NCBI GenBank assembly: GCA_017427645.1 | Contig: JAFRSI010000141.1 | Span: 6,395 to 70,394 of the forward strand | DNA: 64,000 nucleotides | From: Oscillospiraceae bacterium | GTDB taxonomy: Bacteria; Bacillota; Clostridia; Oscillospirales; Oscillospiraceae | Direction of reading: 5' to 3' | Translations under genes and position numbers: made by a program | Shown here: piece after piece, positions 1 to 64,000 of the stretch | Numbering within the stretch: position 1 is the stretch's first letter | How the letters are laid out: each line of letters starts with the position of its first letter | The notes under the pieces: generated by a model | Told to the model about the DNA's origin: nothing | Database searches by the model: none | What the model saw: the letters and a program-made list of their open reading frames with translations, nothing else

Positions 1-68
1 TACAAAGGTCTTTCGTCAATGTCCACACCTTTTTCCATTTTTTTCTTCTACGAGTTGTACAAAACACA

Positions 69-104
69 ACGGCCGGATTTGTTGAAAACAGCAAATCCGG
101 TCGT
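69..104 (-). terminator. Hairpin terminator after the GH53 gene
   Basis: Inverted repeat acggccggatttg...caaatccggtcgt just past the stop at 118. Confidence 0.6.
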
Positions 105-117
105 CTCGCTTTTTCTG

Positions 118-2079
118 TCAGCTCTGTGAATTCAGCCGTGCGCTGTCGATTTTTCCCCAAGCGCCGTTGCCCTCGCCCTGGCACCGGACGGAGATCCCCA
201 CGGCCAGCTCCTGCCCCTCCGCCAGTCGGATATCGGAGATCACGCCGGTATCCCACTTGCCGTAAGAGGTGACGGACATGGGGGCCGTGGCCACGATCTG
301 GCCGTCCACCCTGGCGTAGGCAAATATCTCCGTCTCGCCGCAGTCGCCGCCCATGATGGAGATGGCGAACTCATAGCTGCCGGGCTCCACCCGGGCCTGC
401 TGCTCCAGGGTAAACGCCACACTGTCGGCCGCGGCGCTCCAGAAGTGCATGTGCCACACGCCTTCCCGGGAATCCGTCTGTTTTTCCTCCACATACAGTT
501 CGTCGGCATGGCCCAGTTCGGTGAGCTCCCAGCCGGTCAGGTCGCCGTCCTCGAAGCCCGGGTTGGTCAGAAAGTTGAACTTCACCATGGACACATGGCA
601 GTGGGCCTCCAGCCCTCCGGCGTCGCCCACGATATCATATTCCGCCGCGCCGCCAGTCTGCATCTTCTGGAGATCCGCATCCGTCACGTTCCAGGTCACC
701 GGGACGGCCTGGCGGCTGTCGTCGGTCATGACGGCATCCACCGTCTCCGGCAATTGGATCGTACCGGCCAGATCCACCGTCAGCCGACTGTCGGCAATGG
801 CGTCGGGCACGGGGATGATATCGTTGCCGTTCCGTACCAGTCCGAACACCTTCAGCGACTCCAGCGGCTTCCCGTCCGGCCCGAACAGGGCCTGGTTGTC
901 CACGGCACAGCCGCCGTAGTACTTGCCCGCGTCGTCCGGGTCATAGACGGCGGCATAGCTGCTGGCCCAGCCGGAGCCGTACTTCTCCCACAGGGCGTGG
1001 TTCTCCTCCCAGGAGGCAGCGCCCACGGTGATCCATGTCCCCTCCCAGTACACCACGCCGATGCCGTTGGGGGTGTGGGCCACCGTGTCGATCACGTCCC
1101 GCACGGAGTTGGCCTGCCCCTGGACGGTGAAGGGGTAATTCTTGGTGATCCCGCCGCCGTCGGAAATGGTGTTGCCGCTGAAATCCGTGTCCTCCGGGGT
1201 GAAGGCGTAGGAGGTCTCCATGACCATAACTTTTTTCCCGTATGTCCCGGCGATCTCCCCCAGCACGGCGGAGAGATTCTCCAGCGTGCCGTGCCAGTAC
1301 GGATAGTAGGACGAGGCGAACACGTCGTAATCCACGTCATAATAGTCCAGCTTCTTGGCATAATTGGCATAGGCCCCGGCCTTCTCCGGGTTGGCAAAGT
1401 GGACCGCCACCAGCGCCTGCGGGTAGACCTCCCGGATGGCCCGGGAGCCGGCCTGCATGATGTACTGGATGTGGAACCAGGTAGTCTCGCCGCAGAGGGC
1501 GCCGTTGGTCTCGTTGCCCACCTGCACCATGGCCACGTCCACCTTGGCGTCCTTCAGCTTCTGCAGGGATTCCCTGGTGTAGTCATAGGCCGCCTGGGTC
1601 TTGGTCTCGATGTCCATATCCTTCCAGGCCAGGGGAACCATCTGCTTGCCCGGATCGGCCCAGAAATCGGAGTAGTGGAAATCCACGATCAGCTTCATGC
1701 CGTACCGGGTCGCCCGCCTGCCGATCTCCACCGCCGCATCGATGTTGCAGTTGCCGCCGCCGTAGCCGTTGCCCGCCGCATCAAAGGGGTGGTTCCAGAC
1801 CCGGACGCGGATGTGCGTGATGCCGTTCTCCGCCAGGGTGCGGAACACGTCCTGCTCCTCCCCGGCGAAGTTGTAATACTTCACGCCGCTGCGCTCCTCC
1901 GCCAGGACGGAGGAGGCGTCCATGCCCAGGATGAAGTCCTCCGGCAGCCCCTCCACCCTCTTCACGTGGAGCGTCTCGCTGCGCACCTCCGCCTTTTCGG
2001 GGGCGGCGGAGCCGCCGCAGGCCGCCAGCAGCGGGGCGGACAGCAGCAGGGCGGACAGCACCAACAGGATCCTTCGCAT
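118..2079 (-). CDS. GH53 endo-beta-1,4-galactanase lipoprotein with Ig-like and C-terminal carbohydrate-binding-type domains
   Basis: Lipobox LLAAC; GH53 motifs IRVRVWNHP, DFHYSDFWADPGKQ, VQVGNET, SSYYPYWHG, METSY; C-terminal NPGFEDG domain. Confidence 0.9.
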   Translation of the reverse strand: MRRILLVLSALLLSAPLLAACGGSAAPEKAEVRSETLHVKRVEGLPEDFILGMDASSVLAEERSGVKYYNFAGEEQDVFRTLAENGITHIRVRVWNHPFDAAGNGYGGGNCNIDAAVEIGRRATRYGMKLIVDFHYSDFWADPGKQMVPLAWKDMDIETKTQAAYDYTRESLQKLKDAKVDVAMVQVGNETNGALCGETTWFHIQYIMQAGSRAIREVYPQALVAVHFANPEKAGAYANYAKKLDYYDVDYDVFASSYYPYWHGTLENLSAVLGEIAGTYGKKVMVMETSYAFTPEDTDFSGNTISDGGGITKNYPFTVQGQANSVRDVIDTVAHTPNGIGVVYWEGTWITVGAASWEENHALWEKYGSGWASSYAAVYDPDDAGKYYGGCAVDNQALFGPDGKPLESLKVFGLVRNGNDIIPVPDAIADSRLTVDLAGTIQLPETVDAVMTDDSRQAVPVTWNVTDADLQKMQTGGAAEYDIVGDAGGLEAHCHVSMVKFNFLTNPGFEDGDLTGWELTELGHADELYVEEKQTDSREGVWHMHFWSAAADSVAFTLEQQARVEPGSYEFAISIMGGDCGETEIFAYARVDGQIVATAPMSVTSYGKWDTGVISDIRLAEGQELAVGISVRCQGEGNGAWGKIDSARLNSQS

Positions 2080-2093
2080 GCACCTCTCCCCTT

Positions 2094-2654
2094 TCAGTTC
2101 ATCTGCAGCAGCTTTTCCGCCACCGCCAGGGCCGCGTCGTCCCCCTTGCCGGTCAGGGATGCGGCATGCAGGGATTTGACGCCGAAAAACAGGTAGTAGT
2201 CCTCCGCCGGCGCATCCGGGGACACGTAGCCGATATACTGCCGGGCGCCTCCCTCTCCGGTGGAGGCGTCATAGATGCGGAAGCCGGCCGGCAGGTCCGG
2301 CGATACGCTCTCCGCCGCCGGCAGACTCGCCGCCGACAGGAAGGAGTCCCGATACTCTGCCGCCTTGGACGCCGACACGATGAAGATGTCGGCGTTCAGC
2401 AGGGTGCTCTCGTCAAACATGGCGTAGGAGAAGGGGTGTACCTGGATCATCCGCAGACCCTCCGGCATGTCCTCCTCCAGCGCCAGGCGCAGCGCCATGT
2501 CCTGGCAGACGTCGGTTTCGATGAACACGACCACCTTCTTTGCCGGTGCGGTGTCGGTAACGAAGGTGAAGATCCAGCCCCACAGCAGGGCCGCCAGCAG
2601 CAGCCACAGGAGATAGATATGGAATTGTGACAGGATATTTTTCAGCACTCTCAT
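2094..2654 (-). CDS. Hypothetical membrane-anchored protein
   Basis: N-terminal TM helix; 4-bp overlap with upstream ORF; GC3-rich codons. Confidence 0.65.
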   Translation of the reverse strand: MRVLKNILSQFHIYLLWLLLAALLWGWIFTFVTDTAPAKKVVVFIETDVCQDMALRLALEEDMPEGLRMIQVHPFSYAMFDESTLLNADIFIVSASKAAEYRDSFLSAASLPAAESVSPDLPAGFRIYDASTGEGGARQYIGYVSPDAPAEDYYLFFGVKSLHAASLTGKGDDAALAVAEKLLQMN

Positions 2655-3154
2655 GGCAGCACCTTAAACGCGGCCACATAGCCGCTGACTACGTCCAGCT
2701 CGCACATCCGCTCTCCGCCGCCCAGCGCCTGCTCCAGGGACCTGGCCCGCGCCGCGTTCACGAACAGCCGCCGGGCCTGCCCATCCTCCCGGACGGTCAC
2801 GGTCCGCACGGCGATGCTCTTCCGGATGCGGACGGTCCGGGCCGCCAGCTCCGTCCGCCCCCGAACCGTCTCCCGCTCTCCTGCCAGCATGCGGCGGGCG
2901 TGGTCCTCCTCCCGGCCCAGGGCCGCCACCCGGAAGGTCAGCAGGTAGATATCCACCCACCCGGCCAGGGTGAACACGGCAATGGCGCTCAGCTCCATCC
3001 GCATGGCGTTGGCCGTACCCGTCAGCAGGCAAAAAAGGACGCAGAGCACCAGGGCCCCGGCGGCGATCACGCACACCGCGGTCAACCAGACGCTGCGTCT
3101 TTTTTTCAGTCGCTCCGGCTCTCCCGGGCGATACAGCTCGTTCTTATCGTTCAT
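2651..3154 (-). CDS. Hypothetical two-TM membrane protein, probably leaderless
   Basis: ATG at 3154 (MNDKNELY); two hydrophobic helices; start lies 6 nt after a TGnTATAAT -10. Confidence 0.65.
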   Translation of the reverse strand: MNDKNELYRPGEPERLKKRRSVWLTAVCVIAAGALVLCVLFCLLTGTANAMRMELSAIAVFTLAGWVDIYLLTFRVAALGREEDHARRMLAGERETVRGRTELAARTVRIRKSIAVRTVTVREDGQARRLFVNAARARSLEQALGGGERMCELDVVSGYVAAFKVLP

Positions 3155-3160
3155 GGGCCC

Positions 3161-3188
3161 ATTATACCACAAAATCGGGGCCGCGCAA
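3161..3188 (-). promoter_or_regulatory. SigA promoter for the leftward operon
   Basis: TTGCGC-16-TATAAT with extended TG on the minus strand. Confidence 0.6.
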
Positions 3189-3240
3189 TGGTCCATCTGT
3201 CCATTTCTGTGGACAAAAAAGGGACACCGTCCTCCCCCGC

Positions 3241-3270
3241 TTGACAAGCTTTTTCTCACTGTAGTAGTAT
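3241..3270 (+). promoter_or_regulatory. SigA promoter for the GH13 gene
   Basis: TTGACA-18-TAGTAT. Confidence 0.55.
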
Positions 3271-3303
3271 TAAAGTATCCTAATCTTGATCGGGGGGTCG
3301 ACT

Positions 3304-4953
3304 ATGAAAAGAACCGTCTCTCTCCTGCTGGCTGTCCTGCTGCTCTGCACCGCTGCGCTGACGGGCTGCGGCCAGTCCTCTGCTCCCATGGACGCCTCGG
3401 GCAAATACAAGCTCAGCAAGAGCGGCGAGGCCATCATCAATGACGACAATCTGCACGCCGACGCGCAGACGGACGACAACAACCGGGTCTTTTATGAGAT
3501 CTTCGTGGGTTCCTTCTCCGACTCCGACGGAGACGGCACCGGCGATCTGCGGGGCATCATCAACCGCATGGATTACCTCAACGACGGCGACCCCAACTCC
3601 GGTCTGAGTCTGGGAGTGGAGGGCCTGTGGCTGACGCCCATCTTCCGCTCCCCCTCCTACCACAAGTACGACGTGACCGACTACTACGCCATCGACCCCG
3701 CCTTCGGCACCCAGGCTGACCTGGAGGAGCTGATCGCCCTGTGCCACGAGCGGAACGTTAAGCTGATCCTGGACCTGCCTCTGAACCACACCGGCTCCGG
3801 CAACGAGTGGTTCGCCCGGTTCAAGGCGGCCCACATCCACGGCAACACCGGGGATGAATACTACAACTTCTACTCCTTTTACACCCAGGGCCAGGGCAGC
3901 CCCGGCGGCAGCACCTACGCGCCCATCTCCGGCACCCAGGATTACTACGAGTGCAACTTCTCCGGCGACATGCCCGAACTGAACTTCAACGAAACGGCAG
4001 TGCGCAGCGCCGTTCTGGACGTAGCCAAGTACTACCTGGATCTGGGGGTGGACGGCTTCCGCTTCGACGCCGCCAAGTACATCTACTTCGGAGACAACAG
4101 CCGCAGCGTCGCCTTCTGGGACTGGTATCTGGGCGAGCTGCGCCGGATCAAGCCCGATATCTACACCGTGGCCGAGGTATGGGACGGCGACGGCGTCACC
4201 GACATCTACTACCACGCCACGGACTGCTTCGATTTCTCCGTGGCTCAACCCACCGGCCTCATCGCCGAAACGGCGAAGAACGGCAACGTGGACCGCTACA
4301 CCTCCTACGTGGACAGCTATATCCAGCGGGTGGAGGGCATCCGGGACGGGGCCATGTATCTCCCCTTCGTGGCCAACCACGACACGGACCGCGCCGCCGG
4401 CTTCCTGCCGGTGTCCTACGGCCAGATGCAGGTGGCCGCCAACCTCTATCTGCTCTCCCCCGGCTCCCCCTTCATCTATTATGGCGAGGAGCTGGGCATG
4501 AAGGGCTCCCGGGGCGGCGCCAACACCGACGCCAACCGCCGCCTGGCCATGCTGTGGGGGGACGAGGATACGGTGAAGAATCCCACCGGCACCACCTATG
4601 ACAGCTCCAAGCAGGTGGAGAACGGCGTCACCGTGCAGAAGGGCGACGGCGACAGTCTCTACAGCTACTACAAAAAGCTGCTTATGATCCGCAAGGCCAA
4701 CCCGGAGATCGCCCGGGGCGACTATCAGGCCCTGGACATCCCCGACAGCAAGCTGGGCGGCTTTATCGCCTCCTATGAGGGCAGCAGCGTCTGCGTGCTC
4801 CACAACGCCACCACAGAGCCCATCACCGTGGATCTGGCTCAGGTCACCGACCTGCCCCTGAAGGAGATCTGCGCCGCCATCGGCATGGGCGAGGCCAAAC
4901 TGGAGGGCACTTCCCTGACAGTGGACGGCCAGACCAGCGTGGTCCTGCGGTAA
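3304..4953 (+). CDS. GH13 alpha-amylase family lipoprotein
   Basis: Lipobox LTGC; YEIFVGSFSDSDGDGTGDLRG, SYHKYDVTDY, DGFRFDAAK, VAEVW, NHDTDR, YYGEELGM. Confidence 0.9.
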   Translation: MKRTVSLLLAVLLLCTAALTGCGQSSAPMDASGKYKLSKSGEAIINDDNLHADAQTDDNNRVFYEIFVGSFSDSDGDGTGDLRGIINRMDYLNDGDPNSGLSLGVEGLWLTPIFRSPSYHKYDVTDYYAIDPAFGTQADLEELIALCHERNVKLILDLPLNHTGSGNEWFARFKAAHIHGNTGDEYYNFYSFYTQGQGSPGGSTYAPISGTQDYYECNFSGDMPELNFNETAVRSAVLDVAKYYLDLGVDGFRFDAAKYIYFGDNSRSVAFWDWYLGELRRIKPDIYTVAEVWDGDGVTDIYYHATDCFDFSVAQPTGLIAETAKNGNVDRYTSYVDSYIQRVEGIRDGAMYLPFVANHDTDRAAGFLPVSYGQMQVAANLYLLSPGSPFIYYGEELGMKGSRGGANTDANRRLAMLWGDEDTVKNPTGTTYDSSKQVENGVTVQKGDGDSLYSYYKKLLMIRKANPEIARGDYQALDIPDSKLGGFIASYEGSSVCVLHNATTEPITVDLAQVTDLPLKEICAAIGMGEAKLEGTSLTVDGQTSVVLR

Positions 4954-4966
4954 AAGGAGGTTTTCC

Positions 4967-6202
4967 ATGTCAACGCTGTTGATCCATAACGTCGGCCTGC
5001 TGGCCACGCCCCTGGGCCATTCCGCCCGCCGGGGCGCGGAGCAGGGGGACATCCAATTGCTCCGGGACGCCTGGGTCCTGGTGGAGGACGGGATGATCGC
5101 CGCCGTGGGCGCCGGGACGCCGGCCCCCGCGGCCGACACGGCGCTGGACGCCGGCGGCCATCTGGTGACGCCGGGTCTGGTGGACGCCCACACCCATCTG
5201 ATCTTCGGCGGCTGGCGGCAGAACGAGCTGGGGCTCAAGCTCCACGGCGCCACCTATCTGGAGATCCTGGCCCGGGGAGGCGGCATCCTCTCCACCGTCA
5301 CCGCCACCCGGCAGGCCACGGAGCAGGCCCTCTATGACAAGGCCCGGGCCGCCCTGAACGAGATGCTGGCCCTGGGCGTCACCACCGTGGAGGCCAAGAG
5401 CGGCTACGGGCTGGACACGGAGACGGAGCTCAAGCAGCTGCGGGTGATCCGCGCCCTGCAGGAGGACCACCCCTGCGACCTGGCCGCCACCTTCCTGGGA
5501 GCCCACGCCGTGCCCGCCGAGTACAAAAACGACCGGGAGGCCTATATCCGCCTGCTGTGCGAGGAGATGATCCCCGCCGTGGCCCGGGAAAACCTGGCCA
5601 GATTCTGCGACGTGTTCTGCGAGACCGGCGTGTTCTCCGCCGAGGAGTCACGGCAGATCCTGGAGGCCGGCAAGCGATACGGCCTGATCCCCAAGATCCA
5701 CGCCGACGAGATCGACCCCATCGGCGGCTCGGAGCTGACGGCCCGGGTGGGCGCCATCTCCGCCGAGCACCTGATCGTCTGCCCCCCGGCGGGCATCGCC
5801 GCCATGGCGGAGGCCGGCACGGTGGCCTGCTGTCTGCCCGCCACCAGCTTCTATCTGGGCTCCACCTTCGCCCCCGTCCGGGACATGGTGAACGCCGGCG
5901 TGCCGGTAGCCATGGCCTCCGACTTCAACCCCGGCTCCTGCCCCAGCCTGAACCTGCAGTTCGTCATGAATCTGGGCTGCCTCAAATACCGGCTGACGCC
6001 GGAGGAGGTGCTCACCGCCGTTACCCTCAACGCCGCCGCCGCCATCGACATGGCGGACCGGGTCGGCTCCGTGGAAATCGGCAAGCAGGGCGACCTGGTG
6101 ATCTGGGACGCCCCGGACCTGGACTATATCTGCTACCGCATGGGCAGCAATTTGGCCCGGACGGTGGTCAAGAAGGGACAGGTCGTGAAAAACAGATTGT
6201 AA
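4967..6202 (+). CDS. hutI: Imidazolonepropionase
   Basis: PGLVDAHTHLIFGG, GGGILSTV, EAKSGYGLD, FLGAHA, DVFCE, KIHADEI, SDFNPGS; RBS aggagg. Confidence 0.93.
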   Translation: MSTLLIHNVGLLATPLGHSARRGAEQGDIQLLRDAWVLVEDGMIAAVGAGTPAPAADTALDAGGHLVTPGLVDAHTHLIFGGWRQNELGLKLHGATYLEILARGGGILSTVTATRQATEQALYDKARAALNEMLALGVTTVEAKSGYGLDTETELKQLRVIRALQEDHPCDLAATFLGAHAVPAEYKNDREAYIRLLCEEMIPAVARENLARFCDVFCETGVFSAEESRQILEAGKRYGLIPKIHADEIDPIGGSELTARVGAISAEHLIVCPPAGIAAMAEAGTVACCLPATSFYLGSTFAPVRDMVNAGVPVAMASDFNPGSCPSLNLQFVMNLGCLKYRLTPEEVLTAVTLNAAAAIDMADRVGSVEIGKQGDLVIWDAPDLDYICYRMGSNLARTVVKKGQVVKNRL

Positions 6203-6236
6203 GCATATAAGCTCAGTATTTTTGAATATAACGAGT

Positions 6237-6269
6237 AACAACGCCGCGGCTATCCGCCGCGGCGTTGTT
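6237..6269. terminator. Bidirectional hairpin terminator
   Basis: aacaacgccgcggc-tatcc-gccgcggcgttgtt between convergent genes. Confidence 0.75.
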
Positions 6270-6295
6270 GCTTTCAAATGTCTGCCTTTGTTTGT

Positions 6296-6838
6296 TTATC
6301 GATGGCGTACCTTCTCTGGCCATTTTAAGTATCCATCCAGATACTTTTGCTTTGTTTGAAGTTCGCGGGAAAAGCGCGGCGGAATAGCGTTAAGGATTTC
6401 CTGAAAATCTCTTGCGCTGTACTGAAAGAAAGCAACCTTCCCCAAATCATCCCATTTTCTGTTGAAACACAATATGCACTCTCCATCCTCCAGGTGGCGC
6501 GTTGAAAAATAAACCCAAACATTACGGCCGCCCTGTACCATCACCCACATATCACATTCCTGGACCTCCTCCCATGAAATCGTCCAGCATTTGCGCCAAA
6601 TGTGCATGGTGATTCCTGTCCTATCGACTGAAAACTTGCCGAATCTATACGTCGGGAGGCATCTATATAGAGTGAACAAGGGTATCAGCAGTGCAGAGAT
6701 CGCAAAAAACCATATTTCATGATTACCAGCAATAAACAGATACGCAGAATACAAGCCAATGATGAAGAGAATTAATGCGATAATAGACCCAACCACGCCC
6801 CACCTTAATTGGTATCTGGAAATCCAATATGACTTCAT
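6296..6838 (-). CDS. AT-rich hypothetical membrane protein (2 TM plus soluble domain)
   Basis: 180-aa ORF, clearly lower GC than its flanks, two N-terminal TM helices. Confidence 0.7.
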   Translation of the reverse strand: MKSYWISRYQLRWGVVGSIIALILFIIGLYSAYLFIAGNHEIWFFAISALLIPLFTLYRCLPTYRFGKFSVDRTGITMHIWRKCWTISWEEVQECDMWVMVQGGRNVWVYFSTRHLEDGECILCFNRKWDDLGKVAFFQYSARDFQEILNAIPPRFSRELQTKQKYLDGYLKWPEKVRHR

Positions 6839-6852
6839 TGTCTTGCCTTTCT

Positions 6853-8214
6853 TCAGATCCCCAGGCTCTGCTTCAGCAGTGCCAGGGCCGCCTCCGGGTA
6901 CGTCTTGCTCAGAACACCCAGGGAGGCCATGATATAGTGGTTGTCAAACAGCACTCTTGCCTTTCCCGGCTTGGGATAGAGCATCATGCCGTTTTTGTTG
7001 CAGTCGGCGATCTGCCGCTGGATCTGCTCGTGGTGGGGCAGGCGGGTCAGGGCGCCGCCGGTACCCACGATGGTGCGCACCACCGTCAGATCCTTCCCCT
7101 CGGCAATGGTCTGGCGGCCCCGGGGGGTGTAGATATACCGCAGCCGCCCGGCGTGGCGGTCCACTGCCAGCAGCCCCGCCTCCAGGCACAGCCGCTCCGT
7201 CAGGGCGAACTGCTCCGCCGTGTCGGGGATGGGCTTGTAGGCCGCCATCACCGCGTCCATATCCAGTCCCAGCTCCTGGGCCAGCTTGTCCCTGCCGATG
7301 AGCTCCACCAGGTTTTTGGCGTTGACGAACAGGCCCAGATCCCCCTCCACCGTGCGCTTGGCAAAGGGCTCCGGCGTGGTCTGCAGCACGGCGATCTCCT
7401 CGGACCCGGCAGTGACGGAGTGGACGTCCGTGGTGGCGCCGCCGATATCGATGACGGCCAGGTCGCCGATCTCCCCGTAGAGGAGCTGGGCGGCCTCCAT
7501 CACCGCGCCGGGGGTGGGGATGATGTTCCCCGTCACCATGTCGCGGATGTGCTCCATGCCCGCCGCCTTGACGATGTGCTCTTCAAACACGCTGTGGATG
7601 ATCCGCCGGGCGGGCTCGATGTTCAGCAGGTCCAGCTTGGGATAGACGTTCTCCGTCAGATAGCAGGGCACGCCGGCCTCGGTGAAGATCTTCTCGATGA
7701 GCCGCTGATTCTGGATATTGCCGCCGTAGATCACCGGGGTCTTCAGGCCGGAGGCGGCCAGCAGCCTGGCGTTGTACACCGCCGTCTCCCGCTCGCCGTA
7801 GTCGGTGCCGCCGGCCAGCAGGATCAGATTGGGCTTCACCAGGGCGATATCCTCCATATCGAATTCGGAGAGCTTGCCCGCCGTGGTCATCTTGATGATG
7901 GCGCCGGCGCCCAGAGCGGCCGCCTGGGCGGCCTTGGCCGTCATGTCGTAGACCAGGCCGTGTACCGTCATCCGCAGGCCGCCGGCGGCGCTGGAGGTGG
8001 CGAACATCTCCCCGTATTCGATCTTTTCGGCCCCCAGATTCCGGGCCAGGTCGTCCACGGCGCCCTGCAGGCCGATGCGCACGTCCCCCTCCAGCACGCT
8101 GGTGGGGGCCTGTCCCTGGCCGATGAAGCGGGGCGAGGCCGAGGCGATGCCCTGAAAGGCGTTGACGAGCGTTGTGGTGGAGCCGATCTCGGCCACCAGA
8201 ATGTCAATCATCAT
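6853..8214 (-). CDS. GlmL/MutL-like reactivating factor for D-ornithine aminomutase
   Basis: AEIGSTTT, ATSSAAGGLRM, LLAGGTDYG, DIGGATTDVHS, KRTVEGDLG; directly after oraE. Confidence 0.85.
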   Translation of the reverse strand: MMIDILVAEIGSTTTLVNAFQGIASASPRFIGQGQAPTSVLEGDVRIGLQGAVDDLARNLGAEKIEYGEMFATSSAAGGLRMTVHGLVYDMTAKAAQAAALGAGAIIKMTTAGKLSEFDMEDIALVKPNLILLAGGTDYGERETAVYNARLLAASGLKTPVIYGGNIQNQRLIEKIFTEAGVPCYLTENVYPKLDLLNIEPARRIIHSVFEEHIVKAAGMEHIRDMVTGNIIPTPGAVMEAAQLLYGEIGDLAVIDIGGATTDVHSVTAGSEEIAVLQTTPEPFAKRTVEGDLGLFVNAKNLVELIGRDKLAQELGLDMDAVMAAYKPIPDTAEQFALTERLCLEAGLLAVDRHAGRLRYIYTPRGRQTIAEGKDLTVVRTIVGTGGALTRLPHHEQIQRQIADCNKNGMMLYPKPGKARVLFDNHYIMASLGVLSKTYPEAALALLKQSLGI

Positions 8215-8229
8215 AGTCGTAAAAAAGAG

Positions 8230-8279
8230 GGGCGGAACGGTCAACCCTCAACCCTTCGTTGACCGCTGCCGTTCCGCCC
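8230..8279 (-). terminator. Intra-operon hairpin with U-tract between oraE and the GlmL-like gene
   Basis: gggcggaacgg...ccgttccgccc followed by ctctttttt on the minus strand. Confidence 0.6.
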
Positions 8280-8291
8280 GCAGATCCGATG

Positions 8292-10544
8292 TTACTTGTT
8301 CTCCTGTTCCTTCTTCGCCTTCTCGGCGGCCTCCATCTCCCATCTGCGCTTGATGAGGAAGGTGGCGTCGTGGACGCCGTGGCTGCCGCGGCCGAAGCCC
8401 TCGTCGGCGCCGGCCTTGCGGGCCAGCTCCGGGGTCACCTGGGTGCCGCCGGCGATAAAAATGATCTTGTCGCGGATGCCCATCTCCCGGGCGATCTTGT
8501 CGATCTTGGCGATGTTCTTGTAGTGGGTGTCATCGTGGCTGATGATGGTGGAGGCCATGATGGCGTCGGCGTTCAGCTCCACGGCGGCGTTCACCAGCTT
8601 CTCCGGCGGGCAGGAGGTGCCCAGATAGATGACCTCCATGCCGTACTTCTCGATGCCGCCGTGCTTGATGTCGATGATCTCCCGCAGGCCCACGGAGTGT
8701 TCATCCTCGCCCACGGTGGCGGCCACGATCTTCATGGGACGCCGCTCGATATCCTTGCGGATCACCTCGTCGCTGAGCACGTCCGGCTCCTTGGGGATCA
8801 CCAGGGAGTCCACGTCGATGGCGAAGGGCACCTTGCCCTTGACCTCGATGCGGGTGCCCTCCTGGCCGTGCATGATCTCGCGGCTGATGACCTCGCACTC
8901 GGTGAGGTTCATCCGCTTGGCGCACTCCAGGGCGGCGGCCTCGGCGATGGGCTTGGGGGCTGGGAAGAACATGGTCAGCATGACGGTGCCGTCGGCCAGC
9001 CACTCCATCTCGGGCCGGATCTGCTTGCCGGCGCCGGGGACGAAGTCCTTGACGCCGTCCATGCGGACGTTGACGTTGTCCTGCTCGTCCAGCTCGTCGA
9101 TGTAGACGATCTTCTCCGGGCACTCCAGGGTGCAGCCGCCGATGAGGGCGGAGGGATTGTCCACGTACTCCTGGCCGTACTGGGCCACGTTGTTGTAGCC
9201 GTAGTGGGCGGTGACGGGGGCCATGTAGTCCTTGCTCCGCTTGACGATGGTGCCGGCGCCGATGCCGCCGTCGATCTTGCGGGCGATGCCGTCGCCGTTG
9301 CGCTCGGGATAGATGCCGCTGTCAACGAAGAAGCCCTCCTGCACGGCGTTGAAGTAGCCGCCCAGCTCTACCATCTCCTCCATGAACAGCACGGCGCGCT
9401 CCTTCAGCTCGCGGGCCTTCTGGCGCAGGTAGCCGTCCTTCTTCAGCTCCACCATCTCCATCAGACCGTCCAGACCCACCAGCGTCTGCTTGGCGGTGTC
9501 GCAGGCCTCGATGTTGTAGATGTGCCAGGGCACGTTGCGGCCCTCGTCCGGGGTGATGGTGCTCTGGATATCGGCGCTGGTCAGCTTGGAGATCACCATG
9601 TTCAGCACATGGGTCACGGTGGCCTCGCGGGTGCTGGATTCGATATACTTGGTGTTCATCTGGGCGCGCATCCGGTACTCGTGGAAGATGTCGCGCAGGG
9701 CCACCGCGTAAGGCAGATCCATGTACACGCAGGGGGCCGGGGTGGCCGTGGGCGGCACGGTGGACAAGCAGATGTTGGACTTGGGCACGCCCACCCGGGC
9801 GGAGAAAATGGCGTTGATGCCGTGCTGCACCATCAGCTCGGGCATGACCTTCCAGGCCTCCCGGGCAGTGGCGTTGGCGTTGTGGGCGCCGTCGATCTGT
9901 GCCATGTCGGCCCAGGCGATCAGCTTCTTGCTCTCGCAGGCGTCCACGAAGGAGCGGATCATATTGATATTGCGGTAGATGACGTTGTACTGGGGGTCCT
10001 GATGGACGCCGTTGACGCCCTCCTCGGCAAACATCACCGCGATGTCGGGGCCGGCCACGCCGGAGACGTAGCTGTGATAGTTGATGGGGCGGCCCACCTC
10101 GTCCTCGATCATGTCCAGGGCCTTGCGCTGGGCGCGGACCTGCTTGCGGGTGATGGGCACGCCGCCCATGCCCTGGGGGGTGCCCTCGATCAGGCCGTCG
10201 AAGTGGCTCTGACCGGCGGTGCGGATGACCATGATGTGGTCGGCGCCGTGGTGGGCGGCCATGCGCATGCGGCGGATATCGTCCTCAAACCGGCCGGAGG
10301 CGATCTCCGTGGTGATGACGGGGCCGGGCTGGGGGTCGATGTTCTCAAAATAGTGGGCCGGGGGCAGGGGCACGCTGGCCTTCAGGGGCTTGGTGCAGTC
10401 GTGGTACGTGAAGGGACCCATATGCAGATCGGGCACGGGGGTGCGCCAGGTCCAGCCCCGGCGGCGGGGACGGTAGGACTCCAGATCCTTCAGGATCTCC
10501 GCCACGTCGATGGGCTTGTTGGGATCCAGTCTGTACTCGCTCAT
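8292..10544 (-). CDS. oraE: D-ornithine 4,5-aminomutase beta subunit (AdoCbl/PLP)
   Basis: TTEIASGRFEDDIRRMRMAA, MVIRTAGQSH, HQDPQYN; B12-binding DEHSVGLREIIDIKHGG. Confidence 0.95.
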   Translation of the reverse strand: MSEYRLDPNKPIDVAEILKDLESYRPRRRGWTWRTPVPDLHMGPFTYHDCTKPLKASVPLPPAHYFENIDPQPGPVITTEIASGRFEDDIRRMRMAAHHGADHIMVIRTAGQSHFDGLIEGTPQGMGGVPITRKQVRAQRKALDMIEDEVGRPINYHSYVSGVAGPDIAVMFAEEGVNGVHQDPQYNVIYRNINMIRSFVDACESKKLIAWADMAQIDGAHNANATAREAWKVMPELMVQHGINAIFSARVGVPKSNICLSTVPPTATPAPCVYMDLPYAVALRDIFHEYRMRAQMNTKYIESSTREATVTHVLNMVISKLTSADIQSTITPDEGRNVPWHIYNIEACDTAKQTLVGLDGLMEMVELKKDGYLRQKARELKERAVLFMEEMVELGGYFNAVQEGFFVDSGIYPERNGDGIARKIDGGIGAGTIVKRSKDYMAPVTAHYGYNNVAQYGQEYVDNPSALIGGCTLECPEKIVYIDELDEQDNVNVRMDGVKDFVPGAGKQIRPEMEWLADGTVMLTMFFPAPKPIAEAAALECAKRMNLTECEVISREIMHGQEGTRIEVKGKVPFAIDVDSLVIPKEPDVLSDEVIRKDIERRPMKIVAATVGEDEHSVGLREIIDIKHGGIEKYGMEVIYLGTSCPPEKLVNAAVELNADAIMASTIISHDDTHYKNIAKIDKIAREMGIRDKIIFIAGGTQVTPELARKAGADEGFGRGSHGVHDATFLIKRRWEMEAAEKAKKEQENK

Positions 10545-10909
10545 TCCTCGTTCCCCCCTTCAAACAGCTTTTCAGCCTCGCTCCACAGCTTGCCGTCGGC
10601 CAGGGCCAGGCCCGCCTGGCGCAGATCCATGTTCTGCGCTCTGGACAGGCGGTAGACCACGTGGCCGGCGCCGTGGGACATGAGATCGTGCTCCATGCAG
10701 CCCTCCACGATGGCCTTGGCCTCGATGGAGGAGAAGCCCATGCGCAGCAGGACGGAGCGCTCTACCGCAGGGGAGGTGTACTCGTAGCCCATCTGCAGCA
10801 GGGGGTCCACCAGCTGGTTGGCCAGCTGCCAGAACCGCTCCTCCAGCTCCTTGTCGGAGAGATCGGCCAGGTGCGCTCTGCGCTCCAGGTAATCGTCGTT
10901 TCTCTTCAT
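10541..10909 (-). CDS. oraS: D-ornithine 4,5-aminomutase alpha subunit
   Basis: ERFWQL...SPAVERSVLLRMGFSSIEAK...GAGHVV. Confidence 0.93.
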   Translation of the reverse strand: MKRNDDYLERRAHLADLSDKELEERFWQLANQLVDPLLQMGYEYTSPAVERSVLLRMGFSSIEAKAIVEGCMEHDLMSHGAGHVVYRLSRAQNMDLRQAGLALADGKLWSEAEKLFEGGNEE

Positions 10910-10949
10910 ATCGTTTTCAACCTCATCGCAAAAAATGTGAGATCCGCTT

Positions 10950-12362
10950 TTACAGGGTTTCCAGGACCTTCCGCACGAAGGCCGCGTCGCTCTTGGTCTC
11001 CTCCGCCAGATAAGCCACGTCCGCCTCAGTCAGGGCGGCGGTGGCGTGGGAGGCCTGGCGGCGGATCAGGGACGCCTTCATGTGGTCCAGGTCCGCATCG
11101 CGGGCCTTCAGCAGGCGGGGATCGGCGGGGAATACGATGTTGGTGCCGGGGATCTCCGTCTCGGGGTCGCCGAACAGCAGCTCGATGCCGTTCTTCCGGG
11201 CAAAGGCCAGCTGGGGCTGGATGTGCTTGCCGGCGCCGGTATACTCGGTCTCCTGGGCCACGATGATCTGATCCTGATCCATCTCCTGGGCCAGGGCAAA
11301 GGCGGCGGCCAGGCTGGTGTTGCCGGCGGGGCCCTTCTCCATGCCCTCCAGGGTGGCCAGGGCCTCGGTGATGTAGAACACCTCGCCCTGCTTCACGGTC
11401 ACGTAGCGGTCCATGTAGCGCAGGGGGCGGGCGGCGCTGCGGGGCACGTCGCTGTGGTCGGGATCGGTGGCGTAGGGCACGCCGAAGCCGGTGTGGGCGG
11501 TGGTGAAGCTCTTGCGGTTGAACTGCTGGTCGGAGGCCATGCTCAGGCCCTTCAGATCCACGGAGGCGGCCACCACCTGGGCGGGGCAGCCGGCCTTGAT
11601 GAGGCCGCGGGCGGTGCCGGTCAGGTTGCCGCCGCCGGCGTTGGCGCAGACCACCACGTCGGGATGGCGGCCGTAGCGGTCCATGAACTGGTGGCCCAGC
11701 TCCCAGCCCAGGGTCTCCACGCCGCCGATGCCGAAGGCGGAATACAGGGAGGCGTTGAAGTAGCCGGTCTCCTCCAGCATCATCAGCACCTCATAGAACA
11801 GCTCCGGGCCCACGCTCAGCTGCAGGACCTCGGCGCCCAGGGCCTCGCACTTGCGGGCCTTCTCGATGATCTCGGGCTGGCCGCTGGCCTTGGAGTCGTA
11901 ACACTCCTGCACGATGATGCACTTGAGGCCCTGCATGGCGGCCTGAGAGGCCACGGCGGCGCCGTAGTTGCCGCTGGTGGCGGCGATGACGCCCTTGTAG
12001 CCCATCTTTTTGGCGTGATAGACGGAGGCGGCGGCCCGGCGCTCCTTGAAGCTGCCGGCGGGGTTGGACGCCTCGTCCTTGACGAAGATGCGGGCGCCCT
12101 TGCCGGGGGCGGCGCACTTGCGGGCCAGGGCGGTCAGGTTGTGGAGCTCGAACACCGGGGTGTTGCCCACGTTGAACTGGCGCTGGATGCGGATATGGTC
12201 CTCCAGAGAGTAACCGGTATCGTTCATCAGGGCCTCGTAGTCGAATACGATACCGCCCCGCTCATACTTGCTGTAATCCACGCCCATGGCCTTGTTGATG
12301 ATCTCGCCCATGCGGCCGGTGACGGCCTGATAGCTCTTATCCACGATCATTCCGTTGATCAC
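10950..12362 (-). CDS. ortB: 2-amino-4-ketopentanoate thiolase beta subunit (PLP)
   Basis: KDEASNPAGSFKERRA, ATSGNYGAAVASQAA, FNRKSFTT. Confidence 0.92.
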   Translation of the reverse strand: MINGMIVDKSYQAVTGRMGEIINKAMGVDYSKYERGGIVFDYEALMNDTGYSLEDHIRIQRQFNVGNTPVFELHNLTALARKCAAPGKGARIFVKDEASNPAGSFKERRAAASVYHAKKMGYKGVIAATSGNYGAAVASQAAMQGLKCIIVQECYDSKASGQPEIIEKARKCEALGAEVLQLSVGPELFYEVLMMLEETGYFNASLYSAFGIGGVETLGWELGHQFMDRYGRHPDVVVCANAGGGNLTGTARGLIKAGCPAQVVAASVDLKGLSMASDQQFNRKSFTTAHTGFGVPYATDPDHSDVPRSAARPLRYMDRYVTVKQGEVFYITEALATLEGMEKGPAGNTSLAAAFALAQEMDQDQIIVAQETEYTGAGKHIQPQLAFARKNGIELLFGDPETEIPGTNIVFPADPRLLKARDADLDHMKASLIRRQASHATAALTEADVAYLAEETKSDAAFVRKVLETL

Positions 12363-12664
12363 GTCAGGTCACCTCCAAACAGCGCGCCGCGCAGGCGCTC
12401 CTCCATCTCCAGGATCTCCGGCACAAAGGCGCCGTAGTTCAGGTCATAGCAGGGGTTGACCTCGATGAGCGTACCGTGCTCGCTGCGGCCCACACAGGTG
12501 GTGATGGTCACCTGATCGCCGATCTCGGCGGTCTCGTTCTGCAGGCGGCCCTTCACCCACATCTCCAGCGGCACCTTTTTGGTGTCCTCCGGCAGCTTTC
12601 CGGTCCGCTCGGCGGGCTCCAGCACGTTCCGGTGGATGCGGACCCAATCGTTTTTCTTTGCCAT
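12359..12664 (-). CDS. ortA: 2-amino-4-ketopentanoate thiolase alpha subunit
   Basis: DWVRIH...ERT...PEDTKKVPLEMWVKG. Confidence 0.92.
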   Translation of the reverse strand: MAKKNDWVRIHRNVLEPAERTGKLPEDTKKVPLEMWVKGRLQNETAEIGDQVTITTCVGRSEHGTLIEVNPCYDLNYGAFVPEILEMEERLRGALFGGDLT

Positions 12665-12744
12665 GTTCTCCTCCCGTTGACAGTGATAACAGCGAAAACC
12701 GGGCGGCGGGCCTCAGATCCCGCCGCCGGGTCTCGCTGTCTTGT

Positions 12745-13812
12745 TTACTTTACGATCTTCTTGTCGGGGTTGATGCGCTTGCGCATATCGCCCATGATGG
12801 CGCGGGGCACGGGCAGGGTCAGCATAGTGTGCAGGCCCGGCTCGGCGTTGATGATCTGGGGGATCATGTTCACGCACATGGCGATGGTGCCGATGCCGCC
12901 GTCGATCTCCGGGGAATTGAGCATATTGACGGCGGGAGTGCCGTTGATGATAACATAGTCGCCGGTCTGGACGCCCACCTGCTCCGGCTCGATCTGCTGG
13001 GGGTGATCCATCTCGATGAGGCACTGGCCGTTCTTATAGCCCCAGGCCTTCATGGCCACGCCCGCCACGTTGCCGGCGGCGGCGAAGCCGTAGGGGCTCT
13101 TGCGGTCCACATCGGTGATGATGGGCTCCATGTCCTGCTTGAAATCGTCCAGCTCCCAGCCGATGCCGTCGCAGATCATGCCGACGGACTCGGCAAAGCC
13201 CACGTGGCCGGACAGATGGCCGGAGCCCTTGCCCTCCTTGCGCAGGTAGAACTCCTCCTTGGTGATGCCGATGCCCTGCTCGCTCATGACGGCGGGGCCG
13301 AAGGGAGACAGACTGTTGACGCGGCGGGAGACGATGTGCTCCACGTCCGTCATGCAGCCGGTCCAGATCAGGACCAGCAGATCCATGATGAGACCGGGGT
13401 TGATGCCGGTGCCCAGGATGGATACGCCGTTGGCCTTGGCGATCTTGTCCAGCTCCTCGGCCAGCTCGGGATTCTTGGCCTTGGGATATGCCATCTCCTC
13501 GGCAGAGGTGATCACGTTGATGCCCTGCTCCAGGATGAACTTCATGCGGGGAAACGCCTCTTTGGTGAAGGAGTCCGTGCACAGCAGCACCACGTCGGCA
13601 GCGCCGGGTTTGATGACGTCCTCCGGGGCGCCGATGATGACGTCGGGACGCTCGCCGCGCTCGGTCTTGATATAGTCATACATGCTGGTGCCGATCTTCT
13701 TGCCGCGGCCTGCCACGCCGACGATATCCACGCCCTGCTTCTTCAGCAGCATGTCCGCCATGCCGCCGCCCATCGCGCCAAGACCCCAAATGATGACCTT
13801 TACGTTTTCCAT
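12745..13812 (-). CDS. ord: 2,4-diaminopentanoate dehydrogenase
   Basis: IIWGLGAMGGG Rossmann motif, GTGINPG, GHVGF, HPQQIEPE; RBS ggagg. Confidence 0.92.
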   Translation of the reverse strand: MENVKVIIWGLGAMGGGMADMLLKKQGVDIVGVAGRGKKIGTSMYDYIKTERGERPDVIIGAPEDVIKPGAADVVLLCTDSFTKEAFPRMKFILEQGINVITSAEEMAYPKAKNPELAEELDKIAKANGVSILGTGINPGLIMDLLVLIWTGCMTDVEHIVSRRVNSLSPFGPAVMSEQGIGITKEEFYLRKEGKGSGHLSGHVGFAESVGMICDGIGWELDDFKQDMEPIITDVDRKSPYGFAAAGNVAGVAMKAWGYKNGQCLIEMDHPQQIEPEQVGVQTGDYVIINGTPAVNMLNSPEIDGGIGTIAMCVNMIPQIINAEPGLHTMLTLPVPRAIMGDMRKRINPDKKIVK

Positions 13813-13980
13813 GAGATGCCTCCTGCAATATGTTTTTCTTTCGGCACGATTCACATGCCCAACTTCATTGATTATAGCACAGCGTGCCCTGCTTGAAAAT
13901 ACCTAATTGTGCCGGAATTGTGGAAAAACCGCAAAAAACCTGCTGCAGCGACCCTCTGTGCGGCGCAGGCCGCCATACAA

Positions 13981-14019
13981 AGCAAAAATCCTGCCGACTT
14001 CGTCGACAGGATTTTTGCT
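13981..14019 (-). terminator. Terminator after tRNA-Thr
   Basis: agcaaaaatcctg...caggatttttgct inverted repeat. Confidence 0.75.
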
Positions 14020-14020
14020 T

Positions 14021-14095
14021 TGGAGCTACTGGTGAGAATCGAACTCACAACCCCTTCATTACGAGTGAAGTGCTCTGCCGTTGAGCCACAGTAGC
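14021..14095 (-). tRNA. tRNA-Thr (anticodon CGT)
   Basis: Minus strand GCTACTG...CTTCA-CT-CGT-AA-TGAAG...GTTCGATTC...CAGTAGC-T-CCA; cloverleaf with encoded CCA. Confidence 0.97.
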
Positions 14096-14140
14096 ATACG
14101 CTATCATGCGGTTTTCGGCCCCCCCGAAACCACGTGTGCT

Positions 14141-14169
14141 ATTCTACCATTCTTTTTTCCTTTCGTCAA
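14141..14169 (-). promoter_or_regulatory. SigA promoter of tRNA-Thr
   Basis: TTGACG-17-TAGAAT with extended TG. Confidence 0.75.
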
Positions 14170-14428
14170 CTGTAAATTGCCGCTTATGACTGCTATCCGC
14201 CGGATTAATACATAACGTAATCATTCAAAAGAAAGCGGCGAAAAAGTCCTTTTCTGCCCCGCCGATCCGGGCCGGGCCGCACTGCGCTCCGCTAAAAATA
14301 CCAGGCGGGAAAAGGCGCATATGGCCGGGGTTTTGGGGGTTTTCCAGCATAATTGCGGGTTTTTTCTCCGCTTGATTGCCTTTTCGTAAATTTACATAAT
14401 ATTTTGTCGGATAATGCTTTACAAATAG

Positions 14429-14458
14429 TTATCCACATTTTCCACCGTTTTTTCCACA
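14429..14458 (+). promoter_or_regulatory. Cluster of DnaA-box-like 9-mers
   Basis: TTATCCACA (perfect), TTTTCCACC and TTTTCCACA in tandem in an AT-rich intergenic region. Confidence 0.5.
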
Positions 14459-14667
14459 TCTCAAAAACCGCACCGTTACGCGGTTTTTTCAGTTTCTTCC
14501 TAAAAAATACAAACCGGCAAACCGTGTTTTCAACTCCTTGTCAGCCCCGTCTTTTATTTTACATAATGCATTTTTCGTCCTTTTCCGGCCAACCGCCGAT
14601 CCGCATCGACTTCCGGACGGTTGACGCAAAATACGGGACGCGGCAAGGTGACCCGCGTCCCGTATCC

Positions 14668-15681
14668 TCATCTGCATTTTCCCAGGTCCATGGTGGCGTA
14701 GGCGTTCAGCTCCAGTCCGGCAGAGACGCCCGCCATATACTCATAGTAGCCCTGTGCGCCGATCATGGCGCCGTTGTCGCCGCACCAGCGCAGGGGCGGC
14801 AGATAGAGCCTGACCCCCGCTTTGCGGCAGGCAGCCTCCAGATCCGCCCGGATGATGGAGTTGGCCGCCACGCCGCCGGCCGCTGCCAGCCTGGTGTGTC
14901 CGGTCAGCTCGATGGCCCGCATGGCGCGGGGCACCAGCTCGTCGCTGACAGCCCGGGTGAAATCCCTGGCCAGGGCCGCGGCGTCCAGCTCCTCCCCCTT
15001 CTGTGCGGCGTTGTGGACCAGATTGACCACCGCCGTCTTGAGGCCGGAAAAGCTCATATCCAGCTCCGCGCCGTCCACGTGGGCTCGGGGCAGATCGTAC
15101 TTGCCGCCGGCGGACTGCCGGGCCAGCTCGTCCATGGGTCTGCCGCCGGGATAGGGCAGGCCCAGGACCCGCGCCGCCTTGTCAAAGCACTCCCCCGCCG
15201 CGTCGTCCCGGGTGGCTCCCAGGATCTCCATGTCAGTATAGTCCCGCACATCCACGATGAGCGTGTTGCCGCCGGAGATGGCCAGGGCCAGGAACGGCGG
15301 CTCCAGATCGGGGAAGGCCAGGTAATTGGCGGCAATATGGCCCCGGATGTGGTGTACCGGAATCAGCGGCACGCCCAGGGCGTAGGCCACGGACTTGGCA
15401 AAGCTGACGCCTACCAGCACCGCGCCGATGAGCCCCGGGGCGTAGGTCACCGCCACGGCGTCCACATCCTGTTTCGTCAGGCCCGCGTCCGCCAGGGCCC
15501 GGTCGGTGAGACCGGCAATGGCCTCCACGTGCTTGCGGGAGGCGATCTCCGGCACCACGCCGCCGTAGAGGGCGTGCATATCCGCCTGGGACAATATGGC
15601 GTCGGACAGCACGGTGCGGCCGTCCCGCACCACTGCCACGGCGGTCTCGTCACAGGAGGATTCAAAGGCCAGTATGTTCAT
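14668..15681 (-). CDS. tsaD: tRNA threonylcarbamoyltransferase subunit TsaD
   Basis: ESSCDETA, GGVVPEIASRKH, HHIRGH, ISGGNT, DDAAGECFDK, DNGAMIG. Confidence 0.96.
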   Translation of the reverse strand: MNILAFESSCDETAVAVVRDGRTVLSDAILSQADMHALYGGVVPEIASRKHVEAIAGLTDRALADAGLTKQDVDAVAVTYAPGLIGAVLVGVSFAKSVAYALGVPLIPVHHIRGHIAANYLAFPDLEPPFLALAISGGNTLIVDVRDYTDMEILGATRDDAAGECFDKAARVLGLPYPGGRPMDELARQSAGGKYDLPRAHVDGAELDMSFSGLKTAVVNLVHNAAQKGEELDAAALARDFTRAVSDELVPRAMRAIELTGHTRLAAAGGVAANSIIRADLEAACRKAGVRLYLPPLRWCGDNGAMIGAQGYYEYMAGVSAGLELNAYATMDLGKCR

Positions 15682-15686
15682 ATGCG

Positions 15687-16280
15687 TCACTCCTCCCAGG
15701 GGTGTTTTTCAGGCATCCCCATGGACGGATCCCAGGGGATATGAATAAACCTCTGATATGCTCTCTCCGACAGCCGGCTGCGATATGCCTGCCGATGGGC
15801 AGCCATCATTGCGGTCTCGTCGACCTGGTCCTCAGCCAGGTACAGCGTATGATACGGCACGCCGAACACCGCCGCCATGTAGTCTGCCTGCCGGGCGCCG
15901 TTGCGGCGGTAGAAGTCCAACCGCCGCCGGGCCATATCCGGGTCCGGCGCATATGCCGGCACCTCCGACTCGCCAAAGATAACGCTGCCCCGCTCCGCCT
16001 CCACAAGCGCCTTGATCAGGGCGGCACCCAGGCCGCCGCCCCGTCGGTCCGGGGCCACGCAGAGGCAGTCGAACAGCTTCCAGCCGGGCGCGCAGTCCCA
16101 CAAAAAGGCCTCGCCCAGGATCTCTGTCCCCTCCGTCAGCCCGTAGGTGCGGTAGATCCCCTGCCGGGCCATGTCCTGCATAGCGTGCAGAGGCCGCAGC
16201 TCAGCCTCCGGAAAGGCCGGGACCAGGTGCTCCCGGTATATTCTTGTCAATTCCTCATCGGTCAGCAGCCGGATCTCCAT
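15687..16280 (-). CDS. GNAT-family N-acetyltransferase
   Basis: Motif A CVAPDRRGGGLG; RRLDFYRRNG. Confidence 0.75.
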   Translation of the reverse strand: MEIRLLTDEELTRIYREHLVPAFPEAELRPLHAMQDMARQGIYRTYGLTEGTEILGEAFLWDCAPGWKLFDCLCVAPDRRGGGLGAALIKALVEAERGSVIFGESEVPAYAPDPDMARRRLDFYRRNGARQADYMAAVFGVPYHTLYLAEDQVDETAMMAAHRQAYRSRLSERAYQRFIHIPWDPSMGMPEKHPWEE

Positions 16281-16752
16281 GGGAATCCTCCTCATAGGTG
16301 TAATTCTTCGTCAGGATCAAGGCGTCCTCCCTGGGCAGATCGTAGTAGTTCCTGCGCCGCCCCGCCTCCTCAAAGCCGAAGCTGCGGTACAGCGCGATGG
16401 CGGGGCCGTTGGAGGGGCGCACCTCCAGCGTCAGGAAAGCCAGCCGGCTGCCCCGGGCAAAGCGGTCGAACACGGCGATCAGCTGCTCCGCCACGCCGCG
16501 GCGCCGGTATTCCGGGAACACCGCCACATTGGTGATGTAGCCCTCGTCGGCCATGACCAGCAGCCCCGCGTAGCCCACCACCTTTTCCGTCGCCGGTTCC
16601 ACGGCCACCAGAAAGGCGGCGCACTGGTTGTCCAGCTCCTCGGCCAGCATCTTCTGGGACCAGGGCCGGGAAAAGCAGATCCGCTCCAGCCGCTCCAGCT
16701 CCTCCAAATGGTCCGCCGTCATGGGGACCACGTTTACCTGCATCTTCTCCAT
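16255..16752 (-). CDS. rimI: Ribosomal protein alanine N-acetyltransferase
   Basis: FSRPWS, ITNVAVFPEYRRRG, LEVRPSN, RRNYY...EDALI. Confidence 0.9.
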   Translation of the reverse strand: MEKMQVNVVPMTADHLEELERLERICFSRPWSQKMLAEELDNQCAAFLVAVEPATEKVVGYAGLLVMADEGYITNVAVFPEYRRRGVAEQLIAVFDRFARGSRLAFLTLEVRPSNGPAIALYRSFGFEEAGRRRNYYDLPREDALILTKNYTYEEDSHGDPAADR

Positions 16753-16755
16753 CGC

Positions 16756-19404
16756 TTATCCTTTCGCCTCCAGCCAGTTGCGTCCGGCGTGGGCCTCTGC
16801 CCGCAGGGGCACCGCCAGCCGGGCCACCTGCTCCATCTCCTCCGTCAAGAGCTCCTTTACCTTTTCCTGCTCCGCCTCCGGGCACTCCACGATCAGTTCG
16901 TCGTGGACCTGCATGATGAGGCGGGCCTCCAGCCCCTCGGCCAGGAGCCGCTGCCGGACCTTCACCATGGCCAGCTTGATGATATCGGCGGCCGTGCCCT
17001 GGATGGGCATGTTCAGGGCCACCCGCTCGCCGAAGGCGCGCATGTTGAAATTGGAGGATTTCAGCTCCGGCAGGGCGCGGCGCCGGTGCCACAGCGTCTC
17101 CACGTAGCCCCGCTCCTTCGCCTGCTCCACCACGTCGGTCATATACCGCTTCACACCCTGATAGGTGTCAAAGTACCGCTCCATATAGCTCCTGGCCTCC
17201 GCCACCGTGACGCCGATATCCTGGCTCAGGGAAAAGGCGGAGATGCCGTACACGATGCCGAAATTCACCGCCTTGGCGCTGCGGCGCATGTCGGCGCTCA
17301 CCTGCTCCGGCGGCACGTGGAACACCCGGGCTGCGGTGACGGTGTGGAAATCCGCCCCCTGGGCAAAGGCCTGCTGCATGGCGGCGTCTCCCGCCATATG
17401 GGCCAGCAGCCGCAGCTCGATCTGGGAGTAGTCGGCGTCCACCAGCACGCATCCCTCCTCCGCCGTGAACAGGCGGCGGATCTGACTGCCCAGATCCGTC
17501 CGGGTGGGGATGTTTTGCAGGTTGGGCTCCGTGGAGCTGAGGCGGCCGGTGGCCGTGACCGTCATCTGGAAGCTGGTCCGCACCCGCCCGTCGGGGCAGA
17601 TGGCCTTCAGCAGTCCGTCGGCGTAGGTGGATTTCAGCTTGGTATACTGGCGGTAGGTCAGGATCCGGTCCACGACAGGCGCGTCGGCGCGCAGCTTTTC
17701 CAGCACCTCGGCGTTGGTGGACCAGCCGGTTTTCGTCTTCTTCCCATGGGGCAGGCGCAGGTCCTCAAAGAGCACCTTGCCCAGCTGCTTAGGGGAGTTG
17801 ATGTTGAACTCGCTGCCCGCCAGGTCGTAGATCTCCCGCTCCAGGGCGACGATCTTCCCCTCCAGCCAGGCGCCGAACGCAGCCAGCTGACCGCCGTCGC
17901 AGCGCATGCCGGCGCACTCCATCTCCGCCAGCACCCGGCACAGGGGCAGCTCCACCTCCGTGAACAACTGCCACATCTGCTGCTCTTTCAGCCGCGGCTC
18001 CTGGAACTCCCGCAGGGCGGCGATGGCGCTGCAGCGGCTGTCCAGCGAGGCCTCCGCCATGGCGGCGTCGCCCAGGGGGGAGAAATCGGCGGCGGCCAGG
18101 TGGGCCTGCCCCGTCACCTCCCGGTTGTAATAGCTCATAAAGAGCCGCTCGATTTCATAGCCGCCGGCGGTGGCGTCCAGCAGATAACCGGCCAGAGCCG
18201 TGTCGAAGACGAAGCCCGCCGGGTCGATCCCCTCCTCCAGCAGCGCGCGGATCAGATCCTTCACGTTGTGGGACACCTTTTTGACGTCCCCGGCAAACAG
18301 GGCGGCCAGCAGGGCGTCCCAGTCGCCGGTGTAGTGCTGGGCGATCAGATTGGCGGTGAGAGAGGTCCTCTCCCCCGTCTCGCACTCCACCGCTATGGCG
18401 CACAGATCCGGCAGGGCGCAGACCGTCACGGCCTCCGCCTGCCGCCACAGAGCCAGCAGCTCCTCCGCCCGTTCCGGGTCCGTGACGTTCTCCACGGTGA
18501 CCTGGCAGTCGGCGTCCAGCTCCTCCGTCTCCCGGGGCGGGACCAGATGGTATTTGTCGATGAGCTTCTTGAATTCCAGCCGCAGGAAGATATCGTACAG
18601 CTCCGGCCGGAAGGGCTGGCGCAGATTGTCCGCCGGGGCAAAGGGCAGCGGCGCGTCGGTGACGATGGTGGCCAGCCAGTAGGAGCGGCGGGCGCTCTCC
18701 TCCCCCTCGGTGAGCTTTTTGATGACGCCCGGCTTGGCGTGGAGCTGCGGCAGCGCGCCATAGATGGCGTCAATGCTCTTGTACTCCTGCACCAGGGCCA
18801 TGGCGGTCTTTTCTCCCACGCCCGGCACGCCGGGGATATTGTCCGAGGAATCGCCCATCAGGGCCTTCAGATCCACCATGTGGATGGGCTCAAAGCCGTA
18901 CTCCGCCTGGAAGCTCTCCGGCGTCATATCCCGGGTGGTGGTCTGGCCCATGCGGGTGGAGACCAGCTTTACCCTGGTGCGGTCCGTCACCAGTTGGAGG
19001 CTGTCCTTGTCGCCGGTGACCACCACGCACTCCCAGCCCTCCGCCTCACAGCGGCGGGAGATGGTGCCGATCAGATCGTCCGCCTCGTAGCCCGCCAGCT
19101 CGTAGCGGGGGATGGCCATGGCGTCCAGTACCTGCTTGAGCACCGGCATCTGCATGGCCAGCTCCTCCGGCATGGGGTGGCGGGTCGCCTTATAGCTCTC
19201 GTCCGCCCGGTGGCGGAAGGTGGGCTCCCGCCGGTCAAAGGTGACGCACAGCGCCTCCGGCCGCTCCTCATCCAGCAATCGCTGCAGCGTGGTGACGAAG
19301 CCGTACACCGCGTTGGTGTGCAGTCCCTCCCGGGTGGTCAGCGGGCGTATTCCGTAAAAAGAGCGGTTGATGATGCTGTTGCCGTCCAAAACCATCAGCT
19401 TCAA
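16756..19404 (-). CDS. polA: DNA polymerase I
   Basis: 5'-exonuclease DGNS, YEADD, GDSSDNIPGV; polymerase GRLSSTEPNLQNIP, DYSQIELR, KAVNFGIVYG, QVHDEL; TTG start with GGAGG RBS. Confidence 0.97.
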   Translation of the reverse strand: MKLMVLDGNSIINRSFYGIRPLTTREGLHTNAVYGFVTTLQRLLDEERPEALCVTFDRREPTFRHRADESYKATRHPMPEELAMQMPVLKQVLDAMAIPRYELAGYEADDLIGTISRRCEAEGWECVVVTGDKDSLQLVTDRTRVKLVSTRMGQTTTRDMTPESFQAEYGFEPIHMVDLKALMGDSSDNIPGVPGVGEKTAMALVQEYKSIDAIYGALPQLHAKPGVIKKLTEGEESARRSYWLATIVTDAPLPFAPADNLRQPFRPELYDIFLRLEFKKLIDKYHLVPPRETEELDADCQVTVENVTDPERAEELLALWRQAEAVTVCALPDLCAIAVECETGERTSLTANLIAQHYTGDWDALLAALFAGDVKKVSHNVKDLIRALLEEGIDPAGFVFDTALAGYLLDATAGGYEIERLFMSYYNREVTGQAHLAAADFSPLGDAAMAEASLDSRCSAIAALREFQEPRLKEQQMWQLFTEVELPLCRVLAEMECAGMRCDGGQLAAFGAWLEGKIVALEREIYDLAGSEFNINSPKQLGKVLFEDLRLPHGKKTKTGWSTNAEVLEKLRADAPVVDRILTYRQYTKLKSTYADGLLKAICPDGRVRTSFQMTVTATGRLSSTEPNLQNIPTRTDLGSQIRRLFTAEEGCVLVDADYSQIELRLLAHMAGDAAMQQAFAQGADFHTVTAARVFHVPPEQVSADMRRSAKAVNFGIVYGISAFSLSQDIGVTVAEARSYMERYFDTYQGVKRYMTDVVEQAKERGYVETLWHRRRALPELKSSNFNMRAFGERVALNMPIQGTAADIIKLAMVKVRQRLLAEGLEARLIMQVHDELIVECPEAEQEKVKELLTEEMEQVARLAVPLRAEAHAGRNWLEAKG

Positions 19405-19456
19405 GGCGATCCCTCCCTGCCGTCGCTCGTATCGTCGCACGTTTAATCAATTGTTT

Positions 19457-19485
19457 ATTATAGTACATTTTCCCCCATAAGACAA
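19457..19485 (-). promoter_or_regulatory. polA promoter
   Basis: TTGTCT-17-TATAAT. Confidence 0.65.
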
Positions 19486-19496
19486 CTGTGAAACTC

Positions 19497-19524
19497 TTGA
19501 CAAGTCATTTTGGTGTGGTAAACT
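19497..19524 (+). promoter_or_regulatory. Promoter of the AEC transporter operon
   Basis: TTGACA-16-TAAACT with extended TG. Confidence 0.65.
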
Positions 19525-19784
19525 TGCTGTGTTCATTTTGCCGCGGCAGAACAGGCAGCGCATTTATGGGATCCGGAACACTTTCAATAATCCGTGTCCG
19601 TTTCTCCGTGCCGCAATCCCGGGACTGGCCGGGCTGCCTGTCCTCCCTGGAGCTGCTCTGCGGCGGCTGTCTGCTGCTGCCGCCTGGGCACCGCCGGCAT
19701 GCTCCGGTTCCCGGCGACTGCCGCCGCTGCCGGCGCTTTCGCCGTGTTTTTGGCGACGCGCAAGAAAGGAGATACAAGAAGCCA

Positions 19785-20720
19785 ATGACGATCCTCTCTT
19801 CCTTCCTGATGGTGGGCGAGCGCGTTTTCCATCTGTTCCTCATGTCCGTGGCCGGCTTCATTCTGGGGCGGGCCAGGCTCCTCGACGAGCGGGGCGCCTA
19901 CGGTCTGAACAACGTGCTGCTCTACGTCGGTCTCCCCTGCATGCTGCTCTCCGCCTTTCAGAAGGCCCCGGAGGACGGCGGGCTGTCCAACTTCTTCCTG
20001 GCTACCCTTCTGGCCGCCGCCATTCACGTTATCAGCATCCTGATCGCCCATCTGACGATCCACCACGAGAACCGCCAGCAGGAGACCGTCTTCCGGCTGG
20101 CTGCCAGCATGTGCAACTGCGGCTTCATGGCTATGCCCCTGCAGTCGTCCCTGCTGGGCAGCATCGGCGTCTTCTACGGCTCCGCTTACAGCATGGTGTT
20201 CAACCTGTTCAGCTGGACCTACGCCCTCACCATGATGTCCGGCTCGAGAAAAGGCTTCTCCGTCCGGCGCCTGATCCTCAACCCCGGCATCATGGGGGTG
20301 ATCGTGTCCCTCACGCTGTATCTCCTGCACGTCCGGCTCCCCAGTCTGCTGCTGACTCCCGTCACCTATCTGGGCGAGCTGACCATCACTCTGCCCATGC
20401 TCATCATCGGCTACCAGCTCTCCCAGGTGAATTTTAGCTTCGTGCTGAAGCGCAGCGGATTCTGGATCTCCGCCGCCCTGCGGCTCCTGGTCTTCCCCGC
20501 TCTGGCGCTGGGGCTCTGCATCCTTCTGCGCATGGACCGGACCCTTCTGCTGACCATGGTCATCGCCGCCTCCACGCCGGCGGCCGCCGTCATCAACATG
20601 TTCGCCCTGCGCTTCAACGGCGATTCCAAGCTGGCCTCCAGCACGGTGGCCGTCTCCACGGTGCTCTCCTGCCTGACCATCCCGCTGATGGTGGGCCTGG
20701 CCATGGCCCTGGTGCCGTAA
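19785..20720 (+). CDS. AEC (auxin efflux carrier/malate permease) family transporter
   Basis: About 10 TM; NCGFMAMP, NPGI, ASTPAA, STVLSCLTIP; RBS aaagga. Confidence 0.85.
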   Translation: MTILSSFLMVGERVFHLFLMSVAGFILGRARLLDERGAYGLNNVLLYVGLPCMLLSAFQKAPEDGGLSNFFLATLLAAAIHVISILIAHLTIHHENRQQETVFRLAASMCNCGFMAMPLQSSLLGSIGVFYGSAYSMVFNLFSWTYALTMMSGSRKGFSVRRLILNPGIMGVIVSLTLYLLHVRLPSLLLTPVTYLGELTITLPMLIIGYQLSQVNFSFVLKRSGFWISAALRLLVFPALALGLCILLRMDRTLLLTMVIAASTPAAAVINMFALRFNGDSKLASSTVAVSTVLSCLTIPLMVGLAMALVP

Positions 20721-20742
20721 TGCCCTCACAAGGAGGTTCCCC

Positions 20743-21459
20743 ATGCTGAAGGCTGTTTTATTCGATCTGGACGGAACGCTTCTGCCCATGGACCAGGACG
20801 CGTTCACCGAAGGCTATTTCAAGTTTCTGTGCAAAAAGCTGATCCCCCACGGATACGAGCCCCAGGCCTTGATCCGGTCCATCTGGCACAGCACCGGCGC
20901 CATGGTGCGCAACGACGGCTCCTGCTCCAACGAGGAGGCCTTTTGGCGGGACTTTACGCAGGTCCTGGGACAGAAGGCCGCGGAGGACCGCCCCCTGTTC
21001 GAGGAATTCTACGCCGTTGATTTCCAGGTCGCCCGATCCCTGTGCGGCTTCACGCCCCGGGCAGCGGAGACCATCGCCCTGCTGAAGGACGCCGGCGTCC
21101 GCAGGATCCTGGCCACCAATCCCATTTTCCCCGCCGTCGCCACCCGGACCCGGATCCGCTGGGCGGGCCTGGAGCCGGAGGACTTTGAGCTCTGCACCAC
21201 CTATGAGAACATCGGCTTCAGCAAGCCGAACCCCGCGTACTACCGGGAGATTCTGCGCAGGCTGGAGCTCCCGGCGGAGGATTGCCTGATGGTGGGCAAC
21301 GACGTGGAGGAGGACATGATCGCCGCCCGGCTGAACATGCCGGTCTTTCTCCTCACCGACTGCCTTATCAACCGCTCCGACGCAGATCTGTCCGCCTTTC
21401 CCCACGGCGGATTTGACGAGCTGATGACCTTCCTGCGCCGACGCCTGACAAACGCATAA
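20743..21459 (+). CDS. HAD-family hydrolase
   Basis: FDLDGTLL, ATNP, KPNP, MVGND. Confidence 0.85.
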   Translation: MLKAVLFDLDGTLLPMDQDAFTEGYFKFLCKKLIPHGYEPQALIRSIWHSTGAMVRNDGSCSNEEAFWRDFTQVLGQKAAEDRPLFEEFYAVDFQVARSLCGFTPRAAETIALLKDAGVRRILATNPIFPAVATRTRIRWAGLEPEDFELCTTYENIGFSKPNPAYYREILRRLELPAEDCLMVGNDVEEDMIAARLNMPVFLLTDCLINRSDADLSAFPHGGFDELMTFLRRRLTNA

Positions 21460-21460
21460 G

Positions 21461-21499
21461 AAACGCCCGCAGACGCTGTCCACGTCTGCGGGCGTTTTT
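21461..21499. terminator. Bidirectional terminator
   Basis: aaacgcccgcagacg...cgtctgcgggcgttttt. Confidence 0.8.
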
Positions 21500-21507
21500 C
21501 ATTTTTC

Positions 21508-22416
21508 CTATTCCCCTGTCAGCGGGTAGCTGATATCCACCGTCCCGAAGGTTCCCCGCATCTCGCCGTCCAGCAGAATCTGCACCGCGTCGACGCCGTC
21601 GATGGAGCACAGGGAGCGGGTCACGCTCTGGACCAGCAGGGCCTGCTGCTCCGGGTCCTCCGGCAGAAGCTCCTCGTCCGTGCCCGGCAGATTCAAATAG
21701 CAGACGCCGTTTTCCGCCCGCAGGGACAGGGCAGCAAAGCCATGCGGCAGCAGGGGCGTCAGCTCCGTGCTCTCCGGCCCGGCCAGCAGCGCGTTCATGA
21801 TGACAGTGCCGCGGCTCTCGCCCTCGTACAGGGTCAGCAGCCGGTCCTCTCCCGCCAGCTCCCCTTCCGATCCGCGGAAATACAGCCGGGCGGCAAAGGT
21901 TCGCACCACATCTTCTGTGCTGGTGAGCAGAGCGTCGCCTGCCAGAAGGATATTGCTGTGGCGGTAAGAGAGCTCCAGTCCATTCACCAGGATACGCACC
22001 ATGCGGATGGGCGCGATCTGCGTCAGCGTCAGGGTGACGCAGTAGTCGGCCATGCTCAGTTTCATGCCGGAGAGCTGGCCGTAGGCGGCGGAGAAGTCCA
22101 CCACCGCCATGCTGCCGTTGATGCTGCAGCCCAGCAGATGGGTCCCCGCCGGGATGGGGCTGGACAATGCCGGATCGTCGCTCCCCGCCAGCAGCAGGTG
22201 CAGGGCTTCACGGGCCTGTACCTCCGGCGGGCGCTTTGCCTGCTCCGTCCAATCCACCCGGGCGGCGGCCAGGATATCTCCGCCCCCCGCCTGCTGGGGC
22301 TCGGCGACGTAATAGACGGACAATCCGGTCCCCTCCGGCGCCGTGGAGGCGACGCCGCAGCCGGCCAGGCAGATCAGCACGGTCAGGCACAGCAGCAGGG
22401 TCAGCCATCTCTTCAT
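21508..22416 (-). CDS. GerMN-domain lipoprotein (two GerMN repeats)
   Basis: Lipobox LAGC; LLAG..SPIPAGT..VDFS..TLTQ and LLAGP..YLNL..SLCSIDGVDAVQILLDG repeats. Confidence 0.8.
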   Translation of the reverse strand: MKRWLTLLLCLTVLICLAGCGVASTAPEGTGLSVYYVAEPQQAGGGDILAAARVDWTEQAKRPPEVQAREALHLLLAGSDDPALSSPIPAGTHLLGCSINGSMAVVDFSAAYGQLSGMKLSMADYCVTLTLTQIAPIRMVRILVNGLELSYRHSNILLAGDALLTSTEDVVRTFAARLYFRGSEGELAGEDRLLTLYEGESRGTVIMNALLAGPESTELTPLLPHGFAALSLRAENGVCYLNLPGTDEELLPEDPEQQALLVQSVTRSLCSIDGVDAVQILLDGEMRGTFGTVDISYPLTGE

Positions 22417-23840
22417 GCGTCGCCACCTCCCTCCGCCAGCGGAAGCCGGACGGTAAAGACCGATCCTCTGCCGGCAGCGCGGGGACTGACGGAGACGGTG
22501 CCGCCCCGCCGCACCACGGTGTCACGCACGATGGACAGGCCCAGGCCCGTGCCGCCCACCTGGCGGGAGCGCGTCTTGTCCACCCGGTAAAAGCGCTCAA
22601 AGATGTGGTCCATGTCCTCCGCCGGGATACCGATACCGTTGTCCTCCACCCGGATGACCACGGCCTGCTCCTCCACGGAGGCGATGGTATGGACAAAGCC
22701 CATCTGGCTGGAGTACTTGATGGCGTTCTCCATCAGATTGTAGAGGATCTGGTGCACGTCGTCCTCCGTGGCCAGCACCACGGCCTGCGGGTCCGCCTCC
22801 CAGGACAGGGAGACCTCCTTTTCCCGGGCCACCATGCCCAGCATACGCACCACACGCTCCAGCACCGGTCCCACCGGCACGGCGCCGGGGCTCTCCATGG
22901 CGTCGCTGTCCAGCCGCGTCAGGCGCAGAAGGTCCTCGCTGATCCGGCTGAGGCGCTCCGCCTCCTGGCCGATGTCCGTGACGAACTCCCGCACGGTGGC
23001 GGGATCCATCTGCTCGGTCTGCAGGATGGAATCCGTCAGCAGCCGGATGCCGGCCAGCGGCGTCTTCAGCTCGTGACTGGCGTCGGAGACAAAACGGCGG
23101 CGGGCGTTTTCCGTGGTCTGCAGGCGGTCGGTCAGACTGTTGAATTCGGCGGCGATCTGGGCGATCTCGTCCGTGCCGCGGACGTTGGCCCGGCGGCTGT
23201 AGGCGCCCTCCCGCACGCTGCGGATGGCCTGCAGCAGGTCGCTGATCTGCCGGGTGAACAGCCGGGAGAGCAGCATGCTCAGCAGGATCACCAGCACGCC
23301 GATGACTGCCGAAATCACCATCAGGTTCTGCTGGAAGCTCTGCAGCAGCTCCGCCTGCTCCGTGTCATACTCGTAGGCGTAGATCGCCCCGATGATCTGA
23401 TTGTGATAGACCAGAGGCTCGGCGCTGCGGCTGATGAACGCCTTGCTGTCGTAGCGGCAGTAGAAGGCGTCGTTGCCCGACAGGGCCTGGGCCACCTCGG
23501 TATAAAAGGCGTACAGCCCCCGGGCGTTGCCCGTCTCACGGGAGTCGTACAAGATGCGCCCGGCGGTGTCTGTCACCAGGAGGCGGCTGACGCCGGTCTC
23601 CCGGAGGCCGCCCAATGCCTGCCCCACGTTCTCCTCCGTCAGCCGTGCCAGGCCGGACAGGGAGGTTTCGATCACCTTCACGCTGTTGAACATGGCCGTC
23701 CGCTTGGAGCGGAACACCAGGTTCTGCGACACCAGCAGCGGGTAGGAGTTCAGCAGCACCAGAACGGCCAGGATGATGACGATGTAACTGGCGCCGAACT
23801 TAAATTGCAGGCTGGTTCTCCCCTTGAAAATAGTAACCAA
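22413..23840 (-). CDS. HAMP-domain sensor histidine kinase
   Basis: Two TM; H-box SDASHELKTPL; NLMENAIKY, DNGIGI, FERFYRVD, GTGLGL; start codon uncertain. Confidence 0.92.
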   Translation of the reverse strand: MVTIFKGRTSLQFKFGASYIVIILAVLVLLNSYPLLVSQNLVFRSKRTAMFNSVKVIETSLSGLARLTEENVGQALGGLRETGVSRLLVTDTAGRILYDSRETGNARGLYAFYTEVAQALSGNDAFYCRYDSKAFISRSAEPLVYHNQIIGAIYAYEYDTEQAELLQSFQQNLMVISAVIGVLVILLSMLLSRLFTRQISDLLQAIRSVREGAYSRRANVRGTDEIAQIAAEFNSLTDRLQTTENARRRFVSDASHELKTPLAGIRLLTDSILQTEQMDPATVREFVTDIGQEAERLSRISEDLLRLTRLDSDAMESPGAVPVGPVLERVVRMLGMVAREKEVSLSWEADPQAVVLATEDDVHQILYNLMENAIKYSSQMGFVHTIASVEEQAVVIRVEDNGIGIPAEDMDHIFERFYRVDKTRSRQVGGTGLGLSIVRDTVVRRGGTVSVSPRAAGRGSVFTVRLPLAEGGGDA

Positions 23841-24501
23841 CTCCCCACTTCGTCATGATATATACCGGCTCGGCCGGATTTGGTTCCAGCTTCTCACGCA
23901 GGCGGCGGACGTGGACGTCCACCGTGCGGTAATCACCCACGTAGGAGTAGCCCCACACCAGGTTCATGAGGCTCTCGCGGCTGTAGACACGCCGGGGATT
24001 CTTCATCAGCAGCTCCAGGAGATCGTACTCCTTGGCGGTCAGATCGATGATCTTTCCGCCCCGGATCGCCACGCGCTGCTCCATATCCAGGCTCAGCGAG
24101 CCCACCGTCAGCAGGGCGCCGGAACGCTGCTGCTGACCGGCGCTGTTGGCCCGGCGCAGCAGGGCCCGGATCCGGGCGATGACCTCCCGGATATTGAAGG
24201 GCTTTGTCACGTAGTCGTCCGCGCCGCAGGCAAAGCCCATCAGCTTGTCCTCGTCCTCGCTGCGGGCGGTCAGCATGATCACAGGCACGTCGGAAAACTC
24301 CCGGATCTTCATACAGGCCTCCGTGCCGGAGAGGACGGGCATCATCAGATCCAGAATGATCAGGTCAAAATTGCCGGTGCGGGCCAGCTCCACGGCGGTG
24401 GCTCCGTCGTAGGCTGTCTCCACCTGAAAGCCCTCGTTTTCCAGGTTGAACCGGATCCCCTTGACCAACAGCTTTTCGTCGTCAACTACCAGAATCTTCA
24501 C
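23800..24501 (-). CDS. OmpR/PhoB-family response regulator
   Basis: VVDDE, LDLMMP, DDYVTKPF, RTVDVHVRRLREK, WGVGY. Confidence 0.93.
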   Translation of the reverse strand: MKILVVDDEKLLVKGIRFNLENEGFQVETAYDGATAVELARTGNFDLIILDLMMPVLSGTEACMKIREFSDVPVIMLTARSEDEDKLMGFACGADDYVTKPFNIREVIARIRALLRRANSAGQQQRSGALLTVGSLSLDMEQRVAIRGGKIIDLTAKEYDLLELLMKNPRRVYSRESLMNLVWGYSYVGDYRTVDVHVRRLREKLEPNPAEPVYIMTKWGVGYYFQGENQPAI

Positions 24502-24892
24502 GCGCTGCCTCCTCTCCCTTATCCTGCGGCGCCGTGCCGCTCACCGTAACGTAGGGGCGGATGTCCTCTACCGTCTTTTCTCCGATGCCGCTGACCCGGG
24601 TCAGCTCCTCCACCGAGGCAAAGGGGCCGTTGGCCGCCCGGTCGGCCACGATCCGTTCCGCCAGCGCCGGACCGATCCCCGGCAGGCGCTGCAGGGCCTC
24701 TTCGTCCGCCGTGTTCAGGTCGATGGGGTCCGGCTGCTGTGCCTCCTGCTCCTGCTGGGTCCGGACGGTGTAGCCGCCCTGCTTCTCCGCCCCGCGGCTG
24801 TTCAGATGCAGGATCAGCACCAGAAGCACGAAGGCAAACGTGGCGCACAGCAGAAATATCTCACTTTTTGTAACCTTCTCCGGCTTTCTCAC
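24482..24892 (-). CDS. comEA: ComEA-family helix-hairpin-helix DNA-binding protein
   Basis: N-terminal TM; IDLNTA..LQRLPGIGPALAERI..GPF..VSGIGEKT. Confidence 0.85.
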   Translation of the reverse strand: MRKPEKVTKSEIFLLCATFAFVLLVLILHLNSRGAEKQGGYTVRTQQEQEAQQPDPIDLNTADEEALQRLPGIGPALAERIVADRAANGPFASVEELTRVSGIGEKTVEDIRPYVTVSGTAPQDKGEEAAREDSGS

Positions 24893-24894
24893 GG

Positions 24895-24923
24895 TTGACT
24901 ACCCCACGCATTTTGCATATAAT
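24895..24923 (+). promoter_or_regulatory. Promoter of the D,D-carboxypeptidase gene
   Basis: TTGACT-17-TATAAT. Confidence 0.7.
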
Positions 24924-25018
24924 GGATTTACTCTACCTTCCAATCGCTGCGCATCGCAGCATTTTTGCACATAAAACCATACCATTTGTCATTATAGCAC
25001 ATCGGGAGAAAAAAGGAT

Positions 25019-26350
25019 ATGAAAATACGCCGTATTTTATCTGTTTTTTTGCTGACGGTCCTGCTCAGCACCATGTTCTGCATCGCCCCCGCCTACGCGC
25101 TGGAGGATCCGGACATTCAGGCTGCGGCGGCCCTGCTGGTGGACGCCGACACCGGGCACGTCCTCTACGCCAAAAATGAAAACGTACGGCGCGCTCCCGC
25201 CAGTCTGACAAAGCTGATGGTCTCCCTGCTGGTGATGGAGGCCCTGGAGCGGGGCGAGCTGAAGCTGGACCAGCCCATCACCGCCACCGTCAGCTCTCTG
25301 GCCAATCTGACGCCGGACAGCAGCACCGCCGATATCCGGGCTGGCGAGACCCTGACCGTGGAGCAGCTGCTCTACTGCATGCTGCTGGTGTCCGCCAACG
25401 AGGTGGGCGACATCATCGGCGAGGCCTACTGCGGCTCCGTGGGCGCCTTCATTGATCTGATGAACCAGCGCGCCATGGAGCTGGGCTGCACAAACACCAA
25501 TTTCGTCAATTCCTCCGGTCTGGACGATCCCAACCATTACACCACCGCCTGGGATCTCTACCTGATCACCCGGGAGGTCATGAAGTACGACACCTTTATG
25601 ACCATCTGCAACAGCAAATCCTATACCGTGCCCGAGACCAATATCTCCGGCGCCCGGGAGCTGCACACCACCAACGGCCTCATCTCCAACTGGCGCTATC
25701 TGGGCTACCTGTACGACGGCGCCGTGGGCATCAAGACCGGCACCACGCCGGAGGCAGGGCGCTGCCTGGTATCCTCCGCCAAACGGTCCGGCCGCTCCCT
25801 GGTCAGCGTGATGCTGGGCGCGGGGCTGTCGGAGGACGGGCGCATCATGAGCTTCCTGGAGACGGCCCGCCTCTTTGACTGGGGCTTCGACAACTTCGTC
25901 TTCACCAAGGTGACGGATGAGGACAAGCTCTACGCCGTGCCGGTGGAGCTGTCCAAGGAGACCGACACCATCATGGTCCATCCGGAGGAGACCACCGAGG
26001 TGCTCCTGCCCAAGGATCTGGTGCCGGAGACCGACCTGACCTACAAGCTGGATCTGCCCGAATCCGTGGACGCCCCCATTGCCGCCGGGCAGAGACTGGG
26101 CACTGTGACCGTCATCTACAACGGTGAGGAATACGCCGTGGTCCCCCTGCTGGCCGTCAGCGACGTCTCCTCCTCCCGTTTCCTGATCATCAAGCGGACC
26201 ATCCAGCAGTACCTGGCCATGCCCTACGTGAGGATCGGCCTCATCGCGCTGGCCGTTTTGATCCTGGTGCTGGTGATCTGGATCCGCCTGACCCGCACCC
26301 GCCGCCGCTATCGCCGGGGCGGAAAGCGCTACCGCGGCAGAAGCAGATAA
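25019..26350 (+). CDS. D-alanyl-D-alanine carboxypeptidase (peptidase S11, DacA-like)
   Basis: PASLTK (SxxK), SAN (SxN), KTG; signal peptide and C-terminal TM with basic tail. Confidence 0.92.
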   Translation: MKIRRILSVFLLTVLLSTMFCIAPAYALEDPDIQAAAALLVDADTGHVLYAKNENVRRAPASLTKLMVSLLVMEALERGELKLDQPITATVSSLANLTPDSSTADIRAGETLTVEQLLYCMLLVSANEVGDIIGEAYCGSVGAFIDLMNQRAMELGCTNTNFVNSSGLDDPNHYTTAWDLYLITREVMKYDTFMTICNSKSYTVPETNISGARELHTTNGLISNWRYLGYLYDGAVGIKTGTTPEAGRCLVSSAKRSGRSLVSVMLGAGLSEDGRIMSFLETARLFDWGFDNFVFTKVTDEDKLYAVPVELSKETDTIMVHPEETTEVLLPKDLVPETDLTYKLDLPESVDAPIAAGQRLGTVTVIYNGEEYAVVPLLAVSDVSSSRFLIIKRTIQQYLAMPYVRIGLIALAVLILVLVIWIRLTRTRRRYRRGGKRYRGRSR

Positions 26351-26356
26351 GATTTG

Positions 26357-26392
26357 AATACGGCCATCCCACAATCCGGGGATGGCCGTATT
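26357..26392 (+). terminator. Hairpin terminator after the carboxypeptidase
   Basis: aatacggccatccc...gggatggccgtatt. Confidence 0.7.
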
Positions 26393-26408
26393 GTTGAAAG
26401 GAGTTCCC

Positions 26409-27071
26409 ATGCCGGACGTAACGATTCTCTACCAGGACGCCCACCTGGCGGTGGCCGTCAAGCCCGCAGGTGTGCTGAGCGAGGACGGGGACGGCGCCTC
26501 CATGCCGGCCCTGCTCCGGGAGCACTACCGCGCCGCCGGGCAGAACGACTATATTGCCACCGTCCACCGGCTGGACCGGATCGTAGGCGGAGTCATGGTG
26601 TTTTCCCGGCGCCGGGAGATCACCGGCAAGCTCACCGAGGCCGTCCGGGAGCACCGGGTCACCAAGGAGTACCTGGCCGTTCTGCGGGGCCACCCGGCGG
26701 AGCCGGAGGCCACCCTCACCGATTTGCTGTTCCGGGACGCCGCCCACAACAAGAGTTACGTGGTCAAGCGGATGCGCAAGGGCGTCCGGGAGGCCAGTCT
26801 GGACTACCGGGAGCTGGGGCGGACGGACGCCCTCTCCCTGGTCCGCGTCCGCCTTCACACCGGGCGCACCCACCAGATCCGCGTACAGTTTGCCTCCCGG
26901 GGCCTGCCCCTGCTGGGCGACATCCGCTACGGCAGCAAGGACCCCCGCTGCACCGCCGCCCTGTGGTCGTATCATCTGGCCTTTGCCCACCCCGTCACCG
27001 GCAGGCCGGTGGATGTGATCTGCCCGCCCCCTGCAGCCTATCCCTGGACTCTGTTCGAGGGGGCGTTCTGA
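26409..27071 (+). CDS. RluA-family RNA pseudouridine synthase
   Basis: KPAG, VHRLD, TGRTHQIRVQ, GDIRYG. Confidence 0.9.
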   Translation: MPDVTILYQDAHLAVAVKPAGVLSEDGDGASMPALLREHYRAAGQNDYIATVHRLDRIVGGVMVFSRRREITGKLTEAVREHRVTKEYLAVLRGHPAEPEATLTDLLFRDAAHNKSYVVKRMRKGVREASLDYRELGRTDALSLVRVRLHTGRTHQIRVQFASRGLPLLGDIRYGSKDPRCTAALWSYHLAFAHPVTGRPVDVICPPPAAYPWTLFEGAF

Positions 27072-27088
27072 AAAGCGCAGCGCCCCCG

Positions 27089-27200
27089 CCTGTCATCTTG
27101 AGCGGAGTGAGCGCAGCGAACGCAGTCGAAAGATCCTCCCCCTCCCACGCCCGGCAGCGGCAAGCGCCTTCGATTTCCTCCGCTCGCTCAGGATGACAGG
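27089..27200. repeat. REP-like palindromic element (GTCATCYTGAGCG...CGCTCAGGATGAC type)
   Basis: Terminal inverted repeat cctgtcatcttgagcg / cgctcaggatgacagg. Confidence 0.7.
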
Positions 27201-27372
27201 AAAAGCCGCCCATCGGGGCACGTTTCGCAAGGAAGTTGCTTTGAGGCAGTTATTACCGGCTAAAAAGGACATGAAAGGGGCGTGACCGCTATGGTCACGC
27301 CTGTTTTGTCTTTTGGATTTTGTGGGGCAAAATCCGATGCTCGTTATGAATGTGGACAAGGATGCATCCCCA

Positions 27373-27422
27373 CCTCATCCGACCTCGCTTTGCTCAGCCA
27401 CCTTCCTCTCAAGGGGACGGCT
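27373..27422 (+). repeat. Second REP/CIR-like short palindromic element
   Basis: cctcatccgacc...gccaccttcctctcaaggggacgg resembles the CCTCATCCG...CACCTTCCCC..GGGGAAGG repeat family. Confidence 0.5.
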
Positions 27423-27446
27423 TTTTCTGCCCTCGCGGCATCTCCG

Positions 27447-27732
27447 CAAACCGGAATTTGTCGCTTCATTTATCCTGCTTTTTAAAATCGCGAACTACTC
27501 CATAGACTAAGAAGCAAATGCCTGCAATGAGTGCGATAATGGCTGCGACTTTCAAAGGCGATCCTACATAACTTAATCCGGCTTGGAACAAGGAACTATC
27601 CCAACTCACCACATTACTCATGAAAATCGCTGCTGCTATGTATCGTGCACTCATTAAAACAGCTGAGATCAAACAGAATATTGCGCCAATACCTTTGTTA
27701 TTCATAAATTCACCTCCATAAATCCCGATTTG
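27447..27732. mobile_element. Putative single-gene cassette bounded by inverted 14-bp sites
   Basis: CAAACCGGAATTTG (27447-27460) and TAAATCCCGATTTG (27719-27732) flank an AT-rich ORF. Confidence 0.45.
27466..27705 (-). CDS. AT-rich 79-aa two-TM membrane protein
   Basis: RBS ggaggtg; two hydrophobic helices; low GC. Confidence 0.75.
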   Translation of the reverse strand: MNNKGIGAIFCLISAVLMSARYIAAAIFMSNVVSWDSSLFQAGLSYVGSPLKVAAIIALIAGICFLVYGVVRDFKKQDK

Positions 27733-27740
27733 TTTTGGTC

Positions 27741-27769
27741 ATTATACTATTGTTGACCGACGTAGTCAA
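27741..27769 (-). promoter_or_regulatory. Near-consensus SigA promoter just outside the cassette
   Basis: TTGACT-17-TATAAT. Confidence 0.75.
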
Positions 27770-27788
27770 TTACCTTGCACTTGAGGCA

Positions 27789-27821
27789 GACGGAGGCACT
27801 TCCTTACGAAGTGCCTCCGTC
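27789..27821 (-). terminator. Hairpin after the spo0A paralogue
   Basis: gacggaggcacttc...gaagtgcctccgtc. Confidence 0.65.
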
Positions 27822-27848
27822 GGGGCGGCTTTTCCGTTCTTCTCTTCT

Positions 27849-28577
27849 TCATGCCGCGGAGCTCTCCCGCTCCCGGCGCAGCTTCTCCGCCATAGCGGCG
27901 ATGAACACGCCGTTGCTGGGCTTGTCCACGTTGAAATACGCCCGCTGGAGCTCCGGGTCACCCCGCAGCCACGCCGCGTCCACGGCGCTGCGGATGGCCC
28001 GCTCCACGCAGGAGGGCGTAGTGCCGAATTCCCGGGCCAGGGCCGGATACAGCGCCTTGGTCAAGGCGTGAGCCAGCTCCGGCTCCGCTATCACCATCAG
28101 GATCGCCCGGCGCACGTAGGGATATCCCTTCATGTGGGCCGGCATCCCCACGGCGTGCAGCGCCCGGGATACCGCCGCCTCCGTCTGCCGCAAACTCTGC
28201 CGCTCCCCGTCGGCGCCGCAGGCACGGCGCAGCAGCGCCAGCAGCACGTCGGTGTGGAACGGCTTGGGCAGAAACAGGCGGATCTCCCGCCGGATCACCT
28301 CCAGCAGGATATCCTGCCGGCAGTGCCCCGTGACCATCAGCGCGCCGGGCACCACACCCTTCAGCGCATCCAGCAAGGCAAAGCCGTCCAGCTCCGGCAG
28401 CACCGCGTCCGTCACCACGACGTCCGGCTGCAGCCGCCGGGCCAGCGCCAGGGCCTCGGTCCCGCTGCCCGTGTGGGCGACCAGGACGAATTCGCCGGTG
28501 CTCTCGATCTTCTCTTTCATCAGGAGGCGGTACTCCTCGTCGGCGTCTGCCAACAGGACCCGGTATGCTGTGCCCAT
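27849..28577 (-). CDS. Spo0A-like response regulator (paralogue)
   Basis: Receiver (VTDAVLPELDG, LPKPF) plus Spo0A C-domain (GMPAHMKGY, TKALYP, VERAIR, KPSN). Confidence 0.85.
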   Translation of the reverse strand: MGTAYRVLLADADEEYRLLMKEKIESTGEFVLVAHTGSGTEALALARRLQPDVVVTDAVLPELDGFALLDALKGVVPGALMVTGHCRQDILLEVIRREIRLFLPKPFHTDVLLALLRRACGADGERQSLRQTEAAVSRALHAVGMPAHMKGYPYVRRAILMVIAEPELAHALTKALYPALAREFGTTPSCVERAIRSAVDAAWLRGDPELQRAYFNVDKPSNGVFIAAMAEKLRRERESSAA

Positions 28578-28689
28578 GGCCGTTCCCCCATCCGCTTCGC
28601 GTTATTTCGCCGATGCTCTGTGTGCTCTGTAGCGTAGCACATATTTGTTCCGAAATCAAGCTGAAGTGGCGCTTTTTCGCCGCATTTCG

Positions 28690-28696
28690 TTCGACA
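28690..28696 (-). promoter_or_regulatory. Spo0A box upstream of the paralogue
   Basis: TGTCGAA on the minus strand. Confidence 0.5.
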
Positions 28697-28874
28697 AAAT
28701 CCGCATATCGGGACAGCGCGGCATATGTTGTTGTCCGGTGTTTTGTGGGCACAAGATGTTGATTGTTGCAGGGAAATGGCCAGTGGAAAATCCTTTGGTA
28801 CAGCGCAGCAAAGGAGGGCCGGGCCGCGTTCAGTGAACCGGGCGGAGTCGTGTACCGGGGACATTGGGATAATT

Positions 28875-28907
28875 AAGCAACCGCTGCGAGATTCGCAGCG
28901 GTTGCTT
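28875..28907 (-). terminator. Terminator after spo0A
   Basis: aagcaaccgctgcga-gat-tcgcagcggttgctt. Confidence 0.75.
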
Positions 28908-28940
28908 TCTGTTACAAATCCTTGCGCCCCAACGCTTTCC

Positions 28941-29699
28941 TCACGCGCGCTTCTGCTTCATCTGCAGGGACAGCCGATCGGCGATCATGGCGATGAACTC
29001 GGAATTCGTCGGCTTGCCCTTGGCGGAGTTGACGGTGTAGCCGAAGTATTTCTGCAGCGTGTCCAGATCCCCGCGGTCCCAGGCCACCTCGATGGCGTGG
29101 CGGATGGCCCGCTCCACCCGGGAGGCGGTGGTGTCGAAGCGCCGGGCCACCTCCGGGTACAGCACCTTGGTGACGGCGTTGATCACGTCCATATCGTTGA
29201 CGGCGATCATGATGGCCTCCCGGAGATACTGGTAGCCCTTGATGTGGGCGGGCACGCCGATCTCGTGAATGATGGCGGTGACCTGGGCCTCCAGCTCCGG
29301 CGCCGGATCCTCGGCCGCCTCCGCCGGGCGCAGGGCCCGGCGCATATGCTCCAGCAGCGAGGGCCCGTTGACCGGCTTGGGCAGGAACGAGCAGGCGCCC
29401 AGCTCCGCAGCCTCCGCCACCGTACGCGGCGCGCAGAAGGAGGACGCTACGATCACCTGCGGGCCCCGATCCCCCAACTCCCTGCAGCGGCGCAGCAGGG
29501 CGAAGCCGTCCAGTCCCGGCAGCACCAGATCCGTCACCAGCAGCTCCGGCCGCCGCTCCACCACCAGGCGCCAGGCCTCCTGCCCGTCCCCGGTCTCACC
29601 GACCACCCGGAACTCCCCCGACTCCTCCAACAGCTGCTTTGTCAACACCCGAAATTCCTCGCTGCCGTCGGCGAGGATCACCTTGCTCCAGTTCTCCAT
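28941..29699 (-). CDS. spo0A: Sporulation master regulator Spo0A
   Basis: [57 protein letters not shown]; downstream of spoIVB. Confidence 0.95.
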
Positions 29700-29823
29700 T
29701 CATCGATCCTTCTTCCCCAAGTAGTAGCCGCCCGGATAGCCCGGCGGCTGCGCAACAAATCAACATCCGTCGCTTGACCTGCCTATAATGTAGCAGAATG
29801 GGACAGCGTTTTTCAGCGGATTT

Positions 29824-29852
29824 CGTCGAAACCCACGGAGAATCGTTCGACA
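29824..29852. promoter_or_regulatory. Spo0A boxes upstream of spo0A
   Basis: cgtcgaa (29824-29830, one mismatch) and ttcgaca (29846-29852). Confidence 0.55.
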
Positions 29853-29908
29853 AATTCCGCCGCAAAAGGACGGCCGGGGTAACCCCCGGCCGTCCTTCTG
29901 GGCAATCT

Positions 29909-30940
29909 CTATCCCGCCATGGCCAGCATGTTCTCCATCAGGATCCCGTAGCCCTGTGCGGGGTCGTTGACCAGCACGTGGGTCACAGCGCCCACAAACT
30001 TGCCGTCCTGCAGGATGGGACTTCCGCTCATCCCCTGCACGATGCCGCCGGTGGTCTCCAGCAGCCGCGGATCGGTGACCCGCAGCAGCAGATTTCGCAT
30101 GTCCTGCTTCTCCGGGCAGATCCGCACGATCTCCACCCGGTAGCTGTCGATCTCCTGTCCCGAAACGGTACACAGGATGGTGGCGGGGCCCAGGCGCACC
30201 TCCTCCGGCGCAGCCACCGGAAGAGGCTCTCCGGCGCCGACAAAGGCGTCGTCGGACACGGTGCCGAAGATGCCCGCCGCCGTATTGGCCGACACGGTGC
30301 CCACGTCGCGCTGGACGGAGAAATCCCCCTTCAGCTCGCCCGGGTCGCCCCGGCGGCCCTTTTTTACCGCCCGCACCGGCGTATCCATAATGGAGCCGCT
30401 GCTCAGGGGCATGAGCACGTGGGTGTCCACGTCGGTGACGCCGTGGCCCAGGGCGCCGTAGCTGCCGGTGACGGGATCGTAAAAGGTCAGCGTGCCGATG
30501 CCGGCCATGCTGTCACGGATCCACACGCCCAGGCGATAGACGCCGTCGCCGCAGAGCACCGGGCAGGCCTCCGCCTCCCAGGTCCTGCCGCCCCGGCGGA
30601 CCGTCAGCACCACCGGCTCCTCCCCCGTCTCCTGCAGCACGGACTGCAGATGCTCCGTTGATCGGATCTCCTGGCGGTTGATCCGGAGGATCAGGTCCCC
30701 CTCCTTCAAGCCGCAGTCCTCCGCAGGAGAGTTGTCGCCGCCGTCCAGATCGGACACGGCCACCACCAGCACACCGTCGGCAAACAGCTTGATCCCGACG
30801 GTCCTCCCCATGGGGATCAATTCCCGCTCCCGCCCCTGAGCGGCCCATGCCTGCTCCGTGCAGACGGAGAGGGACAGCAGGATCGCCAGCGCCAGCGCCG
30901 CGATCCGCTGCCGGCAAAACGTCTGCCGCGTTTCATGCAT
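29909..30940 (-). CDS. spoIVB: SpoIVB peptidase (S55, PDZ)
   Basis: WIRDSMAGIGTLTF, GALGHG, TGGIVQGMSGSPI, GAVTHV. Confidence 0.95.
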   Translation of the reverse strand: MHETRQTFCRQRIAALALAILLSLSVCTEQAWAAQGRERELIPMGRTVGIKLFADGVLVVAVSDLDGGDNSPAEDCGLKEGDLILRINRQEIRSTEHLQSVLQETGEEPVVLTVRRGGRTWEAEACPVLCGDGVYRLGVWIRDSMAGIGTLTFYDPVTGSYGALGHGVTDVDTHVLMPLSSGSIMDTPVRAVKKGRRGDPGELKGDFSVQRDVGTVSANTAAGIFGTVSDDAFVGAGEPLPVAAPEEVRLGPATILCTVSGQEIDSYRVEIVRICPEKQDMRNLLLRVTDPRLLETTGGIVQGMSGSPILQDGKFVGAVTHVLVNDPAQGYGILMENMLAMAG

Positions 30941-31026
30941 CGGATCACCCCTTTTTTGTTTTTGCCGCGCGGCAGATTTACTTTGTGCCGATTCGACGGG
31001 ATTATCAGCAACAAATAAAGGAAACA

Positions 31027-31060
31027 AAAAGCCGCCGCAGCTTGGCTGCGGCGGCTCTTT
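31027..31060 (-). terminator. Terminator after ftsZ
   Basis: aaaagccgccgcag...ctgcggcggctcttt. Confidence 0.75.
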
Positions 31061-31078
31061 GACAGTTTTTTTCAACTT

Positions 31079-32167
31079 TTAGAAGTTCCTGCTCTTGAAG
31101 ATATCGATGATGTCGTCAAAGGACTTGTCCTCGCTCTTGGACTCCTCGGCCTGCTCGGCCAGCGGCTTCAGGGGCTCCAGGGCGGGCTTGTCCTGCTCCT
31201 CTACCTTATTGCCGTCCTCAAAGCCGGTGGCGATCACGGTGACGCGGATCTCATCGTCCAGAGACTCGTCGAAGGTGGCGCCGAAGATGCTCAGCGCGTC
31301 GGGATGCACGGCCTGGCGCACCAGATCGGCGGCCTGCGCCACCTCGTCCAGCCCGATATCCATGGAGCCGGTGACGTTGATCAGCACGCCCTTGGCGCCG
31401 TTGATGGAGGTCTCCAGCAGCGGGCTGGAGATGGCCATGTGGGCGGCCTCCTCCGCCTTGTTCTTGCCGGCGGCGCGGCCCACGCCCATGTGGGCAAGGC
31501 CGGCGTCCTTCATGACGGCGGTCACGTCGGCGAAGTCCAGGTTGATGAAGCCGGTGTCGCGGATCAGGTCGGAGATGGACTGCACGGCCTGGCGCAGCAC
31601 GTCGTCGGCGATCTCGAAGGCGTTGGCAAAGGTGATCTTCTCGTCGGTGGCGTATTTCAGCCGCTCGTTGGGGATGATGACAAGGGAGTCCACCTTGCCC
31701 TGCAGCTCCTCGATGCCCTGCTCGGCCTGGGTCATGCGGCGGCGGCCCTCAAAGCCGAAGGGCTTGGTGACCACGCCCACCGTCAGCACGCCCTGCTCCC
31801 GGGCGATCTCCGCCACCACGGGGGCCGCGCCGGTACCGGTGCCGCCGCCCATACCGGCGGTGATGAACACCATGTCGGTCTTCTCCAGGGCCTTGGTGAT
31901 CTGATTGCGGCTCTCCTCGGCGGCCTTGCGGCCCACCTCGGGGTTGGAGCCGGCGCCCTTGCCGCCGGTCAGCTTCTCGCCGATCTGGATCTTATATGTG
32001 GCGCTGGAAGCGTTCAGCGCCTGCTTATCGGTATTGACAGCGATAAACTCCACGTTCTTGGTGCCGGAGCGCACCATGCGATTCACCACGTTATTGCCTG
32101 CGCCGCCAATGCCCACGACCTTGATGTTGACAACGTTTTCAACGCCCGTTTCCAATCCAAAACTCAT
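31079..32167 (-). CDS. ftsZ: Cell division protein FtsZ
   Basis: [23 protein letters not shown]. Confidence 0.98.
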
Positions 32168-32244
32168 GACGGTTCCTCCTGCTATCTCTTGTATTCAAAA
32201 GCCATTTTTCCTGCTCTTAACCCCAATATAGAGTGGTTTGTATT

Positions 32245-32273
32245 ATTGTATTACGGATTGGGCCGGAGGTCAA
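32245..32273 (-). promoter_or_regulatory. ftsZ promoter
   Basis: TTGACC-17-TACAAT. Confidence 0.65.
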
Positions 32274-32308
32274 GTGCTCCCGTGTGATTTCCTGAAAAAA
32301 GTTGCAGA

Positions 32309-33058
32309 TCAATCGGGAATAAAATTGACCTTGTGATCCTGGGTCATGTTGATGGTGCCCTTCTCGTTGTCCTCCAGGCGCTCCACCACCGCCAGCAGAT
32401 AGTTCAGCTTATAATCCATATCGGCGTTCCAGGGGATCTGGACGGTGAAGCGGTTCAGATAGCGCATGGTGATGACGGAGGCATCCTCCAGGTGGATCGC
32501 CTGCACGTCCTTCAGCATATCCTTCTCCCGCAGCCGCTGCAGCATATCCAGCAGTACCCGGCCGGCATCCTCGTTCTCCGCGCGGAAGGTCTCGCCGATC
32601 CGGGGTTCCTTCAGCACCAGGCCTGTGACGGCGGGATACTCCCTGGTGCCGGACGTCACCGTGTCCACGATCTTGCCCGCGCCGGACAGCAGCCACAGCA
32701 CCTCGTCCTGCTCCACCGCCAGGGCCACGCGGCTCTCTGTGATGGTGATGCACAGGGTGCTGGGCAGCTTGCGGACGATCCGCACCGTCTCCACATAGCT
32801 CAGCTCCGAGCGGATGCGGTTGGCCACCTCGTATTTGTCCATGAGGAAGAGGTTGTCACCCAGATCCACGCCGCTGGCCGCCACCACGTCCTCCTGGGCG
32901 TAGCGCTCCGCGCCCTGCACCTCGATGCTCTCCACCTTGAAGAACAGGGCCAGCGCCGCCACGATGGCGCCGCAGATCACCACGAAGGTCAGCAGGCGAT
33001 AGAGGACGGCGAACCTTCCCCTGTTGCTTCTGCGTTTTCTTCTATTGCGTCTGCCCAT
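32309..33058 (-). CDS. ftsQ: Cell division protein FtsQ/DivIB
   Basis: Basic N-terminus, TM, POTRA domain (FKVESIEVQG..NLF..RKLPSTL); position between murA and ftsZ. Confidence 0.85.
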   Translation of the reverse strand: MGRRNRRKRRSNRGRFAVLYRLLTFVVICGAIVAALALFFKVESIEVQGAERYAQEDVVAASGVDLGDNLFLMDKYEVANRIRSELSYVETVRIVRKLPSTLCITITESRVALAVEQDEVLWLLSGAGKIVDTVTSGTREYPAVTGLVLKEPRIGETFRAENEDAGRVLLDMLQRLREKDMLKDVQAIHLEDASVITMRYLNRFTVQIPWNADMDYKLNYLLAVVERLEDNEKGTINMTQDHKVNFIPD

Positions 33059-33067
33059 GTGAAACTC

Positions 33068-34321
33068 CTATCTCTCTGTCTCCTGTATCGCTGCGCCCAG
33101 CCGGGCCAGATCGCCCGTCAGGTCGCCGTATCCCCGCTTGATGTGGCGGATCTCCTCCACCTGGGTGATGCCGTCTGCCTGCAGACCTGCCACCACCAGT
33201 GCCGCGCCGCCCCGCAGATCCGTACATCGCACGGCGGCTCCGCTCAGACGCGGTACGCCGCACAGCACCGCCACCCGCCCCTCGGAACGGATATCGGCGC
33301 CCATGCGCAGCAGCTCTCCCACGTGCCGGTATCGGCTTTGGAACATGTTTTCCACGAACATCGTGGTGCCGTGTGACCGCAGCAGGGCCGCCATCACCAC
33401 CGCCTGGGCGTCCGTGGGGAACCCCGGATAGGGCGAGGTGCGGATGGGGCTGACGCCTCGCAGCACGCCGCGGCTCTGCAGCCGGATGCAGGCCTCGTCA
33501 CAGCTGACGCAGCAGCCCGCCTGCCGCAGCACGGTGGTCACCGTGGAGACGTGGCGGTAATCCACGCCCCGCAGTACGACGTCGCCGCCGGCGGCAGCCG
33601 CCGCCGACAGATATGTAGCCGCCGCGATCCGGTCGCCGATGCAGCGGTGCCGGCAGCCGTGAAGCGGACGGCCGCCCTCCACGATCACCGTGGCGGAACC
33701 CGCGCCGCGGACGGCGGCGCCCATGGCCCGGAGAAATCCCTGCAGATCCACGATCTCCGGCTCTCTGGCGGCGTTGGAAATCACCGTGACGCCCCTTGCG
33801 CCGCAGGCCGCCAGCATGGCGTTCTCCGTGGCGCCCACGCTGGGCAGAGGCAGCACGATCTCCGTCCCCAGCAGGCCGCCCTGACACTGCAGACGGCCGC
33901 CGCACTCGTCGATCCGGGCCCCCAGGGCCCGCAGAGCGGCCAAGTGGATATCAATGGGCCGGGGCCCCAGCTCGCAGCCGCCGGGATAGCTCAGCTCCGC
34001 CCTGCCGCAGCGGCCCAGGATCGCCCCCAGAAAGATCACCGACGAGCGCATCCGCCGCATCAGCGCATCCGGGATCTCCCAGCCGCTCAAGGTGCTGCTG
34101 TCCACCGTCAGGGTTTCGCCCTCCCGGCTCACCCGGCAGCCCAGATGGCGCAGGATGGCCGCGCTGGCCTCCACGTCCTCCAGGGGCGGACAGTTCTCGA
34201 TCACGCAGACGCCGCCGCTGAGGACGGCGGCTGCCAGAATGGGCAGTACGCTGTTCTTTGCCCCCTGCACCGTCAGCTCCCCCCGGAGCCGACGGCCTCC
34301 CTCCACTGTGATCACTCTCAT
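33068..34321 (-). CDS. murA: UDP-N-acetylglucosamine 1-carboxyvinyltransferase
   Basis: GAKNS, PGGCELGPRPIDIH, SVGATEN, YPGFPTDAQ, DLRGGA. Confidence 0.95.
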   Translation of the reverse strand: MRVITVEGGRRLRGELTVQGAKNSVLPILAAAVLSGGVCVIENCPPLEDVEASAAILRHLGCRVSREGETLTVDSSTLSGWEIPDALMRRMRSSVIFLGAILGRCGRAELSYPGGCELGPRPIDIHLAALRALGARIDECGGRLQCQGGLLGTEIVLPLPSVGATENAMLAACGARGVTVISNAAREPEIVDLQGFLRAMGAAVRGAGSATVIVEGGRPLHGCRHRCIGDRIAAATYLSAAAAAGGDVVLRGVDYRHVSTVTTVLRQAGCCVSCDEACIRLQSRGVLRGVSPIRTSPYPGFPTDAQAVVMAALLRSHGTTMFVENMFQSRYRHVGELLRMGADIRSEGRVAVLCGVPRLSGAAVRCTDLRGGAALVVAGLQADGITQVEEIRHIKRGYGDLTGDLARLGAAIQETER

Positions 34322-34380
34322 GGTCCGCCCTGCCTTTCCTCGCTTTTTCAAGCCATCTTATGCAGGGCAGGCCCATCCGG

Positions 34381-35499
34381 TCACTTGACCAGAGCCATAA
34401 CCGTGTCGTAGATCCGCTGGGTGGCGTCCAGGATCCCCAGGGACCCCATGGCGCGGCTCATGGCCGCGCAGCGCCCCGGATCGTCCAGGATCTCCCGGGC
34501 GGCCCGATAGAGGCCCTCTCCGGTGCACTCCGCCTCCAGCATCAGCCTGGCGCCGCCGTGCTTTTCCAGGATCCTGGCGTTCTTCTCCTGATGATTGTTG
34601 GTCACGTAGGGCGATGGGACGATGATGGTGGGCACCGCCAAAGCCGTGATCTCGCTGACGGTGGATGCACCGGCCCGGCAGATCACCAGATCCGCCGCCC
34701 GCATGACCACCGCCATGTCGTAAATGTACTCCCGCACGTCCAGGGAGGGACACTTGTCCAGCCCTCTGGCCTCCAGCTCGGTGCGGATGCTCTTCCAGCC
34801 GCTGCTGCCCACGGCGTGGATGTGGTGGAACGGCTCGCCGCCCTGCTGCTCACACCGGAAAAAGTCCAGCATCTTCTGGTTCATGTCCCGGGCGCCCAGG
34901 CTGCCCCAGAAGGACACCACCAGCGGCCGGTCGTCTGTAAAGCCCAGCTTTTGCCGGGCCTCCCGGCGGCTCAGTTCAAAGAAATCGCCCCGCACCGGCG
35001 TGCCGGTGACTACGATCTTCTCCGGGTGGCGGTAGTGCTGGCGGCAGTCCTCAAAGCCCACCATGATCCGGTCGGCGTAGGGCTCCAGCCGCTTGGTGGT
35101 CAGGCCGGGGACCATGTTGGACTCATGCACCGCCGTGGGCACACCGGCCCGGGCCGCGCAGCGCACCATGGGATAGCTGGCATAGCCGCCGGTCCCCACC
35201 ACCAGATCGGGGTGAAATTCGTCGAAGATCTGCCGGGCCTGGCGGGGAGAGGCCATCAGCGTTTTGACGGCCCGCAGGTTGAAGGCCAGGGATTTCGGCT
35301 TCAGGGACCGGCGGAAGCCGGATACCTCCACGCCCCGGAAGGCATATCCCTGCTTCTCCACCAGCTCCCGCTCCATGCCGTCCGGCGTGCCCACGAAGAG
35401 CACGTTCAGCTTCGGCAGCTTCTGCTCCATATATTTTGCCAGCGCCAGGGCGGGATTGACGTGGCCCGCCGTGCCGCCGCAGGTAAATATCACGTTCAT
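34381..35499 (-). CDS. murG: Lipid II GlcNAc transferase
   Basis: GGTAGHVNP, GGYAS, HESN, GSLGA, RAGASTVSE, HQEKNA. Confidence 0.96.
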   Translation of the reverse strand: MNVIFTCGGTAGHVNPALALAKYMEQKLPKLNVLFVGTPDGMERELVEKQGYAFRGVEVSGFRRSLKPKSLAFNLRAVKTLMASPRQARQIFDEFHPDLVVGTGGYASYPMVRCAARAGVPTAVHESNMVPGLTTKRLEPYADRIMVGFEDCRQHYRHPEKIVVTGTPVRGDFFELSRREARQKLGFTDDRPLVVSFWGSLGARDMNQKMLDFFRCEQQGGEPFHHIHAVGSSGWKSIRTELEARGLDKCPSLDVREYIYDMAVVMRAADLVICRAGASTVSEITALAVPTIIVPSPYVTNNHQEKNARILEKHGGARLMLEAECTGEGLYRAAREILDDPGRCAAMSRAMGSLGILDATQRIYDTVMALVK

Positions 35500-35519
35500 G
35501 TCCTATCCTCCCGCTCCCG

Positions 35520-36719
35520 TTAGCCGTCCTTCGGCGCCGGGATCTGCCGCGATACGCTGAGTACGATACCCATTTCAAATAGCTGCAGGGCCAGAGCCGT
35601 GCCGCCGTAGCTGAAGAACGGCAGGGAGATGCCGGTGGCGGGGACCAGGCCGCTGACCACGGCAATGTTCAGAAACGTCTGCAGGGCGATGTGGGTCACC
35701 ACGCCCACCGCCAGCAGCGAGCCGAAGCGGTCCCGGGCGTGGAGGGCGATCCAGAAGCCGCGGATGATCAGCAGGGCGAAGATCAGCATGATGACGCAGG
35801 CGCCGATCAGGCCCAGCTCCTCACAGACGATGGCGAAAATACAGTCGTTGTGCTCTTCGGGCAGGTAGAGGAATTTCTGGCGGCTCTTGCCCAGGCCCAC
35901 GCCCAGCAGGCCGCCGGAGCCGATGGCGATCAGGCTCTGTACCATCTGATAGCCGTCGCCCAGCTCGTCGATCCAGGGGTTGTGCCACATGGCGATGCGG
36001 CTGGAGCCGTAGGTGATGATCCCGGCCTCCACCAGCTTGACATAGGCGAAGACGGCCGCGGCGCCGCCGCCCACCCCCAGGCCCACCAGCCAGGCGCGGA
36101 TGCCGCCCACGATCATCATGACCACGCCGGTGCCCACGATGAGGATGGTGCCGGACAGATGGGGCTCCAGCATCATCAGCACGGCGATGATGCCCAGAAT
36201 GGCCATATAGGGCCAGATGCCCTGGCGCCAGGTCAGCATCTTGTCCTTCTTTTTGGAGATGCTGTCGGCAAAGTAGACGATGACGCCCAGCTTGGCGATC
36301 TCCGATGGCTGGAAGGTGAAGACGCCGCGCTTGCCCAGCCAGCGGGTGGCGTTGTTGACGGTGATGCCCACGTGGGGGATGATCACCAGGATCAGCAGGA
36401 ACACAGAGAAGCCCAGCAGCAGCTTGGCGGCGCCCCGCCAGCGCTGGTAGGCGAACTTGCTCACCACGAACATGGCCACGATGCCCAGGGCGGCAAAGAT
36501 GGCCTGGCGCTTGAAGTAGTAGGCCGGATCGCCGGATTCGTAATAGGCGGAGGGGAAGCTGGCGGAAAACACCATCACCAGTCCGATGGCCGTCAGCAGC
36601 AGCGTCAGCAGCAGGAAGGGAATATCCATCCTGCCCTTTGCCGCCTCCAGATTCTTTTGTTCCGTCTCTCTGGCGCGTTTCTGGCGCTCCTTCAGCGCCT
36701 GGTGCTCTGCACGGGTCAA
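35520..36719 (-). CDS. ftsW: SEDS protein FtsW/SpoVE
   Basis: FQPSEIAK, GYQ..QS..AIGSGG, YLPEEHND, LPFFSYGG. Confidence 0.92.
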   Translation of the reverse strand: MTRAEHQALKERQKRARETEQKNLEAAKGRMDIPFLLLTLLLTAIGLVMVFSASFPSAYYESGDPAYYFKRQAIFAALGIVAMFVVSKFAYQRWRGAAKLLLGFSVFLLILVIIPHVGITVNNATRWLGKRGVFTFQPSEIAKLGVIVYFADSISKKKDKMLTWRQGIWPYMAILGIIAVLMMLEPHLSGTILIVGTGVVMMIVGGIRAWLVGLGVGGGAAAVFAYVKLVEAGIITYGSSRIAMWHNPWIDELGDGYQMVQSLIAIGSGGLLGVGLGKSRQKFLYLPEEHNDCIFAIVCEELGLIGACVIMLIFALLIIRGFWIALHARDRFGSLLAVGVVTHIALQTFLNIAVVSGLVPATGISLPFFSYGGTALALQLFEMGIVLSVSRQIPAPKDG

Positions 36720-36753
36720 CGCCGTCCCCTCCTTTCGTTCTGATTCTCGCTCA

Positions 36754-37746
36754 TCAAACGGCGAAGCGGTCCATGACGCCCAGATAGGCCAGGACGCAGA
36801 AAATCAGACTCACGGCGGTGAACACCGCCACGATCTTGGTCTCCTTCCAGCCGCACATCTCAAAGTGGTGGTGCAGCGGGGCCATTTTGAACACCCGCTT
36901 GCCGTGGGTCAGCTTGAAATAGCCCACCTGGATGATGTCGCTCATGGTCTCGCAGATATACACGACGCCCACCAGGATCAGCACCAGGGGCATATCGTAG
37001 GCAAAGGCCAGCGCCGCCACGGCGCCGCCCAGAAACAGAGAGCCGGTATCGCCCATGAAGATCTTGGCGGGATAGTGGTTGTAGAGCAGGAACCCCAGCA
37101 GACCGCCCAGCATGGCGGCGGCAAAAATGCTCAGCTGCAGATACTCCGTGCCCCAGCGGTAGCCGATCACGGCGAAGAAGACAGCCACCGGCACCGTCAC
37201 GCTGGAGCTGAGGCCGTCCAGTCCGTCGGTGATGTTCACCGCATTCACCGTGCCCACGATGATAAAGGCGGCCAGGATCAGGTAGACCACCCAGTTCAGC
37301 ACGATATGGGTGTGGAAAAAGGGCACGTACAGGTTGGGGCTCAGCATCCCCTCATAGCGCATCAGGCACAGGAACGCCACCGCAGCCGCCAGCTGCAGCA
37401 GGAACTTCTGCAGGGAGGTCAGGCCGGTATTCTGGTGATGCTTTACCTTCTGGTAGTCGTCGATATAGCCGATGATGCCGAATACCAGGGAGAAGACGAA
37501 CACGTACAGGTGGGAGAGGTCCCCCTCCATCATGCCTTTCCAGCCCAGGATCAGAATGGCAGCGCCGATGCCGATGATGAACATCAGCCCGCCCATGGTG
37601 GGGATGCCCTGCTTGTTCATATGCCAGGTGGGGCCGATCTCCTTGATGCTCTGGCCCACCTTCAGCTGCACCAGCACCGGGATCAGCAGTTTGCCTGCCA
37701 CAGCGGTTGCCGCAAAGCTGACAATGAGCGCCAGTAAAATTCTCAT
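36754..37746 (-). CDS. mraY: Phospho-MurNAc-pentapeptide transferase
   Basis: PTMGG, IDDY, NITDGLDGL, FMGDTGS, MAPLHHHFE. Confidence 0.97.
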   Translation of the reverse strand: MRILLALIVSFAATAVAGKLLIPVLVQLKVGQSIKEIGPTWHMNKQGIPTMGGLMFIIGIGAAILILGWKGMMEGDLSHLYVFVFSLVFGIIGYIDDYQKVKHHQNTGLTSLQKFLLQLAAAVAFLCLMRYEGMLSPNLYVPFFHTHIVLNWVVYLILAAFIIVGTVNAVNITDGLDGLSSSVTVPVAVFFAVIGYRWGTEYLQLSIFAAAMLGGLLGFLLYNHYPAKIFMGDTGSLFLGGAVAALAFAYDMPLVLILVGVVYICETMSDIIQVGYFKLTHGKRVFKMAPLHHHFEMCGWKETKIVAVFTAVSLIFCVLAYLGVMDRFAV

Positions 37747-37786
37747 ATCCGTTCTCCTCCCGCCCCGCAGGGCGCTGTCTCCTGTG

Positions 37787-39226
37787 TTACCTGTTTTCGA
37801 AATATGCCCGCACGATCTCCCGCTCGTCCAGGTGCCGGCGCTCCCGTCCGATCTCCTGGTAGCTCTCGTGTCCCTTGCCGCACAGCACCACCACGTCGCC
37901 GCGGCCGGCGTGTGCCAGCGCCCAGCGGATCGCCTCGGACCGGTCCGGGATGACCACCGCGTTTTGTCCGCCGTCCATGCCCGCCACGATCTCCCCGATG
38001 ATGGTCAACGGGTCCTCCGTACGGGGGTTGTCGCTGGTGACCACGGCCACGTCCGCCAGGCGGGCGGCCGCGGCTCCCATCAGGGGGCGCTTGGTGCGGT
38101 CCCGGTCGCCGCCGCAGCCGAACACGGCGAACACGCGGCCCCGGGCAAAGCTCTTCACCGCCGTCAGCACGTTTTCCAGGGCGTCCGGCGTGTGGGCGTA
38201 GTCGATCAAGACCCGGAAATCCCGGCCGCCGGTATCCACCGGCTCCATCCGGCCCCGCACGGGGGGTACGTCCGCCAGGGCGGCGGCGCCGTCTTCAAGC
38301 GGGATCCCCAGGGCCAGCGCGGCCCCCAGGGCGGCCAGGGAATTGGAAACCGTAAACCGGCCCGGAATGGGCACATGCACCGCCGCCCGCTCCGTTTCCG
38401 TCACGGCCCGGTAGGATACGCCCGCATCCGTCAGGCGGAGATCCTCCGCCCGCAGATCCGCCGGGCTGTCCACGCCGTAATATATGCGCCGGCAGGCGCT
38501 GCCGTGCAGCACCCTGCCGCACCAGGGATCGTCCCGGTTGCACACCGCCGCTTCGCACTGCCGGAACAGGCGTGCCTTGGCGCCGCAGTAGTTTTCCATG
38601 GTCCCGTGAAAATCCAGATGATCCTGTGTCAGGTTGGTGAAGATTCCCACGGCAAAGGGGATGCCGTACACCCGGTCCAGCGACAGCGCGTGGCTGGACA
38701 CCTCCATTACCGCGTGGGTGCAGCCCCCGTCCGCCATCTGGCGCAGCAGCGCCTGCAGATCGGCGGATTCCGGCGTGGTGCGCCGGGCGGGTAGCACTCT
38801 GTCTCCCACCAGGTTTTCCACCGTTCCCACCAGGCCCGCCTCCGTACGGAGACACGCCCGGAGGATATGCCGCAGGAAAAAAGCCGTGCTGGTTTTTCCG
38901 TTGGTCCCGGTGACGCCGATCACCCGGAGCTGCCGGGCCGGCCAACCGTACCAGTTGGCGCCGGCCACCGCCAGGGCCTGCCGGGCCGAGGGCACCACCA
39001 CATGGGGAAGCCCCTCCAGCGGACGCTGGCACAGCACGCAGACGGCGCCGCGCCGGACGGCCTGGGCCGCGTAGCGGCTGCCGTCGGTCTCTTCGCCGGG
39101 GATGGCCGCAAAGACGTGGCCCGCCTCCACCCTGCGGGAATCGTAACTGACGCCGGTGATCTCCCGGGTCAGATCGGCCCGGACGGACAGGACCGTCAGG
39201 CCGTCGAGGACTTCTTTCAATTGCAT
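37787..39226 (-). CDS. murE: UDP-MurNAc-tripeptide ligase (meso-DAP type)
   Basis: GTNGKTS, MEVSSH, DHLDFH, DYAHTPD, DNPR, GKGHE. Confidence 0.95.
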   Translation of the reverse strand: MQLKEVLDGLTVLSVRADLTREITGVSYDSRRVEAGHVFAAIPGEETDGSRYAAQAVRRGAVCVLCQRPLEGLPHVVVPSARQALAVAGANWYGWPARQLRVIGVTGTNGKTSTAFFLRHILRACLRTEAGLVGTVENLVGDRVLPARRTTPESADLQALLRQMADGGCTHAVMEVSSHALSLDRVYGIPFAVGIFTNLTQDHLDFHGTMENYCGAKARLFRQCEAAVCNRDDPWCGRVLHGSACRRIYYGVDSPADLRAEDLRLTDAGVSYRAVTETERAAVHVPIPGRFTVSNSLAALGAALALGIPLEDGAAALADVPPVRGRMEPVDTGGRDFRVLIDYAHTPDALENVLTAVKSFARGRVFAVFGCGGDRDRTKRPLMGAAAARLADVAVVTSDNPRTEDPLTIIGEIVAGMDGGQNAVVIPDRSEAIRWALAHAGRGDVVVLCGKGHESYQEIGRERRHLDEREIVRAYFENR

Positions 39227-39324
39227 CGGAGCATCTCCCTCTGCCGGTTTTTTCCTTCCGGTCACCGAGGGCCGCTCCTTCGTGTCAGCGGATGCGCTCC
39301 GCTCCGTTTATCCTATGCGCCGCT

Positions 39325-41598
39325 TTAGTCGCGAATGTCCGTATCGCCCAGCTGCACCGTGATGACCGTGCCGGCGGGAAGCTGGACGCCGGCCTCCTCC
39401 GACTGGCTCATGACGCGGACGTCGCCGCCGCTGCTGGTCGCGCCGGTAAAGCGGATCAGCAGTCCGGCGCTGGTGACGATCCGGTTGGCCTCGGCAGGCG
39501 TGTGTCCCAGCAGATGGGGCACCGTGCACAGATCGTCCGGCTTCTCCTCTCCGGCGTAAAGAACCACCACGGACTTGCCGGGTATGATGGCGCCGCCCAC
39601 GGGCGTCTGGTCGGTGATCCTGTCGCCCTCGCCCACCACGCGGCTGCTGAGGCCGCGGTCCTTCAGCTTCTGCTGGGCCTCCTCGATCCCGCAGCCCACC
39701 ACGTTGGGCACGGTGGTATCGGCGCCCAGCAGCTCCTCGGCGGAATAGGAGGGCTCGATGCCCAGATAGGGCAGGATCTCCGCCATGATCTGGCTGCACC
39801 CCGGGGCCACCATGTTGCCGCCGGAGGGATAGGTCCCGGTATAGGGGCTGGGGCTGTCCAGGGCGATGAGCATGATGATCTCCGGATCGTCCGCCGGGGC
39901 CATGCACATAAAGGACACGATGACCTCTTTCGTCTGGCCCGTGGCGTCGCGCTTATCCGCCGTACCGGACTTGCCGCCGATACGATAGCCCGCCACCTGG
40001 GCGTTGCGGCCGGTACCGCCGGCCACCACCGTCTCCAGGCACTCGCGCACCTTGGCGCTGGTCTCCTCGCTGACCACCTGGCGCACCGGCGTGTCGTCAT
40101 GCTGCCAGATCACGTTGCCCTCGTCGTCCAGCACCTGGGCCACCACGTAGGGCTTGTGGAGATAGCCGCCGTTGACGCAGGCCGCCTGGGCCGCGATCAG
40201 CGAAATGGGCGTCACACTGAAGTTCTGGCCGAAGGCGTAGCACGCCAGGTCCAGCTGGGTGAAGGAGCTGGCCGGCTGGAAGATGCTGTTGCCCTCGCCG
40301 TCCAGATCCACACCGGAGCCGCTCATCAGGTTAAAGGCCCGCATGTACTCGTAATACTTCTCGGTCCCCAGCCGCAGGCCGTAGGTGATGAAGGCCGGGT
40401 TGCAGGAGTTGGCCACCGTCTTGGCCAGGTTCTGGAAGCCGTGCTTGCCGGAGCACTTGATGGTGGCGGTGGATACGTGGATGGAGCCGGTGCAGGTGAA
40501 CGTGCTGTCCATATCCACCACGCCCTCCTCCAGGGCGGCCGCCAGGGTCAGCACCTTGGAGGTGGAACCGGGCTCATACACCTCATTCACCGCCTTGTTC
40601 CACCACTGCTTCATCTGCATCTCGCCCAGGGTCGCCTCGCCGGACTCAATGGCGTCCAGCAGCCGCTGATCCTGTACGGTGGAAAAGGCGTTCAGATCGT
40701 AATTGGGATAAGAGGCCATGCCCAGGATGGCGCCGGTCTTGGCGTTCATGATGACGCCCATGCCGCCCTCCTTCGCCTCGTACTTGTAGACGCAGTCCTT
40801 CAGCATCTTCTCCAGATAGTACTGAACGGTGTTGTCCAGCGTCAGCACCAGGGAGTCGCCGTTGTGGGGATCAAAGTACTGCTCGTACTCATAGAGCAGG
40901 TCGTGGTTGGCGGCGTCCTTGGCCGTGATGACCAGGCCGGTCTGTCCCTCCAGCTGCTTTTCGTAGCGGGCCTCCAGACCGTACAGGCCCGTATTGTCGT
41001 TGCCCACGAAGCCGATGATGTGACAGGCCAGATCCCCGTAGGGATAGTAGCGTTTGGAGTCCGTCACCAGGTAGACGCCCCGGACCTTGTTCTCGTTGAT
41101 GTATTCCCGGACCTTGTTTGCCACGTCCTCGTCGGCCCGCAGCTTGATGACTTCGTACATGGAGTCCAGCCGGTCCATCCGCTTGCGGACGCTCTCCTCA
41201 TTGACGTCCAGGATCTCCGCCAGCGCCGCCGCCAGGGAATCCTTGGTCCAGTTCACTTTGTCCTTGGCGTCCTTGGCCTCGCTGCTGGCCGTCAGGACCT
41301 CGTCGATCTCCTTGGGGGACAGGAATATCGTCTCCGCCGTGGCGGAGATCGCCAGGATGTTCCCGTTGCAGTCGTAGATGGTGCCCCGCGAGGCGGAAAC
41401 CACCGTGCTGCGGGTCTGCTGGCTCACTGCCATTTTCTGCAGCTCCTCGTGACGGTTGATCTGCAGATCGTAGAGCTTGAAGAACAGCACAACAAAGACG
41501 CCCACCCCCAGCACCAGCATCAGGACAAATGTGCGCAGCTGGATCACGCGGTTGGCGCGGCGTACGACTTCACTTTTTCGATTCCCTGAATTTGCCAC
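39325..41598 (-). CDS. Class B penicillin-binding protein with PASTA domains (SpoVD/FtsI-like)
   Basis: RGTIYD, EPGSTSK (SxxK), SCN, KSG; two PASTA repeats; GTG start with RBS aaggag. Confidence 0.92.
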   Translation of the reverse strand: MANSGNRKSEVVRRANRVIQLRTFVLMLVLGVGVFVVLFFKLYDLQINRHEELQKMAVSQQTRSTVVSASRGTIYDCNGNILAISATAETIFLSPKEIDEVLTASSEAKDAKDKVNWTKDSLAAALAEILDVNEESVRKRMDRLDSMYEVIKLRADEDVANKVREYINENKVRGVYLVTDSKRYYPYGDLACHIIGFVGNDNTGLYGLEARYEKQLEGQTGLVITAKDAANHDLLYEYEQYFDPHNGDSLVLTLDNTVQYYLEKMLKDCVYKYEAKEGGMGVIMNAKTGAILGMASYPNYDLNAFSTVQDQRLLDAIESGEATLGEMQMKQWWNKAVNEVYEPGSTSKVLTLAAALEEGVVDMDSTFTCTGSIHVSTATIKCSGKHGFQNLAKTVANSCNPAFITYGLRLGTEKYYEYMRAFNLMSGSGVDLDGEGNSIFQPASSFTQLDLACYAFGQNFSVTPISLIAAQAACVNGGYLHKPYVVAQVLDDEGNVIWQHDDTPVRQVVSEETSAKVRECLETVVAGGTGRNAQVAGYRIGGKSGTADKRDATGQTKEVIVSFMCMAPADDPEIIMLIALDSPSPYTGTYPSGGNMVAPGCSQIMAEILPYLGIEPSYSAEELLGADTTVPNVVGCGIEEAQQKLKDRGLSSRVVGEGDRITDQTPVGGAIIPGKSVVVLYAGEEKPDDLCTVPHLLGHTPAEANRIVTSAGLLIRFTGATSSGGDVRVMSQSEEAGVQLPAGTVITVQLGDTDIRD

Positions 41599-41753
41599 GG
41601 TCTTCTCCTTTCGGCTCTCATCGCCGCCTTGCCCCGCACGCCGAGAGCGGCAGGCGGGGCGCTTATACCAACGAAGGAGCAAGAAGTCCCCTTCTTACTC
41701 CTTTCATCGTTTCTCTGTTTGTTGTCCACTCCTTCCCCACTATATGGGGCAGC

Positions 41754-42305
41754 TCAACGGAAATATTCCAGCACTGCGTTGAAGCCACGCTCCACGCCGT
41801 TCATGATGCCGGTGAGCAATCCCTCGGCGCTGGCCCGATATACCACAGCCGTATCCGAGCCCGACAGATCCACGTATTCGATCTGCGCGCTGGTGGGCTT
41901 GCTCATGCCGGCGGCCTCCGCCGTTTCCTTTACGGTGGCCAGATCGAAGGTCTGCTCATACTTGGTCAGCAGCGAAACGTGCTCGTCGTTCAGCTCCGCC
42001 AGTTCGCTCTTCATTGCGGCCATGCTGCCGGAGATGGTGGTCAGCTGTACGTAGCCCATGATCAGCAGCAGCACCATGGCCGCCAGCACCACCACGCACC
42101 CCACCACCAGCGGGGACGCCTTGGCGCGGGGGACTGCCGCAGCAGCAGCCTGCCGCTGGGTCTGGGGACGGCGGCGTACCGGCTGGCGCTCATGCTCCTG
42201 TACCTTGCCGGCTTCCTCCAGGTTGTGCTCCCGAACCAGCGCGTCCAGATCGTACGCCAGGCTGCCGTATGTAGTTGTGCCGGGGCGTTTCTTCTGTTCC
42301 GCCAT
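41754..42305 (-). CDS. FtsL-like cell division protein
   Basis: GSLAYD N-terminus, single TM, coiled coil; between rsmH and the PBP. Confidence 0.7.
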   Translation of the reverse strand: MAEQKKRPGTTTYGSLAYDLDALVREHNLEEAGKVQEHERQPVRRRPQTQRQAAAAAVPRAKASPLVVGCVVVLAAMVLLLIMGYVQLTTISGSMAAMKSELAELNDEHVSLLTKYEQTFDLATVKETAEAAGMSKPTSAQIEYVDLSGSDTAVVYRASAEGLLTGIMNGVERGFNAVLEYFR

Positions 42306-42325
42306 GGTCGGGAAGCTCCTTTCTC

Positions 42326-43297
42326 TTACAGTTTTTCCGCCACGCGCAGCTTGGCGCTGCGGGCGCGTGGGTTATATGTCAGCTCCGCAGGTCCGGCTGT
42401 CACCGGCTTGCGGGTGATGATCTTCATGCGGGGTTTCTTGCCGCACACGCACACCGGGAATTCCGGCGGGCAGGTACAGCCTGTGGCCAGCTCCTGCAGG
42501 GTTTTCTTGACGATCCGATCCTCCAGGGAGTGGAAGGAGATCACCGCCAGCCTGCCGCCGGGGTTCAGACCGTCCGCTGCAGCCCGCAGCATGGGCGGCA
42601 GCGCGTCCAGCTCGCCGTTGACGGCAATGCGGATCGCCTGGAAGCTGCGCTTGGCGGGGTGCTGCTTCTCCCGCAGGGCCTTGGCCGGCATGGCGCCGCG
42701 GATCAGCTCCGCCAGCTCCAGCGTGGTCTCGATGGGGCGCTCCTCCCGCCGGCGGCAGATGGCCGCCGCAACGGCCGGTGCGTAGCGCTCCTCGCCGTAG
42801 TCGTACAGGATGCGCCGCAGTTCCTCATAGCTCCAGCCGTTGACCACGTCGCGGGCCGTCAGGGGCGCCGTCCGGTCCATCCGCATGTCCAGCGGCGCGT
42901 CGTGCATATAGGAAAAACCGCGCTGTGCGTCATCCAGCTGCGGAGAGGACACGCCCAGATCGAAAAGCATTCCGTCCGCGCCGGGCAGATTCAGCTCCCG
43001 CAGGATCTCATCCAGCTGCTGGAAGTTGCCGTGTACCAGAGTCACCCGGTCCATATATCCGGCCAGCCGTTCCCGGGCCGCGTCGATGGCCGTCTGATCC
43101 CGGTCGATGCCGATAAGCCGCCCCGCAGTCAGACGCCGGACGATCTCCAGCGCGTGTCCGGCCCGGCCCAGGGTGCCGTCCACGTAGACGCCGTCGGGCC
43201 GGATCTGCAGTCCCTCCAGACACTCCTCCAGCAGCACCGGCTTGTGGCCGTAGGCTGCGTCCTCTGCCTGATTGGGGCGAAAGGCTTTCGCGTCCAC
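42326..43297 (-). CDS. rsmH: 16S rRNA m4C1402 methyltransferase
   Basis: HKPVLL, DLGVSSPQLD, PLDMRM, SFHSLEDR, NPRARSAKLR. Confidence 0.97.
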   Translation of the reverse strand: MDAKAFRPNQAEDAAYGHKPVLLEECLEGLQIRPDGVYVDGTLGRAGHALEIVRRLTAGRLIGIDRDQTAIDAARERLAGYMDRVTLVHGNFQQLDEILRELNLPGADGMLFDLGVSSPQLDDAQRGFSYMHDAPLDMRMDRTAPLTARDVVNGWSYEELRRILYDYGEERYAPAVAAAICRRREERPIETTLELAELIRGAMPAKALREKQHPAKRSFQAIRIAVNGELDALPPMLRAAADGLNPGGRLAVISFHSLEDRIVKKTLQELATGCTCPPEFPVCVCGKKPRMKIITRKPVTAGPAELTYNPRARSAKLRVAEKL

Positions 43298-43300
43298 CGC

Positions 43301-43717
43301 TTACAGCCCCATGGATTCCATGGCCGCCTCCAGCGCGCCGGTGGAGAAAGCCTCTTCCTCCATCTCGGCCCAGCGGCGGGCGTTCCAGACCTCCACGCGG
43401 TCAAAGCTGCCGATAACGACGACTTCTTTTTCCAGATTCGCATAGTCCCGGAGTCTGGCCGGGATCAGGATGCGGCCCTGACTGTCCGGCTCACAGTCCG
43501 CAGCGTTGGCAAACACGGACCGCAGCGTCTTGATCTCGCTGTAGGACTTGGTCTTCAACTGCTCCATCCAGGCGTTCCAGCGGTCCTCCGAGAAGATGGA
43601 CAGGCAGTGATCCTGTCCTGCGATCACGTGGAAGGTGCTGCCCAGCTCCTCCCGCAGCTTCGCCGGGATAAACAGGCGGCCCTTGGCGTCGATATTGTGT
43701 GCATATTGACCGGTCAC
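43301..43717 (-). CDS. mraZ: Transcriptional regulator MraZ
   Basis: DAKGRLFIP and DSQGRILIP repeats; GTG start with ggaggtg. Confidence 0.95.
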   Translation of the reverse strand: MTGQYAHNIDAKGRLFIPAKLREELGSTFHVIAGQDHCLSIFSEDRWNAWMEQLKTKSYSEIKTLRSVFANAADCEPDSQGRILIPARLRDYANLEKEVVVIGSFDRVEVWNARRWAEMEEEAFSTGALEAAMESMGL

Positions 43718-43760
43718 GCCTGTCACCTCCCTCGTCTGCGGATCGGATTTTGAGGGAAAC

Positions 43761-43811
43761 TGTGGGAATATCCCCCACAAATGGGGGCACTACCCCCACA
43801 TTCCCCCACCA
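43761..43811 (-). promoter_or_regulatory. MraZ-binding GTGG repeats
   Basis: Minus strand GTGGGGgaatGTGGGGgtaGTGcc...GTGGGG just downstream of the promoter. Confidence 0.7.
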
Positions 43812-43820
43812 GGTAAGATG

Positions 43821-43849
43821 AGTATACATAATTTCCCGGTCAAATGCAA
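43821..43849 (-). promoter_or_regulatory. dcw cluster promoter
   Basis: TTGCAT-17-TATACT. Confidence 0.7.
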
Positions 43850-43962
43850 GAAGATTTTTTGTGAAAAAGCTCCTTTTTTTCTCGCAATTTCGCCGGTTTT
43901 TGGCATATTATTCCGCATTTTTTGAAACATGCGTTCTATAAAGCGGGTGAAAAAGCCGGCAG

Positions 43963-44008
43963 ACACTATATATAGTGCCTGCCGGCTTTCAGAAACCACA
44001 AGATGTGC
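43963..44008. promoter_or_regulatory. NrdR-box-like tandem
   Basis: ACACTATATATAGTG palindrome plus weaker CACAAGATGTG 33 bp further on. Confidence 0.5.
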
Positions 44009-44087
44009 CTCTCGTTATTTGCTTTTTGATCCGACGCCGCAAAAAATCAGCATTATGCACAAACAAGCGGCGTAAATTTCAGCGTTT

Positions 44088-44609
44088 TTACTCCTCTTCG
44101 GTTTTGTTCTGCGAGGCGTTCAGCTGTTCACGCTGCTCCTGCATCTTCTCCGCAGAGGCGGTGCGGAAGCGGGTGCGGGACTCCTGCACCTCGCTCAGCG
44201 CCATCTGGATGGCCTCCTCCGTGCGGCGCAGGGCGTCCTCGGTATAGCTGTTGGCCGCGCGATAGAGCTCCTTGCTCCGCTCCTCGGCCCGGCGGATGAT
44301 CTCCGCGCTCTTCAGGCGGGCCTGCTGCAGGGTCTCGCTGTCGGAGACGATATTCTTGGCGTCGGTCTCCGCCTGGCGGAGCATCTTCTCCACCTCCTTC
44401 TTGGCGGCGGCAACGTACTCGTCCCGTGCCTGGATCAGCTCCTGGGCTTTCTTCAGCTCCAGCGGCAGCTTGCCGCGGATCTCATCCAGCAGATCCAGGA
44501 CCTCGTCCCGGTTGAGCACGCACTTGTCGGGGCTGAAAGCGGCGCTTTTCGCCTCGTCTACCATGCCGTAGAGGATATCCAGCAAACGTCTTACATCTTT
44601 CTCTTCCAT
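44088..44609 (-). CDS. Conserved coiled-coil protein downstream of coaD
   Basis: All-helical repeats (LP.ELKKAQELI..RDE); usual neighbour of coaD. Confidence 0.75.
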   Translation of the reverse strand: MEEKDVRRLLDILYGMVDEAKSAAFSPDKCVLNRDEVLDLLDEIRGKLPLELKKAQELIQARDEYVAAAKKEVEKMLRQAETDAKNIVSDSETLQQARLKSAEIIRRAEERSKELYRAANSYTEDALRRTEEAIQMALSEVQESRTRFRTASAEKMQEQREQLNASQNKTEEE

Positions 44610-44610
44610 A

Positions 44611-45093
44611 TTACGCCCTTCCCTTTCTTTTCAACTCCTCCGCCACCGGTGCGGGTACGTACTTTTCCATCGGTTGTCCGTACTTGATCATTTCACGGAC
44701 CATGGTGCTGCTGAAATGCTGATATGCCACGCTGGCCGGCAGCAGCACCGTTTCCAGCTCGCGGTGGATCCCCCGGTTGATATTGGCCATCTGGTACTCC
44801 TGGTCAAAATCCGTGGCGTTGCGCACGCCCTTGACCAGCACGTTGGCTCCTTTTGCCACGGCGTAGTCCGCCAGAAGGCCGCTGTATGCCTCCACTTCCA
44901 CGTTTTCCATTCCCTCTATGGAGGCGCGGATCAGCGCTACGCGCTCCTCCGCAGTGAACATAGGCGACTTTTTCTCGGCGTTGACCATCACGCACACGCA
45001 CAAGCGGTCAAAACAGGCCGCTGCGCGGCGAATCACGTCCAGGTGGCCCAGGGTGATGGGGTCAAAGCTGCCGGGGTAGATTGCAAAGCTCAT
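44611..45093 (-). CDS. coaD: Phosphopantetheine adenylyltransferase
   Basis: YPGSFDPITLGHLD, KGVR..DF..E, SSTMVRE. Confidence 0.96.
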   Translation of the reverse strand: MSFAIYPGSFDPITLGHLDVIRRAAACFDRLCVCVMVNAEKKSPMFTAEERVALIRASIEGMENVEVEAYSGLLADYAVAKGANVLVKGVRNATDFDQEYQMANINRGIHRELETVLLPASVAYQHFSSTMVREMIKYGQPMEKYVPAPVAEELKRKGRA

Positions 45094-45647
45094 TCGTCGT
45101 CCTCATTTCCGCTGCGGCGGTACACCGTCAGCTTGATCTTTCCGTAGCGGTACTCCCGATAGAGCCGATAGGGCGGCTGCACCGGCGGAAGCACGTGGTC
45201 TGCGGCGCTTTCCGCCACAATTATACCATGCTGTCGGCAAATGTCAAACCCCGTGATGCTCTCCATGGCGGCATTCAGCAGATCGCCGGCATAGGGGGGA
45301 TCCAGGAAGATCAGATCGAATTTCTCGCCGCTGCGCAGGTAGGCCAGGGCATCCCCCCGGCGGATCACGGTCCTGTCCTCCAGGCCGCACAGCCGCACGT
45401 TCTCCCGGATCAGCTCCACCGCATCGGCGCGGTGATCTACGAAAATGCACTCCGCCGCGCCCCGGCTCAGCGCCTCGATGCCCAGCTGTCCCGTGCCGGC
45501 GAACAGGTCCAGGGCCCGCCGCCCTTCGATGTCGAACTGGATGATGGAGAACATGCTCTCCTTTACTTTATCGGTGGTGGGGCGGGTCTCCGTGCCCGTC
45601 AGTTCCTTCAGCCGTCTGCCTCTGGCAGAGCCTGTAATCACTCTCAT
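45090..45647 (-). CDS. rsmD: 16S rRNA m2G966 methyltransferase
   Basis: MRVITG..RPTTDKVKES, DLFAGTG, DPPY. Confidence 0.95.
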   Translation of the reverse strand: MRVITGSARGRRLKELTGTETRPTTDKVKESMFSIIQFDIEGRRALDLFAGTGQLGIEALSRGAAECIFVDHRADAVELIRENVRLCGLEDRTVIRRGDALAYLRSGEKFDLIFLDPPYAGDLLNAAMESITGFDICRQHGIIVAESAADHVLPPVQPPYRLYREYRYGKIKLTVYRRSGNEDDE

Positions 45648-45649
45648 GT

Positions 45650-46486
45650 TTACTCTCCCTTTGGATCAAATCGCTCAAAGATCACCAGATTGCCGGCCCG
45701 TTCCGCCGCCTCCATGTCGCGGCGGTCGGCGATGGTCCAGTTGATCTCCTGGACCTTGTAGAACCGGCGGCACCAGCGCACGCTCAGACAGTCCCGGTCA
45801 GAAAAACGGTAGGCGATGAAATCCGGCACCGTCAGGCAGTTCATCAGCAGGTTGCTCAGAACAAAGCGCGTCAGCCGGCTCAGGTTGGCGCCGTCTTTCT
45901 CGTGGCGCAGAAACTGCTCGCTGAGCTGACCCCGGACGATCTCCGGCCGGTTTTTGCGCAGCCACTGCAGACACCGGGGGTCGAAGGACTCGATGCAGTA
46001 CTGCACCCGGTACCTGTCCAGCATGGCCACCGCGGCGGCGGCCAGCTCGTTGTAATTGCCCCGCTCCGCCTTCAGCTCCACGATCAGAGGCGTCTGCCCC
46101 TCAAAGAGAGTCAGCACCTCCTCCAGCAGGGGGATCTGCTCGTCAGTGCCCTCCAGGCGGTACTGCTTCAGCTCCTCCGCCGTCAGATCCTCCACGGCCA
46201 CGTCCACGCCGGCCGTCCGCAGGAGGCTGCTGTCGTGGATCACGGCCAGGCGGCCGTCCTTCATCAGATGGACGTCCAGCTCCACCCCGAAGCGGCGGTC
46301 CAGCGCCCGGCGGAAGGCCGCCATGGAGTTCTCCGGGATACGGGGCTTGTCGTGATAGCCCCGGTGTGCGTAGCGCCACAGGCGCAGGATCTTCCAGTCC
46401 GGATGACCCCGCCGGCAGCGCAGCGCCAGGGTATAGAGCTCACCCAGCACCACCAGGATGAGCAGGATCAACAATACATACCACAT
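45650..46486 (-). CDS. Glycerophosphodiester phosphodiesterase
   Basis: AHRG, PENS..AF, ELDV..KDG..IHD, VELK, ESFDP; N-terminal TM. Confidence 0.88.
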   Translation of the reverse strand: MWYVLLILLILVVLGELYTLALRCRRGHPDWKILRLWRYAHRGYHDKPRIPENSMAAFRRALDRRFGVELDVHLMKDGRLAVIHDSSLLRTAGVDVAVEDLTAEELKQYRLEGTDEQIPLLEEVLTLFEGQTPLIVELKAERGNYNELAAAAVAMLDRYRVQYCIESFDPRCLQWLRKNRPEIVRGQLSEQFLRHEKDGANLSRLTRFVLSNLLMNCLTVPDFIAYRFSDRDCLSVRWCRRFYKVQEINWTIADRRDMEAAERAGNLVIFERFDPKGE

Positions 46487-46495
46487 AGCCTATCC

Positions 46496-47917
46496 TCAAT
46501 CGTCGCCGCCCAGGGCCTCCAGACCGGTAACGTTGGCTACCTTGCCGGCCTTGATGTTCTTCACCAGGGAGGTAAAGACCGTGCAGCTCAGCAGCGTGAG
46601 GATGCACGCGTAGACCGGCAGGGCGCGCCAGGCGTTGGCCGCCCGCAGGACCAGGCCCAGCAGCACGGGCGTGACGGTCTGGGCGGACATGCTGGCTGCG
46701 TAGTAGTAGCCGGTAAACTTTCCGATCCGCTTGGCCGAGCAGAGCTCCACCACCATCGGGAAGGAGCAGTTGTGCACCAGCGCCATGCCGAAGCCCTTGA
46801 GCACCCAGACCACATAGAGCAGGGCCGGGAAGGAGAATTCGCCGTGGGCGGCGTTGGCGGCGGCTTTCCCGGTGGGCACGACGAAGCACATGATGATCAG
46901 ACCGACGAAGGTGATCATCAGGCCCGTGGAGATCGTCCACTTGCGTCCGATCTTGTCCGCGATGGCGCCGGCAATGGCGAAGCCGACGACGGAGGCGAGG
47001 CCGCCCAGGATCGTCAGGATCATCGTCGCGCTGGACACGGAGTTCAGATAGTAGATCACGTAGTTGCCCACGTAGGTGCCCAGGGCGTTGTCGCTCATGA
47101 ACCAGAGGAACTCGGCGCCCAGGATCGCCAGCAGCATGTTGCGGTTGGCCCTGGACATGGGCTTGTCGTCGTCGATAGGCGTCTCCACGGCAGCCAGCTG
47201 CTCGCCCAGCTCCATCTCTTCCTTCAGCGTTTCCGCCAGCTCGTTTTCCCGGATGGTCTTGAACAGCACCAGGGCGGAGATCACCATCAGCACGGAGGCG
47301 ATGATGAAGGGCAGCTCGATGGTCCAGAGATTGCGCTCGGCCACGGGGGTGTTGATGTAATGGGACAGCACGAAGGCCAGACCCAGCACCGTGGCAAAGG
47401 CGCCGCCGAAATAGCCCATGATATTGATGATGCCGTTGGCCTTGGCCCGCAGGGGCTTGGGCGTGATGTCGGGCATCAGCGCCACAGCCGGGTTGCGGTA
47501 CATCATCATGAACAGCAGCACGATCGCCATCATGGCGATCATACCGGCCACGTTGTTGTAATGGAAGAAGAGCGGGATAAAGGGGAAGGACACGGCGGAG
47601 ACGAAGGTGCCCACCAGGATGTAAGGCATGCGCTTGCCGATGGGGGTCTTCGTCTTGTCGGAGAGGTTGCCGAAAATCGGCAGCAGGATCAGCGCGGCCA
47701 GGTTGTCGCAGGCCATGATGACGCCCACGATCCACTGGACGTTGAGGATCTTCTCCGGGTCGCTTGCCTTCAGCTCCGCCGAGGACATCTCATAGATGTT
47801 GCGGGCAAAGATGTCGGTCAGGAAGGTGGGGCACCAGGAGTCGTACACCTGCCACAAAAGCAGGATGCCGAAGAAGGCAAAGCCGATCAGCGCGGTGCGT
47901 TTGTAGTTGAGTTTCAT
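46496..47917 (-). CDS. MFS transporter (GPH/sugar type)
   Basis: About 12 TM; GNLSDKTKTPIGKRMPY, ALMPDITP, ADKIGRK. Confidence 0.88.
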   Translation of the reverse strand: MKLNYKRTALIGFAFFGILLLWQVYDSWCPTFLTDIFARNIYEMSSAELKASDPEKILNVQWIVGVIMACDNLAALILLPIFGNLSDKTKTPIGKRMPYILVGTFVSAVSFPFIPLFFHYNNVAGMIAMMAIVLLFMMMYRNPAVALMPDITPKPLRAKANGIINIMGYFGGAFATVLGLAFVLSHYINTPVAERNLWTIELPFIIASVLMVISALVLFKTIRENELAETLKEEMELGEQLAAVETPIDDDKPMSRANRNMLLAILGAEFLWFMSDNALGTYVGNYVIYYLNSVSSATMILTILGGLASVVGFAIAGAIADKIGRKWTISTGLMITFVGLIIMCFVVPTGKAAANAAHGEFSFPALLYVVWVLKGFGMALVHNCSFPMVVELCSAKRIGKFTGYYYAASMSAQTVTPVLLGLVLRAANAWRALPVYACILTLLSCTVFTSLVKNIKAGKVANVTGLEALGGDD

Positions 47918-48705
47918 CGCAATTCCTCCCAAATTTTCTCGATATCCGGAAACACCCACGTGGGGGTGATCTGATACTTTTCCATGTCCGCCATCACGCC
48001 CTCGCCGGAGAGGACGAAGATGGAGTCGATCCCGGCGTTGACGCCGCAGGCCACGTCAGTATAGAGCCGATCCCCGATGATGACGGCCTGCTCCGGGGCA
48101 AAGCCCGTCCGCTCCAGGGCCAGGTCCACCATGGCCCGCTTGGGCTTGCCGATGACCAGCGGCTCCCGGCCCGTGGCCCGCTTCAGCATCTGGCACACGC
48201 TGCCGCAGTCCGGCACGCTGCCGTACCAGGTGGGGCACACCCAGTCCGGGTTGGTGGCGATCCACTCCGCGCCCCGGTTCAGCAGGATGCAGGCGTCCTC
48301 CAGCTTCTGAAAGGTCAGCTCCGTGTCAAAGCCGCACAGCAGCACGTCCACGCCGTCCTCCCGGTCGCAGGTCACGGGGATGCCCGCCGCCTCCAGCTGC
48401 TGATAGAAGGACCGGGTGCCGAAGACGTAGCACCGCTTGCCGGGCAGATGGCGGCGCAGGTGGCGGATGGTGGCGTCCACGGAGGTGAGGAAGTCCTCCT
48501 CCGCGGCCTGGATGCCCAGGCGGCGCATCTTTTGGATGTACCCCTCCACGCCCCGGGAGGAGTTGTTGGTCAGAAAGAGATACCGCCCGCCGACGGCGCG
48601 GACGTGGGCCAGGAATTCCTTTACCCCGGCAAAGAGCTGCTCGTCCAGATAGATGGTGCCGTCCATATCCAGCAGAAACAGCCGCTTGTCGCGCAGCTCG
48701 GCCAT
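47914..48705 (-). CDS. HAD-IIA (NagD-like) phosphatase
   Basis: LDMDGTIY, LTNNS, ATNPD, GKP, GDRLYTD; RBS ggagg. Confidence 0.9.
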   Translation of the reverse strand: MAELRDKRLFLLDMDGTIYLDEQLFAGVKEFLAHVRAVGGRYLFLTNNSSRGVEGYIQKMRRLGIQAAEEDFLTSVDATIRHLRRHLPGKRCYVFGTRSFYQQLEAAGIPVTCDREDGVDVLLCGFDTELTFQKLEDACILLNRGAEWIATNPDWVCPTWYGSVPDCGSVCQMLKRATGREPLVIGKPKRAMVDLALERTGFAPEQAVIIGDRLYTDVACGVNAGIDSIFVLSGEGVMADMEKYQITPTWVFPDIEKIWEELR

Positions 48706-48797
48706 GCGATATCCCTCCCATCTCATAATAATACATGGTAAGCATATCACAAAGCCGCCCCGTACGCAAGCAGGGCGGCTTTCCAATCTGTATTTTT

Positions 48798-50204
48798 TCA
48801 CGTGTTCTCCCGGCTGATGGGGCGGCGGTGCAGCAGGGCCAGCAGAGCCCGGCCGTTGAAGGGGATCAGCGGGTAGAGATAGCCCCGGCCCACCAGGGGG
48901 CGGGTGGAGGCGATCAGCCCCAGGATCACGGCCACGCCCAGGCCGAAGCCCCACCAGCCCAGCAGCCAGATCAGCACCAGCAGCATGATGCGGCACAGCT
49001 TGAAGGCATAGCCCATCTCGTAGCTGTGCTGGGCGTAGTTGGCCACCGCCACGAAGGCCATATACACCAGCACCTCCGGCACCAGCCAGCGGGAGCGGAC
49101 GGCGAAATCCCCCAGGATCAGGGCCCCCAGCATGCTGAAGGAGTTGCTCAGGGCGTTGGGCGTGTTCAGGGAGGCCAGCTTCAGCACGTCGATGATGAAT
49201 TCCACCAGCAGGAGCTGGATGATCAGCGGCACGGCGTACTCCCCCTCCACCAGCAGGAAGTGCAGCTCCGCCGGCAGATGGGCCGGGTCGTTGACCAGCA
49301 GATACCACATAGGTGTGATGAACAGCGTCATGGTCAGCACCGCCAGGCGGAGCAGACGCAGATAGGTACCGATGATGGGCGGAAAATAGTAGTCGTTGAC
49401 CTCCTCGGCGAAGCTCCAGATGGTGGTGGGCAGGATCATCACCGAGGAGGAGTTGTCCAGCATCAGCAGCACGTTCCCCTCCATCAGGCAGGCGGCCGCC
49501 ACGTCGGGCCGCTCCGTGTAGCGCACCTTGGGAAAGGGGTTGTACCAGCAGCGGGGCGACAGGCACTCCGCCACGCTCTCCTGGCTCATGGAGAGGGAGC
49601 GCACGTCGATGGCGGAGAGCTTGCGGCGCAGCTGGTCCAGGAGCTTTCCGTCCGCCTCGCCTTCCAGATAGCACACCGCCGCGTCCAGGCCCGTCCGTCC
49701 GCCCAGCCGGTGGGGCTCCATAGCCAGGGAGGAGCTGCGGATCCGGCGGCGCAGCAGGGCGGCGTTGCGCATCAGGCTCTCGCCGAAGCCGTCGTGACTG
49801 CCCCGCAGCACCCGGCTGGCGTCCGGCTCCTCCACGGAGCGCAGGGGAAACTGCTTGGCGTCCAGCAGGATCCCGCCGCCGAAGCCCTCGATCACCAGCA
49901 GCGTCTTGCCGGCAAAGACGCCCAGGGCGATCTGCTGCCGGTCCTCCTCCACCGTCACGTCGGCAATGCTGACGTAGCGCTCCACAAAATCCCGCAGGTC
50001 GGCCACGCCGTCCCCGTCGGGGATAGCCAGCCACACCGCGATCATCCGCTCCAGCACGGCGTCGTCGGCGTAGCCGTTGACCACCCACAGCCCGGCCCGC
50101 CGGCCGGCGATCCGCAGCGTCCGGCTGGTCAGATCGAAACAGCGGCCGCTGCCCAGCAGCTCGTCCGTTTCCCGCAGCCTTGCGCTGAAATCCTCCCGCT
50201 CCAT
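48798..50204 (-). CDS. GerA/SpoVAF-family spore germination protein
   Basis: RSVEEP..LRGSHDGF.E..N..LLRRRIR, FPKVRYTERPD, GALILGDFAV. Confidence 0.88.
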   Translation of the reverse strand: MEREDFSARLRETDELLGSGRCFDLTSRTLRIAGRRAGLWVVNGYADDAVLERMIAVWLAIPDGDGVADLRDFVERYVSIADVTVEEDRQQIALGVFAGKTLLVIEGFGGGILLDAKQFPLRSVEEPDASRVLRGSHDGFGESLMRNAALLRRRIRSSSLAMEPHRLGGRTGLDAAVCYLEGEADGKLLDQLRRKLSAIDVRSLSMSQESVAECLSPRCWYNPFPKVRYTERPDVAAACLMEGNVLLMLDNSSSVMILPTTIWSFAEEVNDYYFPPIIGTYLRLLRLAVLTMTLFITPMWYLLVNDPAHLPAELHFLLVEGEYAVPLIIQLLLVEFIIDVLKLASLNTPNALSNSFSMLGALILGDFAVRSRWLVPEVLVYMAFVAVANYAQHSYEMGYAFKLCRIMLLVLIWLLGWWGFGLGVAVILGLIASTRPLVGRGYLYPLIPFNGRALLALLHRRPISRENT

Positions 50205-50231
50205 ACGTCGCCTCCCCCCTCGTTTCCCGTA

Positions 50232-50261
50232 TAGTATGGGTGGGCGCCGCCGCCTTTATTC
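50232..50261 (-). promoter_or_regulatory. SigG-type forespore promoter
   Basis: GAATA-18-CATACTA upstream of the germination gene. Confidence 0.65.
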
Positions 50262-50312
50262 CCGCGAAAAAAGCCGGGAGAACGGTTTTTCCGTCCTCCC
50301 GGCTCCATGCCG

Positions 50313-51710
50313 TCATACCGTTTTGATGAAATAGAAAAAGATCTCGTCCTGGCCGCTGCGCCGCATGCAGGAGGACAGCATCCGGAAGGACGCCTGATTC
50401 TCCTTATAGCACTTTGCCACCACCCGGTCCAGCCCCAGGCGGTACAGGGCCCACTCCGCCGCCGCGGCAAAGGCCTCGGTGCCGTAACCGTGGCCGGCGT
50501 ATGCCGGCGCGATCCGGCAGCCCAGCTCCGCACCGCCCCGCCAGTCCAGATTGTAGAGCACCGCCTCGCCGATCAGCCGCCCCTCCAGGCGGACCGCGAA
50601 ATTGACAGCCAGCCGGTCGTCAAAATCGCGGCGGGCCACCTCCAGGAAGTAGTCCTCCGTCCATTCCCCCTGCAGATCCTCCCGGTAGTCGTAGCCCCAC
50701 CAGCGGTTGCGCTCATCATCCAGGCACAGGGCGTTGTAGGCGGCCTTGTCGTCCTCCGTCAGTTCGTCCAGCACCAGGCGCTCCGTTTTCAGTGCGGGGA
50801 CGGCGTCCAGATCGTCCAACTCGCTGCCCACGGCAAAGTGGATCTTGCTGCCCAGCTCCGCCGGCAGATACTGGAGCTTGGAGGTGCGAAGCCCCTTGTC
50901 CTGGGCGTCGTCCTCCCGGTTGATCCACCGGCACTCCGCCCCGAAACGGGCGGCAAAGGCCTGCACCAGCGTGGGATAGGCGCCGGGGCAGGAGTAGAGG
51001 GCCTTCTCGGCGTGGATCACAAGGGTGTCCCCGCATTTCTCCGCCAGGCAGAGGGCCAGCAGGCGCCCCTCGTCCTCCAGACCGCCGGCGCAGAACCAGC
51101 CCCGGTCCAGCAGACGGAACATGCCCTTGGCGGTTTCCAGCTCCCACAGAGCCATGGGGCTGGTCTTCTGGAACTCCACCTCGTACCGGCGCCAGAACGC
51201 CTCGATCCGGTCGGCATCCGCCATCGTCAGCTCCGTGAAGCGGGCCTGGGGATACAGCTTCCTGAATTTGTTGATATGGTTTCGCTGGCCGCTGTAGCGT
51301 CGCCCGGCAAAAGCCGCCATGTCGGCGGCGCGGTAGAGATAGTCTCTCCATATCCGCTCGTTGGTGATCGTCACCCGGGAATACCGGCTGCACAGCCGCG
51401 CCGTCTGCTCCGCGGGCACCACCCAGATCTCGGGGTGCATCCCCTTTTTGGTGCAGTATTCCTCAATGGCGGTCAGCGCCGCGTCCACGTCTCCGTTTTC
51501 CCCCGGCACCGGCATGTCAAAGAAGATCCCCTCCTCCACCCGGTTCAGGACCACCAGACAGCCGGCCACCTCGGCAAAAGACGACTTCAGATGGTCGTCC
51601 CACATCACCTTGGTGCCCACGGCGTACTCGCACAGGCGATAATTGCAGTTTTCATAGTACGGCTTCAAACGGCCCGCGTTCTCCGCCGTGATCGGTTCAA
51701 ATGTCAGCAT
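50313..51710 (-). CDS. DUF2156 (aminoacyltransferase-like) domain fused to a RimJ/RimL-type GNAT
   Basis: DYLY..GRRYSGQRNHINKF, HAEKA, INREDD..GLRTSKLQY; C-terminal TERLVL..GHGYGTEA..ENQAS. Confidence 0.8.
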   Translation of the reverse strand: MLTFEPITAENAGRLKPYYENCNYRLCEYAVGTKVMWDDHLKSSFAEVAGCLVVLNRVEEGIFFDMPVPGENGDVDAALTAIEEYCTKKGMHPEIWVVPAEQTARLCSRYSRVTITNERIWRDYLYRAADMAAFAGRRYSGQRNHINKFRKLYPQARFTELTMADADRIEAFWRRYEVEFQKTSPMALWELETAKGMFRLLDRGWFCAGGLEDEGRLLALCLAEKCGDTLVIHAEKALYSCPGAYPTLVQAFAARFGAECRWINREDDAQDKGLRTSKLQYLPAELGSKIHFAVGSELDDLDAVPALKTERLVLDELTEDDKAAYNALCLDDERNRWWGYDYREDLQGEWTEDYFLEVARRDFDDRLAVNFAVRLEGRLIGEAVLYNLDWRGGAELGCRIAPAYAGHGYGTEAFAAAAEWALYRLGLDRVVAKCYKENQASFRMLSSCMRRSGQDEIFFYFIKTV

Positions 51711-51780
51711 AGGCGTTTTCCCTCTGAAATGAAAAGAGAAACGCCGGCCGGGCGGCCGGCATTTCTCTCGTTGCCATATT

Positions 51781-52155
51781 TCAATTGCAGTGCTTCTGCC
51801 AGAAGGCGCGGAGCTTTTCATAGGTCTCCTCGCTCAAGTGATGCTCGATCAGGCAAGCGTCGTGCTCCGCCGTCTCGGCGCTGACGCCCAGGGCGCAGAA
51901 CAGCTCCGTCAGCATATGGTGCTTGTCCAGGGTGCTTTGGGCAATGGCAAGGCCCTTCTCCGTCAGCACCAGCTGGCCGTCGGAGAGGCGCTCCAGGCAG
52001 CCGCTGTCCACCAGCTTGCCTACCGCCACGCTGACGCTGGGCTTGGAAAAACCCAGATGGGTCGCCACGTCGATGCTGCGGCAGCTCCCCTTGGCCTCCC
52101 GGATCATCAGGATCGCCTCCAGATAGTCCTCGCTGGAACGGTGACCGTCCGCCAT
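51781..52155 (-). CDS. DtxR/MntR-family metal-dependent regulator
   Basis: SEDYLEAI, SKPSVS, LGVSAETAEHDACLIEH. Confidence 0.9.
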   Translation of the reverse strand: MADGHRSSEDYLEAILMIREAKGSCRSIDVATHLGFSKPSVSVAVGKLVDSGCLERLSDGQLVLTEKGLAIAQSTLDKHHMLTELFCALGVSAETAEHDACLIEHHLSEETYEKLRAFWQKHCN

Positions 52156-52257
52156 TGCTGTTCCCTCCTCCCGCGGCAAAGCGCCGCTTTTTCTTATCCT
52201 ACCCCATAACGGCCCGTCTTGTCAAGGACAAGGCGGCGCGGAAATGCCGGAAAACCG

Positions 52258-52297
52258 CGAGGTCCGCACAGAGTGTCTTTCCCCTGTGCGGACCTCG
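52258..52297 (-). terminator. Terminator ending the oxidoreductase operon
   Basis: cgaggtccgcacag...ctgtgcggacctcg, 14-bp stem. Confidence 0.7.
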
Positions 52298-52329
52298 TTC
52301 ATTTTACTATGGAACGGTTCTTCCCGGCG

Positions 52330-55143
52330 TCACTGCATGGTCGGATACTCCGACTTTCCGGTGATCTTTTTCTTGAGGATCTTCATGCCGCGCTTGATGG
52401 CATAGGGCTTGACCACGTCCATCATCTCCTCAGCGGTGTGCATCTCGCTGGCCTCGGGGATATCGCGGGACAGGTGGATGGCGTCGAACTGGCAGCGGGT
52501 GGTACACAGGCCGCAGCCGATGCACTGGTTCAGGTCCACCGTGGTGGCGCCGCACTTGAGGCATCGGTTGGCCTCCACCTTCACCTGCTCCTCCGTCAGC
52601 GGCAGGCGCAGGTCCTCGAAGGTGGCCGCCGCCTCGCCGGGCTTCATGCCGGGCATCTGGCGCTTGGCATTGTCGTAGCTCTCCACCAGGATGTCGTCCC
52701 GATCCAGCTCGATGAAGTTCCTCAGGTCACGGCCCAGGGTCAGGGACTGACCGGGATGCACGAAGCGGTTGATGGACACGGCGGCCTCGCGGCCGGCGGC
52801 AATGGCGTCGATGACGAACTTCTGGCCGGTGCAGACGTCGCCGCCCACGAAGATGTCCGGCTCCGCCGTCTGGAGCGTGACCGGGTCGGCCTTGACGGTG
52901 CCGTTGCGGTTGAACTCCACCCGGGTGCCCTCCAGCAGCTTGCCCAGATCGGGCTTCTGGCCGATGCAGTAGAGCACGGTGGTGCAGGCGGCCTCGGCGG
53001 TATCGCCGTCGTCGAACTTCGGGTCGAAGCGGCCCTCGGCATTCTTGACGGACAGGCACTTGCGGAAGCGGATCCCGGTGCACCTGCCGTCCGCCGTCAG
53101 GATCTCCGTCTGGCCCCAGCCGGCGTGGATGGCGATGCCGTCCGCCTCCACCTCGGCCCGGTCGTCGGGCCCCATGGGCATCTCGTCGTAGCTCTCCAGG
53201 CAGTAGAGGTCCACCTTGGCGGCCCCTGCCCGGACGGCGGTCCGGGCGATGTCCGCGGCGATATTTCCGCCGCCGATCACCACCACGCTGCCGCTGAGCT
53301 TCTTCTCCGGGTGCTGGGTGATCTCACGGGAGAAGGTGATGCCGGGGATCACGCCCTGGGCGTCGTCGCCGGGGATCCCCAGCCTGCCGCCGCTCTGCAG
53401 GCCGGCAGCCAGGAAAAACGCCTTGTAGCCCTGGGCGCGCAGCTGATCCAGGGTCACGTCCCTGCCCACGTCGACGCCGCAGCGGAACTCCACGCCCATC
53501 CGGCGGATGATGTCGATCTCGCCCTCGATGACCTTCTTCTCCAGGCGGAAGTTGGGGATGCCGTTCATCATCATGCCGCCGGGGCGCTGCTCCCGGTCAA
53601 ACACCGTGACGGGGTAGCCCTCCTGCCGCAGATAGTAGGCGGCGCTCAGGCCGGCGGGGCCGGCGCCGATGACGGCGATCGGGAAATCGTCCCACTGCTT
53701 GCCGTCCATGTTCTCGCAGACGGGAACGTAGTCGGCGGGGTGCTGCAGCTCCCACTGGGCCAGGAACTTCTTGATCTCGTCGATTGCCACGGGCGCGTCG
53801 ATGGTGCCGCGGGTGCAGCGGTCCTCGCAGCGGCGGTTGCAGATGGCGCCGCAGACGGCCGGGAAGGGGTTGTCCTGCCGGATCAGGCGGATCGCCTCGT
53901 CGTAGCGGCCCTCGGCGGCCATGCGGATATAGCCCTGTACCGCCAGATGGGCGGGACAGGCGGTTTTGCACGGAGACGTGCCCGTATCGTAGCAGTTGAT
54001 CTTGTTGTGATCCCGGTAGTCCGGGTCCCAGCGATCCTCGCCCCACACGTTGTCGTCCGGCAGATCGTGCATGGGGTACATCACCTTGGAGCCGTCCGCC
54101 CGGCAGAGCTTCTGGCCCAGCTTGGCGGCGCCGGAGGGACAGACCTCCACGCATTTGCCGCAGGCCACGCACTTGGTGGCGTCCACGTGGGCGCGGTAGG
54201 CGGAGCGGGACATGTTGGGCGTGTTGAACAGCTGGGAGGTCCGCAGGCCGTAGCAGCTGCCGGGAGAGCAGTTGCAGATTCCCACGATGCGGTCCGGGCC
54301 GTCCAGGTTGGTGATCTGGTGGACGTAGCCCTTGCGCTCGGCCCGCTCAATGATCTCCATGGCCTCCTCGCGGGTGATGTAGTGGGCGTCCTTGCCGGAC
54401 TCCACCAGAAACTCGGCGATATCGCCCACGCCGATGCACATGTAGCCCTCGATATCGCCCACACCCTCGCCGCGGATGCGCTGGGCCTTGCGGCAGGCGC
54501 AGACCATGGTGCAGAACTTGTCGTTCTTCTGCAGCCAGTGGCTCAGATGCTCCACGCTGACCGACTGGGAGGCTCCGTCGATGGCCTGCTCCACGGGGAT
54601 CACGTGCATGCCGATGCCGGCGCCCCCGGGAGGCACCAGCTTGGCAGCCAGCTCCAGGGGCTCCTGGGGTGCCAGGTTGAACATGGTGGCCACCTCGGGA
54701 TGCTCGTCGGCCAGGGTGGGATGCTCCACCATGTATTCGCCGGAGCCCACCACCCACTTGGGGATCCAGTACTGGATGTGCTGATCCGGGTTGTCCCGGT
54801 TCTGCTCCAGGATACCGATCCACAGCAGGTGGTCGATGACCTTCTGCGCCTCCTCCACGCTCATCTGATTGCGCTCCGCCAGCTCCGGGGTGGTGAGCCC
54901 GAAACGGCGCTTCCTGAAGCTGAGCATGAAGCGGACTTCATCCTTGGTCAGCAGCTGGTCCAGGATCCAGAAATCCATGTGGTTTTCCTTCATGCCGCCG
55001 GGCAGCTTGCGGGGAATGTTGTCCGTGATCATGCGGGCCAGCTTCATCACCAGCTTTTTCTTTTCCGGATCGCTGCAGCGGTGATCCGTCACGGGATAGT
55101 CCCGCTGGTTCACGTGTATTCTGGGATTGACTTCCTTTACCAT
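52330..55143 (-). CDS. Multi-Fe-S, FAD/NAD(P)-binding oxidoreductase (GltD-like core with ferredoxin domains)
   Basis: CxCR..C..CNC..C; CVACGKCVEVCP; CKTACP..CGAICNRRCEDRC; GAGPAG; GGGNIAAD; C-terminal CLKC..CIGCGLCTTRC. Confidence 0.88.
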   Translation of the reverse strand: MVKEVNPRIHVNQRDYPVTDHRCSDPEKKKLVMKLARMITDNIPRKLPGGMKENHMDFWILDQLLTKDEVRFMLSFRKRRFGLTTPELAERNQMSVEEAQKVIDHLLWIGILEQNRDNPDQHIQYWIPKWVVGSGEYMVEHPTLADEHPEVATMFNLAPQEPLELAAKLVPPGGAGIGMHVIPVEQAIDGASQSVSVEHLSHWLQKNDKFCTMVCACRKAQRIRGEGVGDIEGYMCIGVGDIAEFLVESGKDAHYITREEAMEIIERAERKGYVHQITNLDGPDRIVGICNCSPGSCYGLRTSQLFNTPNMSRSAYRAHVDATKCVACGKCVEVCPSGAAKLGQKLCRADGSKVMYPMHDLPDDNVWGEDRWDPDYRDHNKINCYDTGTSPCKTACPAHLAVQGYIRMAAEGRYDEAIRLIRQDNPFPAVCGAICNRRCEDRCTRGTIDAPVAIDEIKKFLAQWELQHPADYVPVCENMDGKQWDDFPIAVIGAGPAGLSAAYYLRQEGYPVTVFDREQRPGGMMMNGIPNFRLEKKVIEGEIDIIRRMGVEFRCGVDVGRDVTLDQLRAQGYKAFFLAAGLQSGGRLGIPGDDAQGVIPGITFSREITQHPEKKLSGSVVVIGGGNIAADIARTAVRAGAAKVDLYCLESYDEMPMGPDDRAEVEADGIAIHAGWGQTEILTADGRCTGIRFRKCLSVKNAEGRFDPKFDDGDTAEAACTTVLYCIGQKPDLGKLLEGTRVEFNRNGTVKADPVTLQTAEPDIFVGGDVCTGQKFVIDAIAAGREAAVSINRFVHPGQSLTLGRDLRNFIELDRDDILVESYDNAKRQMPGMKPGEAAATFEDLRLPLTEEQVKVEANRCLKCGATTVDLNQCIGCGLCTTRCQFDAIHLSRDIPEASEMHTAEEMMDVVKPYAIKRGMKILKKKITGKSEYPTMQ

Positions 55144-55178
55144 TTTCTATCTCCCTCGTACGAATTCTGTGGGGATGC

Positions 55179-56363
55179 TCACATGATGGGGATCTTGATC
55201 CTGACGTCGCTGGTGGGATAGGCGGCGCAGGCGTGGACGTAGCCGAAGTCGCGGTCCGCGCCCCGGCGGCCGTCGTTCTCCGGGCAGATATAGACGCTGC
55301 CGGAGAGGACCTTGGTGCGGCAGAAGCCGCATTCGCCGCTGCGGCAGCCGGTTTCGATGCGGATGCCGGCCCGCTCCAGGGCCACCACCAGGCTCTCCGT
55401 GGCCTTGGCGGGGATCACGTCCTCGCGGAGACCGCGGACAACGGTGAGCTGATAGGTCCGATCCCGGCACTCCATGGGATAGCCGGGGAAGGTGGTGATA
55501 TCCTTGGCCTGGCCGAACACCTCGAAGCGCACGCGGCGCTTGGGAATATCCAGCTTGGCCAGCTCCCCGTGGAGGAAGCGGTACATCACCTGGGGGCCGC
55601 AGATAAAGTAGGTGGTGTCCGGCGCGGAATACTTCCGGATCAGCTCCGCTGTCAGGAAGCCCCTTTCGCCCTGCCAGTCCGGCTCGTCGCCGGAGAGGAC
55701 GTGGACCACGCGGACGTGCTCGCCCTCCAGGGCGGCCAGCTCCTCCTTCAGCGTGATGTCGTCGGAGGACACGGAGCCGTAGAGGATGGTCAGATCCATG
55801 TCCAGCGTGCCGTGGGCTACCTCCCGGGCCATGGAGGCGAAGGGCGTGATGCCCACGCCGCCGGCCAGGGCCACCACGTGCTTTGCGTCGCGCAGGGGCT
55901 CGTAGTAGAACTGGCCGCAGCCGATCAAGCCGCGGAAGGTGTCGCCCACCTTCACGTTGTCGTTGATGTGGTCGCAGATAAAGCCGTCGCCCTTGGAGCG
56001 GCGGACCGTGATCTCCACAAAGCCCTTCTCCTGCCGGGCCTGCCAGGGCGCCGAGGAGATGGAGTAGGGTCGGGAGATCAGGCTCTGGCCAATGGGGAAG
56101 TCCAGCACCATGAACTGACCGGCGTAGAAGGGGGGCAGCTTTCCGCCGCCGACCTTTTCAAAGCGGACGGTCTTGGCGGTCCTGGAGGCGTCGCGGATCT
56201 CCGTCACCACCAGGTCCAGCTTGCCGGGATGCCACTCTCTGGCTACGTCGGCGATGGGGTCCTCCCGGACCGGCGCGGGAGAAGCGGCTGCAAACGCGTG
56301 GAGACGCGCCTTGGTGACGCGGGAGGCGCCTCCTACGTCCTTCAAAAAGCCGTTTACTTTCAT
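55179..56363 (-). CDS. FNR-type FAD/NAD-binding reductase with C-terminal 2Fe-2S ferredoxin
   Basis: RPYSISS, AGGVGITPF, ICGP, FEVF, CRSGECGFC..C; 4-bp overlap with upstream gene. Confidence 0.88.
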   Translation of the reverse strand: MKVNGFLKDVGGASRVTKARLHAFAAASPAPVREDPIADVAREWHPGKLDLVVTEIRDASRTAKTVRFEKVGGGKLPPFYAGQFMVLDFPIGQSLISRPYSISSAPWQARQEKGFVEITVRRSKGDGFICDHINDNVKVGDTFRGLIGCGQFYYEPLRDAKHVVALAGGVGITPFASMAREVAHGTLDMDLTILYGSVSSDDITLKEELAALEGEHVRVVHVLSGDEPDWQGERGFLTAELIRKYSAPDTTYFICGPQVMYRFLHGELAKLDIPKRRVRFEVFGQAKDITTFPGYPMECRDRTYQLTVVRGLREDVIPAKATESLVVALERAGIRIETGCRSGECGFCRTKVLSGSVYICPENDGRRGADRDFGYVHACAAYPTSDVRIKIPIM

Positions 56364-57889
56364 TTCGCCGCCTCCTTTGCCATGGTATCCAGCACATTTT
56401 TCGCCGCCTTGCGGCCGTTGACCACCGCCGGGCCCATACCGTCGCCGCTGATCTGGTGGGCGCCGGAGAACTCCAGATGGCCGATGAACTTCTCCTCCTC
56501 TTCCGTCTGCAGACGGGCAACGATGTGGTCCTCCATGGTGTGGGCATAGCCGTAGATGCAGCCGTTCCACATGCCGGTATAGCGGGCCACGGTCATGGGC
56601 GTCTCGATCACGATCTCCAGTATGTGATCCAGCAGATTCACGCCGAAGTAGGCGCTCATATCGTCGATGAGCTGCTTGGCCACCTGATGCTTCACGCGGT
56701 CATACTCGTCGGCGGTAACGGTCTTCCAGCCGTCCACGCGCGGCAGAACGGTGATGGAGAAGGAGCAGGTCCCCGCGGGGGTGGCGTCGGGATTGCCGTA
56801 GTTGTGGCAGATACAGGTGAGATAGCTGTACGGACCCAGGCCCTTCAGCTCATCGTAAATCCTGTCGGTATCCATCGTGGTGCCGTGGAAGATGCTGTAA
56901 TCCTTGATGTTCAGCTCCTCGGCGCTCTTGTCCAGGATCAGGATGACAGAGAATGCCGTCAGACTGATGCGGCGGCCGTTGACCATCTTGATGGCCCCGG
57001 CGGGCACCGCCTCAGCCGGCTCGATCATGGAGGTGTAGACCTTGTTGGGGTAGGCCGAGCAGATCACGTAGTCGGCGTAGATCTCGTCGCCCCGGGCGGT
57101 GCGGACGCCGTAAGCCTTGCCGTCCTTCACCAGGATCTTGTCCACGTGCTGCCGGTACTCGATCTGTACGCCCATCTCCTCGGCCTTTTCCGCCATCTTC
57201 AGGCTCATCTCATGGCTGAACTTCCGGGGGATATAGGAGCCGTTGCCGATATACTCGCCCATCAGCACGGCGTAGATGGTGAAGGGCAGATCGTTGAAGC
57301 CGCTGCCCACGTAGATCCAGTAGGGGGCCAGCAGATCCAGGGCCTTCTGCGGCAGGTCGAAGGTGTCCAGCACCTCTTTGGTGCTGTAACCGGCGGTCTT
57401 GACAAAGGCCGGGTGCTTGAGCAGCATCTGGGGCTTGCTCAGGTGGTTGACGGACAGATAGTTGACGCTGTCATACACGGTGGCGCACAGGTCCATCAGA
57501 CGCTTGACCTTCTCGTACGTGCCGGGCACGGCGGCGTCGATCTCGCGGGAGAAAGTCTCCATGCCCGGGTGCAGCGTCACCTCCAGGCCGGGGAGACTGG
57601 CATGGTACGCCTCCGGTACCCGGAGCCAGTCGATGTCGATGCCCAGCTGGTCGAAAAATACGCCCACCTTCTGCCGGTTGTCCTTGGCGCCGATATACAT
57701 CATTTCGTGGAGGGCCGCTTCGATCTCGATGCCGCCGCGCACGAAAGAGGTGGCCACGCCGCCGGGCAGATTGTGACGCTCCAGCACCAGCACGTCCTTG
57801 CCCTTGTCCGCCAGCTGCAGCGCCGCCGAAAGGCCCGCCAGCGCGCCGCCCACCACGATGACGTCATAGTGGTCTTTGTAAAATTTCAT
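56360..57889 (-). CDS. CrtI/phytoene desaturase-retinol saturase family FAD oxidoreductase
   Basis: VGGALAGL..VLERHNLPGG..SFVRGG..EAALH; ETPMTVARYT..NGCIYG; GDGM..VNGRKAA. Confidence 0.85.
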   Translation of the reverse strand: MKFYKDHYDVIVVGGALAGLSAALQLADKGKDVLVLERHNLPGGVATSFVRGGIEIEAALHEMMYIGAKDNRQKVGVFFDQLGIDIDWLRVPEAYHASLPGLEVTLHPGMETFSREIDAAVPGTYEKVKRLMDLCATVYDSVNYLSVNHLSKPQMLLKHPAFVKTAGYSTKEVLDTFDLPQKALDLLAPYWIYVGSGFNDLPFTIYAVLMGEYIGNGSYIPRKFSHEMSLKMAEKAEEMGVQIEYRQHVDKILVKDGKAYGVRTARGDEIYADYVICSAYPNKVYTSMIEPAEAVPAGAIKMVNGRRISLTAFSVILILDKSAEELNIKDYSIFHGTTMDTDRIYDELKGLGPYSYLTCICHNYGNPDATPAGTCSFSITVLPRVDGWKTVTADEYDRVKHQVAKQLIDDMSAYFGVNLLDHILEIVIETPMTVARYTGMWNGCIYGYAHTMEDHIVARLQTEEEEKFIGHLEFSGAHQISGDGMGPAVVNGRKAAKNVLDTMAKEAAK

Positions 57890-57911
57890 AGGCAATTATC
57901 CTTTCCGAAAA

Positions 57912-57936
57912 ACGGGGGCGGTTGTCCCGCCCCCGT
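57912..57936 (-). terminator. Hairpin with U-tract between the isomerase and the CrtI-like gene
   Basis: Minus strand acgggggcgg-gacaa-ccgcccccg-ttttt. Confidence 0.6.
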
Positions 57937-57947
57937 CTCTGCAAGTC

Positions 57948-59336
57948 TTAGAAGAAGCGATCCACCAGCTCGCGGGAGTACTCGGCCGTCTCGTCCATGT
58001 CGCCGAAGGACATGATCTCGCCGGCATAATAGGTGTCGTACTTGCCCTGCATGGCCTCCACCTTGTCATACCAGCCGGCGGCATAGTCGTCGGAGAAGAC
58101 GTGGGGGAAGTAATACACGGACCACTCGTTGATGACCTCTCTGGCGGGGTTCTTCATGATCTTCAGATCGTCCTGCACCATCTGGCGGCACTCCTCGTAG
58201 GGGATCTCCCTGGAGTTCTTGTGCTTGCGCAGGGCGTAGGTGGTGATGACCTGGTCGATCTGATCCTTCCAGCGGCGATAGTAGACCATCAGGTGGCCCA
58301 GCTTCTCGGGCACCATGTTGTCAAACACGTAGTAGGAGATCTCGGGGTGATCCTCGGGTCTGGTTAGCACGGCCTGGACGTCATAGCGCTCGTAGTCGAT
58401 CTTGGAGAACAGCGCCTTTTCGTCCTCGCGGGCGTCGAAGTAGTCCACCATGCCCTTCTGGCCGTCGGCCCGGGTGCCGGGGATATACAGCGGCGCGGTG
58501 ACGATGATCTTGTCATACTCCTCCACCTGGCCGTTGACGGTGACGTAGACCTTGCCGTCCCGGCGCTCCACCTTCTCGATGGTGCTGCCCAGGCGGGCGG
58601 GATTCTTCAGATGGGCGTTGAGCTGCTCCCAGATGTACTGGGTGCCCTCCTTCCAGGTCCAGAGATTGACCTTCACGAAGTTCATGCAGGTCTGATAGTC
58701 CAGATACTTCACCACGTAGCCGGCGGGGATCTCGTCGAAGTAGCCGTAGCCAAAAGAGGTAAAGGGCCCGATCCAGATCTTCTGCACCAGGGGCACGCCG
58801 TTCATCTCGCAGAACTGCTTGAAGGGCATGGCCAGATCCTTCAGGTTGGGGTTGACGCCCTCCACCTTCTCGCGGCCGGGGGTGACGGCATAGCCCTCGT
58901 AGCGGCCTTCGGCAACGCCGCGGTGGCCGTTGATGTCGTAGCCCTTGTACTTGGTCTCCAGCAGCTCGCCGAACTTCTTGAGCTGGCTCTTCATCTTCAG
59001 CATCCAGGGATTCTTGATGATGTTGCCGATGGTGCGGGCAAAGGGCTCAATGACCTCGCCCTTGGCGTTCTTGTAATTGCGGTTCAGCTTGGGACCGTCG
59101 TGGGTGATGCCGCAGAAATCCTCCACGTCCTTGACGGCGTAGTAGCTGGGCACGCCCATGATGGCGCCCATCTCATAGCGCCGCCCGTTGTAATGGGGGG
59201 ACCAGCACTTGCCGCCCACGCGATCCTGGCGCTCCAGGATGGTGTAGTTCTCATAGCCCTTCTGCTCCAGATACATACCGGCGGAAAGACCGGCGGGGCC
59301 GCCGCCCACGATGCAGATGCGAATGTTCTTGTCCAT
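57948..59336 (-). CDS. Polyunsaturated fatty acid isomerase (PAI-type linoleate 10,12-isomerase) homologue
   Basis: Blocks shared with C. acnes PAI as recalled: GPAGL.AGMYLEQ, YTILER, VGGKC.SP, GRRYEMGAIMGVPSY, DGPKL.R, PFT.FGYG.FD, LGH.MVYY.RW, EECRQMV.DD, YYFPHV, GWY.KVE.MQG, YAGEIMSFG; RBS ggagg. Confidence 0.88.
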   Translation of the reverse strand: MDKNIRICIVGGGPAGLSAGMYLEQKGYENYTILERQDRVGGKCWSPHYNGRRYEMGAIMGVPSYYAVKDVEDFCGITHDGPKLNRNYKNAKGEVIEPFARTIGNIIKNPWMLKMKSQLKKFGELLETKYKGYDINGHRGVAEGRYEGYAVTPGREKVEGVNPNLKDLAMPFKQFCEMNGVPLVQKIWIGPFTSFGYGYFDEIPAGYVVKYLDYQTCMNFVKVNLWTWKEGTQYIWEQLNAHLKNPARLGSTIEKVERRDGKVYVTVNGQVEEYDKIIVTAPLYIPGTRADGQKGMVDYFDAREDEKALFSKIDYERYDVQAVLTRPEDHPEISYYVFDNMVPEKLGHLMVYYRRWKDQIDQVITTYALRKHKNSREIPYEECRQMVQDDLKIMKNPAREVINEWSVYYFPHVFSDDYAAGWYDKVEAMQGKYDTYYAGEIMSFGDMDETAEYSRELVDRFF

Positions 59337-59393
59337 GTTCAGCCTCCATATCATTATTCCGTATTCGGTATTGAAACCGCAATCGTGTAGTAT

Positions 59394-59422
59394 ATTATAT
59401 CGCCGTTTTCGTTTAAATTCAA
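59394..59422 (-). promoter_or_regulatory. Promoter of the isomerase operon
   Basis: TTGAAT-17-TATAAT. Confidence 0.7.
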
Positions 59423-59471
59423 CAGACAATTATCGATTATAAACATTTTCATGCAATTTGAAAGAGAAATC

Positions 59472-59500
59472 TTTATTTTATATGACGAATATGGTATACT
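59472..59500 (+). promoter_or_regulatory. Divergent promoter of the ligase-ACP-thioesterase operon
   Basis: TTTATT-17-TATACT with extended TG. Confidence 0.6.
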
Positions 59501-59522
59501 GCCCGCAGGGAGGTGCGTTTGT

Positions 59523-60863
59523 ATGCGATTTGACGGCTTCCGGCATCTGCTGGCCCACTGGGCGGAGCGTCAGCCGGACGCACCGGCGCTGCGCTTCGGC
59601 GCCCAAAGCTGCTCTTTCGGGGAGCTTCTGCACCGGGTCGAGCAGCGCTCGGCTCAGCTGCGGGCAGAGGGGAATACCTGCATGGGGATCCTCTCCGACG
59701 GCAGCCTGGACTGCGTGATCGAGATCTTTGCGGCCAACGCCGCCGGACTGCAGGCGGTGCTGCTGGACGAGCAGCTCCCCGAGGACGTGCTGCGGGGGCT
59801 GATCCGGTATGCCGACATCGACCGACTGTGGGGCGACGAGGACCTGGTGCAGGAATTGACGCCCGCCCTGACCGGCGGCACGGCCGACGGCGCGGGAAAG
59901 CTCCTGTTCTTCACCTCCGGCACCACGGAGCAGTCCAAGGCCGTGGTCCTGACGGATCACAGCCTGTGCCAGAGCGCCTGGAACGGCTCCCAGATGCTGC
60001 CCCTCTCCCGGGAGGACACGCTGCTTTGCCTGCTGCCTCTGGGCCACGTATTCGGCTTCGTGTGCGGCCTTCTGTGGGGTCTCTCCAACGGGGCCTGCGT
60101 CGCCCTGGGCCGCGGCGTGCGCCACTATTTTGACGACTGCGCCTTCTACTCCCCCACGGCGGTTTCCGTGGTGCCCCTGCTGCTGGAGCACCTTTTGCGC
60201 GCCGATGCCCTGGGGCCCACTCTGCGGACGGTCCTGGTAGGCGCCGGCGACTGCCCCGCCCCCCTGCTGGCCGCCGCTGCGGCCCGGGGCCTGCGGATCA
60301 GCTTCGGCTACGGCCTCACGGAGACCAGCTCCGGTGTGGCCATCAGCACGGGCGGCGATCCCTTTGCCATGGATATCTGCCCCGACGACACCGTCACCCT
60401 GGCCCCGGACGGCGAGATCCTGATTGAAGCGCCCACCTGCATGATGCAGGGCTACTACAAGCGCCCGGACGCCACCGCTGCCGTGCTGCAGGACGGCGTT
60501 CTGCACACGGGGGATCTGGGCCGGTTCGACCAGGAGGGGCGGCTCCATATCCTGGGCCGCAAGAAGGACGTCCTGGTGCTGCCGGACGGCACGAAGCTCT
60601 ATCTCCCCGAATATGAAAGCGAAATCGCGGAGGCCCTGGGGATCCGCGACCTGGCCGTCACCCTCCGCAGCGGACGGCCCATCCTCCTGCTGCACGGCGA
60701 GATCAGCCCCGCCGAGGCAGTGCAAAAGCTGCGCCCCCTCATGGCGCGGCGCCCCCGCGGACAGCAGCTGACGGACGTCCTGGTGACGAATCAGCCTCTG
60801 CCCCGTACGGCTACCGGAAAGATCAAACGCTGGGAACTCCAGCAGAAAGTGAGTGTGCTATGA
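59523..60863 (+). CDS. AMP-binding (ANL) long-chain acyl ligase
   Basis: FTSGTT..SK, GYGLTET, HTGDLG, GRKKD, LPRTATGKIKR; RBS ggaggtg. Confidence 0.9.
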   Translation: MRFDGFRHLLAHWAERQPDAPALRFGAQSCSFGELLHRVEQRSAQLRAEGNTCMGILSDGSLDCVIEIFAANAAGLQAVLLDEQLPEDVLRGLIRYADIDRLWGDEDLVQELTPALTGGTADGAGKLLFFTSGTTEQSKAVVLTDHSLCQSAWNGSQMLPLSREDTLLCLLPLGHVFGFVCGLLWGLSNGACVALGRGVRHYFDDCAFYSPTAVSVVPLLLEHLLRADALGPTLRTVLVGAGDCPAPLLAAAAARGLRISFGYGLTETSSGVAISTGGDPFAMDICPDDTVTLAPDGEILIEAPTCMMQGYYKRPDATAAVLQDGVLHTGDLGRFDQEGRLHILGRKKDVLVLPDGTKLYLPEYESEIAEALGIRDLAVTLRSGRPILLLHGEISPAEAVQKLRPLMARRPRGQQLTDVLVTNQPLPRTATGKIKRWELQQKVSVL

Positions 60864-61108
60864 AAAGAGAAGAGATCCTGGAAAAGACCCGCAAGATTAT
60901 CTACGACTGCTTCCCCGAGTTGGCGGACGCGGAGCTGCGGGAGGACACGGTGATCAATACGGATACCGGTATCGACTCCATGGGCTTCGTGCTCATCATC
61001 TGCAAGCTGGAGGCCCTGTTCAACGTGCGGATCCCGGAGCGGCAGTGGAAGAAGCTCTCCACCCTGGGCGACGTGGTGGACGCCATCTCCAACCGTCTGT
61101 CCAAATGA
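60860..61108 (+). CDS. Acyl carrier protein
   Basis: 82 aa; GIDSM phosphopantetheine site; ATGA overlap with the ligase. Confidence 0.9.
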   Translation: MKREEILEKTRKIIYDCFPELADAELREDTVINTDTGIDSMGFVLIICKLEALFNVRIPERQWKKLSTLGDVVDAISNRLSK

Positions 61109-61824
61109 GTATTTATCAGAAGGAGCTGCGCCTGCGCAGCTCGGACGTGGATCTCCACCGGCGATTGCGCCTGTCCACCCTGTTCGCCCTGCTCCAGGAG
61201 GCCGCCATCGCCCACACGGAGCAGTTGGGGATGGGCCGGGCCATGACCCTGGACCGCGGCGCCCTGTGGATCGTAACGCTGCAGTCGGCGCAGATCCGGC
61301 GCATGCCGGAATATGACGAGGAGATCGTGCTCCGCTCCTGGCCGGGACAGACCATGCACGTTCTGTTTCCCCGCTACTGCGCCGTTGATACGGCCTGCGG
61401 CGAGCCGCTGATCCGCGCCAGCGCCCTGTGGACGCTGATCGACGGCGACACCCGGAAGCTGGTTTTCCCGGAGCGGCTGGGGGTGGAGATCCAGGGCGTC
61501 TCCCGCCCGGAGGACGAGATCCCCCTGCCCTCTGCCCCGCGGCCCATCCCGACCACGCAGCACCGGGAGTTCACCGTGCCCTACAGCTACGTGGATCTCA
61601 ACGGCCACATGAACAACACCCGTTACTTCGACCTGGCGGAGGACTGCATCAGCGCCGCAGCGGAGGGACGGCCTCTGCGCGCCGTCAGCACGGAATTCAA
61701 ACAGGAGGCCCGCCTGGGCGAGACCCTCTCCCTGGCGTGGGGCCGGGACGGCGAGCGCTGGTATCTGGCCGGCGCCGCAGAGAAGAACGTCTTCCGCATG
61801 AGTCTCACCTACGGCGAGGGCTGA
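61105..61824 (+). CDS. Acyl-ACP thioesterase (FatA/FatB-like double hot-dog)
   Basis: SDVD..LQEAA.AH, DLNGHMNNTRY; ATGA overlap with ACP. Confidence 0.9.
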   Translation: MSIYQKELRLRSSDVDLHRRLRLSTLFALLQEAAIAHTEQLGMGRAMTLDRGALWIVTLQSAQIRRMPEYDEEIVLRSWPGQTMHVLFPRYCAVDTACGEPLIRASALWTLIDGDTRKLVFPERLGVEIQGVSRPEDEIPLPSAPRPIPTTQHREFTVPYSYVDLNGHMNNTRYFDLAEDCISAAAEGRPLRAVSTEFKQEARLGETLSLAWGRDGERWYLAGAAEKNVFRMSLTYGEG

Positions 61825-61881
61825 GAGGCGAATGATCCGCTTTCCGCATGGAAAGCAGCTCTCAGCGACGCAGATATGCAA

Positions 61882-61912
61882 GCCCCGCAGCCGATACGGC
61901 TGCGGGGCGTTT
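61882..61912. terminator. Bidirectional terminator
   Basis: gccccgcagccg-ata-cggctgcggggc followed by gtttt. Confidence 0.75.
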
Positions 61913-61930
61913 TGCAGACGTTTTGTTGTT

Positions 61931-64000
61931 TTATGTCAACCGATCCGTCTCGTCCGTTCCTCTATATTCCAGACACAGCATGGTCAGATCGTCGAACTGC
62001 TCAGCGTCGCCGACAAAAATGTCAACGGCCTGCCGAACTGCTTCCAGAATTCCCTCCGGACTTCTGTCGGAGCCGGCATCCAGCGCGGCCAGCATACGAT
62101 CCGTACCGAAGCGCGTGCCGTTCTCGTCCTCAGCCTCCGCGACTCCGTCCGTATAGACGAACAGCTTATCTCCCGGGGTCAGTTGGATCTGATACTCCGG
62201 ATAGTGTATACCCTCCATTGCGCCGATCACGAGACCGTGCTTATCCTTATACAGCTCGCTTTTTCCCTTCCTGATCCACACCGGATATTCATGTCCCGCG
62301 TTGGCCGCAGTGAGCAGGCCGGTTTTCAGATCCAGGATGCCTGCCCAGACCGTGACAAACATGGTGTCCTTGTTGTTGCCGCAGATTGCTGTATTGACCG
62401 TTTCCAACAGCTTAGCGGGGCTCTTGCTCAGCATGGCGTAGTTGTTCAGCATGATCTTACAGGCCATCATAAACAGGGCGGCGGGCACGCCTTTTCCGGA
62501 TACGTCGGCAATCAGGAGACACAGATGGTCGTCATCGATCAGGAAAAAGTCGTAAAAGTCGCCGCCCACCTCCTTGGCCGCGTCCATGGAGGCGAAAATG
62601 TCCACTTCCTTCTTGTCGGGGAAGGGCGGGAAGACACTGGGCAGCATATGGGACTGAATGCTGGCGGCCAGACTCAGCTCCGTGTTGATGCGCTCGTTCT
62701 CTGCGGTAATGCTCTCGATGTCGCTGATGTATTCCTTCATACGCAGAGTCAGCCCCCGGAACGAATCCGCCAGGACTTGGGTCTCGTCCCCGGTCTCCAG
62801 CTTCAACTGGAAGTCCAGATTACCGCCCTCCATGGTCCCTACCTCCTCCGTCAGCAGGCGGATAGGCTCGACGATCTGATGGGAGATCCTGACAGACACG
62901 GCAATGGCGATGAGCACGGCGACCCCCAGCAGGCCCAGCAGCAGATAAACCGCGTAACGGATATGATCTGTGGCGTTCTGCACCGTCTGATCGGTCACCT
63001 GGTCCACGTTGGCAAGCAGCCGGTTCGTCGGCTCCTCCACTGCCTCCTGGGGCAGGAAGACCACCATCGACCAGCCGACGGTTTTCATGGGGGCGTACGA
63101 TACATAGCAGGAGACTCCATCCACCGACGCCCGCAACAGGCCCGCGCCGCCTGACGTGGCATCCCTGGCGATCCTGGCAAGCTCCCAATCCTCGGACAGC
63201 CGGAGATCCGGCGCGTCCACCACGGCGGCAAAGGAGCCCTCATCGAATGTGGAGAACAGGACCTGTCCGTTCTCGTTGATGATACAGGCCTTGCCGCTGT
63301 TGCCCAGATTCACGCTCTGGACCAGATTCTCCATCTCGTCCAGATACATGCCTGCGCCGGCCACTGCCGCAAGCTCATCTCCGCGGAAGACCGGCACGCC
63401 ACACATGATAGCCAGGCGCGGCGTATGCGCGTCCTTGGTGACCGGTGTGAAAAACGGCTCGCCGGTGGCAGCGGCGCCCTGATACCACGGGCGCTCCTTT
63501 GCCTCCAGAGGCATGAGATTCCCGACCTCGTCGAATTTCTTGGCTGAGATATAGTCCGCCTGCACCATGAAGCCGGACTCTGTGGCCACGTAGATGGAGG
63601 CCATGTTGTCCTGGCTGGCATTCACGGCCATCAGCACACCCTGCACGTTGCCGATCAGGGCAAGCTCTTCCTGAATAGCCGGATCTGCCGGATCCGTACT
63701 TGCGGAGTAGAGGACCTGGGTGGTCAGCACGCCGTCGTTCTTCGGGTCGGGCAGGGGCGCAGGGTTGGGGGAATACCGCTCCGGGTTGTTGTAGATCTCC
63801 CCGGCAACGGACCCCACGATGACAACGCCCTGCCGGAAATTGGAGAAGATCCCGTCTGCGATTTCCGCCGACTTTCTGGCAAGCTCCACCAGCCGGCTCT
63901 TCGACTGGTTGGACAGGTACGTGGTGGATTCTTCGCCGATGGTCTCGCTCAGGTTCCGGTTGGACGAGGACAGCGTACCCGAAATGCTCCTTACGGTCAG
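61931..64000 (-). CDS. Cache-HAMP-PP2C (SpoIIE-family) sensor phosphatase, 5' end beyond the window
   Basis: ERPWY Cache motif, TM, HAMP, EVGGDFYD, ADVSGKG, NAGH, YTDGV, DDLT; frame stays open to base 64000. Confidence 0.9.
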   Translation of the reverse strand: MTVRSISGTLSSSNRNLSETIGEESTTYLSNQSKSRLVELARKSAEIADGIFSNFRQGVVIVGSVAGEIYNNPERYSPNPAPLPDPKNDGVLTTQVLYSASTDPADPAIQEELALIGNVQGVLMAVNASQDNMASIYVATESGFMVQADYISAKKFDEVGNLMPLEAKERPWYQGAAATGEPFFTPVTKDAHTPRLAIMCGVPVFRGDELAAVAGAGMYLDEMENLVQSVNLGNSGKACIINENGQVLFSTFDEGSFAAVVDAPDLRLSEDWELARIARDATSGGAGLLRASVDGVSCYVSYAPMKTVGWSMVVFLPQEAVEEPTNRLLANVDQVTDQTVQNATDHIRYAVYLLLGLLGVAVLIAIAVSVRISHQIVEPIRLLTEEVGTMEGGNLDFQLKLETGDETQVLADSFRGLTLRMKEYISDIESITAENERINTELSLAASIQSHMLPSVFPPFPDKKEVDIFASMDAAKEVGGDFYDFFLIDDDHLCLLIADVSGKGVPAALFMMACKIMLNNYAMLSKSPAKLLETVNTAICGNNKDTMFVTVWAGILDLKTGLLTAANAGHEYPVWIRKGKSELYKDKHGLVIGAMEGIHYPEYQIQLTPGDKLFVYTDGVAEAEDENGTRFGTDRMLAALDAGSDRSPEGILEAVRQAVDIFVGDAEQFDDLTMLCLEYRGTDETDRLT

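Follow-up and report, generated by a model that had tools for sequence, protein, structure and literature searches.

What can an acyl ligase, a carrier protein and a thioesterase accomplish together when there is no synthase for them to serve? The question is raised by three genes in the window, i.e. the whole stretch of 64,000 nucleotides analysed, which an earlier note had described as joined by ATGA overlaps and as having no ketosynthase or NRPS partner. Both statements are borne out here. The ligase gene (59523..60863, + strand) has a GGGAGG ribosome-binding site 9 nt 5' of its ATG, and because of this site and of a homologue length of 443-447 aa we place its start at 59523 and not at 59451, where a longer ORF begins. 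An ATGA overlap (...gctATGAaaag...) joins it to the acyl carrier protein (ACP) gene (60860..61108, +), and a further one (...ccaaATGAgtat...) joins the latter to the thioesterase gene (61105..61824, +). Such overlaps are not due to chance, since a 4-bp overlap was the commonest spacing at both junctions across approximately 77 related loci (44 for ligase-ACP and 48 for ACP-thioesterase). The whole MAG contains two PP-binding matches, the ACP of this cluster and the housekeeping acpP, and its sole ketoacyl-synthase signal is a 20-bit match, with no convincing ketosynthase. The ligase, ACP and thioesterase form a real, translationally coupled unit for loading, carrying and release without a synthase. 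The AT-rich region (59337..59522) that lies between it and the divergent isomerase operon (- strand) displayed sigma-70-like hexamer pairs on both strands (three observed against 0.6 expected in a consensus scan), and a terminator-like hairpin (61900..61926, +) was called 3' of the thioesterase gene by a consensus scan only.

The first gene encodes a carboxylic acid ligase of 446 aa (PF00501, E 1.3e-37) whose two-domain fold and core motifs, A3 (TSGTTxxxK), A5 (GYGxTE), A7 (TGD), A8 (GRxKD) and A10 (PxxxxGK), make it a member of the ANL superfamily. Residues S132, G133, T134, Y263, G264, T266, E267, D331, R346, K358, G432 and K433 were invariant or nearly so among 47 members of its subfamily. 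The AF2 model (pLDDT 93.7) had its best match in 3CW9 (TM 0.81), and Foldseek returned generic ANL ligases only (MenE and 4-chlorobenzoate, benzoate and feruloyl-CoA ligases), which give no call on the substrate. In amino-acid adenylation domains and DltA, the alpha-amino group is bound by an acidic residue of the A4 motif (the equivalent of PheA Asp235, in an FDxS-type motif). The ligase presents instead LPLGHVFG with an invariant His175 and no Asp235-type residue, and it is therefore of the carboxylic-acid type; the same A4 type is also found in acyl and aryl-CoA ligases. Compared by length and overall fold with the FAAL class, which is defined by an N-terminal insertion blocking the CoA-thioester conformation, the chain has only 446 residues and the model lies in a thioester-forming-like pose. 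Within the subfamily, fusions with PP-binding and with PlsC-type acyltransferase domains occur (the latter in P0177 and P0239), so that its members would charge carriers with acyl groups of lipids, and the nearest relatives outside it are megasynthase A domains. On such indirect grounds, the frequent 4-bp overlap with the ACP gene included, we propose that the ligase is an acyl-ACP synthetase, which would transfer its acyl-adenylate to holo-ACP and not to CoA.

The 82-aa carrier scored 27.5 bits with PF00550 (cut-off, 20.8), a family of small four-helix proteins in which a conserved Ser where helix II begins holds the phosphopantetheine, and carries Ser40 in a DSMG motif, Asp39-Ser40 being invariant in 31 orthologues. 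Fusions of the ACP to a flavoenzyme, ligase or thioesterase were looked for and not found, the longer ACP-containing proteins amounting to a single one of 162 aa; the lack of a flavoenzyme fusion is weak evidence against reduction on the carrier. It is clearly distinct from the housekeeping AcpP, encoded next to plsX on contig C142: the two are 29% identical, with a net charge of -2 (pI 5.1) in the dedicated ACP versus -18 (pI 4.05) in AcpP, and two acidic residues in helix II versus seven. Housekeeping AcpPs of the FAS type are strongly acidic, have an acidic helix II and are encoded with plsX or fab genes, and the dedicated ACP falls outside this type. Since it is the acidic helix II that FAS, PlsX and PlsC partners recognise, the dedicated ACP looks, on these sequence features, insulated from membrane lipid synthesis. 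The genome has one AcpS-type PPTase, so that no additional one is needed. The third protein (239 aa) is a FatA/B-type acyl-ACP thioesterase, of a family with a double hotdog fold, with PF01643 and PF20791 both above their cut-offs and with 2OWN, 2ESS, 4GAK and 5X04 as PDB relatives. Its invariant residues D164, N166, H168 and E201 align with the DxNxHVNN...E of those four structures. The catalytic role of the DxNxH and Glu residues is known from UcFatB, and, to judge from the alignment, the thioesterase keeps this catalytic Asp-x-Asn-x-His set and downstream Glu of active FatB enzymes.

The earlier note had also pointed to the divergent operon as a source of candidate modifying enzymes, and its genes are indeed those of a PAI homologue, of a CrtI-like flavoenzyme and of FNR-2Fe2S and GltD-like proteins. 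The first (57948..59336, -) is a homologue of PAI-type polyunsaturated fatty acid isomerases, approximately 58% identical end to end to linoleate isomerase (E 2.1e-135 to 2B9W); proteins of the rumen clade show three insertions relative to 2B9W. The alignment showed that the equivalents of Met62, Arg88 and Phe193 are retained, of which Arg88 and Phe193 hold the free carboxylate in C. acnes PAI. The latter acts on free fatty acids only (PMC5442254) and, the two residues being kept, isomerisation probably takes place off the carrier, on the free fatty acid. The proposal that this pathway works on tethered chains, unlike the known free-acid use of PAI, is accordingly to be divided: the association of PAI with a load and release unit stands, but the isomerisation step probably does not belong to the tethered part. 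Next comes a CrtI/CrtISO-family FAD enzyme (56360..57895, -; PF01593, with TIGR02730 and TIGR02734 below their cut-offs), a candidate double-bond reductase, whose stop codon is overlapped as ATGA by the ATG of a flavoprotein of the FNR type that ends in a 2Fe-2S domain (55179..56363, -; PF00970, PF00175 and PF00111), the likely electron donor.

We examined whether these genes stay together in other genomes, starting from either side of the cluster and counting only loci with room for the genes concerned. With the ligase as the starting point (its best 80 genome loci), PAI adjoined it in 68/72, ACP and thioesterase followed it in 73/76, and the six-gene cluster was complete in 37/40. When 80 metagenome loci were chosen by PAI, the ligase was adjacent in all 71, a complete triad in 57 of 58 and a CrtI-like gene in all 66. 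The association was maintained at 59% identity for PAI and 38% for the ligase, in a contig of 36% GC, and in one genome where the triad lay apart from PAI, the isomerase gene was present elsewhere. The linkage of the triad to the PAI, CrtI-like and FNR genes is near-obligate, and a module unlinked from the isomerase in related genomes, the finding that would have spoken against the earlier note, is not what these counts (68/72 and 71/71) display. Distant relatives present a different picture: there the triad was found without PAI or CrtI-like genes, beside two Abhydrolase_3 lipases (L107), beside a PPTase, DUF7005 and PAP2 (L020), or alone (L055 and L061), which indicates that the load-then-release module is of wider use. 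The argument that loading and release make no sense unless the chain is modified in between is consequently upheld in part, as flavoenzymes adjoin in nearly every related locus, but the triad also exists without them. In addition, the cluster of the window is a mosaic, with PAI and triad of one lineage and the CrtI-like and FNR genes of another, and therefore no tight co-adaptation of ACP and reductase is required.

The scheme that we propose would begin with the PAI homologue, by which linoleic or linolenic acid, in its free form, would be converted into the conjugated trans-10,cis-12 acid. The ligase would adenylate this conjugated acid and then transfer it to the dedicated ACP, on its phosphopantetheine arm; the CrtI-like flavoenzyme, with electrons from the FNR-2Fe2S protein, would reduce a single double bond while the chain is bound to the ACP; and the thioesterase, selective for the reduced product, would hydrolyse it off and free the carrier. 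Loading at the expense of ATP and release by hydrolysis, coupled in one operon, would otherwise be a futile cycle, which suggests that the species loaded differs from the one released. A thioester does not chemically activate the double bonds at C10 to C13, and tethering would therefore serve only for handling or recognition. We infer the substrate, the use of ACP over CoA as acceptor, the on-carrier step and the redox direction. The analysis suggests, but does not prove, that polyunsaturated dietary fat is held on a private carrier during its hydrogenation. That the triad is a private system for loading, carrying and releasing a long-chain fatty acid, part of a PAI-centred cluster, and that the conjugated acid is reduced on the carrier, is a reading to which we tentatively give slightly less than an even chance. 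For trans-10 ruminal biohydrogenation on such a carrier, with a ligase that selects the PAI product, a CrtI-family saturase working with the FNR-2Fe2S protein and a product-selective thioesterase that releases trans-10 18:1, we would speak of a possibility that leans towards doubtful.

Tethering might also have nothing to do with the reduction. Isomerase and reductase could both work on the free acid, the ligase and ACP capturing the toxic polyunsaturated acid or its conjugated intermediate (vectorial acylation or sequestration) and the thioesterase making it available again, to be exported or used by the next enzyme. The carboxylate-binding residues of the PAI homologue fit this, and so do the triads that stand by themselves near lipases or lipid phosphatases and the mosaic history of the cluster, in which triad and reductase half appear exchangeable. 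Yet each fatty acid would cost the cell two ATP equivalents with nothing gained chemically, the genome already has four DegV/FakB fatty-acid binders, and it would be left unexplained why, in more than 130 loci, the triad is near-obligate beside the PAI and CrtI-like genes; we consider such trafficking or buffering unlikely, if well worth keeping in mind.

Another use of an ACP-bound chain would be its salvage into membrane lipid, with phospholipid acyltransferases receiving the hydrogenated product, or another exogenous fatty acid, from ligase and ACP in a host devoid of fatty acid synthesis, and with the thioesterase editing out unsuitable chains. Consistent with this, a search of the MAG did not yield FabZ, FabD or FabF, FabZ was also missing in five relatives, of which two are 98-100% complete, plsX-acpP, AcpS and the four DegV genes are present, and the ligase subfamily includes the PlsC-type fusions mentioned above. 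However, the dedicated ACP is without an acidic helix II of the kind recognised by PlsX and PlsC-type partners, no acyltransferase was found in the cluster in the loci examined, the genome already has the standard FakB/PlsX/AcpP route, and a genome of the same genus is viable without the cluster, all of which renders salvage quite improbable. The likeness to biohydrogenation could even be misleading and the acid transformed be aromatic, isoprenoid or medium-chain, as MenE and aryl-CoA ligases (4-chlorobenzoate, benzoate and ferulate) are the top matches of the ligase in both sequence and fold, and isoprenoids are the usual substrates of CrtI-family enzymes. Against such substrates stand the end-to-end similarity of the PAI homologue to linoleate isomerase with its substrate-contact residues retained, a thioesterase of the fatty acyl-ACP family, the lipid enzymes that are neighbours in relatives (DegV, lipases, PAP2 and PlsC fusions) and hosts that are mainly rumen organisms, so that we rate this explanation as very improbable indeed.

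Reduction on the carrier would not be entirely without parallel. In JamA/JamB/JamC, the distal double bond of a fatty acid is tailored on a dedicated, ligase-loaded ACP (bioRxiv 10.1101/291195, PMC8341276), and this system is a precedent for carrier-tethered tailoring at such a position. As in the JamABC and TtuABC systems of cyanobacteria and proteobacteria, an ANL ligase would load a free fatty acid on a stand-alone dedicated ACP and a redox enzyme would alter a double bond far from the thioester, the latter being only proposed for the present cluster. The present cluster has a ligase and a dedicated ACP next to genes of redox enzymes, but the candidate tailoring enzymes are from other families: JamABC uses a membrane di-iron desaturase/acetylenase, is oxidative, acts on C6 to C10 acids and delivers its product to a PKS/NRPS, whereas the cluster described here has soluble PAI-type and CrtI-type flavoenzymes with an FNR-2Fe2S donor, occurs in strict anaerobes and has no synthase, a FatA/B thioesterase ending the cycle. 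The ATP-dependent loading of exogenous fatty acids on ACP is also carried out by AasS of Vibrio harveyi and Aas of E. coli, the latter fused to a PlsC-type acyltransferase as are P0177 and P0239. In both, however, the acceptor is the housekeeping AcpP, phospholipid synthesis is the purpose and there is no thioesterase partner, and the present ligase is distant from them (generic ANL similarity) and has its own non-acidic ACP. DltA/DltC resemble the triad in that a small ANL ligase adjoins a small carrier with a DSMG serine motif, but a D-alanylation reading is ruled out by the A4 motif, which lacks the amino-binding Asp, and by the absence of dltB and dltD, and it is a fatty acyl-ACP thioesterase gene that follows. 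The caffeate reduction of Acetobacterium woodii (CarA/CarB/CarCDE) is a case of activation, reduction and release in which a C=C bond is the electron sink. Like the present scheme, it involves an unsaturated carboxylic acid, an anaerobe and flavin/Fe-S electron modules, but it uses CoA and not a carrier protein, the thioester activates an alpha,beta bond, and a CoA transferase, not a thioesterase, does the recycling. Linoleic acid is reportedly saturated by several enzymes in Lactobacillus plantarum (CLA-HY/DH/DC/ER; Kishino, 2013, cited in PMC10019597). This route runs wholly on free acids via hydroxy and oxo intermediates, with enzymes of unrelated families and no carrier. C. acnes PAI itself (2B9W) is known as a stand-alone, free-acid enzyme (PMC5442254), whereas PAI of the rumen clade is essentially always flanked by the triad and the CrtI-like/FNR pair.

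The genes of ruminal biohydrogenation are still undefined, a few isomerases excepted, and it is unclear which organisms account for the milk-fat-depressing trans-10 shift (PMC13464031, PMC7339423, PMC10019597). PAI homologues have already been noted in rumen MAGs (PMC10019597); in our literature search, no paper described a ligase-ACP-thioesterase unit next to PAI or dealt with the genes of the reductase. The analysis turns a vague candidate cluster into a scheme that can be tested at the bench with three small soluble proteins, as regards the acid loaded, the acid released and the dependence of the reductase on the carrier. If the scheme is true, it would be the first carrier-protein-dependent pathway of catabolic or detoxifying fatty-acid saturation and would put a name to the long-sought reductase system. 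Were tethering real, the reductase would have escaped notice in free-fatty-acid assays, which would explain decades of failed purification, and the carrier-dependent tailoring of distal double bonds would extend from secondary metabolism to bulk lipid transformation in the gut. Were it not, the triad would still be an undescribed unit for handling fatty acids, widespread among gut Bacillota that apparently have no fatty-acid synthesis of their own.

The hosts of the cluster are mostly MAGs from the ruminant gut belonging to several Bacillota families and to Coriobacteriaceae. A search of 100 genomes from the host's family gave no match to the ligase at E<=1e-30, and PAI was present in only 2/401 genomes of the order, indicating that the cluster is sporadic and accessory rather than lineage-wide. 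As to the neighbouring genes, SDR and OYE/FadH-like genes located 3' of the thioesterase in L008 were considered as core members and discarded, as they recur in 1/160 loci. The gene of the GltD/NfnB-like Fe-S flavoprotein (52330..55143, -; 937 aa, PF14691 and PF07992), an accessory protein, is close to the cluster in only a minority of the related loci, and a PPTase gene adjoins the triad in some relatives.

Both ATGA junctions reported in the earlier note for the genes at 59523-61824 are confirmed here, and its claim that no synthase accompanies them is borne out for the whole assembly. On the + strand, an ANL-family ligase of 446 aa (59523-60863; PF00501, E 1.3e-37) is followed by an 82-aa carrier protein (ACP, 60860-61108; PF00550, DSMG motif at the serine) and by a 239-aa thioesterase (TE, 61105-61824) carrying both plant/bacterial FatA/B halves (PF01643 and PF20791), the stop of each gene overlapping the start of the next. 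A longer ligase ORF starting at 59451 was discarded because a GGGAGG site lies 5' of the ATG at 59523 and the ligase homologues are 443-447 aa long. A terminator-like hairpin lies 3' of the TE gene, and a 186-bp AT-rich intergenic region with promoter-like hexamers on either strand separates this triad from a divergent operon on the - strand. The latter encodes a full-length homologue (57948-59336; E 2.1e-135 to PDB 2B9W) of the Cutibacterium acnes polyunsaturated fatty acid isomerase (PAI), a CrtI/CrtISO-family flavoenzyme (56360-57895), an FNR-type flavoprotein with a 2Fe-2S domain (55179-56363), whose ATG overlaps the preceding stop, and a 937-aa GltD/NfnB-like Fe-S flavoprotein (52330-55143). 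Just past the GltD-like gene, a 502-aa protein (50313-51821, -) has an LPG_synthase_C domain (the C-terminal type of lysyl-phosphatidylglycerol synthase) linked to a GNAT acetyltransferase domain and may represent another lipid-modifying function. The window (63% GC) sits on contig C127 of a 2.03-Mb MAG of 79.5% completeness. The absence of a synthase holds assembly-wide, since the only other carrier protein in the MAG is the housekeeping acpP adjoining plsX and no ketosynthase gave a convincing match anywhere in the assembly; there is one AcpS-type PPTase.

The link between the module and the isomerase was tested both ways and stood. A 47-member ligase-subfamily alignment yielded 80 loci from species-representative genomes, in which PAI was upstream and divergent in 68 of the 72 with room, ACP and TE lay 3' of the ligase in 73/76, and the core of six genes (PAI, CrtI-like, FNR-2Fe2S, ligase, ACP and TE) was complete in 37/40. 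Among the exceptions, locus L061 has its triad sited elsewhere, yet an 81% PAI on a separate contig, L055 has a triad with PAI undetected, and three more consist of the ligase alone. When 80 metagenome loci were selected by PAI similarity alone, the ligase was found in all 71 with room, the full triad in 57/58 and the CrtI-like gene in 66/66. Since the flanking genes vary from locus to locus, it is the set of six that moves as one. Across related loci the commonest spacing at both triad junctions was a 4-bp overlap, and the association was still present at identities of 59% (PAI and CrtI-like), 46% (ACP) and 38% (ligase) on a contig of 36% GC.

The ligase keeps all ANL core motifs, and its two-domain structure model (pLDDT 93.7) resembles MenE and aryl/acyl-CoA ligases, a match that does not discriminate substrate. 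The A4 motif, LPLGHVFG with an invariant histidine, is of the kind found in acyl/aryl acid ligases, while the FDxS form carries the aspartate that binds the amino group; a DltA-like amino-acid ligase was therefore ruled out. At 50% identity the subfamily falls into about 100 clusters, outside which the next relatives are megasynthase adenylation domains. Two members, P0177 (950 aa) and P0239 (909 aa), unite the ligase, a PP-binding domain and a PlsC-type acyltransferase in one chain. The layout is similar to that of Aas, but with the carrier built in, and this architecture directly supports a predicted role of the subfamily in loading carriers with lipid acyl groups. The ACP serine is invariant among orthologues. 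The protein shares only 29% identity with the host AcpP and is by far the less acidic of the two (net charge -2 versus -18, with two acidic residues in helix II versus seven). As an acidic helix II is what FAS-type partners recognise, the triad ACP looks insulated from membrane lipid synthesis. TE retains D164-x-N166-x-H168 and E201, which in an alignment fall on the catalytic DxNxH...E residues of FatB and of bacterial homologues with solved structures, so that it should be a working hydrolase. The PAI homologue keeps the equivalents of Met62, Arg88 and Phe193, and C. acnes PAI is reported to act only on free fatty acids (PMC5442254); on both counts the homologue probably still works on the free acid. 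Relative to C. acnes PAI, the rumen clade that includes the window protein has three insertions of about 5, 22 and 10 residues. PAI homologues have been noted in rumen MAGs, one of which correlated with milk t10,c12-CLA (PMC10019597).

We think that the best single argument for modification of the acyl chain while it is tethered to ACP is the one made in the earlier note: an ATP-consuming loader and a hydrolase reversing its action, co-translated with the carrier, make sense only when the released chain differs from the loaded one. We consider such modification a serious possibility, a little short of an even chance. In the most economical scheme, linoleate would be isomerised as the free acid, ACP would be loaded with the conjugated acid, the CrtI-like enzyme would reduce it on the carrier with electrons from the FNR-2Fe2S protein, and TE would set the monoene free. 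We infer that thermodynamics favour reduction over desaturation at the CrtI-like step, given a strictly anaerobic host and a donor of the NAD(P)H type. JamA/JamB/JamC provide a precedent in which a distal double bond is tailored on a private ACP loaded by a ligase. We file the module as putative carrier-dependent fatty-acid tailoring, tied here to a reductive bulk-lipid pathway and with a thioesterase in place of a synthase as its last step. Our literature search found no paper on a ligase-ACP-thioesterase unit, on a carrier-dependent biohydrogenation step or on the reductase genes.

Against tethered modification, the triad predates the PAI cluster and has a wider distribution. Distant triads (ligase identity 31-43%) occur beside two Abhydrolase_3 lipases/esterases (L107:79-4309) or beside a PPTase, a DUF7005 protein and a PAP2 phosphatase (L020:10001-14449), in both cases without isomerase or CrtI-like gene, so that the load-and-release triad would be a unit of general use in fatty-acid handling. 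Moreover, trees show that the window cluster (55179-61824) is a mosaic of two lineages: PAI, ligase, ACP and TE group with L008, L010, L024, L030, L031 and other loci, and the CrtI-like and FNR proteins with a disjoint set (L015/G286, L052, L053, L062, L064 and others). No locus belongs to both supported clades, and the switch lies at or near the PAI/CrtI-like boundary. The CrtI data rejected the carrier-half grouping (AU p 3.6e-50) and the ligase data the reductase-half grouping (p 0.028), p values that are optimistic because the groups were named after the trees had been inspected. The two halves are thus swappable between lineages only about 56% identical, which shows that tight carrier-reductase co-adaptation is not needed and is still compatible with docking. 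A buffering or trafficking device, with both flavoenzymes acting on the free acid, is an unlikely but by no means negligible explanation, and a substrate other than a fatty acid seems very improbable.

Salvage of the product into phospholipid gains from the apparent fatty-acid auxotrophy of the hosts. Searches of the MAG (G000) found no FabZ, FabD or FabF (only a 20-bit match for FabF), FabZ/FabA (PF07977) was also missing from five relatives (G088, G286, G489, G494 and G495), two of which are 98-100% complete, and FabD occurred in just one of these six genomes. The MAG does carry plsX-acpP (C142:59028-60379), AcpS and four DegV/FakB genes, so that these rumen Clostridia appear to be auxotrophs whose membranes are made from dietary fatty acids. 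However, the standard FakB/PlsX route is already there, the triad ACP is non-acidic and the cluster is without any acyltransferase in the loci inspected, and we regard salvage as rather improbable.

The six-gene cluster is accessory, sporadic, horizontally moving and strongly rumen-marked. Among the 80 ligase-selected genome loci, at least 50 have records that name rumen or ruminant-gut MAGs, and the hosts belong to Oscillospiraceae/Ruminococcaceae, Lachnospiraceae, Erysipelotrichaceae, Anaerovoracaceae and Coriobacteriaceae. At E<=1e-30, none of 100 other genomes of the host's family had the ligase, and PAI was detected in 2 of 401 of its order. Rumen MAGs of Coriobacteriaceae (Actinomycetota) carry the complete core (L100) or the ligase only (L099 and L102), the cluster's PAI there being 81% identical to that of the window, a similarity that points to cross-phylum transfer inside the rumen. 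In a low-GC variant (L022:1-7147, 36% GC), the PAI-like and CrtI-like genes are separated by two additional genes, one for a CrtO-like (PF18927) membrane acyltransferase and one of 128 aa. Finally, an SDR and an OYE/FadH-like flavoenzyme are encoded 3' of the thioesterase in L008 (12374-15119), a pair that was limited to one lineage (L008 and L060) among 160 loci and would represent a possible second reductase route in certain hosts.
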